Counted from the first letter of the stretch, positions 1-64,000 are shown. The stretch is DNA of 64,000 nucleotides from Dimorphilus gyrociliatus (GCA_904063045.1 CAJFCJ010000005.1:544685-608684); one strand, 5' to 3'. Translations and numbers: made by a program. Notes: a model not told the origin generated them from the letters alone.

Positions 1-3000
1 ACAATGAACTATACCATCGCAAATTAACGACAGAGGAATGCAATAACCTTTAAATTTGCATTTGTAACTATATAAATCGCATTTCTGGTTCACACAATTC
101 TCTAATTGTTGAAATGGAAATTGTGTTTTAGTTCGTAAGAATCCTGTAGTATCATATTCTAATCTACAGTTAGTCTTGTTATAATCTTGTGAAGAAGTAT
201 GAAGTTTTGATAATAAATATCTTATATCTTCCATTTTGCATAGATCACGTCTAATAATTTTGACAAACATAAATTAGTACTAGGCTTAGTTTTTCTTACT
301 TTTGCTTTGTTGTTTCGGTCTGAAAGATTTTTGACACACATATATCAGGATTTTCGTCTTGGGGAGGGAAACCTTTACACATCATTCTTAAATCACAGAA
401 TTCATCTTCTCTTAAACATCTTCCATCACAATAAGTTGATTCGCAAATATCTTTTTACAGATAAGTCTACGTTTAAACTATTGAAATTTATGATCCTACC
501 CTCTCTCTTCCCCATCTCTATCTAATAGCTTTCTCTAATTACCTGTACACTGTTCATCGGATCCATCAATACAATTCTTTTCCCGATTACATACTTTAAC
601 ACTATCAATACATTGTCCATTTTTGCATTGAAAGCTATAGTGATAATAGGAATAATAATGATAATTTAACTATAAAGTGCGTTTTTCTATTACTTTTTAA
701 CTCGTGTGCAAGTTTTCTCTGAAAATGCAAACATTTGAATTAATTATAATATATTAATTAAGCAAACATACGGCAATTCCTTTCATCGCTGGCATCTTTA
801 CAATCGGGAATATAATTGCAAATTAGATTTGTATTTATCTCTTCTCCGGAATCGCAAATGAAAGTATTTATATCTTTACAATTTAATTCGTCATTTCCGC
901 TAGGACAATCTATTCTTTGATTGCATACATTCATTAGACTGATGCATATCAATTCTGGTTTGCATAGGAAAGTATTTTTGGGACATTCCTTAAAATTCGG
1001 CGTATTTAGAACGTCATATTGACTAAGATTATAGTTATGTAAAGCTGAAGAAATACAAAAAAGCAATGATCACTTTATCATTGTTATCCGTAATAAAAAA
1101 CTCATTTACAAACCGCCCACTCTCGATTCGCAAATAACCTGATTAAAGATGGAAAAATCACAAGGAAAAGACTTATAACCATTTTTTTGAATTGATCCGC
1201 AATCATATCCAAATATCCATGAAGTCATTTCTTCAAAATAGAAGTTTACATCATTAGCACATGTTGAAAAAGATGTTTCTGTTCTAATAGTTTAAAATAG
1301 ACATGTTATTTTTATAAAGAAAATATGATATTAATAATTATTATATGTTTTTCCAACAAGAAATATTTAGTTAACCATAGTCCAGAAATTTCTATAGGAA
1401 TTCCATTGCCAGATACTGTTACATTCTCATTGAAATTATTGACAATCATTGTCAAATCTATCAATTATTATCATTATTAATTGAACACTAAAAATTTTAA
1501 TTACCAATTGGATAATTGATATCACTTGTTTCTGTTATTTTTATAGTAAAATTAAATAATTAGGTCATTTATAGGTTAATTAATGATAAGATAGAGTTAT
1601 TGTTGTACGTTTATATTTTTACCTAGAAAAAGGAATTTCGTAGAAACATGATTAGTTTCTAAGTTAAACGCGATATAATTATGCATTAGCAATACAGCAA
1701 CAAAGTTTTCTATTGATGAAACTCTAAGAAGAGACATATTATTCTTCCTACATCTTGACTTTGCTTCAATATAACTAAAAGGATTCATTGAAGAAAGTAA
1801 CTTGTAGCATTTATTTTCAAAATTGAACATATCTTCATTTGAACAGCCTATATACAGTATACATTTTGAAACAAATCAATAAAGCTATTAACTAAATGGA
1901 ATATCCTTTAAACTAACTATTATTATTGGGCCATTTTTCACAATATATATATATATCCGATGTTTTTGATCGATCATTTAAATTGAATATTACGCAATCT
2001 AATAGATTTGTAGTATTTTTTGGACAATAAAGAATACCAATTGTATCAAATATCTGATCGATACTATTCAAGAAAGTAAACGTTCCAGAATTGAATCCAA
2101 AATGTCTACAAACAATCTATAAGGTGCAATACATTGTAATTATTCTAATTTCTATATATTATTTATATTCTTATTAACATTTGAATAGAATTTTTGAAGA
2201 GTTGGAATGTAAACTGTTTGCCATAAACCTCTTTTAAATACTTGTAATTTAACAATAGCGTTGTTTGGTAAACTTTTAAAAGAGTTGTTATAAATTTGAT
2301 TATATAGTGAAATATATAATCTCTTTGTATTTTCTATATATATATATATGAGATAATCTATATTACGTTTATTAATTGAGATTAAATTACCTGGATAATC
2401 TTCGCTATTCTCTTTTTGACAGAATATAGAGCATAAATTCAATGCCGACCTTATAGAATATATTTGACAATCTTTTAATGAATTACTATTTATAGAACAT
2501 ATAAATTCTACACTGTTGTATGGTCTTGCTGTAATTTTTCCAGATTCACAAACAATTGGCTTCCTTATACTCGTATAAAGGAAGAAATGTTTACAAATTA
2601 ACCGAACTAGAGAAGCTACACCAGCACTCCTTTTCACGCTGATTGAAGCTATACCCAAGAATTTCGTAATAACTATAGGATTAATTTCGATTATATCCGC
2701 ACTTAGTGATATATTTTTGGAAAAGAACAAATAGTTAACATCTAAAATGGTGAATGATGATATATAATCTGAAAATATCAATGCCAATAAGTTTTTAATC
2801 AAAATAAATCAATAGTAAGGTTTTATAACTGTGGGAAAATGTTTTAGGACATTTGATAAGTTTGCATGTTTTAGATGGATAGAATGTTTGTCTCTTCTCA
2901 TCAAACGTTAAATTAGCAGTAATCTTATAAAAGCTACTATGAAATATATTTTCATATCTATATAAAGTATTTTGACAAAGTCTTTCGATATTCAATGAAT

Positions 3001-3687
3001 TTAGACACAAGTGGAAAGATCTATTCTGATATCTAGCGTACAAAGTGTTAAAATTTTGTTGTGTTGGAAGTCCCATAGGAGAGACAAGAACTGCAATAAA
3101 CAATATCGTCAATAATGAATATAAACTAAGAAATACAAACTCAATTTTGACAATTTATAACATCTTTGACAAATTGAATAAAACTTGTTTGCCAAACTAC
3201 AATTTTCGTAGTAAGTCCTAAAGATATCATCTTTTGAATATAGCTTTATAAAATTCCTTAATCATTTTTTACCCTGAACATTCAACACTGGATAGACAAC
3301 GTAAAGCAATACCAGTTTTTATTGTATCTATTTAATTAATAGGTTATATAATTATCTGTTGGAAGAAATTATACCGTTAAGATTGGAACAACTGTAGGTT
3401 TCTGTTTGTATATTTTCATAGCCACTCGATACGCAAATTTGAGAGTTAATTGCGTTTAAATCTATTAAAAACATATTCTTTTTGTCACGTATAACAAGAG
3501 AAGAATGATTAGCTGTTGGAAATTTGGCAAACACCATTCCCGCAACAAAAGATTCATCTTCATAAAATATTTTATCAATTTTGAATTGAATGTTTGATTT
3601 CACTACAATATTCATAGAACTTGAAACACAAACTGATAATGTACTTTTAAACTTGAATGAAATAATTAAAAGCCCTATTAAAATCAT
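1..3687 (-). CDS. GRL101/LGR-like receptor paralog 1, multi-exon, 5' part only (signal peptide, degenerate SRCR-like modules, C-type lectin, LDLa repeats); runs off the window start
   Basis: ATG at 3687 (MILIGLLIISFKF). ORF 1597-1830 has CTL start CYKLLS...AKSRCRKNNMSLLRV. ORF 758-1066 has LDLa repeats (CISLMNVCNQRIDCPSGNDELNC, ICNYIPDCKDASDERNC). Bases 1-300 read on the minus strand give NCRLEYDTTGFLRTKTQFPFQQLENC, matching the linker in the three complete paralogs. Confidence 0.8.
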
Positions 3688-4044
3688 ATCCACTTGAAAA
3701 AAGACATACAAAGACAACAGATATAATAAGATATATATATATATATATACTGTATATTTGCAAAGTAATCTATGAATAGGTCCTTAATTATTATTTTAGG
3801 GCGTTTCCAAAATTCGTGACTACAGCAATTTGACATGGCCTATTTTTATGCTATATATAATCATAATAATGAATAAAATCAATATTCAAGAACAACAATA
3901 CTTTCCGTATTAATTATGAATATTCATTAGGTGGAATTTATTAGTATGCTGTATAGCTTAACAGCAAATTTATCTACTTTTTTCAAGTCTATTCTTGTTT
4001 TTTCAACTTCAAAAAAATTTGGTACTTATTGCCGGACAGAGATC

Positions 4045-4116
4045 TGCCGTGACCAGGATTCGAACCTGGGTTGTCTCGGCCACAACGAGAAGTACTAACC
4101 ACTATACGATCACGGC
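4045..4116 (-). tRNA. trnH-GUG: tRNA-His(GTG), copy 1
   Basis: Cloverleaf GCCGTGA/TCACGGC-A, anticodon arm TCTCG-TT-GTG-GC-CGAGA, T arm CCAGG-TTCGAAT-CCTGG. T-run terminator after a conserved trailer. Confidence 0.97.
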
Positions 4117-4723
4117 TTACAAGTACTCGAAACGCCTCGGATTTAATGGAAAATACGACAATTTTTTAATAAAAAATCGCTTTTGGAAATTCAAATTTTT
4201 GAATATTTTGGTCCGAAAAGACCGTTGACTTGAACAATAGCGCGCTGTGATTTATAGCCAATGACTATATAGCATAAATAGTATTAGGAGATTTCAATCG
4301 CATAATAATAATATGAATAACCCTAATTGTTCACTTTGAATACTCTTTATTATTACGTATCCTCCCTTATACATCCTGCCTTCTGAAATACTATAATAGA
4401 GATTTATGGAAGAAACTTGAGAACATTTTTTAAACTTAACATAATGGTTTTCTTTAAGGTTCTTTTTATTCTCCCTTATATATAACTATATTCTAGCTAT
4501 ATTACAGTTATATTACTAATTAAATAGGTCATGTTATTTTTCCAATATGCCTATTTTACTGCTAAACAATCAATAAACAACGAAAAATGCATAAAAACTT
4601 CAAAAAAAGTGCTTTTAATGCTTTTGTCTATTTTTCTTTAATCAATTTGTTAAGCGTTAATTTGTAACGGTATTTCGCTGTTTACATATCAATTTTGTAA
4701 AAAAAACATTTGTATTGTAACAG

Positions 4724-4829
4724 GGTAGCGTGGCCGAGCGGTCTAAGGCGCTGGTTTAAGGTCAATTATAAAAGTGATGTTAATACACCAGTCTCTTCGG
4801 AGGCGTGGGTTCGAATCCCACCGCTGCCA
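4724..4829 (+). tRNA. trnL-AAG: tRNA-Leu(AAG), copy 1, 24-nt intron at 4762-4785
   Basis: GGTAGCG/CGCTGCC-A acceptor, CTGGT-TT-AAG-G[intron]C-ACCAG, long variable arm. Intron at canonical 37/38 with a U32-A(-3) anticodon-intron pair. T-run downstream. Confidence 0.95.
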
Positions 4830-4961
4830 AAATACTTTTTTTTGAATTCTCTTAAAGATATTAACTTACTAATTTTATCAATGATTGTCTTTTCTTTTGT
4901 ATTGAGTTCTATTTCATTTAAAATTTGTATAGCTAATGTTTTGTTCTTTAAATTCTTATAT

Positions 4962-7900
4962 TTAAAATTCAAAGCAGCTTCTATTCATCCATACTATGTT
5001 GTCAATGGCAATATCTCCACGATAGCTAATTCCTCGTGTAGCTTTTATAACTAAACGATATCGACCTACTGGAACTTCTAAGCTCATTTGTAACCATTCA
5101 TATCCTTGTTGTCCCTTTCTTCCCCATGCTCCTCCTATCTGACCTAATTCATTTTCAACATATACCTCTAGCTTTTCAATATGAGGACCGTACATATGGT
5201 AACGAAGAGATATACACGAAACTGATTCTAAGGTAAAAAAATTTGATTTAATCGAGGCTTGATCTCCTTGTTTGGCTGGTTTAGACGATTCGGCATAAAT
5301 GTATTTCAATCCTTCAAATGCCTTTTCTGGTCCTGTTCTTGCAGAACTTGTTGATCCTATTTGAATAATCCACTTGTACTTTTTGTTGTCTGTAAGGTGA
5401 AGTTCAGGGCAATCTTTTTCAAAACTACAAGCCATAATTTGCTTATCTTCACAAGTTTCTCCTTCAAATTCACTAGGACAAATACATTCGTATTTTCTTT
5501 TATCGTATTTATCAAGTTTACAAGTTCCTAGATAATTGAAAAAAAGGTTGTTTTTATTCTTAGAAGAATTGAATTGCTGTTGTTATACAATCACCTCCAT
5601 TTTGACATGGATTTTCTTCGCAAGGATCTATAATTTTAATTTCGCAATATCTTCCTTCATATCCTAGCTGACATTCGCAATTAGATGTTGTGAATTCTTT
5701 ATTCCATCGCTTTTCATTATCATAATATAATTGGTGATGCGAGTAACAAAGTGCTGTTTTGTGAAACGTAAATGTTAGAATTGAATTTGTATACTTCAAC
5801 TATAATAAAACACCTTCATTTTTGCAAGGATTATTGCTAATACATGGATCAAGAATCTCGCAAAATTTTCCTGCATATAGATTCGAACATTGGCAGAAAG
5901 GTTCTACAAATTGCTCTACATAATCTCCCTCCTCGGTATAATTGTAGGTCAAATGTGCACGACAAGTTCCTAAACAACAGTGGCGAAAGATAGTTTAAAT
6001 AGAAAGAGTTTCTAATTACTAACCTCCATTCTTGCAGATTTCGTTAGTGTAACATGGATTGGTTATCTGGCAGTTATTTCCAGCGAAAGGTGGATTACAA
6101 CTACACTTAGCAATTGCTACAACTTTTTCTCGTTGATAAGAGTACGAAACCCAGCATTGTCCTTGATGGGATATGCATTATTATTCGTATTGTGTTGGTA
6201 AATACGAACTATCTTACCTTTTCCATTGCAGGAATGTAAATTACAAGGATTAGGTGATTTACAGTTAAATCCTACAAAGTCTTTAGAACAAATACAATAA
6301 TACTTTCCTGTACTTCCGTAACTATGACACGTTCCTTTATGCAATTAAAATTAGTAAAAAGATTAGAAATTGGTATTTTATATATTTACCATTGTTTTCG
6401 CAAGGATTCTTTGCGCATCCGTCAATAATCCTTTCTGAGCAGTTCTCACCCGTAAAATTTCCAGCACATTTACAAAAAACTTCACTTAATTCTGTTTTTC
6501 CATTCTTCCATTGATAACATCTGCCTATTGTACATTAGCTAAGATATTATTAGAGAAAGTTTTACTCAAACTGTCAATACCATTGTTTTTGCAAGTTGTA
6601 GAATTACATAGTTTAGGAGTTGGGCTATCGCAATGCTTTCCCTCAAAACCTTTGTTACATTTACATCTATATTCACGGCTATTTGCAACTCCGAAACATT
6701 TTCCTTGTTTTTGAAGAAAATCACAAGTATAATAGAAATTCAACATGTTCATTAACTAACCATTATTTTTACATGGGTTCTCCAGGCAAGGAGAACTCTT
6801 TTCACATCGAGATCCAAAAAAACCTTCTTTGCAAATACAGCTTACAACATAAGATACTTCTCTCGTAGAGCTTCTATAGCTGACGCATGTTCCTATGAAG
6901 CATTATAAAAAAAAGTATTTAAACAATTTCATTATCAACAACAAAACCTTTGTTTTCACAATAGCTATTTTTACAAGCATCCTTTTTCATAAGTCCGCAA
7001 TTATATCCTGTGAAACCCTCTGGACATACACATTCAAATGATGGTGAAACTGATTTACAGACTCCGCCGTTCATACAAGGATTGGATGAGCAAAAATTAT
7101 TTTCATCACCTGACCTTGGATTGTTCCCATTTGGGTATTTGCCCCCAGTTGATCCAGGATAATATCCTCCTGTTGATCCTGGGTAATTTCCACTTGGATA
7201 ATACCCTCCTGTTGTTCCTGGGTAACTTCCACCAGTTGACCCAGGATAGTTTCCACCTGTTGATCCTGGGTATTTTCCACTTGGGTAATATCCTCCTGTT
7301 GATCCTGGATAGTTTCCACTAGGGTAATATCCTCCTGTTGTTCCAGGATAATTTCCACCAGTTGACCCAGGATAGTTTCCACCTGTTGATCCTGGGTATT
7401 TTCCACTTGGGTAATATCCTCCTGTTGATCCTGGATAGTTTCCACTTGGATAATACCCTCCTGTTGATCCTGGGTAGTTTCCACTTGGGTAATATCCTCC
7501 TGTTGATCCTGGATAGTTTCCGCTTGGATAATATCCTCCTGTTGATCCTGGGTAGTTTCCACTAGGGTAATATCCTCCGGTTGATCCTGGATAGTTTCCG
7601 CTTGGATAATATCCTCCTGTTGTTCCAGGATAATTTCCACCAGTTGACCCAGGATAGTTTCCACCTGTTGATCCTGGGTATTTTCCACTTGGGTAATATC
7701 CTCCTGTTGATCCTGGATAGTTTCCACTTGGATAATACCCTCCTGTTGACCCTGGATAGTTTCCACTAGGGTAATATCCTCCTGTTGATCCTGGATAGTT
7801 TCCGCTTGGATAATATCCTCCTGTTGATCCTGGGTAGTTTCCACTAGGGTAATAACCTCCTGTTGTTCCAGGATAATTTCCACCAGTTGACCCAGGATAG

Positions 7901-8499
7901 TTTCCACCTGTTGATCCTGGGTATTTTCCACTTGGGTAATATCCTCCTGTTGATCCTGGATAGTTTCCACTTGGATAATACCCTCCTGTTGATCCTGGGT
8001 TATTTCCACTTGGGTAATATCCTCCTGTTGATCCTGGGTAGTTTCCGCTTGGATAGTATCCTCCTGTTGTTCCTGGATAATTTCCACCAGTTAACCCAGG
8101 ATAGTTTCCACCTGTTGATCCTGGATAGTTTCCACTTGGATAATACCCTCCTGTTGATCCTGGGTATTTTCCACTTGGGTAATATCCTCCTGTTGACCCA
8201 GGGTATTTACTCCCAGTTGATCCAGGATAATTTCCACCCGTTGACCCAGGATAGTTTCCACCTGTTGATCCTGGGTAGTTTCCACTTGGATAATATCCTC
8301 CTGCTGACCCAGGGTATTTACTCCCAGTTGATCCAGGATAATGTCCACCAGTTGACCCAGGATTGTTTTCTCCTGTTGATCCTTGACTTTTTCCATTATT
8401 TTTCTCTGATGTAACTCTAACCCAACCTGGTCCTTGTGGTAAAAAGTCATATTTTGCGATTAAACTAATAGTAAGAAATAAACGAAACATTTCCCTCAT
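4962..8499 (-). CDS. Secreted Gly/Tyr/Pro-repeat + ~9-10 EGF + C-terminal MAM protein (EGF-MAM paralog 1), multi-exon
   Basis: 526-aa first-exon ORF: hydrophobic N-terminus, ~410 aa of [21 protein letters not shown] repeats, then EGF ([12 protein letters not shown]...[12 protein letters not shown]). Further EGF exons at 5560-6890. MAM domain in ORF 4962-5435 ([36 protein letters not shown]). Confidence 0.9.
7141..8370 (-). repeat. Coding tandem repeat of 39-nt (13 aa) and 24-nt (8 aa) units with higher-order organisation
   Basis: Recurring plus-strand units such as cctcctgttgatcctggatagtttccacttgggtaatat. Thr-Thr variant anchors at 7212, 7338, 7620, 7863 and 8067. Confidence 0.95.
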
Positions 8500-9762
8500 A
8501 TTGGACGTTTACAAATTTTCAAGTTTGAAAAGGAACTTTTAACTAGCGACAAAATTCCAGATCTGTTAAATTTATACCCTTCTATTTTAAACGACTAATA
8601 ATTATTCAACGAGCAACGAAATGCTCACGACGCAGTACGTTAACAATGGGTTTATGTAATATTATGTTATTTGATAAAGGAATTTAGTATAGTAAGAACA
8701 ACTAACGAAATATTACTTTCAAGCATATGCGTATTCATATTTAGAAATTTAAATAGATTCAATAAAGTTAGTCACGCTGAAGCTTTTTAATTTATGCAAA
8801 AAAGACGAAAACGAATTATTGTTAAACTCTTCTCAGTATCAGTCTGATAAAGTAGTTTTAAAGAAAATGTTACTCAAAGTTAATGACAGTTCCATTTAAA
8901 TATATTCAACTTATTTATATACAAAATTGTCGATTTTAAGTTCCAGCCAGTAGTTATGAGTCATTTTATAAATCAATCTGTAGTTCAATCTCACCTGGAA
9001 ATCCGTGCGAAAGAGTCTCACCTATAAATCTAAAGCAATTAAGCGATAGTTTAAGAACCCAAAGTCTTTTCTAGATTCTTTTTCCCTTCAATTAGAAACG
9101 AAATCGTTTGTTTGTTTGTTGATGATTTAATGAATAATTAAAAAGAGAAAATGAAATGGAATAAATCGTTTCGTCAGAGAGCAAATTTCCTAGTATTTAC
9201 ATGATCTTTAAGGAGAGGACCTACGCCCATTAAAAACATTAATAAATTTGTTCAATTTGCTTGAGCAAATATATTTGTATATGTATATATATATATATAT
9301 ATATATAAATGTTTATGTATATTATTGGTTCTATTTATTGAATAGAAGAATCTAGTACAGGTCAACTATTATAAAAGCGTCGCTATACTGTACTTAATAG
9401 GACAGTCTATTCTGACAGAATTAGATTTCTCTACAACGCTAGAGCTGTCTTGGTTTGATATCCCACAATGGTCTAACTAGAGTCAGAGACTAGAAGATAG
9501 TGTTTGGTTCGCTTGTCTCTCAATCAGAATTTATCATTTCGCGGGGATTTGTCATCTACAGTGCTCTTTATAACATAGGGTTATAAATTATTGACCAATT
9601 GCATTGATCTAGATGGAACTAGTGTTCGTTTGTTTGCAATCGCGCTAAAGGTAAATTTTAAAAGAAACGTTTTTTAAAGCTAAGATTTAAATCTATTTGT
9701 ATTCGACTTCAAAAAACGATTGATTGCTTTTAAATAAAGCCTATATAGGATGCAGAATTGAT

Positions 9763-12282
9763 TTATTTGTCGGGTTCACCATTGTCTGGGTTCTCGCCTC
9801 CCTCTCCTTCTCCCTCCTCGTCACAGGCTCTTCCTACCCAGACGATATTATCAACAGCAATATCTCCAGCCCAGCTATTTCCTCTTGTTGCTTCAATTAC
9901 TAGTCTGGATGATCCAGGTTGAACAGTCAAACTTAGGGAATGCCATTTGTTTGATTGATCACCAGAAAGAGAAAATTCTTTATCTGATGTCATTTCTCTT
10001 TCAGAATTTTCAGTTTTAACTTTCAAAGTTCCAATAGCGCTACCGTACATATGGTAGTTCAGAGAAACGCATGATGTAGATTCGGTTTCAAAATATTTTG
10101 ACCTGATATAAGCTTTGTATCCCGATCTGGCAGGACTAGATGCTTCAGTGTAAATGTAATATTTACCATCTTTACCAGTGCTGGGTCCAGTTCTTACACT
10201 TCTAGTTGAACCGGATTGAATAATCCAAGCAAATGAACCTGTTTTTGTGGTTGTGAATCCTGAGCACAATCCTTTCTCAAAGCTACATTCAGTGATTTTA
10301 GTGTTTTTTATTTCACATGTTTCACCAATGTAATTACCAATACATGTGCAAACAAAGGCACTTTCATCAGTTTTACTTTTGCTGCATAATCCTATCAAAG
10401 TAAATTGTAATTGATGAGGGATTTCATTTGAACTATTTAAAATCATTTACCTCCATTTTTGCATGGTTCATCTTCACAAGGATTAACTATTTTAGTTTCA
10501 CAATATTTGCCAGTGTAATCTGCTGGACAATAACAACGAGGTTCCAAAAATTCTTTGTAGCTTGTGCCGTTGTCGTATGAATATTTAACGTTATCTTTGC
10601 ATACTCCTATTTAACAATTTATAAGTTAAAAATGGATATAATTGTAAAATTTCAACGTTGATATTTACCTTCATTTTGACATGGGTTTTTTTCAATACAT
10701 GGGCTAACCACTTCACAGCGTTTACCTCCAAAATATTGTGGACAGTAGCATTTGGGAGAAGTGAAACCAGTGGAATTGTAATTGCCTCTGCTGACAAAAT
10801 AGTAATGGTATGATCGTTTAGGATAAGAATTGCACTGTCCTGTTAGAAAAATATATTTGAAAAGGCTTGCCAAACAATTAATATTTTCAATATTATCAAC
10901 TTACCACCATGTTCACATGGGTTCTCACTGATACATGGGTTGACAATTTCACATCTCAGGCCAGCATGGCTTGGATCACATTCACAAACTGCTTTCAATT
11001 CAGTGGCATTTTTTTTCATATCATAGCTAGCTATAGCAAGACATCTTCCTGAGAGGATTGAAAAATAAACAAAGAGTTAATAGTTTGTATGTCTTTCAGT
11101 AATATCTTTATGAATAGTTACCGTGATCACCACAGAATTGAGCTGTGCAAGGATCAGCATGTTCACAATTCTGACCAGCAAATCCAGCTTTACATGTACA
11201 GAAATATTTTCCTTTATTTCCATTGGTGCAAACACCTAAAAGTAAAGAACAAAATATAAAATAGGTATTGATTTGTAATATATTTAAATAATATACTAAC
11301 CTTCATTTTCGCATGGGCTAGATTGGCATGGATTGGACATATCTTCAGAGCAATCTTTGCCACCCCAACTATTTTTACAGTAGCATTTATGTTGAGAAAT
11401 TCCAAGACTATGGTTTAAATATTGATGGCAAATTCCTATGGAGATAAAATATTAATACAATTTACAACTAAAATGAATAGAATAATACCATTATTCTTGC
11501 ATGTGTTGGCATTGCAGAGATTTGGGGTAGGAATATCGCAGTTTTTACCTTCAAAGCCGCTATTACAATGGCATTTGATAGCGTTAGTGGTACCATTGTC
11601 CATAGGAGTACAGATACCTATTAAAAATAAATAATATAATAAGATGATTTAGTAGTATTTCAAAGTTATATCTTACCGTTTTGGCATGGGCCTTCAAAGC
11701 AGGGATTCTTTTTTAAGCAAGTTGGACCAGTATGTGTTTTTGGGCAGATACAAGCTAATTCGTATCTTACACTCCTCCAATAATAACTTTTTTTGGCATT
11801 GCAAATTCCTAAAAGATAAAAAGAAATAGTAAAGAACGTTCAAAAAAGTTTTATAATTCTTTAGTACCGTTGTTTGCACAGACGTTTTCTGATTTCTTGC
11901 AGGGGTCAGATACAGAGTATTGACAGACTGGGCCTGAGTATCCAGGTTTGCAGCTACAGCTCCAACCTCCATATTTATATGAGCCATACGAATAACAACG
12001 TGCACCGTTAAGACATGGGTTACTGGCGCATGTGTTTGTGTTATTTCTGCCTCCAGTAGGGTATGTTGGATAATTTCCAGTAGGGTAGGTTGGATATCTG
12101 CCAGTAGGGTAGTTTGGATATCTGCCAGTTGGATAGCTCGGATATCTGCCAGTTGGATAGCTCGGATAGCTTCCAGTTGGATAGCTTGGATAGCTTGGAT
12201 AAGTTCGATTAACACGCTGGCCAATTGATGAATCCATAATAAGGACCAAACCGCCAAAGAATAGAAGTAAAGTTTTTGCCAT
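9763..12282 (-). CDS. Secreted YPTG-repeat + ~9-10 EGF + MAM protein with acidic tail (EGF-MAM paralog 2), multi-exon
   Basis: ATG at 12282, signal peptide MAKTLLLFFGGLVLIMDSSIG, octapeptide repeats, EGF exons at 10450-12040. MAM in ORF 9763-10446 (TGPSTGKDGKYYIYTEASSPA, CVSLNYHMYG, GDIAVDNI) ending DEEGEGEGGENPDNGEPDK. Confidence 0.9.
12051..12202 (-). repeat. Coding 24-nt tandem repeat, YP(S/N/T)YPTG(R/S/N/G) x6
   Basis: Translation YPSYPTGS YPSYPTGR YPSYPTGR YPNYPTGR YPTYPTGN YPTYPTGG. Confidence 0.95.
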
Positions 12283-13729
12283 TTTCACTCACTGTTTCTC
12301 CAACGAGCAAAGAGTGAAGAATGATAGAAAATAATTCATTTTTATACCCTTTTCGAGCTATTGAAAGGCAATGATTCATATACACAATGACGGAGTTGCC
12401 CATCACGAATCCAAATAGTCCTATATTTTAAACGTTAAAGAATGACGCACAACTACTAAAAATGAATAGATTTTAAAAGGGACGATAACAATTGATTGCT
12501 TATGCAAATTATGCACTTAATATGTTTTTAACAGTAATTTTTTGCTGATATATAATACTTTTTTAGAAAGAAAATATCCACAACAACAATGAACTTGAAT
12601 TGTAATAGGCCTAGACAAAACTATGGGTTAATTTATTCATGAATATTAAATACATCTGCACTTTATCTGCATAACGTAATTAGTATAATTATTCTATTAC
12701 GTTATAGGAAAATATAAATTTACTTTATCAAAACAGGCAATATACTATAGTTTTAGTTTTAATCGATAAACTTATACAAATATACTTAAGTAGGTCTGAA
12801 CCCTTTGCACCTACTGGCATAAAAATTAATAAGGCAAAATAAGCACTTTTCTTCACAAAGGTCTTTATATCTTATCGATTTTCTTTATGATTCTAGGTAC
12901 TGGGAATTTCATATATTTGCCTTACAATCTTAATGATAGAACTGTTTATTAAGTAGGCGAGTCACGATATTTAATAGTAATTATCGAAGGAGGATAGAAA
13001 ATACTAAAATTCTATGAGACTTTAGGTTCTTCTCTTCATATGGTACGATTATTGTAAATCCTAAAAAATGCTCTGCCACAGATTTTTTGCATATGCACTA
13101 GATAAATACTCAGATAACTAATGAATATTAAAGGAATTCTTGGAATTTAATGCTGGAACATGAATTTTTAGTTTAAGAAAACTTAATAAAGTCATTCATC
13201 AATTTTTAATATAATGCAGATCTAGGATCTGTACTCCTAGATTTATTTCCTAATTGTATTAGGCCTATAGATGAGGATAGTTTTAAGTATAAGTTTCAAT
13301 GATTTTTGAAAAAAAATCTCAAAAGATTATTGCAAAATATTTAAATGAGTTTCCAATGAATTATCGTTCATCGACCTCATCTTTCATTGCAAAAAAAGTT
13401 CAGGTGAAATTTATTAATGTTTTTTGAATAATTTCAGTGCAAAAGCATTAATCTAATTTTTTATTGGACGTTATTTAAATATGAGATTATTCTTTCATGA
13501 ATATCTTCAATCTTAACTTTATGACGAAGAGTTTTATGAAACAAGCCAAATTAGGAAACTTCTTTGCAAAGAAGATCATTCGATTTTGAATGAATCATAC
13601 CATGTAGAAAAATATGCTCCCCCTTCTTTTTATAGCATTTTAACTAAAGCTTTCAAAGAGGTCGAATGTCCTACGCAAATGAATATATAATAAACACCAG
13701 TTTCGCCTTAATACACAGGTCTTTGTGAA

Positions 13730-13830
13730 GGTAGCGTGGCCGAGCGGTCTAAGGCGCTGGTTTTAGGTCTAATACTGATTCTAGAAACACCAGTCTCATT
13801 GAGGCGTGGGTTCGAATCCCACCGCTGCCA
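13730..13830 (+). tRNA. trnL-UAG: tRNA-Leu(TAG), copy 1, 20-nt intron at 13768-13787
   Basis: CTGGT-TT-TAG-G[TCTAATACTGATTCTAGAAA]C-ACCAG. The intron 3' part TCTAGA pairs with the anticodon loop. T-run follows. Confidence 0.95.
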
Positions 13831-13995
13831 TATTTTTTTCATTTTTTGGCAAATGTAAAAAGAAGTACACTATTGCTTATTGGTTTGTACTTGTATACAT
13901 GTACAGTATATATGGAATATGCTTTGAGAAAGATTTATTGAAATTTATATCAAAAACTATGACATTCGAGTGCTTAGTAATAGAGTTATACGCTT

Positions 13996-16630
13996 TCAGG
14001 GCTTAACTTCAGTCTCGGACAAGCACGTGCCAAAATTCCATTTTATGTTATCAATAGCAATATCTCCTGACCACGATGGTCCTCTAGTTCCTTCTATAAT
14101 CAATATACCTGATGTGGTATTTGCAATGTCCATTTGCATATGATGCCATTGATTTCCTTGAGGTCCAGTCTTAGACCATACATTTCCGAGTATCTTTCCA
14201 GATTTTTTTTGAACATATACCTTGAGTTTTCCGATACCAGAACCAAACATATGGTAATATAGAGAAATGCACGATGGTCCATTAATATTTATATAACTCG
14301 ACCTAATAGAGGCTATATTTCCAGTAGTGGCCGGGCTTGAGGCTTCGGCATAACTATATCTTATACCTTCGTATGCTTTAGATGGCCCAGTCATATAACT
14401 GGGAGTTGTTCCTATTCGATCTTTCCAATGATATCTGTTGTTAGTCCAATACTTGAAATCTTCACAAAGCTTTTCAAAATCACATGAAGTGAGCTCGTAT
14501 CTTGCTTTTTTCAATTCGCAATTTTCTCCTTCGTGCTTACTGTCACATAAACATTCATATTTGTTTTTATCTTCTTTTCTTCTTATACAAGTTCCTTCAA
14601 TAAGATGAAATATTTAATCTTTCTCTCGACTACTATTCAATTGTTAAGGTTATATACTGTACCTCCATTTTCACAAGGTAACTCTTCGCATGGATTATTT
14701 ATTCTGGTCTTGCAATGAATTCCTTCGTAATCCAACGGACATGTACAGTTGGGATCACCAAATGTGTTTTCGTATCCATTTTCAGTCGTTTTATAAATAT
14801 AAGTATCGTTACAATAACCTTAAATTAGATATAATGACTTTTATTAAGACTTGAAATGATTAAATTATATATATACCTTCATTTTCGCAAGGATTATTTG
14901 TGACACAAGGACTTAAATCAGCACAATGCTTTCCAGCAAAATATTCTGTACAGTCACAAGTTGCTTTCTCGAAACCGACAACAGTGAACATATTGGGAAA
15001 AGCGTAGATTGGTTTCGATTTACATTGGCCTGTAACAAAGATTTAATTAGTATTTTGTTCTGTAAAAATTAAATTAATCCCCAATCTTACCTCCATTTAA
15101 ACAAGGATTATCATTCAAACACGGATTGACGAATTCGCATTGTCTACCGGCGTAATACTTATGACATAAGCATTGGGTGCTTAGAGAAAACGTCTCATTC
15201 ATACGCATGACTTTTGGTAAACAAAAGCCTAAAAATATTGAAATAATCATATTGACGTTAACAGTCAACTTTTAATCTTTTACAGACCATTTCCGTTACA
15301 GGTTTCATCTTCGCAAGGATCTTTTAATTCGCAAGATTCGCCAAAGAAACCTTTAGGACATTTACAAAGATATTTTCCATTCGTTAAGTCACGGCATTCA
15401 CCTATATAATGGAAGAAAAACATCATATTTTACCCAAATTATTGGATTAATATCTATAAAAAAAGAGATTACCATTATTTATACAGGGATTACTTTTGCA
15501 AGGTTCGGAATGATCTTCTGAACAAGTCCTTCCACTCCATTTATCTCGGCAAATACATATAGCTTCACTTTCCCTAGTTAGACGATTCTTTCGTTGATAG
15601 CATATTCCTGTTTAATAAAATGAGTATGTAATATTTGTAGATGAAGGATTATTATTGAACAGCTTACCTTCATTTTCACAAGGATTCACTTCACAAAGAT
15701 TTGTTCTACGAATATCACAGAGTCGACCTTCATATCCCTTTCTACATTTACAATAGTAGTCATTTCCAGATAAAACGCATTTACCTAAGAGGGCATAAAC
15801 AACTTACGCTATAGACATACTTTCCAGAAAATGTTTCATATTTCCTGTAGCTATTACATTTTGCTGTTGTTGTTTATATTAAGATTAATCATATAAAAAA
15901 AAGAGACTTGTATAGCAAATGCTAAAAGTACCGGCACTATGACAATAGTTTTTCAGATAGCAAGGATCACTGGCAAAGGATGTACAGTACTTTCCGACAA
16001 AACCCGATGTACATTTACATGCGTAAGTTGTATAAGAACCATTATCAACGCAAGTAGCGCCATTTTTACAATTCTGAGACGAATGCGAACACGCTGTATT
16101 TTTTGTTTTGTTCGCGATACGTTCACATCTTGATCCATCAAACCCAGGGGGACATGCGCAGTGTACTCTGTTCAAAACCATCATACACATACCTGTTGGA
16201 AATAGAGCATTTAAATTGGTATTATTCATTTATGTTTGTTATAAACAATAAGAAAATGATACCATTATTTAAACATGGGTTTGAATTGCAAGTGGAAAGA
16301 GGTGGCTTCCCCGTTCCATTATTAAATCTAGTAATTCTTTGTTCACATAACATTCCTGTATAGTCTTTCGGACAAGCACATCTTGGTATACCAATTGTCG
16401 TGCTTAAACAAGAACCTAACGAATTGATAGAATACTAATAGATTGTATTGGTGAAGAAGATCAATTGTATAGAAAATTACCTCCATTCTGGCAAAAGCAA
16501 AATGATTGAGCCTGAGCGTCTAAAGAATGCAAAAAATTAAGATATCAGGCTGCATCAGTAAGATAAGATAAAAAATAAACTTACAAACTATGAGAAAAGT
16601 AAATAGTAACGATAATACTTTGAAAATCAT
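13996..16630 (-). CDS. Secreted ~10 EGF + MAM protein without N-terminal repeat (EGF-MAM paralog 3), multi-exon
   Basis: ATG at 16630, MIFKVLSLLFTFLIV followed by a gtaag donor. EGF exons at 14520-16500. MAM in ORF 13996-14514 ([39 protein letters not shown]). Confidence 0.88.
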
Positions 16631-17816
16631 CTTGTATATATAAGTATACGTAAGATAATTGTCAAATGCAGTTAGGGATATGGTGAGTTGTATGGATTTT
16701 AAACATTATTTATACCCTTAACAAAATTCGAGTTATACATTAAATTAAGGATAACAACTGGTCTGATCAAACAGAGAATATTTATAAAGAAAATATAAGA
16801 ATAATAGAATCTTTAAGAGATATACTTGAAAGAAGCGATTATCAGTATATAGTAAGAGTCTCAGATATTAAAGGCTTATGTAATTAAAAACGTTAAAATG
16901 AAAATCAAGGTATGACGTAAGTTTACTTTCCTACAAGTTCAATATTGATATTAAAAGTGTTGACTATAAAGTATTTTGTCGAATCAGCATTAAAAAACAA
17001 ACCGATGCTTTCTCTTCTATTTTCTTTATGGAAAAGAAAAGAAAGTTATAATAAACTAAGTAAATATTTTATGAAAGAAATCACTCTTTTTTATATTCCA
17101 TTTGATTGTTAGGCTTTAAAAAAAAAGACAAAGCATAGTATAAGTCAATATCTAACATTTATTTCAAGTTTGAATATACAATACAACTTAAATTTAAATT
17201 TATTATTCTAGTTAAAGATAAGAATAAGCTGAATAAACTTTAATAAAAAAAAACTGCTTACTTTATTGAGAAAGAGGTCAATTCTTCCAAACAATATTGA
17301 TATTGTAAAGGCTCGGATACAGTTTAGTAAGTTAGATAAAGTTAAATAAATTTACATGTTATGCAATATATTAAAAAAAAAACAACCCACTAAATTAGGT
17401 ATTGAATTCTTTTTATTAGAATTATCTTACTCAATCTCTTCCCCTAGGAAAGCTATGATAAAAGATAGCCTTCAAGGACAAAAATTAATAATATATACTA
17501 TATATATATATCTATTTATTGAGTATAAGTAAAACGTGACTATATATAAAATAATATTTTAATACATAAATAGCAATTGTAGTAGTGTTACTAAAAATAG
17601 AATTAACATATTTCTATAAAAAGAGTAAAATAATATTTTAAGAATTTTTTTTTTTAAAAAAAACAACCAATTTTAAAAGATACGAAAATGAAGATAATTA
17701 TTGGTGTTGTTGAGGTTTTTCGTCAAAAATCTCTATTAATAAGGATAATGTTTTTGATATAAGAAATCATTTAAGCTACTGTGTAGTTGGTTTATAAATA
17801 CAATAGGTATTCAAGA

Positions 17817-17917
17817 GGTAGCGTGGCCGAGCGGTCTAAGGCGCTGGTTTTAGGTCTAATACTGATTCTAGAAACACCAGTCTCATTGAGGCGTGGGTTC
17901 GAATCCCACCGCTGCCA
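17817..17917 (+). tRNA. trnL-UAG: tRNA-Leu(TAG), copy 2, 20-nt intron
   Basis: Identical to 13730-13830 including the intron; flanks differ. Confidence 0.95.
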
Positions 17918-18076
17918 AATTTTTTTTTATAAATTATACTCTCCCGATAACAGCAAAATAGTATAGTAAATTACGTGTGTTTAGTTTAACAGTTCCCCTT
18001 ATTCGTATTTCAATGACCTTATTTTGAAAATGAACTACTTTATTAAAAAAAATATTGAGTTTAATAAACTTTAAAA

Positions 18077-18150
18077 AGGCTCTGGAGGGATTCGAACCCT
18101 CGATCTCCTGTTTACTAGACAGGCGCTTTAACCAACTAAGCCACAGAGCC
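18077..18150 (-). tRNA. trnT-AGU: tRNA-Thr(AGT), copy 1
   Basis: GGCTCTG/CAGAGCC-T acceptor, CCTGT-CT-AGT-AA-ACAGG anticodon arm, immediate T-run. Confidence 0.97.
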
Positions 18151-18239
18151 CCACACTAGTTAAAAAATGCCAAATTGCAAACGAATCTGAATGAGATATA
18201 ATACAAGAGAAGAAAGCATGAAATTCATGAGTTTTGAAA

Positions 18240-21200
18240 TTATTTATTAATCCTATTCTTAAGTAATATTTTCTTTAAATAATTTCCAATAATTTGAATA
18301 TCATTTGGAAATAATTCGGACGAAGGAGAAGTAGATAATCTTTGAAAAACAATAAAACTTCTAATCTTCTTGTTCAATTCCTTATTTTCAAAACGGAAAA
18401 GTGAATGAAATGTTGAAAAATTTCATATTTACCGTAAACACTATACATTCATCTTTAGATTCTGAATTAATCATCAAATTGAATTTATGAGCAGATTGAA
18501 TAGCTTTACATAGATCTAATATCAATTGTCGTATTGACGTCAATTGTAATATTGGTAGATTTCTTATAGTTTTCCATTTTCTATGATTACATATATCGAA
18601 TATTATACTATTTTCATACCAATTATGAACGAATAGATAATCTAGTAGAATTGAAAGAAAGATTAACAATCTATCAAGATACTCTTTTCTTTATCTATTT
18701 ACATTCCTCTTTTGATTTTAACTCAACTTCCGCTAGAAATTTCTTTCTAATAGAAATGAAAATATGATCATTTCAATTCAATACGAAATATAAATTATTA
18801 TTTGAATTAATAACTTTTTAGCCATTCTTCTCTTCTTACTAAGTCTTATATAGCAAATTAATGACGAAGTTGAAATTATATAGGGATTTAAAACGGAATT
18901 TAAAGGAATAATCGCTATCATAGTCCAAGAATAAATTGAATTATTGAATTGAATTTGATCAAAAACCGCTAATAAGCCTATAAAAAAGAAAAGAAATTCA
19001 TGTCAATGATTGAATAAATGGTTGAATGTATATTTTCAATTCAATTTACTTATTATTGATAAGGGAAACCAACAGGAAATGTTTGTTATTATTATGGTGA
19101 AACCACTAAGACCAATCTCTCTTACAACCTTTATATTATCATTATATTTGTTCCATATATATAGTATAATTCTTGAATAGAGTACAATTGTAATAGAGCA
19201 TACTATTGTTGGGAAGATATTATAGGCTGATAAAGAATATACCCAACCGGATATCCTTTCATTAGTAATATGTAATGGGAAGCATAGCGGAGATCTTGAA
19301 TAGAAATCCTTTGATAAAAGAGAATTGTAATCATATTAGTCTAGTAGAATGAAAATGGAAGAAGAACTATACATTAAATATATATATCGGTAAGATGGAT
19401 AATAAAGAAATTAAACTCAAGGAAACAATAAAGAAGACTATTGATAATTGTTTCTTTGAATAGCGAAAGTTTGAATGACAAACAGTCAAATATCGATTCA
19501 ACGTTATTAACAATAAACAACTATTTGAAAATAATATTGACGTACTTGATAAAATACCGCAAAATTTACACAACTCGCTGAATCTCCATTGAATGTCATA
19601 TTCTATATAATTACCGCTATAATAACTATCAATTACTCCTATAATTATTAAATAGATAATTAGACTTAAATCCGATAAATTCAAGGCTAGAAGATAAACA
19701 TTCTCTTCCATTTCTTTTCTGTTAATCTTATTCATAATTAGAGCTGAAATATTACCCAATAATCCAAAAATTATCATAATCCATATAATAACTTTTAAGA
19801 AGACGTTACTAATAGGATCTCCACAAGTTTTAAATATAGAATTCGATGGTGAACATTGTAAAATATTTCGACAATACTTCTCTATTACGCAACAAAGTTC
19901 GTAATAATTCGAGTAGAAATATTTCAAAGAATTGGCATGCTTTAACGATTGAAATATTGATGTTAAAGGTAGAATTGTATCATTTAAATTTATAGTTTTA
20001 ATGTATTTTAATGATTGAAAAATTAGCTTATCAATTATCTTTAAATTAGAATTTGTTATTATTAATATTTGTATCTTTTCAAGTCTATTAAAGCTAGTTT
20101 TTGTTAATGTCGATATTTCGGTAAAAGACAAATCTAACGTTATTAATGAAGGTAAAAATATATCTGAATTCCATATTCTAATTGGATTTTTCATTAAAAT
20201 TAGATACTGCAGTTTTTTCATTTGAAAATTTGATAGAAATCTTGTATCTTTCAATGAATTCTTCATTAAATTCAATTTTATCAGGTTATGGCATAAAATT
20301 CTGGGGAAATTTTCTATTGAACTATTTATTATTTCAAATTGATAGAGAATATATGGATTTCTTATGGAAATTAATTGATTATTAACCATATTCTTGATAT
20401 GTAAACTTCTCATTTCAATTTCGAAAGAGAATTTAGATTTTAAATTATTTTCAAAGTTGCATTGCACAGTGAAATTGCCAAGGCATTGGCAAAATGAAGG
20501 GCATTTGTTAAATGAATAATTATAGCAGGGCGTCTCATCGTCTCCAAAAAAACAATCTAAACTTTTATCGCATACTTTATCCGTATGAATGAAATTCCAT
20601 TGATTTTTACATTTGTAATAGCCAATTGGACTGAAAGTTTCTATGGAAAACGGAATTTTAAAAATAAACAGGCTTCTCCTTTTTCTTACCACAATTCAAC
20701 TCGTCATCTCCTTCTAGACAATGTTTTATCCCATCGCAAATATATTTTATATCAATACAGTAAAAGTGTTTGTTACATAAATACTCTCCTTGCGGACACT
20801 GTTTAAATGGACAATTTCTTAATTGGTATAAAGGATATGCTGCCCTTGTTTCAAGTATTCCGTTGGAAGTATATTTTAAACGGCAATTTGTTCCGCTATC
20901 TAGTTTCCAAAGTTTTGATAATAGTAAAATGTATTTAAAAAGAGATGCTTCAGTACAGACTCGTCTCCTATAACTAATAATCAAACAATCATTCAAAAGG
21001 CTATTGTTTTTGGTTATCGGCAATTGAATATCTTTACATATTTTGCTCCGTTTTAGTAAGTTTAAAATAGATTTGCATATTGCAATTATTAGGCTCGTCC
21101 CATGATGGAAATCCCCCGCAGTCTGCTTGAAAATCGCAAAATTTACGATTTCTAACGCAATATCCATCACAAAAATATAATCTATTAATCCTTCTTGGGC

Positions 21201-24200
21201 AACCTAATTAATTTAAAACTGTTAGAAAGATATAATTGATACTAAATCTGATTAAGTACGCTTGCACCGCGATATTTTTTCTAGACAAATTCTGTCGGGT
21301 AAGCATCGTCTTTCCTTTGGTATACATCTATTGTAATCGCATCTAAAGCTTTTATAATAATGTTATTAGGGATAATCGTTTAAAGAAGATAAATATGAGA
21401 AATACTTTGTGTTTGTGTCGCATTCAAAATCTAAATTACGAATCCAAAAGAGCAATTTATTTATTAATTATGTTCTGTGAAATTGAAAAATTACTTACAA
21501 CAATCCTTTTCGTCGCTTTCATCTTTACAATCAGCTATATTATTGCAAATGAGATTAGCATTTATCTCTTGACCCGATTTACAAATAAAATATAAACGAT
21601 CTTCGCAGTTAACCTCATCACTTCCATCCGGACAATCATTTTCCCTATCGCAAACGCTAGCAATTGAAATGCAGAAATCGTAATGAGTACATTTGAATAA
21701 ATTTGTTGGACAGTTTTTAAACTTTGGTATTGACAGAGTGGAATAATTCGTTATTTGAATAGAATCTCTTGGAATTTCTAGAATGAATAGATGTTCTGAA
21801 TGAAACTTAAATTGACCTTTCGACTTTGTTTCGTACGTGTCTCGGATTCGCATATAACTATTTTAAATGTATAAGATTTACAATCAAACGCTTTATATCC
21901 ATATTTACTCAATAGAGCGCATTCTGTATTCCTTAGCCATCGCGAAACTTGCGAAAGCATTGTACGTACCGTTTTGTAGCACGTCGACGGCATATCAACC
22001 CTTCATAAACAGAAAAGAAGATTTTCAATGAACTCGACGCTTTATCGAAAAAAAAGAAAACTGTCGCAACCTTCCTTGTTGAATTGTCCATAGGCCAACA
22101 GCGTCTAGTGAAACATTATCACTTGTCGTTAAAACTTGGTGACCTCCAAAAGTTGACATTTTTCGAATTCCTACCAAAATGAAGTACGAGTAATAAACGA
22201 AAGAAAAACAATAAATGAAATAAACAAACCAATTGGAATTTCGTCATCTAAGAAAGAAAATAGATTAAATAGTAAAAAGAACAATAGTGTTTCTTACTTA
22301 AAATGAAATTATTCTTATCAGGAAGTCGATAACGTTTCCTACTCAGACGATTAATATTTGTTTGAACGTAGAGAATATATTTTAAAAGATCAATTTTCTC
22401 TTCGGATGAAATACTAATTAATGAAGAATTTCTTGATTTACAGTATTTTATAGCATTCGCATAAGAAATTGAATTTAAAAGATATTTGTAATGATAACAT
22501 CTCCAATTAAATGTTGTAGACGATTCATAATTGCAGTCTTGAGAGAAGTACATACTGTTTATAATTCAATCAATATATAATTATTTCTTAATTAACTTAC
22601 GATTATATAATAAATACGTTGAATTTGAACATATTATGCCTATATTTGAAATTTTTCGCTCAGATTCAAAAGGATATTTTCGACAATCTTCCAAATTTGT
22701 TTCATTCCCATCGCATACAATAGTAAGAAAAGAATCAAAGCTAGTATTTAATAAATATTTGAAATTGAACGTTGCTAAAGTATAACCGAAATAGCGGCAA
22801 ATTGTCTAAAAATACATTTACTTTATTAAAAAAACACTGGTTAAATGATGAAAAACAATAGGCCTAACATTTGCGGAAGTGCTGTTAAATAAATCTATTA
22901 ACAATGTATACCATACACGATCGTAAATTTGTAGGACAGCAGTAAACGGGTTCATATTTATATAGGAATCCCTATAAATGATCATATCGGAAGAGATATA
23001 TAATCGATATTTATAATCTAAATGCATAATAATATTCTCATTGAATTAGTTAATTAGTTAATTTATTCATACCAGACTTTAATACTTGTTTTTGTCTGCA
23101 ATAAACTTTAGTCAAGAATAAATCTTTATATCTTCTATGATATTTCTTGATAAAGGAACAATTTGATAAATATGTTGCGTTTGTACCACAATTTATATAG
23201 TGTATATATTTTGACATATAACTATTAATTATCATTTCATTACTTGTCTCGTGTTGTTTATAATCAATTTCCAATGAAAAATATTCGCATATTAAATTAA
23301 CGATAAAAGTTAATGTTGAAGATTTTAGTATACCTAAACTTTTTGGACCATACCTTTCTGACAGGAGAATTGGTGTTATTTCGTAATTTGTAGTATTATT
23401 TAAATATTTTAATGAATAAAAGTATTCTTCAGCTACAGCAAGCTTAAAATCTTAAAGTAGTCATTGTTATCTATTAATTAAACATTCTCTAGTCAATTAT
23501 TACGTCTGTCTTTTCCTCGACATTCTATTTCAATGCATATATCTTCTGTCTTGTTGATTATCTTGAAATTTTTATCATTCTCCTTCCAAAGATATTTTTG
23601 TAGTATAATTCCATTAGGAATTGTCATTTCAAGCTTATTAATTATATAAACTGTTTTACAAAATTCCTCTGTTTTCAAGCTAACATTGCAAATTTGTCTA
23701 GATTGTTCAAGAAAACGAAAATAAACAATATATCTCTCATGAGGACCAACTTTAAACATGTAATTATAAAAGACTGTTGGAAGCATGAATAAAGAATTTA
23801 TATATAAATTATTAATATTCATACAGATTTCATTCGGTTTGAAGCATCTAACGCAAAGTACATTTGGATTAGTTAATCCATTTTTGCATAATCCCCTTCT
23901 CCTATCGATCAATAATTGAAAAAAGAAAAGATGTAGTTCTTTAAAGTTATTAATAGAATTAAAATGCTTTCTACATGTTACAAATATTTGAATGGAATTT
24001 CTTAGAAGAACAAGTTAAATCTACAATTTCTTTGCCTTTTTTATGAACGAAACAAATTTGTCTATTATGAATTTTCACTTATTTCATTGTTATAGTACTT
24101 CTATAGTTGGGACAAACAAGGAATTGATGATAAAACGAATCGTAGCCATTCGATGAACAAGTATTCTTTGCCAATTTAGAGACGTAATTAAAAGATTCTT

Positions 24201-24426
24201 GATAAGATATGTTAAAATTGATATACGCTGAAAAATTCGTATTTATTTCACTTAAAAGTATTGGTCCGATAACGCTATTAGTATCATTCCTCAAAATTGG
24301 ATATATAGTTGTATTAAACGATTTCAGAGTGATATTATTCTCAATACATAAATCATCAGTTTCAATACTTGAATAGATTTTTACTAAACAAACATTTAGA
24401 AAATATAAAAACCAAGGAAATTCCAT
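18240..24426 (-). CDS. GRL101/LGR-like receptor paralog 2 (SP, degenerate SRCR-like modules, CTL, LDLa repeats, LRR, 7TM, conserved cytoplasmic tail), multi-exon
   Basis: ORFs 24079-24426 (signal peptide), 22248-22553 (CTL), 21491-21853 and 20658-21170 (LDLa), 19367-20692 (LRRs, hinge YELCC...FKTCGD, TM1-4, ITLNRY). TM7 PLNSVLNPY near 18900. Last exon ELNKKIRSF...NRINK-stop at 18240. Confidence 0.88.
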
Positions 24427-24646
24427 TATAAACAGAACAGAAAATATCTTCTCATTGCTTTCAGAGACTGTTAACCTGAGACTGAAAGGATTTAAATATT
24501 CGCATATATCTCTCTTAGTTTTAGTAATTTAATCATATCTCTAAGTTAATATATAACATATCCATCATTTCATTCGTCTTTTAATGATATTTTATCTTAT
24601 TATTCTTTCATTTTCTGTGTGAGAATAGCTAACTTGTTGAACAATT
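24427..24646. promoter_or_regulatory. Probable bidirectional promoter between receptor paralogs 2 and 3
   Basis: Two signal-peptide-encoding ATGs (24426 minus, 24647 plus) face away from each other 220 bp apart. Initiator-like TCAGTC on the minus strand near 24480. Confidence 0.6.
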
Positions 24647-27600
24647 ATGAACAGATATCTTATATTATTATTCTTTAATTCTTTAAGCTTTTTTAAACAA
24701 ATACAATGTTTTAATGACTCTTGTTTGAATAGAGCTGTTTATTATGAAATCAATAGTTTCAACTATACAATACATTTGATTTTTAAAGAAACAAATAGTA
24801 TTGTTATGGGATCATTAGTTGTAAAAAGCGAATATTTCGATGAATATCTACCAATTTACTATCCTGAAGCGTTCTTAGAAAATAAGGTACTTGAAAAAAT
24901 ATCTCAAACTGCCTGCCAGACGAAAGGTTATGATGAAAGCTTTGTACAATATTTTCATTGTCCACAACGAAAAGGTAATAAAGAAGAAAATACATTTTCC
25001 CCCTAATAAAACCATATTCATTCTCTTAAAACAATACAGCCGCAGTATTGGAATTTTTCTGTTCAAAAGATATAGCTTTTACAACATGCCAGTTGTAAGT
25101 TAATGGACGATATATTAAAAAATTTAAACTATAATAGAGAGAGATACATTTCGTATAGAAAAAGAAATTATTGTCGTAAAGATGAAGGCATTAGGAGAGC
25201 GATATGCGTAAAATGCTTTAAAAAGAAAGCATCATGTTCGTATTGAAATAGAAGAGAAATTTTTTAAAAGTTTATTCTATTAAGTTTGTTTTATTTTTTC
25301 TATTTGTTCAAGTTTTCTATTCAATTATTAAACCAACCGATACTAATTCAATGGAAACTGTCTATTTGAGACGAAATAGTATATCTTATCATTTATGCTT
25401 AACAACAAATTCAACGAATGATGGAATTTGTGAAAATTCTCAACATTTCAATAGTAGAAAGTATTCATTTTTGAATGAAAGAATTACATTTTCAATTTAT
25501 TATAACGGAAGTGATTTTTCATTAATTAATAATAAAACTCGAAACTTCTCTTGCCTTGCTAAGGAATGTTTTCGAAGAAAGGACGACTTTGTTCTAACAA
25601 CTATTGCAGATTATTTTAAATATTCTCCCCCTGGTTTGTCGAGTACAGTTTTACAGCCGATTCTACTTCGATATCGATCTGAACCAATGGTTATAGCAAT
25701 CTTATCCGGTGATCATGTAAACAAAGCTATAAGTTTAATATGTCAAAATTATTCAATGATTATATCCGACGATGCTCAACCGTTATGCTCAATCCCTTGG
25801 TTCTTGAGTAAAGAAATAATCGAGAATCCTTATTTAGTCTGTAAAGATAAAGCAAAAACTATAAATGATTGCCATCTTCGAACAAAACAGTCGCCATATC
25901 CAAAGTATTATTTATGTTCAATAAAATGCGAAAGAAATCGTAAAGAGACATGGAAAAGTGATTCTTTTTGAATTAATTCAAATATAGAAAGAGAATAAAT
26001 ATTTATATATCATTTACACAGATAATACATTTCGTCTGTTATCTATTGATTACAGACCATTATATAAAACTGATAGAGTAACACCTGATGAAATCAGAGC
26101 CGAATTACAAATTTATCACAATAATCATTGGTATTTGGTTTTAATTGAACTTTTTCGAGTGCTTCAAGCAAACGTATTGAATAATTTTCAATTTATTATA
26201 TCGTTATCATAATCTTTAAAGAGTTTGTCAAATTGTTTTTTAGGTTATTTGCGGTTATTTCGGATACAAAACGGGTACTTTTGAACTACTTAAGGAAAGA
26301 GATAGATATTTAGACTTTCTACATGGTATGCATTGTAAAAAGAACGAAACAGATTTATTACGATGTGACAAACTGTTTGTTAGTGGTAGAAGAAATAAAA
26401 GACCACCAGTCTATTTATCCTGCACTAAGCGTGAGATCGAGAGAGGTAGAACTAGAAAAAAAATGAAAAAAGCATTCAAAATTCATTCAGTAATTCAAGT
26501 CTTTTTATATAGATTTCGATTGTACTGGTTTTGAACGTATAGAAGCAGAATGGAAATGTTATCATTTCGATCCAACTGTTCACCTAGCTTTATTTCAAGA
26601 TACAGTGAATAGTTGTAAGAAGAAAAATATGAGTTTATTGAGTTTATCATCAAAGAAAGATTTCCTTGTGAATCAGTATATATATTTTTTTGCTACTCAC
26701 GTCTTTGAGTATCTTTATACATTACCTAAATATGCAGAGTACAGGTTACGTAAGTGTATCATCTACTTTTTTATTGAGATTTAACTATAAATATTCAATT
26801 TTTAGTTGACACTCTCCCTTTATGTAAGTTGAAATTAAAATTCATAAACATGTTTATTTATAGTTTTTTATCAGCTACGAAAGTATTAACAAATCGTCAA
26901 AATAAAGTAGTTGTAACAACTGGCGCAAACGTGCCATTAGATTTAACTGGACTTTCTAATATTGTTGATTCACCGTTAAGTGATTTATTGCATAAAATTC
27001 TTTAATAGAGAAGATGTGTTATATCATTAGAATTTCATTTGTTAATAGATCAAAAATATTTGATAAAAAAACTTGCGAAGAGTCTTCTCATTTATTATAT
27101 AATCATGTTTCTAAATGGTTTATAACTGATCGATGTTTATCGGTAATTTCCGAAGGATATAAATCGATACCTTGCGAAATGTATACGTTTGAGCGTCATT
27201 TTTGTCAACGTGAATACGGTAAATTTTGAATTATTATATTCAATATTTATATATAATGTATTGAATTTATTTTGATAGATATTTCATTAAAGCACAAGCC
27301 TGCTTGGTTCGAGTTTAATGAATATTTAAAATGTCCACAAGAACTTTTCACTTGTCAACCAGAGAACGTTTGTATCAATATGAAAGATGTTTGCGATGGT
27401 ATTATAGACTGTCATTTTGGCAGTGATGAAAAGGATTGCGATTATCTAATAATGTTTACCTGCTATAATGGTCAGAGAATTTCATTGATGAATGTCTGTA
27501 ATAATATTCCAGATTGTTTAGACAAAAGTGACGAAGTAGATTGCGGTAAATAATTAAATTATATAGTAAATATACAGTATATTTATAAAATGATGATGAT

Positions 27601-30600
27601 TTTTTCGTATTTCATAAGAATTTCAATGTCACGAAGAAAACTCGTAAAATTTATTCAAATTGAAAAAATATGATAATTAAACATGTTCTTCAATTAGATT
27701 TCAATGCAAAAATGGACAATGTATTTCTAACAATGGACGTTGTAACAATGAACGAAATTGTTTCGATTCTTCAGACGAATTATGTGAAGGTATGTACTGC
27801 GTATTGACATATTGTATATAGGTAGCTTGTTATAATTATACAGTATATTATCACTACTGCAGTAGATAGTTTTTTTATGTTATCTATTATCTGTTACGTT
27901 TAGCTTGTATGTCAAAATAGATAATTGTTCAACGGCCTTTTGCAAAGGAAGATGTTTAGAACAGAGTAGAATGTGTGATTTAAAAACGGATTGCGAAGCT
28001 ATTCCTCCCGTTGATGAAAATCCTCAAATATGTTCAACAAAGATTACAAATTACTTGCAGACACTACCGTTTACTTATTATTCTTAATAATAAAACAATA
28101 AGCTAATAAACCTTATTTGTTTTGGCCCATGCAGATCAGATAATTCATTTTGTAAGAAAGCGAAATTTAAGCAGATATTCTCAAAAGCTTTCTTTAATAT
28201 TTCCCGTGAAAACGATTCAAAATGCCGAATTAGATACGACACTCTTGGAAATTTAAAAACAAAATCTCATTATCCTTTCAATGATATTGAAAATTGTCAA
28301 GTCGATAGATGTTCTTACGGAGAATTCAAGTGTCAAGAGCATAAAATATGCATACCTATTCAAAACGTTTGCGATGGTATAAATCATTGTTTAAACAATG
28401 AAGATGAAGTTATGTGCGGTTAGTTTTGTCTTTAAAAATGTTTAGTTTTAATAAGAAGAGCGTCTACTTTTTCTATTTCTCCTCGACTTTTAGATCAATT
28501 TATGCCTAAAGGCTTTTTTAAATGTCGATTTCAAAATACTTATATAAATCAAAGTCAGATTTGCGATGGAAAAGTGAATTGTTTACACAGTAACGACGAA
28601 TCATTTTGCTTTGAAAATCCTAAGGAATATTGTTTAAAACATTGTAATTGTCAGTTAAAATCAATTATTTCTTGTAAATTGAACAAGACAACATCAAAAA
28701 TGAATAATTTTAAACAACGTATTAATTATCTGAAAATAACTGGAATGTCTAATGAACATATCATTAATTTGAAATATTCGTATTATATAACAAGTTTAGA
28801 AGTGATAAATGGTTTTATAACGGATTTATCAAAAGTATTATTTACCAATCTAGTTTATTTGAATGTTGAAGAAAATAGAATTGAAAATATTTCATCTTTA
28901 GAGAGGAAACCTATGAAAAAACTACAAATTCTTATATTGAGAAATAATCCCTTTAGGGATATTAATAAAGAAAGTTTCTTATTTGACAATTTACTATATT
29001 TAGATTTATCAAATACAAAGATAAAACATCTGAGTGATCTTGTATTTCGTCGTTTTACTAATTTAACAATATTGAAAATAAGTAAATGTTATCTTTCTTC
29101 TATTCATCAAAATGTCTTTTCGTCACTAACTCAAATTGAGATTATTGAATTGAATAAAACGGATTTTGAATATGAAACTCTAATGGAATCTATAAAACAG
29201 TTGAAGAATTTGAAATACTTCTCTTCAATTAGTTTTGAATTATGTTGTATAGCTAAAAAATGGAATTTAAAGTTAATTAGTTGCGTTCCGAAGTCATCGA
29301 TATTTAAGAGTTGCACTGATCTTATTGGCGTTAAATCATTAAGATTAATAGTATGGATAATTGTTTTCTTTGGTTTTATTGGGAATACTATTGCTTTCAT
29401 CCTTCAAATCAAAGCCTTTTCAAAAACATATCACCTGTACCATTTAGTCTTAAATATATCCGACATGTCGTTTATAATATATCTAGTATCTATAGCAATA
29501 ACTGACAGCTATTACCAAGGTATCTACATACAAAATGATTCAAAATGGCGACATAGTTGGATGTGTAATCTATTGGGAATATTGGCCAGTATATCAGTGC
29601 TTATGTCAAATATTTCATTAACATTTATAACTGTTAATCGATATTTTGGAATTTGTCATCCATTCAGCGGTGTAACCACTAATAAATCATTCGTTTTCCT
29701 CTTATTCATTTGTACCATATTTACCACTATTTCATCTATTCTACCAATATACATCTTTAAAGTATTAAACTATAACTAAACTTTAAAACCAATTCGTATT
29801 AATAGTCTATTTTCATCTATTTGAAGAATTATTATTCAAGTACTGCAGTCTGTTTTTCTTTGCATATAACAAACGAAAAGTTCGATGGTTGGCAGTATTC
29901 TTTTGCATTTTTTGGATTGTTTACATTGTTTTGTTGTATAGCAATTTCAATGTTATACATTGGAATGATTAGAGTTGTTTTTCAATCGAAATCAATCACT
30001 GATAAGAATCAATTTATGAAACGAGTGAGAAAAATTGCTAGTTCCGCGTTTATTATTACAATGAGTAATATGGCTTGTTGGTTTCCCGTATCAATCCTTG
30101 GTAATAAAATTGACGATAGCGTATTATATATTTATATACTGTATATACTATATATAGGTCTTATATCAATGAACAACAATATTGTTCTTGAGAAATCATT
30201 ATATCGTTGGATTGCCCTATTTCTTATTCCGTTAAATAGCGTCTTAAATCCATTATTTTATTCTGGTGGTGAAATTTTAGCAATAGTAAAGCGTCTAAAA
30301 CTTAAAGGAGAAACCCATTTGTAAGTTGTAAACAAAACTTTCAACTATATCTTCGTTTTCGTTCCTTCAAATAGGAGACAAGCTTTAGAAGATCTTCGTA
30401 AGACTCAAAAGGACAATTGTACGTTTTGATTGGTTAACAACAGAGATAATAACTTGATATATTTTCATTTCTCCATTAAAGATACTCTATTCTTTAAAAG
30501 TTCTAATAAAAAAAAGATAATATTTGATAATTGCCCATTCAAAAAGTGGCAATTTACAACCGTCAAACGCCATATTGGAATTGTCAATGTTCTTGCCATA

Positions 30601-30884
30601 TTTAAAGATCTGGCAATCGCTTTGGATTTAATACATGGCTTTAATTTTATGATTGATAAAAATGATAATAAATGTATTGTTTATAGAGTAATAATTTTCA
30701 ATTATCTCTTCTTTGTAATTGCATAATATTTTCATATTTTTAGGAAATGAATAAAAAGATTTCGTGCTCCATTTTATTGAAGAATACCGTATTTGCGAAA
30801 AATGAAAAGGATATGAAGAAAGATATTATGATTGTTGCAGAACTAGTTGAAAATCTTTTAAAATCTCGAAATAAAGCTGAATAA
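24647..30884 (+). CDS. GRL101/LGR-like receptor paralog 3 (same architecture), multi-exon
   Basis: Signal peptide MNRYLILLFFNSLSFF. CTL exons near 26550-27230. LDLa in 27272-27553 and 28300-28420. LRR+TM1-4 in 28502-29779 (FELCC, FKSCTD, ITVNRY). TM5-7 in 29821-30324 (CWFP, PLNSVLNPLFY). Spliced tail ends EMNKKISC...RNKAE-stop at 30884. Confidence 0.88.
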
Positions 30885-31042
30885 TAATTGTATCGTTTCA
30901 TATGATTAGATAAGAATTAGTAAAATTGTCACGTGAACATTATTATGACTAATTGAAACGTGAACAATCGGTTTACAATTGAAAATTTCTTTCATCATCA
31001 GAACCTATTACTCAACAATTTGACATTGAGTTAAAAATTACG

Positions 31043-31856
31043 TCAGTCCACCAATATTCTCTTTAGTAGGAAGGAACGAAATGGACTAATATGAACATAC
31101 ATGCAATGATCATGCTTATTCTTGAATATCCTTTGCATTTCTTTCCTCGGTAGGTTTCCAGGCGTATGTAATACTTTAGATTTTCCAATGACGCTTATTA
31201 CTCCACCCAATTTTGAAAAATCTGACACATCCTTACTAATATGAGTATTAAGAAAGTGTTTATTAGCAATTTTCGTCTTGGAAATTGAGATTATTAGTTG
31301 TTGTTTATCAAAGTAGAACACAATTTTATTCTTTAATTTCAAGAAGAAAAAGTTGCTTATCCTTCTAACAGAAGGTTTTGATTTCCATTCGTAGATATGA
31401 CTAGTTGAAAAGTATATTCCTTCCAAAGTTATCTTAGCGTTTATTGATAAAATTTGAAAGAGCATTTTTGTAATATAATGATGATTTTTCTCTGATATTC
31501 CATATAATATTGTATTTGTATCGTATTCCTTAAAAATAACTATTATCTCTTTAAAAACATGCTTTGCATTATAGCACAGATATTTTACTCCAGGAATCAT
31601 ATTTTGTATTGTTGGATTAACAGTTTGCATTACGAATAAATTGCCAGTAACTGTTGCTTTGAAGTTGAAAGACTTACCTAATCCAGCTAGACAAGGGAGA
31701 GATGAAAGTAAACATTAAAAAACAATTAAATGATTTATAATTAACTTTTCACATACTTTGTCTCCTCGATAAAAAATTCCTTAAAGAACAATTCATTTCA
31801 CTTCCATTAAAGTAACAGATTAAACTAAAGCCGACAATCAGTGAAATTCTCTTCAT
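31043..31856 (-). CDS. Orphan secreted protein, 2 exons (31856-31757, 31686-31043), 247 aa
   Basis: Exon 1 MKRISLIVGFSLICYFNGSEMNC... ends at a gtatgt donor. Acceptor tctag at 31687. The join is in frame with the 195-aa ORF (744 nt total). No recognised domain. Confidence 0.65.
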
Positions 31857-32116
31857 GCTGCTAAATTTATCAACGTACATGTGAATTAAAGTTGTTAACT
31901 CTTATATATATATCCGTATTTTGTGGAAAAGACAGCGTAAAAACCACAAAAATATTCGAGAAGGTTTAATAACCCATCAAATCATACCAAATATGGAAAA
32001 TATTCATCATCGTTTTATTGATTTTTACAGCTATCATTCAATTCAAATTTTACGGTTTGGGAAAATGTGGCAAATTTGAATGTAAAACTGATTACATCTG
32101 AAGATTTGAATCGTAA

Positions 32117-32205
32117 GCCCCAGTGGCGCAATCGGTTAGCGCGCCGTACTTATAAGAGTAGTACTGGCCATGCGGAGGTTGTGAGTTCGATCCTCACCTG
32201 GGGCA
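32117..32205 (+). tRNA. trnI-UAU: tRNA-Ile(TAT), 15-nt intron at 32155-32169
   Basis: GCCCCAG/CTGGGGC-A acceptor, CCGTA-CT-TAT-A[intron]A-TGCGG, C32-G(-3) anticodon-intron pair. Confidence 0.95.
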
Positions 32206-32651
32206 TATACTTTTTGTTTTAAGATTTGGGAAAAGGGAAGTATTAACAGCACTCATTGCCAAATGTTCAATATTGATAGTTATAGTCAGCATTATGTCAG
32301 CTAGTTGATATAATATCGTTTCTCGGAGAGAGTGAATAACCATAAGCGGGGCGGAGTTATTTTATCTGGATGATGAAATAATTTTAAATAATACGAAAAT
32401 ATCGGATGTATTGGTTATAAAATTCATTGTACTTATATTTTCATATTCAATTAGCTTATTTCAACTAATGAGTGAAAGTTGTTTAATCAACATTCGATGG
32501 TTTTTTCTCACGTTGTTAACTGTGCAATTTGAGCATTTATTATCAGATTTTTATTGATATATTTACGCATCAACATAAATTATTCATAGCAGAAAAACAG
32601 TTTTATTTACTTTCCATAAAGTAAAATTATAAAATATATAGAAAGAAAAGT

Positions 32652-34004
32652 TTAACATTTGCTGTCAAATTTTGTTGATTTTTTCTTAAAATAATCAATA
32701 TTGCTGGGTATATCTAAACTACGGTTGGTTATTGCAGTATTAAAATATAATTTGTAGTTTGTATCCTCAATTGAAAATCCAACGCAAGATTTATTAAGTT
32801 CGCATTCTTTTGAACAAGCTATAAACGAATTACACGATTTACTATTACCTTCCGTATTAGAAAATTCACTGATTTTTGATAGTCTTGAATATTCATTAAT
32901 ATTTCTAACTTGAATAAATATATTGCAAAATGTAAATCCCTTAACGTTTTCTAAAATAACCAACTTTCCTCGTAAACCGGAACAATTAAATACTTGAATT
33001 ATTTCTTTCGATTCGTTATTAAATTGATAAGAAAAATCGCATGAAGAGTTGACGGACTTTATCTCTAAATCATTGATCAAATGAACATTCAATATATCCT
33101 CATTTCTTTTCCTATGTACTATAACGCTGTCAATGTAATAATACGACTTTAATTCTATAAGGAAATATGTAAACGATCTATCATTTTCCTTTATTAAAGT
33201 ATATCTCTGTCTATCAGTTTCTAAGATATCATCATATCCGTTTCCTCTACCAGAAACTAAAATTGAAAATAATAGAGTCTCTATTAAAAGAAATTCATCA
33301 AGATAAAAGATAACAGACCTATTGTTCCCAAATCTCCGTGAACAACTATAGGATGCATAAAATAGTATCTCTTCGCTCCAGATCTCATTTTGTAAGTAGA
33401 GTTTATAGTGAAAGATCTGTTGTTTTCTATTACGTATCTATCCGACTCTTTGAATAATATATTATTTGTTGTGTAGGCTATACATTGTTGCTTGCCAGAT
33501 AAAGGATGAAGACCAATAAGCCATTCTTTCTTAATAGAAATTGGATTTTCAAGTAAGAGGAGTGAATATTTTTTAATATTTCCTCCTTTTGGAACTTTAG
33601 TTGAGCTCTTCAAAGTAAACTTATCATTTTTTTTTTTCCAAACATCTAAAATAAATTTTCCCAACTTAAATAATACGTTTTTAACCTAAATAATTAGTCG
33701 AAACCTAAATGGCAGCCGTCCGGTATGATTTTTATCAAATACCATCCAATTAGAATTCCATCATCTTGAAAGAGATAATCTACTTGATAGAGTACATTCA
33801 GCCAGCTCCCTCCAGCTGTCAGATTAACGTTTTGCATATCATCTTCACTCGGTAATTTTGGATAAACTCCTACGAAACAGTCGACTGCTGAGTAGTTAAG
33901 AAGAGCCGCTATCGACAGTAAAAACTCTTTAGTATACGAAATAAGTGAAATTACTATTTTTTAAGTTAACCATTGAAAATAGCAAACACTGAAAGAATCG
34001 TCAT
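32652..34004 (-). CDS. Unrecognised secreted family member 1 (SP, GxxIGW domain, fucolectin/F5-8C-like half, PAN-like Cys cluster), multi-exon
   Basis: Probable ATG at 34004. Exon FLLSIAALLNYSAVDC...DDGILIGWYLIKIIPDGCHLG, then ORFs 33284-33664 and 32652-33092 (FNCSGLRGKLVIL, CNSFIACSKECELNKSC). Confidence 0.72.
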
Positions 34005-34827
34005 CGCTACCATTCTATCCAACTTTAATCATCCAGTCTAGTAATAGAGCTGATAAAAGAGAAAATCTAATCAGAGTTGACATGAGTGTGGTAGTTGATC
34101 TCAATAAAAGAAATGATATTGTTATGCTTATGTGGAAAAGTCTCGTGAAATGACAAATCAATTCTTCATTCGATCGACTTAATAAGCTTTTCAGGATTTA
34201 TTGCCAAATCAGGAAAAAAAAGAAAGAAAGACGAAGGGAACATTTATAGGAAACGATCGATTAAACGAGGTATAATGAGATAAAAAAAAAGAACAATAAT
34301 TACTGAATAGATATTTAATTAAATGTAAGCGTTTCTCAGATTAAATATTAATATAGAATGCAAAATGCCGACATCATTAAGCGGTAAAAAAAACAGAGAC
34401 AGAGTCATTTACTTTGTTTAAATAAAATGCAAAAGTCAATATTGATCACTTTTCCTTTGTTACTGATGTTTTTATGATATTTTTCAATAGATATAGAGAA
34501 TCGTATACAAAATTTTATTTAATACATTTCTATATTTCATTGATTGATACCTAAATTAATAGACAAAGAAACGAAAAACTAAATTACATTGTTTTAGACT
34601 TTATTTATAGTAAATAGAAACTGTAATAAAAAGCCTTCTGTAGCGTCACTTTTTGATATTAAAAACGACTCTAAGGTTATTCTTTGAACGCTTTTCCATT
34701 AAACTATTCACTAATCTCTCACCAAATTAGTTACAAGAGAAATTGAAATCCAAATCTTCTATTGAATGACCTTCAAATATTTCTGATATCCTATAAAAGA
34801 TGATAGAATTGATCCAAATTCATTGTC

Positions 34828-37800
34828 TTAATCGCTTAGATAAAGCTTTTGTATATTGGTATTATTGTTAAAAATTCTTTTAGAAAGAATAGCAGTGGTA
34901 AACTTTCCTCCAAAATCGTTTTCGCTGATATCTAACACTTCTAAATGCTTTAAAACTGCAATCGTTTCACCGATATAATCAATAATTTTAGAATTAAAAC
35001 CACATTTTCTTAAACTAATACGAGTAATAGAATGACAACTTTTCCTTATTGCTGCTAACAGATATTCTCCACCTTTGACCTCTAAATCGTTTCTTCCCAC
35101 ATCAAGAATTGAAAGGTTGTGTTTATTATTAAGCGCTTTTCCAAGAAAATATGCATTATTTGAAGATATTGAACAATTCCAGAGGTATAATTCCCTTATT
35201 CGGTTACAATTTTCTAACGCCTCTAAAATTGATCTTTCTACGAAAACTCCTCTAAAGTCGATTACTATTACGAGTTGATTATTCAATAAAAGCTTTGACA
35301 TAGTGGTAGAAATTTCAATACCAGTATTACATTCAACAACTATCACTTTACGTAAATTATGACAATTCTCAGAAATAGAATTGAAGATATTCTTCCAGAT
35401 GTTTGGTGAAAAATTCTGTCTAGAAAATCTTATCCTTCCTAGTTCGGGCATCTTTTTAAATATTTCATCAATTTCTTTATTTTCTTTAATGAATACCTTA
35501 GAAAGTTCAAATATGTTTGATTCTCTTTCATTAAAATCTAACTTTTGTAGATTGTTTATTAGTTGGTCAGTTAAAAGATTATTGTGTATTCTTACATCTT
35601 GTATTGGAAAGTTACCTTCCGCTAAAACTTGAATGAATTTATTTAGATAGCATACTTTAACTGTTTTCGTAATCTTTAGGAATTTGTCTTGTATGATTAC
35701 TTTCAATTCAGACTGTATTTTTCGAAGTTTATACAAATTAAAAACTTCCTCGTCAATATCGTCTACGGCTTTAAAACATTCGTACTGCTCTAATCTATTG
35801 AACCATTCAATATCTGATGTTGATTTTTTCGAATTGAGCACTCTTAACGATGGAATAGTTAGTAAGTATAAAATCATTGGTCTTAGGCAATCAACGGATA
35901 TTTTACACTGATAAATGTAGAGCTCTTCTAATTGAAGTATCATTGACTTTTGATGGAATGATTCGATAAAATGCTTAATAGCTTCATCACCAAATGTATT
36001 ATAGGAAATATCCAAAACTGACAGATGAGATAGTCGATTAATAATTTGACGAAATTCGCACAAAAATTCCTCATTCAATTCGCTATTCTGAAGATAGATC
36101 TTTGATAAAACGTTATCTTTGAACTTTGAAATGGTTCGCAATAAACCAAGTACCGATGAATTTCCAAATGAATTATCTGATAGATCCAACTCTCTTAGCT
36201 TATTCATATTGTAACATTCTTCGATACAACTCGGAAGTTGATTGTAATTTTTATTAGAGTTTTTAATGATTAATTTTTCAAGTGAAAAATTATAATATTT
36301 AATTAGATTTGTTAAAAATTCATCGTAATTTGAACAATTTCTAATATTCAATACTTTCAACTTTGAAAGAATTTTAAAACAATGTTTCATATTGAATTTT
36401 GCAATAAAACATTCAAAATTGCAATCTTTACAGTATAATTCTTTTAAATTGTTTAAATGCTTTAATAAGAAAAACTTTGTAAGTGAAATATTCGAGAATT
36501 TTATGTTGGTTAAAAATGAAAATTTCATTAGATTCCTTTGTAAACTTTTCTTCATTTCTAACGAATATTCATCGTTAAAATTTAACATTATCTCTCTAAT
36601 TGTTACCAATTGACATAGATATACTAAAATTGTCTTTGTTGTTTCGTACTGTAAATTATTGCCACCAAAATTCAATGTCAATAAATGAGTTTGAGAGGAG
36701 AGAAATGTTTTTATAGCCGATTTATCAATAGTTGTTACATTACAATTTTCAGCGTGAAATTCTCTTAAATTCCTTTGATTTGTATTGGCCAAAGTATAAA
36801 ATAACATTTTCATTCCGTCATTCTTTATCATATTACCTCCAATATTTAATACTTTCAAATCGTTGAAATGGCAAAATACTGTCAGAAATCTTTGGAAAGA
36901 AGATGAACTGATTTCACAATTGTATAAAATAAGCTCTTCTAAATAAATATTTCCATTCAATTTGAATTCTTCGGATAAATATTCCATACTTTCATCTGAA
37001 AATATCAAAATTTCTCCTATTTAGTTGACGATTGCGCAATAATCATATATAGAATATTTACAAACCAGTTAGAATGTTATTTGAGAGATCAAGCTTTTTC
37101 AAAAACCTCTGATTACTAGCTAATTTCGCAATAACTTTTATATTAGAAGAACTGAGGAAACAATTATTAAAGATGATTTGTTCTTCAATCGAAGTAGTAG
37201 CATATTTACAATTCTCTGTTGTAATCATATTATCAATTATAGTACATTTCTTCATATTTGGAGAGTTTTGTAGTAATTTCTGTAAATCTCCAAAGTTAAT
37301 TGGAGATTTTAATCCACTAATTAATTCCAATTCTAACAAATTACCTATATGATAAGAATTCGTATAGAGTTCAATAAAATATGAAAAGTTAAAGTCTACA
37401 TTAAAGAATAATAGTTTTGTTAGTGAAATTTTAGTATTAGATAATAAAACTGCCAAAGCGATATTGTTTAGTCTTTCGTTACGAATTTCTTTATTTGTTA
37501 ATCCATTTTTTAACAGGTCAATAACCGTTGAAGATAGTTGTTCGCAATGTTTCAACACAACCGGATATTGAGCGCATATATCTGTATAAACTGGTAAATT
37601 TAATGATCTAATAAGTAGAAGAGAATTTAAGAGTTTATAGATGTTTTTCTCCGATAGTAAAAATGTAGAATTCGAGTTGGAAAAGCCATTTTTTATAATA
37701 TATTGTGCGCAAAAATATTCGTAAAATATTCCATAGGAAAAGGTTAACTCTTCTAAATGAAAATATTCATCTTTAACTACCAATAGTCCACCAAAATGGT

Positions 37801-38851
37801 TGGATCCATCCAGTATCGAATTGTAAAGAATTGGTTTATTATAAGCCATTTTTTCAAATGCTACTTTGTTGCAATAGGATAGTATTTTCTCTTTGGTACA
37901 GTTTGTCACATTTAAGTTCTTCTTTTCCCATATGTAATCAAAAATCTCATTATATATCAAATTTAACTGAGAAACGTATTGAAGGCCCCTATTTATCCAT
38001 ATATTAACAACTATAAAGGCTATTAGAGGTGTAGAACAAGCTTTAAATATATCTTTATATTGTTTAAGCTGACTAAGAAATTGTTTACTCTCATCATAAT
38101 ACTCTATAATTCTATTCTTTTCTCCGCTATTTGAATTGCCTACATAAGGGATAATCCTATTAGTAAAATCCAATAGTTGATCTTCTTTAAATCCAAATAT
38201 TTCGAAAATATGCTGAAAATTGTCTGATATTTCAACAGCAGCTTTATTCCTAGCCCAAACAACAATAGGATAGTAGTAGTCATGTTTATTATGAATTATA
38301 TGATAAATTTCGTTCTCCTCGTTTCGTAGTTCGTCTATATGATCGCAAAAGAGTATTATTTTACGTTGGCTATCATTATTTTGACATTGGAATATTGTCA
38401 CTAAATCATCTTTTAACTTTGGCTCTTGCCTAACTTGACTTGGAAAATTTTGTTGAATTAACGAATCAATCATTGTTTCTTTCCGCTTAATTAGAGATAA
38501 ATCTAATTTAAGTATAAGATAGTCGCTAAGAAACTCATCTGTAGCGTATAGTAAGAGTATTTTTCGAATGTGAAAACTCTTACCGATTCCGGTTTTACCT
38601 CTTAATAGAATTCTTTTGTTTTCCGCAATTAACTCTGATAGAAAGGACGTAGAATCCTTTAAGTATTCTAATCTATCCGAAAAGACTTTTGAAACAGTTA
38701 CAGACGTATAAATATTATGAAAAAACATTCTCCTTTCGCTGAAAGGCAATCCTTCAACATCCTTCAAGTTCGTACGAATAAACTCTTTCACTAGACGCTT
38801 TAAACTTTCAATTATATCCCGAGTATTCTCCTCTTGTGTAAGACTGCTCAT
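34828..38851 (-). CDS. NACHT-LRR (NLR-type) protein, 2 exons (38851-37066, 37016-34828), ~1324 aa
   Basis: Pre-NACHT NIYTSVTV, Walker A GKTGIGKS, Walker B IILFCDHIDE, sensor-1-like IVVWARN, helical-domain STPL, winged-helix-like FSYGIFYEYFCAQY. Many ribonuclease-inhibitor-type LRRs (LKVLNIGGNMI, LRELDLSDNSFG, LSVLDISYNTFG). A 49-nt GT-AG intron at 37017-37065 joins the two ORFs in frame. Confidence 0.9.
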
Positions 38852-39571
38852 TCTCGTAGACGCTGCTAACAGTCTCAGTTTAAAAACCTTTCCTTATTTA
38901 TCTGTTAAACCAGTTGTTAAACACAGAAGCGGTTATGTAAATATGCAAAAAACATTTTAAGGTTTTACTTCTGTAACAGGCCAAAGGTACGTTTCTTTTT
39001 TTCTCCATATTGCTTGGCCTTTTAACTAAATATTGATGATTCATTTATTTTTATTGAATAAAGTGACTTATGACCTAAAACTAGATTAAGAAATCACCTA
39101 AAGTCTAACAAGACTTCTACTTATAGTGTATGTGTACAAGCTGCCGCATTACTCTTCTATCGTGACAAAGACATCTTAAATCATTTGTTTAGTAGAGCCA
39201 AACAGAAGAAAGTTTACATTGTTACTTTAATATTTATTAATTAATGAAATTTATATTGTTAAGTATGGAGTACATTATTCTATTTAAGCAAACACGTTGC
39301 CCAGTACAACAAGGTGAAGAGAAACGCAAATTGTACCAATTCAATGGCCATCCGGCCCAGTTGTGTTTTGTGATTTGTAGTCGAGTGAAATAATACAGTA
39401 TATCTTAATACAGAGTAAAATTAAACGTTTCTTCTCACAGCTAATATGAATGAAGACCCTTTAGTTCAAGTCAGCAGCTCTTGCACTCATTTACTCTAGT
39501 TGAAGTAATTTATTCATTAATAATTAATATTTATAGACTTTTATAAGTAAAACATTCACTTTTCTTCCTTT

Positions 39572-40868
39572 CTAACATTTATTTATGTCTAGTGAGCATG
39601 TTTTATGAAAAGTAAAGGACCCATTAGCGACAATCAATTGATTATTATCTTTCTCTTTAAAGTATAACGAAAAAGAGGACATATTGTTAGCAACAACACT
39701 AGTACAATTCAATAAATTATTGCATACGTCAAAACATTCAACAAACCGATTGCATAACTTATCTGATGCGTAAAAGCCTAAAAGTTTATCGCTAGTTGGA
39801 TAGAGTATAAAGTTTTCATAACAGTTACTATAGCCTATAACATAAATATCTATAAATGTAAATTCTTGCTGTGATTTAATCACAACAGAATTACCAACAA
39901 TTGGAGAAGAACAGTTAAGTGAATAATGATACTTTTCAAATGTCTTTATATAATCTTTCGTTGCCTCTAAACACAATGACAAATTCCAATAATCTAATGG
40001 TCCGTTATTTACATATACTAGAAGAGGCGACGGCAATGTTTCAAAAGTACTTATGACGATACCTTCGATCTGGGCGCAATCTTCCAATCTAATTATAAAC
40101 TCTCGGAAATATGCATCGGAAGGTAGCGAATACCTTAACGAGTCAGCGTCCAAAATCTCATCTACATTTTCTCCCTCAACGGAGGCTGTATTTGAAGAAA
40201 CTTTTATATAATATTTAATAAATAATAGCGGCGTCTCTTTTCTTTCTTTTTACCTATTATCAATAGATTTTCGTTTATAATCGCAGCAGATATGAAATGA
40301 TAACTATATCTCGATAAATCTCTAAATAAAACCCTTTCCTTGTTAAACGAAGCAGTATCCGAAATAGATACAATTGAAAAAGGATATAGGCTCCCAAATC
40401 GTTCAACATTTGACAAGTATGATATGCATGTAAACTGACTCTTTGGTTGTACACCAATTACATCATTCTTTTCAACTTTTGTTATTACATCAACTAGGAA
40501 AGATGTTATATTATTCAAGTTTCCAGATGGTACGGAAGTTGAGCTAATTAGACTATATTTGCCATCATTTTGCTCTCTCCAAATACCTGAATGAATGAAG
40601 AAAGTATATCTTAAAATGGACAGCAGTCGCCAATTATTAAATATTAATAATTACCAAGACTACACTCCAGATCATTACTCCTAATAAATTCCCAACCGAT
40701 GAGATATCCATCTTGCCCTAATGAGACATTCTTCAAGAGTATTTTATTTTCTATTCCTTTGGTTTCAACACCACTTTTTGGTAGGTCTAGAGAAGCATTT
40801 TCAGGATAAAAATTAAAGAGTAAGTTAGCCGTCGATCGGTATATCATTAGGATTTCTATAAAGAACAT
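39572..40868 (-). CDS. Unrecognised secreted family member 2, multi-exon
   Basis: ORF 40644-40868 (QDGYLIGWEFIRSNDLECSLG), exon IWREND... joined to ORF 40204-40518, ORF 39572-40153 (LNCSSPIVGNSVVI, CNRFVECFDVCNNLLNC). Confidence 0.75.
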
Positions 40869-41472
40869 TTACTTGAATTGATTCGTAAGTTCTCGATTAA
40901 ATTAGGCAACTTACTAAGCAACATATAAAAGACACGGCTGTTCATTTTTGGCTGATACTGCTATAAATGACCATCTAGAATTTTACCCTTAATGGATTGC
41001 TTTGTTTTCAGAACAAAAGATTGCTTCAATATTAAGAAAGAGCAAAAGTAGCCACTTTGCTATTAAAGCCAATAAACACATTTGGAGTTTATCACGTGAC
41101 TATTTACAAAAATAGTTTATTAATGTGAATTAGCCTACGGCATTGTTGATTAATTAATGAGGATTTTATTACGAATTTAACAGATTAATTGGGATTAAAA
41201 AGAAGAGATATTATTTATTCTATTTCTTCTATTACTTTAAGCTGAACGTTTTCCTAACTAATTCCATCAACTAATTTACTCTTTTATCACTCAGATAGTA
41301 AATTACGCAAATAATTAGAATCTTTTTGTAAAAGTATAGATGGCGTTAATAGTTTGCTCTACGAATTCAAAATAGGAAATTTTGTTCATAATTTCACCAT
41401 TTATTCAAATATTGTCTCAATAAAATACGTAAACTGTATAAACTATAAGTAAAAGTAAAAAAAAAAAAATTT

Positions 41473-41544
41473 TAGCAGAGCGTGGTTTCGATCCACGGAC
41501 CTCTGGGTTATGGGCCCAGCACGCTTCCACTGCGCCACTCTGCT
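41473..41544 (-). tRNA. trnMi-CAU: Initiator tRNA-Met(CAT)
   Basis: A1-T72 pair, three G-C pairs in the anticodon stem (TGGG-CC-CAT-AA-CCCA), GATCGAAA T loop (A54), all eukaryotic initiator hallmarks. Confidence 0.97.
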
Positions 41545-41837
41545 AAGTTACCTTAAGGGACGAAAACAATGGATAAATTCCACCAGATAATCTAAATATT
41601 TTCAATCATAAGCTCAAATTTAAAGTAGAAAACATTAGAGAACGCAAGAAAGCGAATTTTTCTAGAAATTGGAAGTCGATAAAGTATCGTTACGCTGGAA
41701 CAGATGTTGAAAAATCTTACTGAAAAAAGTATTTAAAAACTTATGCTTGAACAGGTTATTCAAACATTATATAAAAGAAAAAAGATTTTATTCAATATTT
41801 TATCTACTACAAGCATATGCTATAAAAAAAAAATGTA

Positions 41838-41928
41838 CATCTCCGGTGGGACTCGAACCCACAGCCTCCGAATAACCTCGCTCTAGCCTACTAGAAGTCC
41901 GACGCGCTATCCATTGCGCCACGGAGAC
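41838..41928 (-). tRNA. trnR-UCU: tRNA-Arg(TCT), copy 1, 18-nt intron (GTAGGCTAGAGCGAGGTT)
   Basis: GTCTCCG/CGGAGAT-G acceptor, TCGGA-CT-TCT-A[intron]A-TTCGG. Confidence 0.93.
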
Positions 41929-42190
41929 GTTCTGAAATCAATGGTCATTTTTTAAAACATATTTGTCAACTATATTGCTTTTTTTGAATTATCATTTCAA
42001 TCTTGTACTAATTACGTAACAACGTCATTATCATAAAATTTTGGAATACAATTGTTAAATTTAATGAAAATCTACTCGAGTTTTAGAAAATTCCAAACGA
42101 ATTTTAAAGCGAATGAGATGAATTAAACAACTTGAAATAAAAATACAAAAGTTCCATCTTTTTTGAAGGGTTTAAAAAGGAAAAAGTATA

Positions 42191-42281
42191 CATCTCCGGT
42201 GGGACTCGAACCCACAGCCTCCGAATAACCTCGTTCTAGCCTACTAGAAGTCCGACGCGCTATCCATTGCGCCACGGAGAC
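42191..42281 (-). tRNA. trnR-UCU: tRNA-Arg(TCT), copy 2, 18-nt intron
   Basis: Same body; intron GTAGGCTAGAACGAGGTT. Confidence 0.93.
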
Positions 42282-42659
42282 GTTCTTGAAATGTTACGGA
42301 TATATTTTGGGATTTATTTTCACTTTTCCCAAGTGATATTTCATCAATTTATTGCAGTTGGTTAAGTTTACATGTTGATGCAGAATAAACGTACTAGAAA
42401 TGATTATATATCTATCTACTTGTTTCTTATCTTGGGATTAAAATGATAAAGAAAAAAAGACTAAAGCATCTCAAATATTCTTAAACTTCTGTTATCTTTC
42501 TTATGAAAAGCTCTTTTTTTTTAATGAAAAATTTCCCTTTAGGAATAATTTATTCAAGTGAATAGAACGTAAGCATAGAAAGTAGATTGCATGGAATTCA
42601 AAGAAGTCAATATACGAAATAAATTATTATTTAAAAACAGTTGTTTTACTTATAAGAAC

Positions 42660-42750
42660 GTCTCCGTGGCGCAATGGATAGCGCGTCGGACTTCTAGTAG
42701 GCTAGAACGAGGTTATTCGGAGGCTGTGGGTTCGAGTCCCACCGGAGATG
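42660..42750 (+). tRNA. trnR-UCU: tRNA-Arg(TCT), copy 3, 18-nt intron
   Basis: Exact reverse complement of copy 2. Confidence 0.93.
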
Positions 42751-43702
42751 TCTGAGATTTTTTTGCTCAAATCCAATTCATAATTGTATCAAGATGATAA
42801 TGCCGTTGTGTAATACATTAAGTATTATAAAGATCAAATAAAGAATATAGATAAGTTCAATAATCAATAAAACACATTAAAGACATTCACAAAGTAGAAG
42901 ATCAGGATTGATTAGCAAACTCTAAACGATTGAAGAATGAACATGCTGGAAATAAGTAACAACTTTAATTCTCTTGAATTGAGCACACAATGTCTCCTCT
43001 TGCTGTTTCTCTGGTTTGAAGATGAGAATTAGTGTCATCAAAAGACAAATATTGTATTTCATCCATAAAGAAGGTTAAACACGAATAATAATCGAACAGT
43101 TGGATGTTTTTTTATCGATCGATTGAAACCTTGTAGGCGGTTTCTTTGTTCAAAGTATTAATCATAAAACCATATTTACTAGCAAACACTAAAATTAAAA
43201 CACTTTTAAAAGTGTTAATCATTTAAACTAAGAATATTTCATGTCAATAAAAGATTTAATAATTGGTTCATTAATTGGTTTTTATCTTCTATGGACAGTA
43301 AATAGTTCAGATTTTAATAATACATTATTATAAAATGAAGTAAACAGTACTGCTTCTACTTTAAATGAAACTTGTCTTTCTTACGTTTTAAATGGAAATT
43401 TTGATTATGATTCTACTGAATTGAACGATAGTATGTTCAAGGGCAACATACTCAAGTTTAGCGGTGACATTTCCTGGATAGGGTATTGATTTTAGATTGA
43501 TAACTCGAAATTTCCCCTGAGAAATGAAATTGAATGAAAGAAGGATACAATTATTCATTCGATATTTGTGACAGAGAAATGTGATCAATTACTTATGATC
43601 GATTGAGCAAAGTTCCGGTAATATGTTTGGCAAAAGATTATGTCAATGACATTAAATCTATCAGAAAAGCAGGTAATCTCTTATTTTATTTCCCAGAGAG
43701 AG

Positions 43703-43760
43703 AGGCAGATAGACAGACAGACAGACAGACATACAGACATACAGACAAAGAGAGAGAGAG
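43703..43760. repeat. (AGAC)n/(AG)n microsatellite
   Basis: agagaggcagatagacagacagacagacagacatacagacatacagacaaagagagagagag, just upstream of the ATG at 43786. Confidence 0.85.
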
Positions 43761-43785
43761 TAGAGAATACGCAAGCGATATTCAA

Positions 43786-44619
43786 ATGAAAATTATTATC
43801 TTTAATCTAATTCTCTTAAACGGCATTTTAGGTTGGAGATATAGTGAATTAAACTAATAAATAGAATTTTATCTCACTATCCTCTTTATTAAACAGGAAG
43901 AAAACAATGGCTTTTCAAAGATTCAAACACTGTAATATTATACGACTGGCATAACATTAGTAGCAGCAGCCCAATAGCAGATTCCACAACAATATTGGAT
44001 ATCGGTGGCAAAAATAAGAATGCCCTGCTATCAGGTAATTCGTTAAAGTATAACGAAGATGGATCGATTTATTTTGGAAAAGACAATTACATGAAGGTTT
44101 GATGAATAAAGTATCCTTTAGATTATTTGTTACATATTTCTAACTTAAAAGATTAACTCGGATCCTGATCTAATACAATCTGGGGATTACACTGTTGAGA
44201 TTATTGCTAAAATCGAATATCCTTCAAGTGATACTTATCAAGTTTATGCTTTAAAGAAAACAGGTCATACAGGTTTTAAAGTATCTAGAAATGGTAATGA
44301 TCTTCTACTCCATACTCCTTTGGGTGGAGGTTACGTCTACATACAAACATCAGTATTTAATCAAACCTACACTTATCTCGCAATTAGTTTTAAACATTCA
44401 ACGAATACTCTTTATTACTATAAAAATGGTCAATTGTTTGGAAATATAAAAATACTAAACTATAAATCTAACAATCCGATTTATGTTGCTTATTGCCAAG
44501 GTTCGTGTGCAAGTAAAGATTTTATTGGTAACATTTATGCTTTAAAATGGTCAAATTCGTATAAAGAATCCAATTACTTTATGGAAACTTGGATAAGAGG
44601 TAATTATATCTTTTTTTAA
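43786..44619 (+). CDS. Secreted LamG/pentraxin-like (concanavalin A-like fold) protein, multi-exon, 3' end uncertain
   Basis: Signal exon MKIIIFNLILLNGILG. Exon VILYDWHN...DIGGKNKNALLSG...GSIYFGKDNYMK. Exon YTVEIIAK...YTYLAISFKHSTNTLYYYKNG...FIGNIYALKWS. All joined by GT-AG introns. Confidence 0.7.
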
Positions 44620-44965
44620 TTATTCTATATCATTATAATCATCAAAACAATCTCATAAGATACTATACAATGCATGTTATTTTCTAGCAACGATATTAGG
44701 CCTATTTATTATATAAAAAGAACGATATGTTCACTAAATAGTACTTTTATTGAAACTAATACACAGAGTATTAGATGGACACTTTTTCTTCTTAAAAGAT
44801 AGACTTTATTATCCTATTAGATGGATTTTATAAAATCTATGATGAAATATAATACTGCAATACCATTAATAACGTAATGTTGTATCCTAAATGCTGTATA
44901 TAATTGTTGAAATTCTCTTTTCAGAAATGTTAACTAGATTTTAATTTATCTATATTTGCAATCAA

Positions 44966-47900
44966 ATGATTTATTATGGCATTCTACCTTTTTTATACTT
45001 TAACTTTGATATTTGCCGAACCTTGTTTTGTGATTCTTTTAAAAAGACTGTCAATTTAGATGAAACTCTTACAAAAGTACATCCAATATTAAAAGAAGAC
45101 GAATATTTTATTATTGGACCTTTGAAAGTCTCTTCGTTAGAGAACAAATCGTACAGTATTGTATATTTTGATCGATACCACACCGGCAAAAGGGAAGACT
45201 TGGTCAATCTTTATCAGAAAGCTTGTGAAAGCAATGGATACGATTCTCTATATCTTCAAAGTTTTTTATGCCCCGAATATAGATGTAGAACCGAAATTGA
45301 TTTAAATATTAAAAAGATTGACAAAAGCTAAACTAATAACTCTTTCCTTCCAACAGATAACAAAGGTGTTTCAATATCCTGCAAAGGAAGATCCATAAAG
45401 AATGATATATGTACAATGTTGTAAACATGATACAAAATATAAAAATAGTAAATTCCTTTATTCGTCCACTTTAACAGAAAGAAAGAACCATGTTCATTAC
45501 CTACAGGAGTTGTATGTTTAAAATGCTTCAAAAAAACGAAAACCTGTTCGGTTTTCTTTACTTTTCAAATGTTAACATTACCTTTGTCATTGATAAGAGA
45601 TTATTTTCAGATTTATTTGCCTTATCTGCTTTAAACAGTATTGCTGCATTTAACATTTATGCTCGTTTTAATTCGGAAACATTTGCTGTTCTATCATTTC
45701 ATAATTATACTTTTAACTGCTTAAAAGTTCTTGAAGTAACTTCATTATCGTTTTATTATGGATTCAATAAAGTGAATACAAGCAAGTTTTGGCTATATGA
45801 AGAAGAATCATTCCAGACATATGATAATAATAGTACTTTTAAAAAACTTGAATGTTTAAGCTTTCTGTCCAGTAAATATATTATTAATTAATAAATATTA
45901 GCTTAAATGTTAACTGTTCAATATTCTTTAATAATTTAGAATCATCTATTGTTGATAGAGACATTTTCTTATATGAAAAGAAATTATCATTCAAGAGAGG
46001 AGTTACTACTCTTTATCCTCTTTATTACTCTGACTATTTAGGCCTACTTTCATTTGGCGTTCAAAATGAAGTATATTTACAACAGCTTGTTGATAAAATA
46101 TGCCGAAGCTATAAACTAAGAGCTTATAATAAAAGACCAGAATCTTGCCTTAAAAGTTCTGATTACTATTTAGACAGAATACCATTGCTTTTACGATGTT
46201 CTATGACAGATATCAGCTTAGGGAGTTGTGACTTTAATACTGAAATATCTTTTGTCACAGTTCTATGCAAAATATATTGTACAAGTAACTTGGGAAAATC
46301 TATAGAAGGTAAATAGTAAAGAATAGAATTGTAAATATACTCTATAAGCTTTTCACATAGAAAATACCTACCGACTTTACAACTCTGAGCATTTATCCAT
46401 TTACGCTGCTAATCATTACGCCAATAAACCTAATATCTTAACTGCTAAATTACAAATATATAAACAAAATTTGTGGTTTGAAATAGCAATATCTCCTTTT
46501 GAACAAAAACAGGCAAAAGTAATAACAAAACATGTAAATAGAACTAGATAAAAGTTTTTTTTTTATATAAACTACGTAGATTGTTTGCAATTATTTCGGT
46601 TATAAATATGGATCATATTCTTATAGAAAAACGGATAATTATTTATATGATTTTATATATGGATTAAAATGTTCCGAAAATCATACAAATATAGAAGATT
46701 GTCTTCAGATTCCCATCGATAAACTACTCTTTTACGAGGAAATTGAACTAAAGTGTACAAACCTTCAAATATTTCATGGTATTACTTTTTTTTTATAGAG
46801 TAACTTCAATAACTTCAATATTCATTAACTAATTTCTTTATAGAATGTTTTACAAACTATCCAAACTCTCTATCTTTCGAAGAGAATTGCTATTTAATGC
46901 TTAATTTTCAAAGGAAAATTTCACACACTTTTGCCGAAAAGTTGTGTAAAAAACAAAATTTGACTCTTATCTCATTTCAAAATGTTCAAGAAGTATACGG
47001 TATGAAATATATGAAACTCTTCTTATCTGGGAAAAGAGTACAAATGTCATATGAAAATAATGTTCCAAGCTGGAAAAAGAAAAAGAAAAGTCAATACTAT
47101 ACTCTGATGAAATTTATTTAAATTAAATATGTATCCTTTTCATTTTTAGCTCTAGATTTTCAAATTGGAAATCTACCAATTGGTATGTTACTTTAAAATA
47201 GACAATTCAATAGGAAAAGCTCTTTGATTAATATGCGTCACTTTTTATAATTCTATAATAGCTTCTAAGTATATTAAAGATATATCTGGTAATGTATTTA
47301 AGGTAACAGCGGATGGCCTACCTATTGATTTACCTGGCTTAATTACAATTAAATATATTACGTAATTATTAACTTTTATCTCTTTTTCAATGCAAATTGC
47401 CGTACAATAATATAAACTTTATGAAATTTCAAATAGGCAAAAATTATATAAATCCGTGGCTTGTTCAAAAGTATTTCGGCAACACTATGAAACTCTATCA
47501 CACTTTAAAGACGATACAGATTGTATTTCAATCAGTGAGGATGGCTATACAAAAGTTCCATGTAGTTATCAAATCTTTCATACTGTTTTTTGCGAATCGT
47601 CGAAAAGAGAATGTATTCGTTTTAAAACTTTATTATCAGTAGAATAAATAAAATGCTTTGATTTTACAATAGATATACAACGATTAAACTGGAATTCATT
47701 ACTGTCTATAAAGCCGGTTGAATGCCCAAAAAATCTATTTATTTGTAAAAAAGTCAATTACTGTATTAGTCTTTTGAATGTTTGCGATTTCTTAAAAGAT
47801 TGTCCGTTTGGAGACGATGAAGAAAACTGTACATATTCCTCTTCTTTTCAATGTTCAACATTCGGAGAGAATGTCAGCTTTCAGTTTGTTTGCGATCACA

Positions 47901-50900
47901 TAACTGATTGTCAAAATGGAGCAGATGAGGCAGACTGCGGTAAACTCTTTGTATCATATTAAAATGGGTATACTGTATTATATTTTTTATATTGTTCCTG
48001 TTCCTTTAGCCTTCGAATGCAATGAAAATGAGTAAGTCACTCGCTTTCATCCCTACCACAAGATAGTTTCCATATTAATAATTTCAGATTCAAATGTAAG
48101 AATAATGAATGTATACCGAAGGAATTTGTATGCGATCAAGAAAAGCATTGTACAGATTCTACAGATGAAGTGTGTTCAAGTTGGTTGAAAATATTTCATT
48201 TTCTTTAATTGATAGAGAAGTCTAAAAATAAAAATATCAATAGATTGTAGTATAGTCTGTAATAATTATTGCTTACGAGAAACGGATGTTTGCGATCTAA
48301 AGCAGAGTTGCGCAACTAATTTAGAAGACGAAAAGGGTGAAGTTTGTGAAAAAAGGCTAAATTTAGACATTTGGAAAGATCGAGCATGGTTTATAACAAC
48401 ATAAATTCTTCCTTTCAGGGAATAAAATGATTGCAATTAAGATAAAATTTTTAAACAATAGGTTTAGTAGCTTCTTTACTTGTTACGAAACTATATTGAA
48501 AGAGAAATTCCTCCGAGCAAATAACTACTTGAGAAATCATTCTAAAACTATCTGCTCAGTTAAGTTAAATTATCGAGGGGAGTTGATAACCAAGACACAC
48601 TATCCTTTTGATGAACTATCCAGTTGTTCCGATTTTCAATGTTCACTTGGAGAATTAAAATGTAGAGGCGTCGGATATTGCGTCTCTTTAGAATATATTT
48701 GCGATGGAATAACTCATTGCGCTTTTGGCGATGATGAATTTCAATGCGGTAAATCTATTTATTAATAAACTAACAGGAAATCTCTAATTATAATTATAAT
48801 CAATGAACTATACTTTCATATTAAAAGATCAATTTCAACCAATTGGTTCTTATAAATGTCGACTTGTAAGGAAGTTTATTAATATTTTTCAAGTTTGCGA
48901 TAAAAAAATAGATTGTTTAAACGGAGATGATGAAAAGTTTTGCTTCGATTTTGATCCATATCAATGCCATCGATCTTGTAATTGTACTCATAAAATTGTT
49001 ATGGAATGTAGTCTACCGACTACAGAAGAAACTGTTGTACATATTCATAAATTTATTAAAAGAGTTACGTTATTGAATTTTCAAAGTGTTCATACTCTAA
49101 ATATTTCCAAATCATTATCAATCTCGTATTTAAATATATCACAGAGTAATCTTGAACATTTCTTTAATTTCGATTGTAGAAATCTGATTATTCTTGATCT
49201 ACAAAATAATAGAATAACCAATTTATCAATAATTCAAGATATGCGTCTATCTAAATTACAATATTTGAATTTAAGAGATAATCCTATAAAGATGGACATA
49301 AATTCAACATTTAGGCAATTTTACAATTTGATTTATCTAGATATTTCAAAGACAAAAATAATAAGTTTACAATCTACGTTATTCAACGGATTGAAGAATT
49401 TAACAGTTTTAAAAATATTAGATTGTTATATTAACGAAATAGCTATAACTTCTTTCATGCATAGTACCAATATCGAAGTATTGAATATGCAAAGAACTGC
49501 AATTCCTATAGATGTACCAATAACTTTTATAAAACCACTCTACAAGTTGAAATATCTTTATTCAAGTATGTTTGAATTATGTTGCTTTGCCAGCAAATCG
49601 AGTTCTAAGTTGGAAAAATGCTATCCAGAATCTTTATTTAAAACCTGCGACGATTTAATTGGTAATAAATTTCTGCGAGCCGCAATATGGATTGTTAGTA
49701 TCTTTGGTCTTTCTGGTAATTTAATTGCTTTTCTACATTATGTAATAAGCAAAAGAAAGACGAAAACTGTAAAAATGTTCCATCTTGGATTGAATTTATC
49801 CGATTTTGCGATAGATATTTATTTAACAATCATAGCTGCCGTTGATAATTACTATAGAGGTATCTTTCTAGAGCACAGTATTAAATGGAAATATGGAATA
49901 CTCTGTAATTTTCTCGGAGTATTTGCAGCTACTTTTATCCTTTATTCAAATATATGCCTTCTTTATATATCTTTAGATAGATTCTTGGCCCTTTGCTTTC
50001 CATTTTGGCATTTAACCATTAACTTTAAGCGTGTTCCACATCTGATGATTGTATCATTTATTATATTTTTAATCATTTCAATATTGCCCTTGATCATTTT
50101 TAATGTATGTTTTCATGTTTCTAAGGTTGAAAACTGTAAAATTAAAGTCTTTTTTGTAGGATTATTATTCAAGATCAGCAGTCTGCTTACCGATTCATAT
50201 AACGAATGAAACAACGGATGGCTGGCAATTTTCTCTTATAACTTTCGGCCTATATACTTTACTAATATGCTGTCTTATATCTTTTCTATATATATTTATG
50301 ATTTATACAATCGTAATAAAAAACCATACTGTTGCATTGACGACACGTCAGTCGAAAAATAATCGAATTGGTACATCTGCCTGTTTGATTATCTTCTCAA
50401 ATGTAACTTGTTTGCTGCCAATATCAATCGTCGGTATGTTTTTACTCTAAGTAGAAGACAATTCGAGGCTTGTACTCTTAATCTTTGAATTTATTACAAA
50501 AAGGACTCCTAGTGTCTAGAAATCTTATCTTGCTTAACAACGCCATCTATTCTTGGATTATAATCGTGATACTGCCGTTAAACTCTCTTATTAATCCGTA
50601 TACATATTCATTTAGCGAAATACTATCTTATATAAAACTATCAAAAAAGAGGAAGGTTTATATGAGGTAAGATTAACATAAGGATTATATACTGTATAAT
50701 TTATAATATAAATTATCATAGGGGATAATGTCTAGTCTACTGATCACTCATTTTTCCCTTTTCTAGAGAAAATGCCTTAAGGAATAATACATTGGAGGAA
50801 CGGCAGAGTTGTTTGTATAGAATAAACTAGACTATCCAATAAGATTGATTTAGTTCCCTTTTCTTTAAATCAAAGATTTCGAGTTTGTTAAAGATTTCAA

Positions 50901-51297
50901 GAATTTCAATATATTGTATGATTTTGACGAACGGTACGACAATGAGGAATTGATAGTTAGCAAATTACATGTTTACAATATGTATTTTGTCATAATGGAT
51001 ATAACAAGAGCGTTGATAGGTCTACTTGAAAAGAATTTGGCATTCGATGAGAGACATCCATTTGCGGCTATAGTTCATAGAGTATACGCATTCATTTAGT
51101 ATATATTAGAACTGAATAAACTTTCCACTCTATCCTCTTATTAGAAGTATGGCTCTAGATGGAAGACTTTCATTGTATTTTCTCGATTGAAATTCTGCGT
51201 TGAAAGCTCTAGAAGTGAAGAATGTATTATGATTTTAGGATTATATACCAAGAAAATTCTACTTAATTTTGCAATAAAAAAGAACTCTCTACATTAG
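44966..51297 (+). CDS. GRL101/LGR-like receptor paralog 4 (same architecture), multi-exon
   Basis: Signal peptide MIYYGILPFLYFNF. CTL exons at 46850-47647. LDLa at 47774-48765. LRR+TM1-4 in 48803-50209 (FELCC, FKTCDD, ISLDRF). TM7 PLNSLINPYTY. Last exon KYGSRWKTFIVF...NSLH-stop at 51297. Confidence 0.88.
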
Positions 51298-51385
51298 ATA
51301 AAACTAGCTATTTACCGTTTTAATTCTTTTAATATTTACTAAGAGTTATTCAATTTTAAGATCGATGGAAAATGTGTACTTGTAA

Positions 51386-51457
51386 GCCGTGATCGTATAG
51401 TGGTTAGTACTTCTCGTTGTGGCCGAGACAACCCAGGTTCGAATCCTGGTCACGGCA
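51386..51457 (+). tRNA. trnH-GUG: tRNA-His(GTG), copy 2
   Basis: Identical to copy 1, including the 10-nt leader and 24-nt trailer. Confidence 0.97.
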
Positions 51458-51807
51458 GATCTCTGTCCGGCAATAAGTACCAAATTTTTTTTGGGTTGGG
51501 AGATAACAAAAGATTTTATTTTGCCATCACCTTTTAGTAGAAAGTTGACATGATCAGGATACTTAAGTAATAAGGCATATGCTCTTCATCCGCTTACCAG
51601 TTTTTGAACAAGTTAAAAATAGGCTAACACTCTCAGTCAGTCAGATGTTTTTATTTGTTCTTATTTTTCTTTTTTCCTCGAATTGAACTACAGAGATTCT
51701 AGATAGTCTAAAAAATTATTATAGAAGACGAGGGAAATTTTGAGAAAAAGAGCGATAAAAGGGAACAACGTGCCAAAAAAATTGGTACTTATTGCCGGAC
51801 AGAGATC

Positions 51808-51879
51808 TGCCGTGACCAGGATTCGAACCTGGGTTGTCTCGGCCACAACGAGAAGTACTAACCACTATACGATCACGGC
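51808..51879 (-). tRNA. trnH-GUG: tRNA-His(GTG), copy 3
   Basis: Inverted identical copy, tail-to-tail with copy 2. Confidence 0.97.
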
Positions 51880-52131
51880 TTACAAGTACACATTTCGATA
51901 AGGGCTCAAATTTAAATTACCGCTGATAGAACTTGATAAAATCGTTCTCTTGAACAGCGCTTAAAAAATGAAGTAAATTATTAATGATGCTCTTTGAGAA
52001 AGTGTTCTTATAGATTTTACAAATTTTCTATAGAAAACGTAATAAAGATATTTCAATGAAATAAAAACTTATTGTTACTTTCTTCTGGTCAGTTATCGAT
52101 GGTGACTGTCCACGTTTAAGTCTGCATATGA

Positions 52132-52237
52132 GGTAGCGTGGCCGAGCGGTCTAAGGCGCTGGTTTAAGGTCAATTATAAAAGTGATGTTAATACACCAGT
52201 CTCTTCGGAGGCGTGGGTTCGAATCCCACCGCTGCCA
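52132..52237 (+). tRNA. trnL-AAG: tRNA-Leu(AAG), copy 2, 24-nt intron
   Basis: Identical to 4724-4829 including the intron. Confidence 0.95.
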
Positions 52238-52366
52238 TATCATTTTTTTTACCATGCAAACACGTCAGACATACAACATGCAGAATCATCTTGTTATATA
52301 ATAAAAATAAAAGACATCTTAACAGTTGCATATAGCGAAAAAAGAAAAGACCTTTTGTAGATCAAA

Positions 52367-52440
52367 AGGCTCTGGAGGGATTCGAACCCTCGATCTCCTG
52401 TTTACTAGACAGGCGCTTTAACCAACTAAGCCACAGAGCC
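52367..52440 (-). tRNA. trnT-AGU: tRNA-Thr(AGT), copy 2
   Basis: Identical to 18077-18150. Confidence 0.97.
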
Positions 52441-53255
52441 GTTGCATTCGAAATATGCTTTCTACAGAAATTGATTCCGCAAATGGAAAAGAATTTCGTA
52501 TAGGACTAAAAACAGAAATAGACAATTACAAAGATGTTTTCCAGTTATTCTTAATACACTACTCTCTTTGTATTAATATCACCCTTTTGTTGCACGCACC
52601 AGAGAGAAAGGAAACCATCTAATATTGCTTTTATTCAAAACTCTCTGCTAAGTACGATTGCCCTGAATAACAACTAATTCAATGTTTTTGTTTATCTTCA
52701 TTGAATTAAGAAACAACGATCGAAAGATCTATAGGAAGAGGCAAATGATAGATGCAGAAGATAAAGTTAGAGGGAGAGAGATGAAATAGACGAATTTCTC
52801 TAATGATTGTTTAAATAGATGTAGGAGTAGAATAACGAATGGCTTTATTCTTATTTATAAAGAAAAAATCTTTTCCACTTTGATTAAAAGTAAAAGTCTA
52901 TTGACTATTAATATTTTCCAACCTCAGTAAGGATCTAGCGATGGAAATTTCATACTCCTTAAAGATTTGGAATTGATGTCATAGCAATAATTTCAAAACC
53001 CGCAATACGTTAATAATAAGGGAATGCCTATTCACATTTGTTATACTTGTGGTGTAGTATTATGATAAGTTTTACAGTACCATTCTTGTCTCGTATATAA
53101 AAGACAACCAATTAGGAAATGATAGAAGGTAAACAGCAAAGCATAACACCCTGAAATATAAAGGAATAATTAATAAGTTTTATTATCATTTGTCTCATAG
53201 ATTGAGACTTCGTGTATATAAGAATATATTTTGTCTCTCGAGCGTTTATTCTGCC

Positions 53256-54233
53256 ATGGAAAACACAACTGTTAAAGATTTACCTATCAATTTGAATTTT
53301 TATCTACCATTTCTTATTTTGATGTCGATATTATGCGTGATTGGAGTTGTTTCCAATGTACTTATACTCTTACTATATCCTTTCAAAGCATCAAATGGAG
53401 GTACCTTGTTTATAAAAATTCTGGCTATCATCGATCTACTTACCTGTGGTTTCGACATTCCTTTATCAGTCATCGTGGAACTTGGTCTAGTTACTAATAA
53501 CGCTATCTGTAAAATTACTACATTGTTTTATAATTATTTATTAACTGCTGCAGTGTTTACGTTTATTTTCATTGCAGTAGAAAGATGGTTATCAATTTGT
53601 AGACCTCATACGATACTATCTCAAAAGCATTTCCTATATATGATATTTACTATCAATCTGTGCGCAATCTTATCGGGTGCGTTAGCAAGTTTTTTGTTCA
53701 AAGTTGGACTTTTTCAGAGGTTAGATGGTAGACTTCTAAGCAATTGCCATTTAAGAAGAGACTCTTTCTGGACTATGATTTATGGATTATTTGCATTATT
53801 AACATTCTTTCTAGCTATGATTGTTATATATACTTTGTATATCCTAATTTTCAGGCTTATATTGAAGAGACGTAGAGCAGTTTATAAAAATAAGATTGGC
53901 TCAAATTTAAATGAACGAAATATAAGATTAAAGGATAGATTTAATGTTAGAAGTCAACTAAGGAATATAAGTATGCTCTTTGGAGTTACAACAATCTTCT
54001 TTCTTACTTGGATACCATTTCTGTTGACGAGTTTTAATATTGTTCCTAAACAACTCCTTATACACTATTCCTTCTTTATTAATAATGCAACCAACTTTTT
54101 TGTATATATTATATTTCAAAAGTCTTTCAGATCAAATTTTAACTCAAGCTTTCAAAAGTTTTGCAAACATCGGAAAAGAACATCAAGATCCACAATTCAG
54201 GCAATAAATATAGCTACGCCATCTGCACTATAA
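53256..54233 (+). CDS. Intronless class A (rhodopsin-like) orphan GPCR A
   Basis: ATG at 53256 (MENTT, N-glycosylation sequon). Seven hydrophobic segments, TM1 GVVSN, TM2 LAIIDLL, TM3 C...AVERW, TM6 FFLTWIP, TM7 NNATNFFVY. Confidence 0.88.
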   Translation: MENTTVKDLPINLNFYLPFLILMSILCVIGVVSNVLILLLYPFKASNGGTLFIKILAIIDLLTCGFDIPLSVIVELGLVTNNAICKITTLFYNYLLTAAVFTFIFIAVERWLSICRPHTILSQKHFLYMIFTINLCAILSGALASFLFKVGLFQRLDGRLLSNCHLRRDSFWTMIYGLFALLTFFLAMIVIYTLYILIFRLILKRRRAVYKNKIGSNLNERNIRLKDRFNVRSQLRNISMLFGVTTIFFLTWIPFLLTSFNIVPKQLLIHYSFFINNATNFFVYIIFQKSFRSNFNSSFQKFCKHRKRTSRSTIQAINIATPSAL

Positions 54234-54777
54234 AATCTTGATTTATCACAAATATTACACTAGAACTTGATACATTCGTTTAATAGTATATAATATCGAG
54301 TCTTTAATAAAAAAACTAAACCATTATAGTTCAAATATTAGTGTACCCTTGATACTATTAAGATATTTGATCATTTTTACGTCGACTATCAAATTCCATG
54401 TAAAAGGTTTGTAATAGCATCTAACATCATATAAGGAAAGATAGGTACTATTTTAGGAGCAGAGTAGGATGAAAAAATCATCATATCCGCGTTTGGTATT
54501 AATCATACTCATCTCAATCCGGCATATGTACAGTATACAGTACGATTTTACAAAAGACTGCGAAATCTCTTTTCTTCTTTTCTGCGATTTACATACACAA
54601 GATTACGATTATCCATATTAAATTCTATTAGTTTAATAGCCAAAAGTGAATTATCACTTATTTCTTTCCCTATTTGCCTATTATGCAAAATACTAACAAG
54701 AAAAGCAGTTTGATTATATCACGTGACCTGTTTCTTACTCTTTTTTTTTCTTAATGTTATTTTTTCATTTGGCTGCG

Positions 54778-55725
54778 ATGAACAACCTAACACTTTTCGT
54801 TGAGGATATAAAGTTGAATTTTTTTACGCCATTTTTCATTTTTATGTCAATTATTATGATTGTTGGTATACCTTCAAATCTTCTCATCTTATTCTTTTAT
54901 CCATTCAAAAAAACCTTTAAGCCTAGTGATATTTTTATAAAAAGTATGGCTATCGTTGACATTCTATCATGTGCACTTTGCGCTCCATATGGAATTGTTC
55001 TGGAAATGGGTTTTATTAAAAATTTCGTCATTTGTAAGACGACAATGTTTTTCTATTCTTATATTTTGGTCTTTTCCTCATTTACCTTTGTATTCGTTGC
55101 TATCGAAAGATGGTTTTGCATATGTAAACCCTATAAAAAATTGGAAATGAAACATATAAAGATTATGTTTGTCATGATTACTTCGTTTGGTTTCTTGGCA
55201 GCAACATTTAATGCCTTAATCTACGGAATTAGAATTTCAAGCAGATACGATGGTCGAGTAATAAATAATTGCTTTCCAATACGTGGGATAATATTCGAAA
55301 TTCACAAATACATTCTTTGTTTGCTCTACGTAGGAGTAGTGGTTGTGTTATATACACTCTATGGTCAAATTTATAAAGTTATCTTTCAAAGAAGTTTGAG
55401 GTTAAGAAAGAATAGAATCAGCGACGGAGGAAACAATTCGAACGAGCGTAGAAATTTTGGTAGGAATGTTAGAACAGTAACAATGCTATTCGGTGTTACA
55501 ACAGTATTCGTATTGAGTTGGTTTTCGCTTTCTTTCGCTTTGGTTGGCATTTTACCATCAAACATAATTCTATACTATACTTTTCTCATTAATAATTCTT
55601 CGAATTGTTTTATATATATTCTCTTCCAAAGAGTTTTTCGGAGAAAGTTATCCGCTTTCTTTTTCTGCAAATATCAAAATATCAAAAATTTACAGTCGAC
55701 TACAATGAAAAATGTTCAAAGCTAA
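54778..55725 (+). CDS. Intronless class A orphan GPCR B, tandem paralog of A (alternative ATG at 54754)
   Basis: MNNLT start, TM1 GIPSN, TM2 MAIVDIL, TM3 C...AIERW, TM6 FVLSW, TM7 NNSSNCFIY. Shared ECL2 DGR(L/V)..NC. Confidence 0.88.
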   Translation: MNNLTLFVEDIKLNFFTPFFIFMSIIMIVGIPSNLLILFFYPFKKTFKPSDIFIKSMAIVDILSCALCAPYGIVLEMGFIKNFVICKTTMFFYSYILVFSSFTFVFVAIERWFCICKPYKKLEMKHIKIMFVMITSFGFLAATFNALIYGIRISSRYDGRVINNCFPIRGIIFEIHKYILCLLYVGVVVVLYTLYGQIYKVIFQRSLRLRKNRISDGGNNSNERRNFGRNVRTVTMLFGVTTVFVLSWFSLSFALVGILPSNIILYYTFLINNSSNCFIYILFQRVFRRKLSAFFFCKYQNIKNLQSTTMKNVQS

Positions 55726-55927
55726 AGAGAAATTTCCAATTGCTGTCTTTTTATTACGTGTTGACTTATTCAAGTTATTCCTCTCTTCCTCGCACCGTCA
55801 ACTATATAACTTCATTTTATAAAAAGTCTTGTGAATGTTATAAAAGTGGTAAGCTGTTTAAATATAACTTGTTCAAATACTTTCAATAGAATTAAATGCT
55901 TTGAGAGAATAGTTCAAAAAATATATA

Positions 55928-56018
55928 CATCTCCGGTGGGACTCGAACCCACAGCCTCCGAATTACCTCGTTCTAGCCTACTAGAAGTCCGACGCGCTAT
56001 CCATTGCGCCACGGAGAC
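55928..56018 (-). tRNA. trnR-UCU: tRNA-Arg(TCT), copy 4, 18-nt intron (ends GAGGTA)
   Basis: Same body; one intron substitution at the last base. Confidence 0.93.
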
Positions 56019-56272
56019 GTCTTGAATGATAATTTCATCGTTTCTTACATAATTTCATATCGAATTGACAATATATAACATAACTGCCAATTCGATAGTG
56101 TTATCGTAATCCTTTAATACCAAAGATGAATAAACAATTGATTTAGAGCAACTTTGTTAAAAGTTAAAGATATCAACCTTTGCTTTATCAAAGAATAAAA
56201 ATATTGATTAGAAAATAACTCCTTTTTGAACGAGCTACTGTTTTTTTTTAATTCAAAATCAAGTACTTGTAA

Positions 56273-56344
56273 GCCGTGATCGTATAGTGGTTAGTACTTC
56301 TCGTTGTGGCCGAGACAACCCAGGTTCGAATCCTGGTCACGGCA
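56273..56344 (+). tRNA. trnH-GUG: tRNA-His(GTG), copy 4
   Basis: Identical body, leader and trailer. Confidence 0.97.
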
Positions 56345-56587
56345 GATCTCTGTCCGGCAATAAGTACCAATTTTTTTCATTTTTTGCCCATTTCCTAATG
56401 ATTGTATGAGATCCAGACGAAATGGAATTACCTCCATTAAATAGATTAAGCGACTGTTGATAAGACTTTGACCCTTGTTGAAAGATTCTGTTATTTATAG
56501 TATAACTAGTTGTGTATAAGACGAAACACGCAAAAATCAGTTTTCAATGAATTTCAGGTAAATCTGGCTAAAAAAAATATATATATA

Positions 56588-56678
56588 CATCTCCGGTGGG
56601 ACTCGAACCCACAGCCTCCGAATAACCTCGTTCTAGCCTACTAGAAGTCCGACGCGCTATCCATTGCGCCACGGAGAC
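56588..56678 (-). tRNA. trnR-UCU: tRNA-Arg(TCT), copy 5, 18-nt intron
   Basis: Identical to copy 2. Confidence 0.93.
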
Positions 56679-57234
56679 GACATAACTACTGTTTAATTAT
56701 TTAATAGTATATTCTATAAATTAATTGTACCATTAATTTTCAAAGTGTGAATGAACAGCTTCAAATTTGCATACGCCATATTTGTCTTCTCTTTTTTGTA
56801 CAAGAAACAAATTTCCAGTACATTGCACTTGTAACGCTGTTTTGCAGCTATTTAAAGCTATCTGAAACAGTTTTCCATTATAGACCCGTCATCACATCCA
56901 TTATACGTATTTCAATACTAATTTGATATTAAGTCAAAACTGCATTGTACACGTATATAAAACACATCCGTTACAAGGTAATAGAAAACTCGACGGCTAT
57001 TCTATAAAAGAAACAGAGATCAAGTAGAAAGATTACGTAACTTTCTTAATAATACACGAAATATAAGGATTGAGCGAAGAAGTAGATTTTAAATTTCTCT
57101 TGCTGTTTATAGATTGTAATTATGATCCGAACGAAATTTGTAAGTTTCCTATTAATTCTACAATTATTTGCTTTTTATTCGTGAGCTTTATTTCTCCAAG
57201 GTGAACAATTATATTTAATATAAACAAGAAACAA

Positions 57235-57660
57235 TTATGTGGTACAGTTACCCTCCTTCTCCTCTTCTCCGTCTTCGTGTTTTCCTACTAGAGCTTTTAT
57301 TAATTCCGATTTCTTTTGGGCAACGAGCAAATTAAGTCTGTGTCTCGCCAAGATCCTCTTCACTGTTGAGACAGATAGCGTTTGATCTATTGTAGAATTT
57401 AATAGAACTTCCCTCGCCGTCCATTTTGGGTGTTTCTGACAGGTTGATATTAATCTAGTTCTTGTCTCTTCGCTCACTTTACATCTTCTACCCGACCTTG
57501 GTAAATCTTTTATCAGTTTATGTTCAGCAAATTTTCTTTTAATACTTTGAACAGTAGTAGGACTACAACCAATTTTTTTCGCCACTTTCCTAACACTCAT
57601 ACTAGGTTGTTGAAGTAATGATAATATTTCTATTCGAGATTTTTCCGGTAAACGGGACAT
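57235..57660 (-). mobile_element. Tc1/mariner transposase-derived ORF, bipartite HTH DNA-binding region only (truncated element or domesticated gene)
   Basis: MSRLPEKSRIEILSLL...SVRKVAKKIGCSPTTVQSIKRKF...DLPRSGRRCKVS (GRPR-like linker)...WTAREVL...LSVSTVKRIL. No DDE domain follows. No TIR pair found by eye. Confidence 0.8.
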
Positions 57661-58108
57661 TTCCAGAGAATTTTTATCGAGCAAAACACATTTTTTCCAG
57701 AACATACATAACCTTAGTGTAGCTTACAAGTTCTGTAGGCCAACCTGAGTAGTGTCCGCCCATGAGTACTTGTTACATTTTTTGTCTTTCGAATAAAACC
57801 GTTTGTTAATGCAGAATTTATGGTTTGTTTTACATCAAAGTTACCTCAATACCGCAAATTATTTATTAGTTTCGATTTTCGTGTTTTGAACAATTGATTT
57901 TGCGACTGAAGTATGCGCTAAAGACTTTATTATTGAAGGATCTCTATTGAACGATTGCTTTTATTCACTTTATTAAGAATACAAACAATTACATAACTAG
58001 TCGGAAGACATGGGGAAAAAGTTAACAGAAAATAGGCTAAATGATAAGAAAATTGTTCATATTTAATTAACCATTGTTTGTAGCAATTAAAACTTCAAGT
58101 ACTTGTAA

Positions 58109-58180
58109 GCCGTGATCGTATAGTGGTTAGTACTTCTCGTTGTGGCCGAGACAACCCAGGTTCGAATCCTGGTCACGGCA
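58109..58180 (+). tRNA. trnH-GUG: tRNA-His(GTG), copy 5
   Basis: Identical body, leader and 23-nt trailer, then TATTTTTT. Confidence 0.97.
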
Positions 58181-59563
58181 GATCTCTGTCCGGCAATAAG
58201 TACTATTTTTTTTTCATCATTTCTTAATTAAATAGCAGATATTGAAGATTTTCGAATAATTTAAAAGTCTATCTTACATTACTACTTTTTAAATGTCTAT
58301 AAATAGATTGCATCAATTGTCCTAGTCAGTGAAGAGTTTGTTATGAAATTGATGTCTATTGGTTTATTCTTTATTATGTTTTTTTAATTTCCGTCTTTTT
58401 CATCGTCACCGATAATGTAACGACTGCATTCTATGACAAGACTTTGACTCTTTGCAAAGGTACTCTTCTGTCTCTTTCAAACCGCTTTTCAAAGTTTGTC
58501 TCTTCTATAGCATGTCAAGAACAATATGGTCAAAAAATTTCTTCTCGTGTCGCACTGATCTTGAAGTGCTCGAGTTGTGTTTAGTTTACTGTCTATTGAA
58601 CGTCTTCCTTTTGAAAGTCTTCGCCATACTTTCTCCGCTGCCATCCATACAATTATTTTCCACAATTGCAAACAGTTTTAATGTATAAACTTATAGAAAC
58701 AATCATTGATTTGAACATTAAACAAAAACTGATAAATATTTCATCATTTTACATTCAAGCGGTTTGAAAAATATCGAGTATTCAATTCCTGTCGAAACAT
58801 TAGTTTTTATTATTTTGGCAAATGATTAAAAGACTTAGTGCACTCAAAATTCTTTTACTTTATCTATAAAACTCTGCAAAATCAGAAAAATATTTTACTT
58901 TTTGCGATTGTTTGCAATTGAAACAATGTAAACTTATTTACTTGGTGATTGGTTAGAACATATTTGATAAATTATAAATATTTATAGAGCGACAGATCGA
59001 TCCTTACGGAGAACAGGTGAACCAACCCTGGTAAAGTATTATAGCTCGACTCATTTCATTAACAACTCTATTTTTATTCTTATTTTTTATTGACAGTTGA
59101 AGAGTCCCAGTTCCAGCTAACTGATATCGTAAAAAAGTGTTCTACATGAGGCTCAAGGTTGAATTATTGTATGTGCAAATCGATGCAGTTTTATTGACAA
59201 CTCAAAGGAAACCTGTAGGATTGATTCGCAAACGGGAAAATCACAAATGTTTTCGATATTTGTGTCTAGAGAAGGGGAAAATATCAAAATATCATTTCAA
59301 TTGTAAAGAAACAGGAAAGTATTTGACTGTTTTAATCAAATAAGATAAAGAGAATAGTAAATTTTCGTAGTATGAATATTCAAAATACATGTAGTAATAA
59401 ATTTCAAAATGTAATTTTTATTAGATGTTCAGACCAAAGAAACTTTGTCCCGCAAAGTTTTGCTTGAAAACATAGGATAATAAAATAGAAAATGTAACAA
59501 TTGAACATTAAATTCTAGTAATAGAGGCAATTCATAAAGCTTACAAAGGATAAAGTTTACATA

Positions 59564-60878
59564 TTAACATATATTTTCAAATTTGAAATACGTCTTATAC
59601 AATATTAAAACATTTGTATGCTTTGTATGAAAGTCAATTAAAGAATTTTCAATGTTTAAAATACAGCTTGCTTCACCTACAGCTGCTGAATTACAATTTG
59701 CAGCTTGTTCGCATTCGTCTATACACCTCTTTATTGAAGCCACTCTTATTTGGTAATCATTCTGAATTTTTTGCGGTGGTATAGGCGTCCATTTAAACTC
59801 TGTCTCAGCTATAGCTTCACCAATGATGTAAAGATCAGTGGATTGAAATGTCATGATTGATTCAAGAAAAATGAACTTTCCAGAATTTTTCTCAGAACAG
59901 GTAAATTCAACAATAATTTGTTTATTGCTGTTTGACGTGGGAATAGACATTTTGCATAAATTTTTTGACTGCTTATCATCTGGTCTTGTAGAAATATGAA
60001 CAAAAATTTCTTGTAATGGTTCTGAATTTGATATTAAAACAACTGCATTAATGACTGAGAAAACTTTTGTTTCAAGCATTAGAGTTGAATGGCTTTCACT
60101 TAGTGAAAAACTGAGTTTCAGTTTTGAAGCAAAAGCATAGTCTGTTGTACTGGTTTTTAAGTAAACTGAAAGAAAAACAAGAAAATAGTTACTGCAGAGA
60201 TGAAAACTTGGGAAAACTTACTGATGGGTACTAAAGATCCTTTTAGAACGGTTGATTGAAAGAAGTAAACTCGGGAACCTGTGGAAGAAGCCGTAATAGT
60301 GTCTCCCACTTGTGAAGCTGTCCCTGATGAAGTATACCTATTCGGAAAGTTAAAGTTTGATGTATACGACGAGTCCGATTCCAATTTAGCAATACATTTG
60401 TCGTCTGAAGGCCCCGGGCGAATGCCCATATATAAATCTTGATCAACTTGCAACGGATAGTCTAAGGTATAGTGAGTAACTGTATCGAATGGTCCAGGAG
60501 GTAATTTACTTTTCGTAATCAGTTCAAATTTATTGGATGGGGTAAACAACCAGAAATCTATTCAACAATTTATTTCCTTTAGATATTTAAACACTAAAAT
60601 GTTTATATTTAATACACCAAACCTAAGAAGCAAACGTCACTGTTTTTTCTCAAATAAGTCCATTGTATGAGAAATCCCCTTTCTTGCACTTGATAGTTTA
60701 CGTCTTTGAAAATGGACGTCTGTCCACCTCCTTCGTAAGTATCATCTTCGGGAACAGCCCAAAATAAACTATTCGGATAAAAAGATACTACTGATGCATA
60801 CGATCTTCTCCAACAAACAACTGAGAAAAGGAAACATTGTTTTAATAAAAAAAATACCAAACTATAGCCGAGATTCAT
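59564..60878 (-). CDS. Unrecognised secreted family member 3, multi-exon
   Basis: ORF 60609-60878 (signal peptide, ERGFLIQWTYLRKNSDVCFLG), ORF 60157-60549 (YPLQVDQDLYMGIRP), ORF 59564-60079 (FTCSEKNSGKFIFL, CIDECEQAANC). Confidence 0.75.
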
Positions 60879-61596
60879 GATTTACCTGAACAATAATACA
60901 AGATTTGTATAATATAAACAAATATCATCATTAAATTCCTCTAAAGGAAAAATATACTTGTATTTATCTTGTGCGAAACGCTCAGGAACTAAGATTACTT
61001 TTGTCGTTAAAAAAAGGGCGATTGTCTAGGGATAGAAGATTTTTGAACAAAGGATGTATTGAATATTTATCGAATAATCATAATCATTTAGTCCTATAGT
61101 TTTAATGTTTTGTTTTATAGATTTATCGCTTATAATTTAGTATTACAATTTGCTAATTGAAAATATTAATATATTAGTTGAAATGAACGTAAAAGCATAA
61201 ATCAGTGAGTTTTATTACCTAGAAGAGGAAGAATAGTTGATTTATCTAATAATTAAAAGATTTTTTCCTCTGTTTTACAATTACGGATAATGTATAGTTT
61301 ACGAGTGCCATCTAACAATGTATAGTGGAATTAGATGAGAAATAACGCTTATATCTTTAATATAATTATATCACTCCATTACCTATTGATCCTATCACAA
61401 AGCTATTTAGATTTCAAAGAAGTAAATTATTTCAATATATTAAAGAAATTTATCAATTAAGATAAAGTAGATTATTTACTCTTTTCTGTTTTTTTGGTAA
61501 TTAATAATTTAACAAGTTTATCAAAAAGATTTTCATCTTTAATTATAAAGACAACGGATTCAGTTTTTTTGATTTCTTTAAAATTTTAACGAATAA

Positions 61597-62919
61597 ATGA
61601 AGAAAGACAATTATCTTCTCTTCATCTTTTGCCAAGGTGGAGAGACGTAGTTTTGATAAGAAATTTTTAATTGATTTTCTTATTTTTCAGCATTTTTGGC
61701 CTGGGTAGAATGCTTTATTAGATCATATCCTACAAATATCAACTGGGATTATACACCAGCAATTTCAGCTAGCAGTGTAGGGCATTTCAATATTTTTACT
61801 GATACACAACGCGTGATAGAAACTGATGGATATATAATCGGTTGGAATTATGTTAGAAGAACTAGTGATGCTTGTTACTTAGGTATTATAGTTTAACACG
61901 GAGAAATATTGTGATTCTACTAAATTTTTGTTAGGTATCTGGCGTAGAATTGGTCACTCAGATCAATTCAAGTGCGTTAACTTGATAGAATTACCCGAAA
62001 GTCAGCCATTATTACTGTCAAAACTTCGATATAAAAATCCAATTAGAGTACAGAGAAATGATTACTTTGGATTTCAAACTCTAAATGCATCTGATGACAT
62101 CGATTGTATAAAATTTGTTGAAAATAAAATTTTTAAAGATATTACTTATTCGACTATAAGAAGGACAGTGAAATATTTAACATCCGTTTCGGCGGACGAT
62201 GAATTATCATTCGAAAGTTCTGCGGACAATTACGATGGTCAGTTTCTTTTACAAGCTGTAATCTTGGAAGTCAACTTGGTAGAAATAGGTAGAATAAGTT
62301 TTAATCACTGATATTCATTCTCTTTAATACTATTAATTTCACAGCTTTCGGTATTCTGAACTATAAAATTGGAGTCAGAAATAATAATAATTTAAAATTT
62401 CGATTAAATAATTATTATTCGTTCAATACTGCTATGTTCGAATTGAAAACTTGTTCAACTATTCAAGGATTTATGATTGTTACCTCCGAAAATATTTCTA
62501 GCAGTGAATTGAATCTATGGGTTAGGCAAGATGCTCTTGCTAGATTCAACAAGTTAAAATGCGATCAAACTACTCTATTTCATATTTATCACGATGATTA
62601 TGAATATTATTTCCTTTTTATGATTTGCCGACTTGAATTGTTTGGAAAGTACATATTCCTTGATTCAATTTCGAATATAACTTTTATAGAATTCTATGTG
62701 ATTGGACATTCGCAAGATAATTTTCAATTCATCCATATTGGAGAATCTAACAATGATGTTGAGGGTAGATTACATTGTTCCAAAGGTAAATATTGCTTTG
62801 AAAATTGTTTAACAAACGAGAATTGTAAGGCAGTGTCAATGTCTAAATATCTGTCGAAGTCATTCAATCGAAATGAAACATTCTATAAAACTTGTTTAAA
62901 GATAAAGAGTTCTTGTTGA
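61597..62919 (+). CDS. Unrecognised secreted family member 4, multi-exon, head-to-head with member 3
   Basis: Exon 1 MKKDNYLLFIFCQ spliced to AFLAWVEC...TDGYIIGWNYVRRTSDACYLG, then ORF 61928-62311 (IWRRIG, NPIRVQRNDYFG) and ORF 62434-62919 (CRLELFGKYIFL, CFENCLTNENC). Confidence 0.75.
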
Positions 62920-63418
62920 TTTATAAAATTGGTTCAAAGTTTTAATTTGACGATTCAATCGTCGCAAATATCGATTATATTCAATGTTAATAAAGAGAAT
63001 TTCATAAATATAACTTTGTAACAAGACTCGGAGAATGAATTGTCCAAAATACTGTAATTCTATTCGAGATCTCTTCAAGTAAAACAAATCGGATATCATA
63101 TTTATTAATTAAAATGATCTCTCTATGTCAAATATTAATCTTTCTTGTACACAACACCCACGCTTTGTCAGTTTAATTGACAAATTTTTACAAGCATTTA
63201 CAATGCGTAATCAGATATTCCATAAAAATCGTTGAAAGATAGCAAAAGGAAGTGGAGAGACGGCTAAAGCCGAAAAACAGTGGCCTTCGAAGCTGTTCTC
63301 AAACCGATAGCCTCAACATCACAACATTATCAACGAACAATATTTATATTTATATACAGTATATACAGTATAAAATAACCACAACCAATAGATGTCGTTT
63401 CCCGCAATAAAAAAAATG

Positions 63419-63547
63419 TGTCAGAAGTGGGATTTGAACCCACGCCCGCATTCGCGGACCAGAACGCCCCGCACAGTTCTAACATACATGTTTAACTGTA
63501 AGCATTACGCTTGAGTCTGGCGCCTTAGACCACTCGGCCATCCTGAC
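63419..63547 (-). tRNA. trnL-CAA: tRNA-Leu(CAA), 45-nt intron at 63465-63509
   Basis: GTCAGGA/TTCTGAC-A acceptor, CCAGA-CT-CAA-G[intron]T-TCTGG, variable arm CCGC-GAAT-GCGG, C32-G(-3) anticodon-intron pair. Confidence 0.93.
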
Positions 63548-63986
63548 ATATGAATGCTAACCTGTCTGTAGGATTATTAATTATTTTCTTTTAAAATGAT
63601 ATACCTTTCGCATAAAGTTTAGCTTGTAATAGATGTAATAGAGGAGCAAACATTCAAGTTCTCTTCCTATTATCAAACAATCAAAACCTAGCAAAGAATT
63701 TACAATTGTTCAATAGTTTTGAACATGAAATATGTTTAAGAACACGACCTAAATACTCTGGGAACTTGTTGAAACATTTTATGACGATATACAGTATAAG
63801 AAAGGAAGAAATACACTCTTCAATTTGTACGAATAAAATTACTATTGTGTATTTAAGGAAAAATTATCATTGTTAGCATATAGGTGGCTCTATTCCTCCA
63901 ACTACAAATATGTAAAAAAAAAACACAGAGAATATAGCCGTTCTTATGCTCTTTTGACATAATAAAAAATTGAAATAAAAAGTATA

Positions 63987-64000
63987 TGCCCCAGGTGAGG
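63987..64000 (-). tRNA. trnI-UAU: 3' end of a second tRNA-Ile(TAT), cut by the window edge
   Basis: Reverse complement CCTCACCTGGGGCA plus trailer TATACTTTTT matches the 3' end and trailer of 32117-32205. Confidence 0.75.

Follow-up and report, generated by a model that had tools for sequence, protein, structure and literature searches.

To our knowledge, no tRNA other than tRNA-His requires the addition of a further 5' nucleotide once RNase P has cut. The tRNA-His genes of C. elegans encode G-1 (Rao and Jackman 2015, PMC4338351), and yeast Thg1 acts faster and more accurately in vitro on tRNA-His that bears CCA (PMC6470698). The leaders and trailers of tRNA precursors generally lack sequence conservation (PMC8457004). 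Acceptor stems extended by leader-trailer pairing, with a bulge at position -1, have been described in yeast (Lee 1997, Ziehler 2000) and human (Gogakos 2017) as summarized in PMC8457004, which, citing Lee 1997, also states that such helices hinder RNase P when -1 is not bulged. The longer structured trailers of yeast pre-tRNAs depend on Trz1 (RNase Z) for their removal (PMC10275265). In mascRNA/MALAT1, a conserved trailer pairs upstream beside the tRNA-like fold, and efficient cleavage needs a bulged base just ahead of where RNase P cuts (Torabi, DeGregorio, Steitz 2021, PMC8457004).

The flanks of the tRNA-His genes of Dimorphilus gyrociliatus and of many other organisms are an isotype-specific, deeply conserved and more elaborate form of this known pairing. 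Like the extended stems of yeast and human, they are predicted to form a leader-trailer helix of at least 6 bp with -1 unpaired, and the His precursors that lack the acceptor-strand copy described below are predicted to fold exactly so. Unlike those stems, the pairing is found here in one isotype on the sampled contigs (long trailers in 5/606 non-His genes) and is compensated across many lineages, and in many of the His lineages a structured insert of 20-30 nt with a copy of the acceptor 3' strand parts the helix from the acceptor stem. The likeness to mascRNA lies in a conserved trailer that pairs upstream beside the tRNA fold; mascRNA is a tRNA-like structure from a vertebrate Pol II lncRNA, whereas here a true Pol III tRNA gene is involved, with a possible second partner for the acceptor 5' strand. 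In yeast pre-tRNA-Trp, leader-trailer pairing reportedly places 3' before 5' processing, as Kufel and Tollervey are said to have found in 2003; an isotype-specific stem that reverses the usual processing order is also the mechanism that we propose for His, but the reported case concerns one yeast and another isotype, and the His precursors have in addition an acceptor-strand copy and a trailer hairpin. Pre-tRNAs are also said (Hasler et al., in 2016) to refold in a La-dependent manner to pre-miRNA-like hairpins, mouse miR-1983 reportedly arising in this way from pre-tRNA-Ile. There too an alternative fold that includes leader and trailer competes with the cloverleaf, but the whole molecule becomes a single Dicer hairpin, whereas in the folds predicted here the T arm persists, in several of them together with the D or anticodon arm, and it is mainly the acceptor strands that swap. 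As with the encoded G-1 of C. elegans, the oddity is His-specific and lies just upstream of the gene, and some lineages with a structured trailer do have G-1; unlike C. elegans, Dimorphilus has A at -1, and conserved trailers or leader-trailer pairing are not described in PMC4338351. A full-text literature search, whose coverage was incomplete so that an older account is possible, returned no description of His-specific, long, structured and covarying trailers or of an acceptor-strand copy. A reading of the window made from the sequence alone knew of no description of such an element; this stands for its His-specific form, for which we found no account, and is too strong for leader-trailer pairing with a bulged -1 as such, which is known from yeast and human (PMC8457004).

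The window, a stretch of 64 kb, is AT-rich (27-36% GC) and contains 19 tRNA genes by Rfam, 14 of them also predicted by ARAGORN. Five are tRNA-His(GTG) genes (ARAGORN; Table 1), all within 54 kb in a tRNA cluster that holds other duplications; with A at -1, G-1 is not encoded. Alignment of the five copies with 80-nt flanks showed that the block from -10 (GTACTTGTAA) to +23 (GATCTCTGTCCGGCAATAAGTAC), tRNA included, is invariant in 5/5 copies. On its 3' side follow a C/T-A-A/T linker and then 7-9 T, and beyond these limits the flanks are unrelated, with at most a faint pairwise likeness over a few bases. Both the invariance of the block and the end of identity just outside it had been claimed in the sequence-only reading, and the five-way alignment bears them out. 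The 23-mer trailer occurs five times in the window without a mismatch, against an expectation of 0. Because the block ends at the T-run and begins approximately where Pol III would be expected to start, we take it to be the predicted primary transcript. In copy 5, the leader-trailer helix (H1) could be extended to 9 bp by pairing A-11 with U+24.

Table 1. Coordinates in the window of the five tRNA-His units and of the parts of copy 1.
Feature	Position	Strand	Basis or detail
Copy 1, 5' leader -10..-1 (GUACUUGUAA)	4117..4126	(-)	Invariant in 5/5 copies
Copy 1, H1 5' strand, leader -10..-3	4119-4126	(-)	Paired in MFE fold; homologous helix covaries in relatives
Copy 1, leader -2, -1 = AA, predicted unpaired at RNase P site		(-)	Predicted fold
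Copy 1, tRNA-His(GTG), 72 nt, discriminator A73	4045..4116	(-)	ARAGORN; Rfam tRNA 61.9 bits
Copy 1, trailer +1..+10 (GAUCUCUGUC); +6..+10 can pair with G70-G+1	4035..4044	(-)	Alignment and fold
Copy 1, trailer +11..+15 (CGGCA), truncated copy of acceptor 3' strand plus discriminator; CGGC can pair with G1-G4	4030..4034	(-)	
Copy 1, trailer +16..+23 (AUAAGUAC), H1 3' strand, 8 contiguous pairs	4022..4029	(-)	
Copy 1, T7 run, predicted Pol III terminator, 4 nt past H1	4011..4017	(-)	Sequence, alignment
Copy 2, unit	51376..51492	(+)	Leader 51376-51385, tRNA 51386-51457, trailer 51458-51480, CAAA, T8 51485-51492
Copy 3, unit	51775..51889	(-)	Leader 51880-51889, tRNA 51808-51879, trailer 51785-51807, CAA, T7 51775-51781
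Copy 4, unit	56263..56377	(+)	Leader 56263-56272, tRNA 56273-56344, trailer 56345-56367, CAA, T7 56371-56377
Copy 5, unit	58099..58214	(+)	Leader 58099-58108, tRNA 58109-58180, trailer 58181-58203, TA, T9 58206-58214

Other tRNA genes that are repeated in the window served as controls. The exons and introns of five tRNA-Arg(TCT) genes hardly differ, and their flanks have one invariant base per side and partial conservation over -7..-1; two Thr(AGT) genes have leaders that diverge at once and trailers that have in common only a T-run from +1; and two Leu(AAG) genes, which also contain introns, lose all similarity directly beyond the tRNA ends. Thus these copies are as identical within the gene as those of His, yet not in the flanks, and the claim that His alone has long conserved flanks holds against all three controls. 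ARAGORN labels the intron-containing Arg(TCT) genes '???', with the anticodon ctag. An Rfam scan of the locus and of the whole window returned only tRNA (RF00005) at the gathering score; the best non-tRNA match was SpF41, with 28.5 bits against a threshold of 52, and it overlaps the tRNA. None of the His units in the window is accompanied by target-site duplications, A-tails or abutting direct repeats. Accordingly, we rejected a SINE or MITE as the source of the unit, which lacks target-site duplications, contains an intact tRNA identical to that of other taxa, and stops where the Pol III terminator begins.

A further copy of the unit, corresponding to window 4011-4127 but with three changes, A>U at +2 among them, was found on contigs from two coral metatranscriptome libraries. 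Since the outer flanks of these contigs are absent from the window, they point to a sixth His locus of this or a very close genome, with different outer flanks and the same unit limits. The contigs may derive from DNA and are therefore uninformative on transcription. A search of sequencing runs for D. gyrociliatus RNA holding the His locus returned none, the matching runs sharing only the tRNA body.

To place the locus among relatives, we used a metagenome scan whose query was the 28-nt T-arm and acceptor end of the Dimorphilus tRNA-His, so that the acceptor 3' strand is fixed by the pattern; this version of the T arm presumably differs from that of human tRNA-His. This yielded 120 eukaryotic loci. 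They contain 135 His genes with more than 20 different tRNA bodies, and none of the contigs had a human appearance. The prefixes of the contig names hint that the samples may include gutless-oligochaete, termite-gut and ant fungus-garden metagenomes. Two of the contigs also carry open reading frames: one of 438 aa on L014, a 7tm_7 receptor that matches only itself, and one of 279 aa on L104, which matches only metagenome and Logan proteins.

Among the 775 tRNA genes that ARAGORN predicts on the metagenome loci and the window, long trailers are a property of His. With trailer length taken as the distance to the first TTTT, the median is 21 nt in 121 His genes and 4 nt in 606 non-His genes of the same contigs; trailers of at least 15 nt occur in 64/121 His genes versus 5/606 others, and no non-His isotype has a median trailer above 7 nt. 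The bases around the cleavage sites are distinctive as well: U stands at -2 in 82% of His genes and 19% of others, G at +1 in 60% and 14%, respectively, and -1 is a purine in 97% of His genes, including G in several metagenome lineages with a structured trailer. Other His lineages have a trailer of only 5-6 nt, which can pair with a conserved leader.

In Dimorphilus, H1 joins leader -10..-3 to trailer +16..+23 (GTACTTGT/ATAAGTAC) by 8 bp, one of them G-U; in relatives it comprises 6-9 bp between leader positions of about -13..-4 and the final trailer bases before the T-run, and it is present at nearly every His locus with a long trailer. More than 20 different sequence pairs uphold the helix, among them GGTGACGT/ATGTCACC, GTGTGGCG/TGCCACAC, GAGCAC/GTGCTC, GATCCCC/GGGGATC, CCTCCA/TGGAGG and CCCAGCA/TGCTGGG. 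In a MAFFT alignment of 33 sequences with 30 distinct leader strands, all 33 have at least six contiguous H1 pairs (mean 7.1), whereas leaders matched with the trailers of other lineages reach six pairs in 13.5% of 912 combinations. A second MAFFT alignment, of 14 sequences with the structure stated in advance, has changes on both sides in 9/9 H1 pairs; pairing is complete (100%) at the five core pairs, each of which occurs in 3-4 pair types, and 94% of H1 cells pair, compared with 31-41% after one strand is shifted by 1-3 columns against the other. The covariance model R1, for which this alignment was the basis, matches copy 2 of the window with 109.1 bits and also copies 3, 4 and 5. Its 88 aligned hits (84 distinct rows) have 4-6 pair types per H1 pair, in an alignment that is fitted to the model and hence biased towards structure. 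In that same fitted alignment, the H1 core has 47 G·U against 8 A·C, and H2, the trailer hairpin described below, has 23 against 2, which indicates pairing of the sense-strand RNA and not a DNA palindrome. Whether relatives keep the flanks and compensate changes in them had been put forward in the sequence-only reading as a check that could refute it; H1 is present and compensated in dozens of His loci from other organisms, an outcome in favor of a selected RNA structure. Positions -2 and -1 are AA in Dimorphilus and UA or UG elsewhere, and in all predicted folds U/A-2 and R-1 remain unpaired at the RNase P site. A helix that directly continues the acceptor stem occurs only in lineages without the strand copy; in relatives with the copy, and likewise in Dimorphilus, 15-30 nt of trailer, made up of hairpin, UG and strand copy, stand between A73 and H1.

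The first of these inserted elements is a hairpin (H2) that begins at +1. RNAalifold found it unprompted together with the cloverleaf in the 33-sequence alignment, with 4 to 14 double changes per pair, and it takes forms such as GAGA..UCUC, GCAC..GUGC, AUGC..GCAU and GAUUCC..GGAGUC. In most cases 'UG' comes next, and after it [U/A]CA[U/C]GG[C/U] plus A, a copy of the tRNA's 3' acceptor strand UCACGGC with A73 that, where present, adjoins the H1 3' strand on its 5' side. Of 59 distinct long trailers, 30.5% contain a full 7/7 complement to G1-A7, compared with 3.3% of shuffled trailers. The variants of the copy (UCAUGGC, UUACGGC, ACAUGGC, ACACGGC, AUGCGGC, UCACGGU, UCAUGGU) include none that equals the real strand, and most of the differences create a G·U pair or open the last pair. 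The copy accompanies three tRNA bodies, namely the one that Dimorphilus shares, a 'GTATAG'-type one and an arthropod-type one; in other lineages H1 occurs without the copy. Two further organisms have trailers of the same design (…GCUGUGUGUCUCUAUCAUGGCA…, …UCUCUGGUGCGGCA…), with U at -2 and A or G at -1.

Dimorphilus belongs to this large group of lineages, whose trailers also carry H2, 'UG' and an imperfect strand copy. Its CGGCA (+11..+15) corresponds in the alignment to the [U/A]CA[U/C]GGCA of relatives, and its +1..+10 matches an internal stretch, GATCTCTGT, of trailers of the type found at locus L082, minus their first 11 nt. Read as a whole, the Dimorphilus trailer (GATCTCTGTC-CGGCA-ATAAGTAC) consists of a match to GATCTCTGTTACGGCA, internal to the L082-type trailer, followed by its own H1 strand. 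From this comparison of sequences, it looks like the L082-type design from which one copy base and the initial 11 nt, corresponding to the 5' half of H2, have been lost, a shortening that suits a compacted genome. The stretch +1..+10 is then probably a remnant of the larger hairpin and 'UG' of relatives. Two observations of the sequence-only reading are modified in this way. The repeat of the tRNA 3' end that it noticed in the trailer is conserved in many lineages, where, however, the copy is always imperfect; and the small hairpin that it proposed does appear in the Dimorphilus minimum free energy (MFE) fold, but its GGCAG/CUGUC form is specific to Dimorphilus.

Folded by RNAfold, the 105-nt Dimorphilus unit has an MFE of -31.8 kcal/mol. 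The predicted structure pairs -10..-3 with +16..+23, G1-G4 with CGGC at +11..+14, and GGCAG with CUGUC around an AUCU loop, which is exactly the set of pairings, with one G-U in the 8-bp helix, that had been proposed from the sequence alone; it also keeps a D-region hairpin and the anticodon arm. The z-score against shuffled sequences is only -1.77, so that the single sequence is not decisive. In four representatives that bear the copy, the fold that pairs G1-A7 with the copy is likewise the unconstrained MFE, with z-scores of -2.2 to -3.6, and thus the proposed alternative fold over the acceptor stem is the predicted optimum in Dimorphilus and in these relatives. Constrained folding puts it within a few kcal/mol of the cloverleaf-containing fold in most sequences, usually 0-6 kcal/mol better. 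In lineages without the copy, the MFE consists of the native acceptor and an extended stem. Two rejected structural matches bear on the shape of the folds. A bulge-helix-bulge motif, with two opposed 3-nt bulges on a 4-bp helix, differs from the Dimorphilus junction, which is a 2-by-1 internal loop (A-2 A-1 versus A+15), and from that of relatives, in which a bulge of 4-5 nt lies on the leader strand only and the trailer strand is continuous; a single long hairpin of the miR-1983 type does not fit because the T arm is kept in every predicted alternative fold.

No conserved element of the trailer is left without a partner in the alternative fold: the H1 3' strand is bound by the leader, the copy by G1-A7, and 'UG' by C72-A73, which lengthens H2. 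The RNase P site would then lie in a bulge or internal loop of 2-5 nt within a long helix, and the RNase Z site within a helix. In the cloverleaf fold, by contrast, the copy and 'UG' are single-stranded, and it is chiefly their conservation that argues for a role of the second conformer. As G1-A7 and C72-A73 do not vary in the sample, the pairing of the copy and of 'UG' rests on conservation and not on covariation. Nearest-neighbor energies ignore tRNA tertiary structure and modifications, and the masked conformer may therefore never be populated. Moreover, because many His lineages have H1 without the copy, or a trailer of 5-6 nt, a switch is not the general mechanism.

We propose that the conserved block is the primary transcript of tRNA-His, that structure specific to the precursor RNA is what is kept, and that its conformers gate or order the processing of the two ends, a reading that we consider to have an even chance of being correct. 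The precursor would take up a first conformer in which the cloverleaf stands on a three-way junction closed by H1, and a second in which G1-A7 pairs with the copy and stacks on H1, C72-A73 pairs with 'UG', and both cleavage sites are masked. The H1 clamp and the masked conformer would delay or order end processing, such that RNase Z cuts off the trailer endonucleolytically before or along with removal of the leader. Thg1 would then meet a finished 3' end, cut exactly at A73, and the 5' end would be open to it only on molecules finished at the 3' end; where the strand copy is present, as in Dimorphilus, a switch would be added by the masked conformer. The identity of the five Dimorphilus copies would reflect purifying selection on this RNA, possibly with gene conversion helping. 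This gating or ordering of His end processing is suggested by the need for a bulge at -1, the Trz1 dependence of longer structured trailers and the preference of Thg1 for CCA-bearing tRNA-His. Older work on Drosophila pre-tRNA-His reportedly placed 5' before 3' processing, which is at odds with a strict 3'-first order.

The best of the alternatives, which we regard as rather unlikely, dispenses with switching. H1, with H2, would be a fixed clamp that holds the ends together, shields the 5' triphosphate and 3' U-tail from exonucleases and forces a precise endonucleolytic cut after A73, while the copy would be left over from a former duplication of the tRNA 3' end. It agrees with the fact that H1 is the sole feature common to all long-trailer lineages, those without the copy folding into native acceptor and H1, that H2 begins exactly at +1, and that the longer structured trailers of yeast depend on Trz1 (PMC10275265); the resemblance of hairpin + UG + UCAYGGCA to T arm + UGG + UCACGGCA suggests just such a duplication as the origin. 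A neutral relic should, however, decay like the rest of the trailer, whereas the copy and 'UG' are kept where the sequences of H1 and H2 have wholly turned over, and their changes mostly preserve wobble pairing; the conserved copy thus speaks against a relic.

Selection could instead act on the released trailer, a small RNA of 25-45 nt with a hairpin and U-tail of the tRF-1 type, with the leader pairing only aiding its release. Long trailers occur in His only and combine a conserved single-stranded motif with a covarying hairpin, and there are precedents for defined tRF-1 RNAs, one of which, from a human His gene, is relatively stable (PMC10191329). The trailer covaries with the leader, however, which a free RNA would not need, and there are lineages with H1 but without the motif; we consider this explanation improbable.

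It is more improbable still that the flanks are functionless, having been spread by recent local duplication, gene conversion or RNA-mediated copying of transcripts, with the helix as a by-product. The five copies in 54 kb sit in a cluster with other duplications, their 100% identity means that there is no covariation within the species, and the unit coincides with the transcript, as in retrocopies. Against this, the repeated Arg, Thr and Leu genes have the same degree of identity within the gene but not in the flanks, the units are without target-site duplications or A-tails, the sixth locus has other outer flanks and the same unit limits, and the same architecture with compensatory changes recurs at many unrelated loci, which contradicts duplication as the sole cause. 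The cross-species compensation likewise upholds the view taken in the sequence-only reading that more than gene conversion is at work.

That the unit is a DNA-level element, either a small mobile element with a tRNA gene between terminal inverted repeats or a protein-binding palindrome, hardly deserves credence: it starts and ends with GTAC and its 8-nt ends are imperfect inverted repeats, but the helices accept G·U 6 to 11 times more often than A·C, a pattern compatible only with pairing of the sense-strand RNA, target-site duplications are missing, and the helix sequence differs in almost every lineage, so that no fixed protein site is kept.

Returning to conformers that gate end processing, we extend the proposal only tentatively to a two-state tRNA-His precursor in many protostomes and possibly more animals, in which a weakened copy of the acceptor strand, anchored by H1, competes for G1-A7, hides the RNase P and RNase Z sites and times the Thg1 step; this broader form is possible rather than probable. 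The leaders and trailers of tRNAs are usually seen as unconserved and disposable, and here the whole primary transcript of one isotype is under selection. The evidence for that selection, namely a covarying H1, a covarying H2 and a conserved strand copy, extends from an annelid to organisms with an arthropod-type tRNA-His. For tRNA annotation, the isotype-specific trailer is a new signal, and RNA biochemistry may gain in these precursors a natural two-state pre-tRNA, as the folds predict, to study. As His alone needs a 5' addition after RNase P cleavage, a precursor structure specific to His suggests a testable connection between folding, which end is processed first, and how accurately G-1 is added.

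In addition to the tRNA-His genes, the window contains five genes reported by ARAGORN without an amino acid, which we read as intron-containing tRNA-Arg(TCT). Their near-identity extends through the intron, where two positions vary, and their flanks show no conservation. Five extra tRNA genes, found by Rfam and absent from the ARAGORN output, probably contain introns; the copies at 13730 and 17817 are 99% identical to each other. The window also carries an array (7117-8397) in which a 39-nt unit occurs about 20 times, at 60-96% identity.

Further tRNA genes of the window
Feature	Position	Strand	Source
Read as tRNA-Arg(TCT), intron-containing	41837-41929	-	ARAGORN 'tRNA-???', anticodon ctag
Read as tRNA-Arg(TCT), intron-containing	42190-42282	-	ARAGORN 'tRNA-???', anticodon ctag
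Read as tRNA-Arg(TCT), intron-containing	42659-42752	+	ARAGORN 'tRNA-???', anticodon ctag
Read as tRNA-Arg(TCT), intron-containing	55927-56019	-	ARAGORN 'tRNA-???', anticodon ctag
Read as tRNA-Arg(TCT), intron-containing	56587-56679	-	ARAGORN 'tRNA-???', anticodon ctag
tRNA gene, Leu(AAG) pair member	4724-4829	+	Rfam; missed by ARAGORN
tRNA gene, Leu(AAG) pair member	52132-52237	+	Rfam; missed by ARAGORN
tRNA gene, pair with 17817 copy	13730-13830	+	Rfam; missed by ARAGORN
tRNA gene, pair with 13730 copy	17817-17917	+	Rfam; missed by ARAGORN
tRNA gene	63419-63547	-	Rfam; missed by ARAGORN

Among the metagenome loci with tRNA-His genes (L-numbers), some genes with the same 3' half (L002, L008 and others) carry introns of 13-18 nt after position 38/39, and many of the contigs hold very dense tRNA clusters, such as the 12 tRNA genes in 2.3 kb of L009. 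A distinct group has an arthropod-type tRNA-His body (L036, L056, L079, L009, L028, L048, L059, L100 and others), an invariant leader, UGUCUCUA, and a conserved short trailer, GUGAC(A), beyond which the outer flanks are unrelated. This trailer has two possible partners, the leader or tRNA positions 65-69.

In one contig of the sequencing run X21, the tRNA-His 3' end plus 2 nt is joined back to G1 (window 4043/4116, a return of 74). Such a junction might come from a tandem copy or from a circular form, or it might reflect a cycle in the assembly at very high depth.

Several metagenome lineages with the structured trailer have G at tRNA-His position -1, the leader ending in AUG or GUG directly before G1 (L073, L082, L094, L097, L110, L118, L101, L016, L108, L067, L043). 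A genome-encoded G-1 in nuclear genes has so far been reported only for C. elegans (PMC4338351); the -1 G of these lineages could be another.
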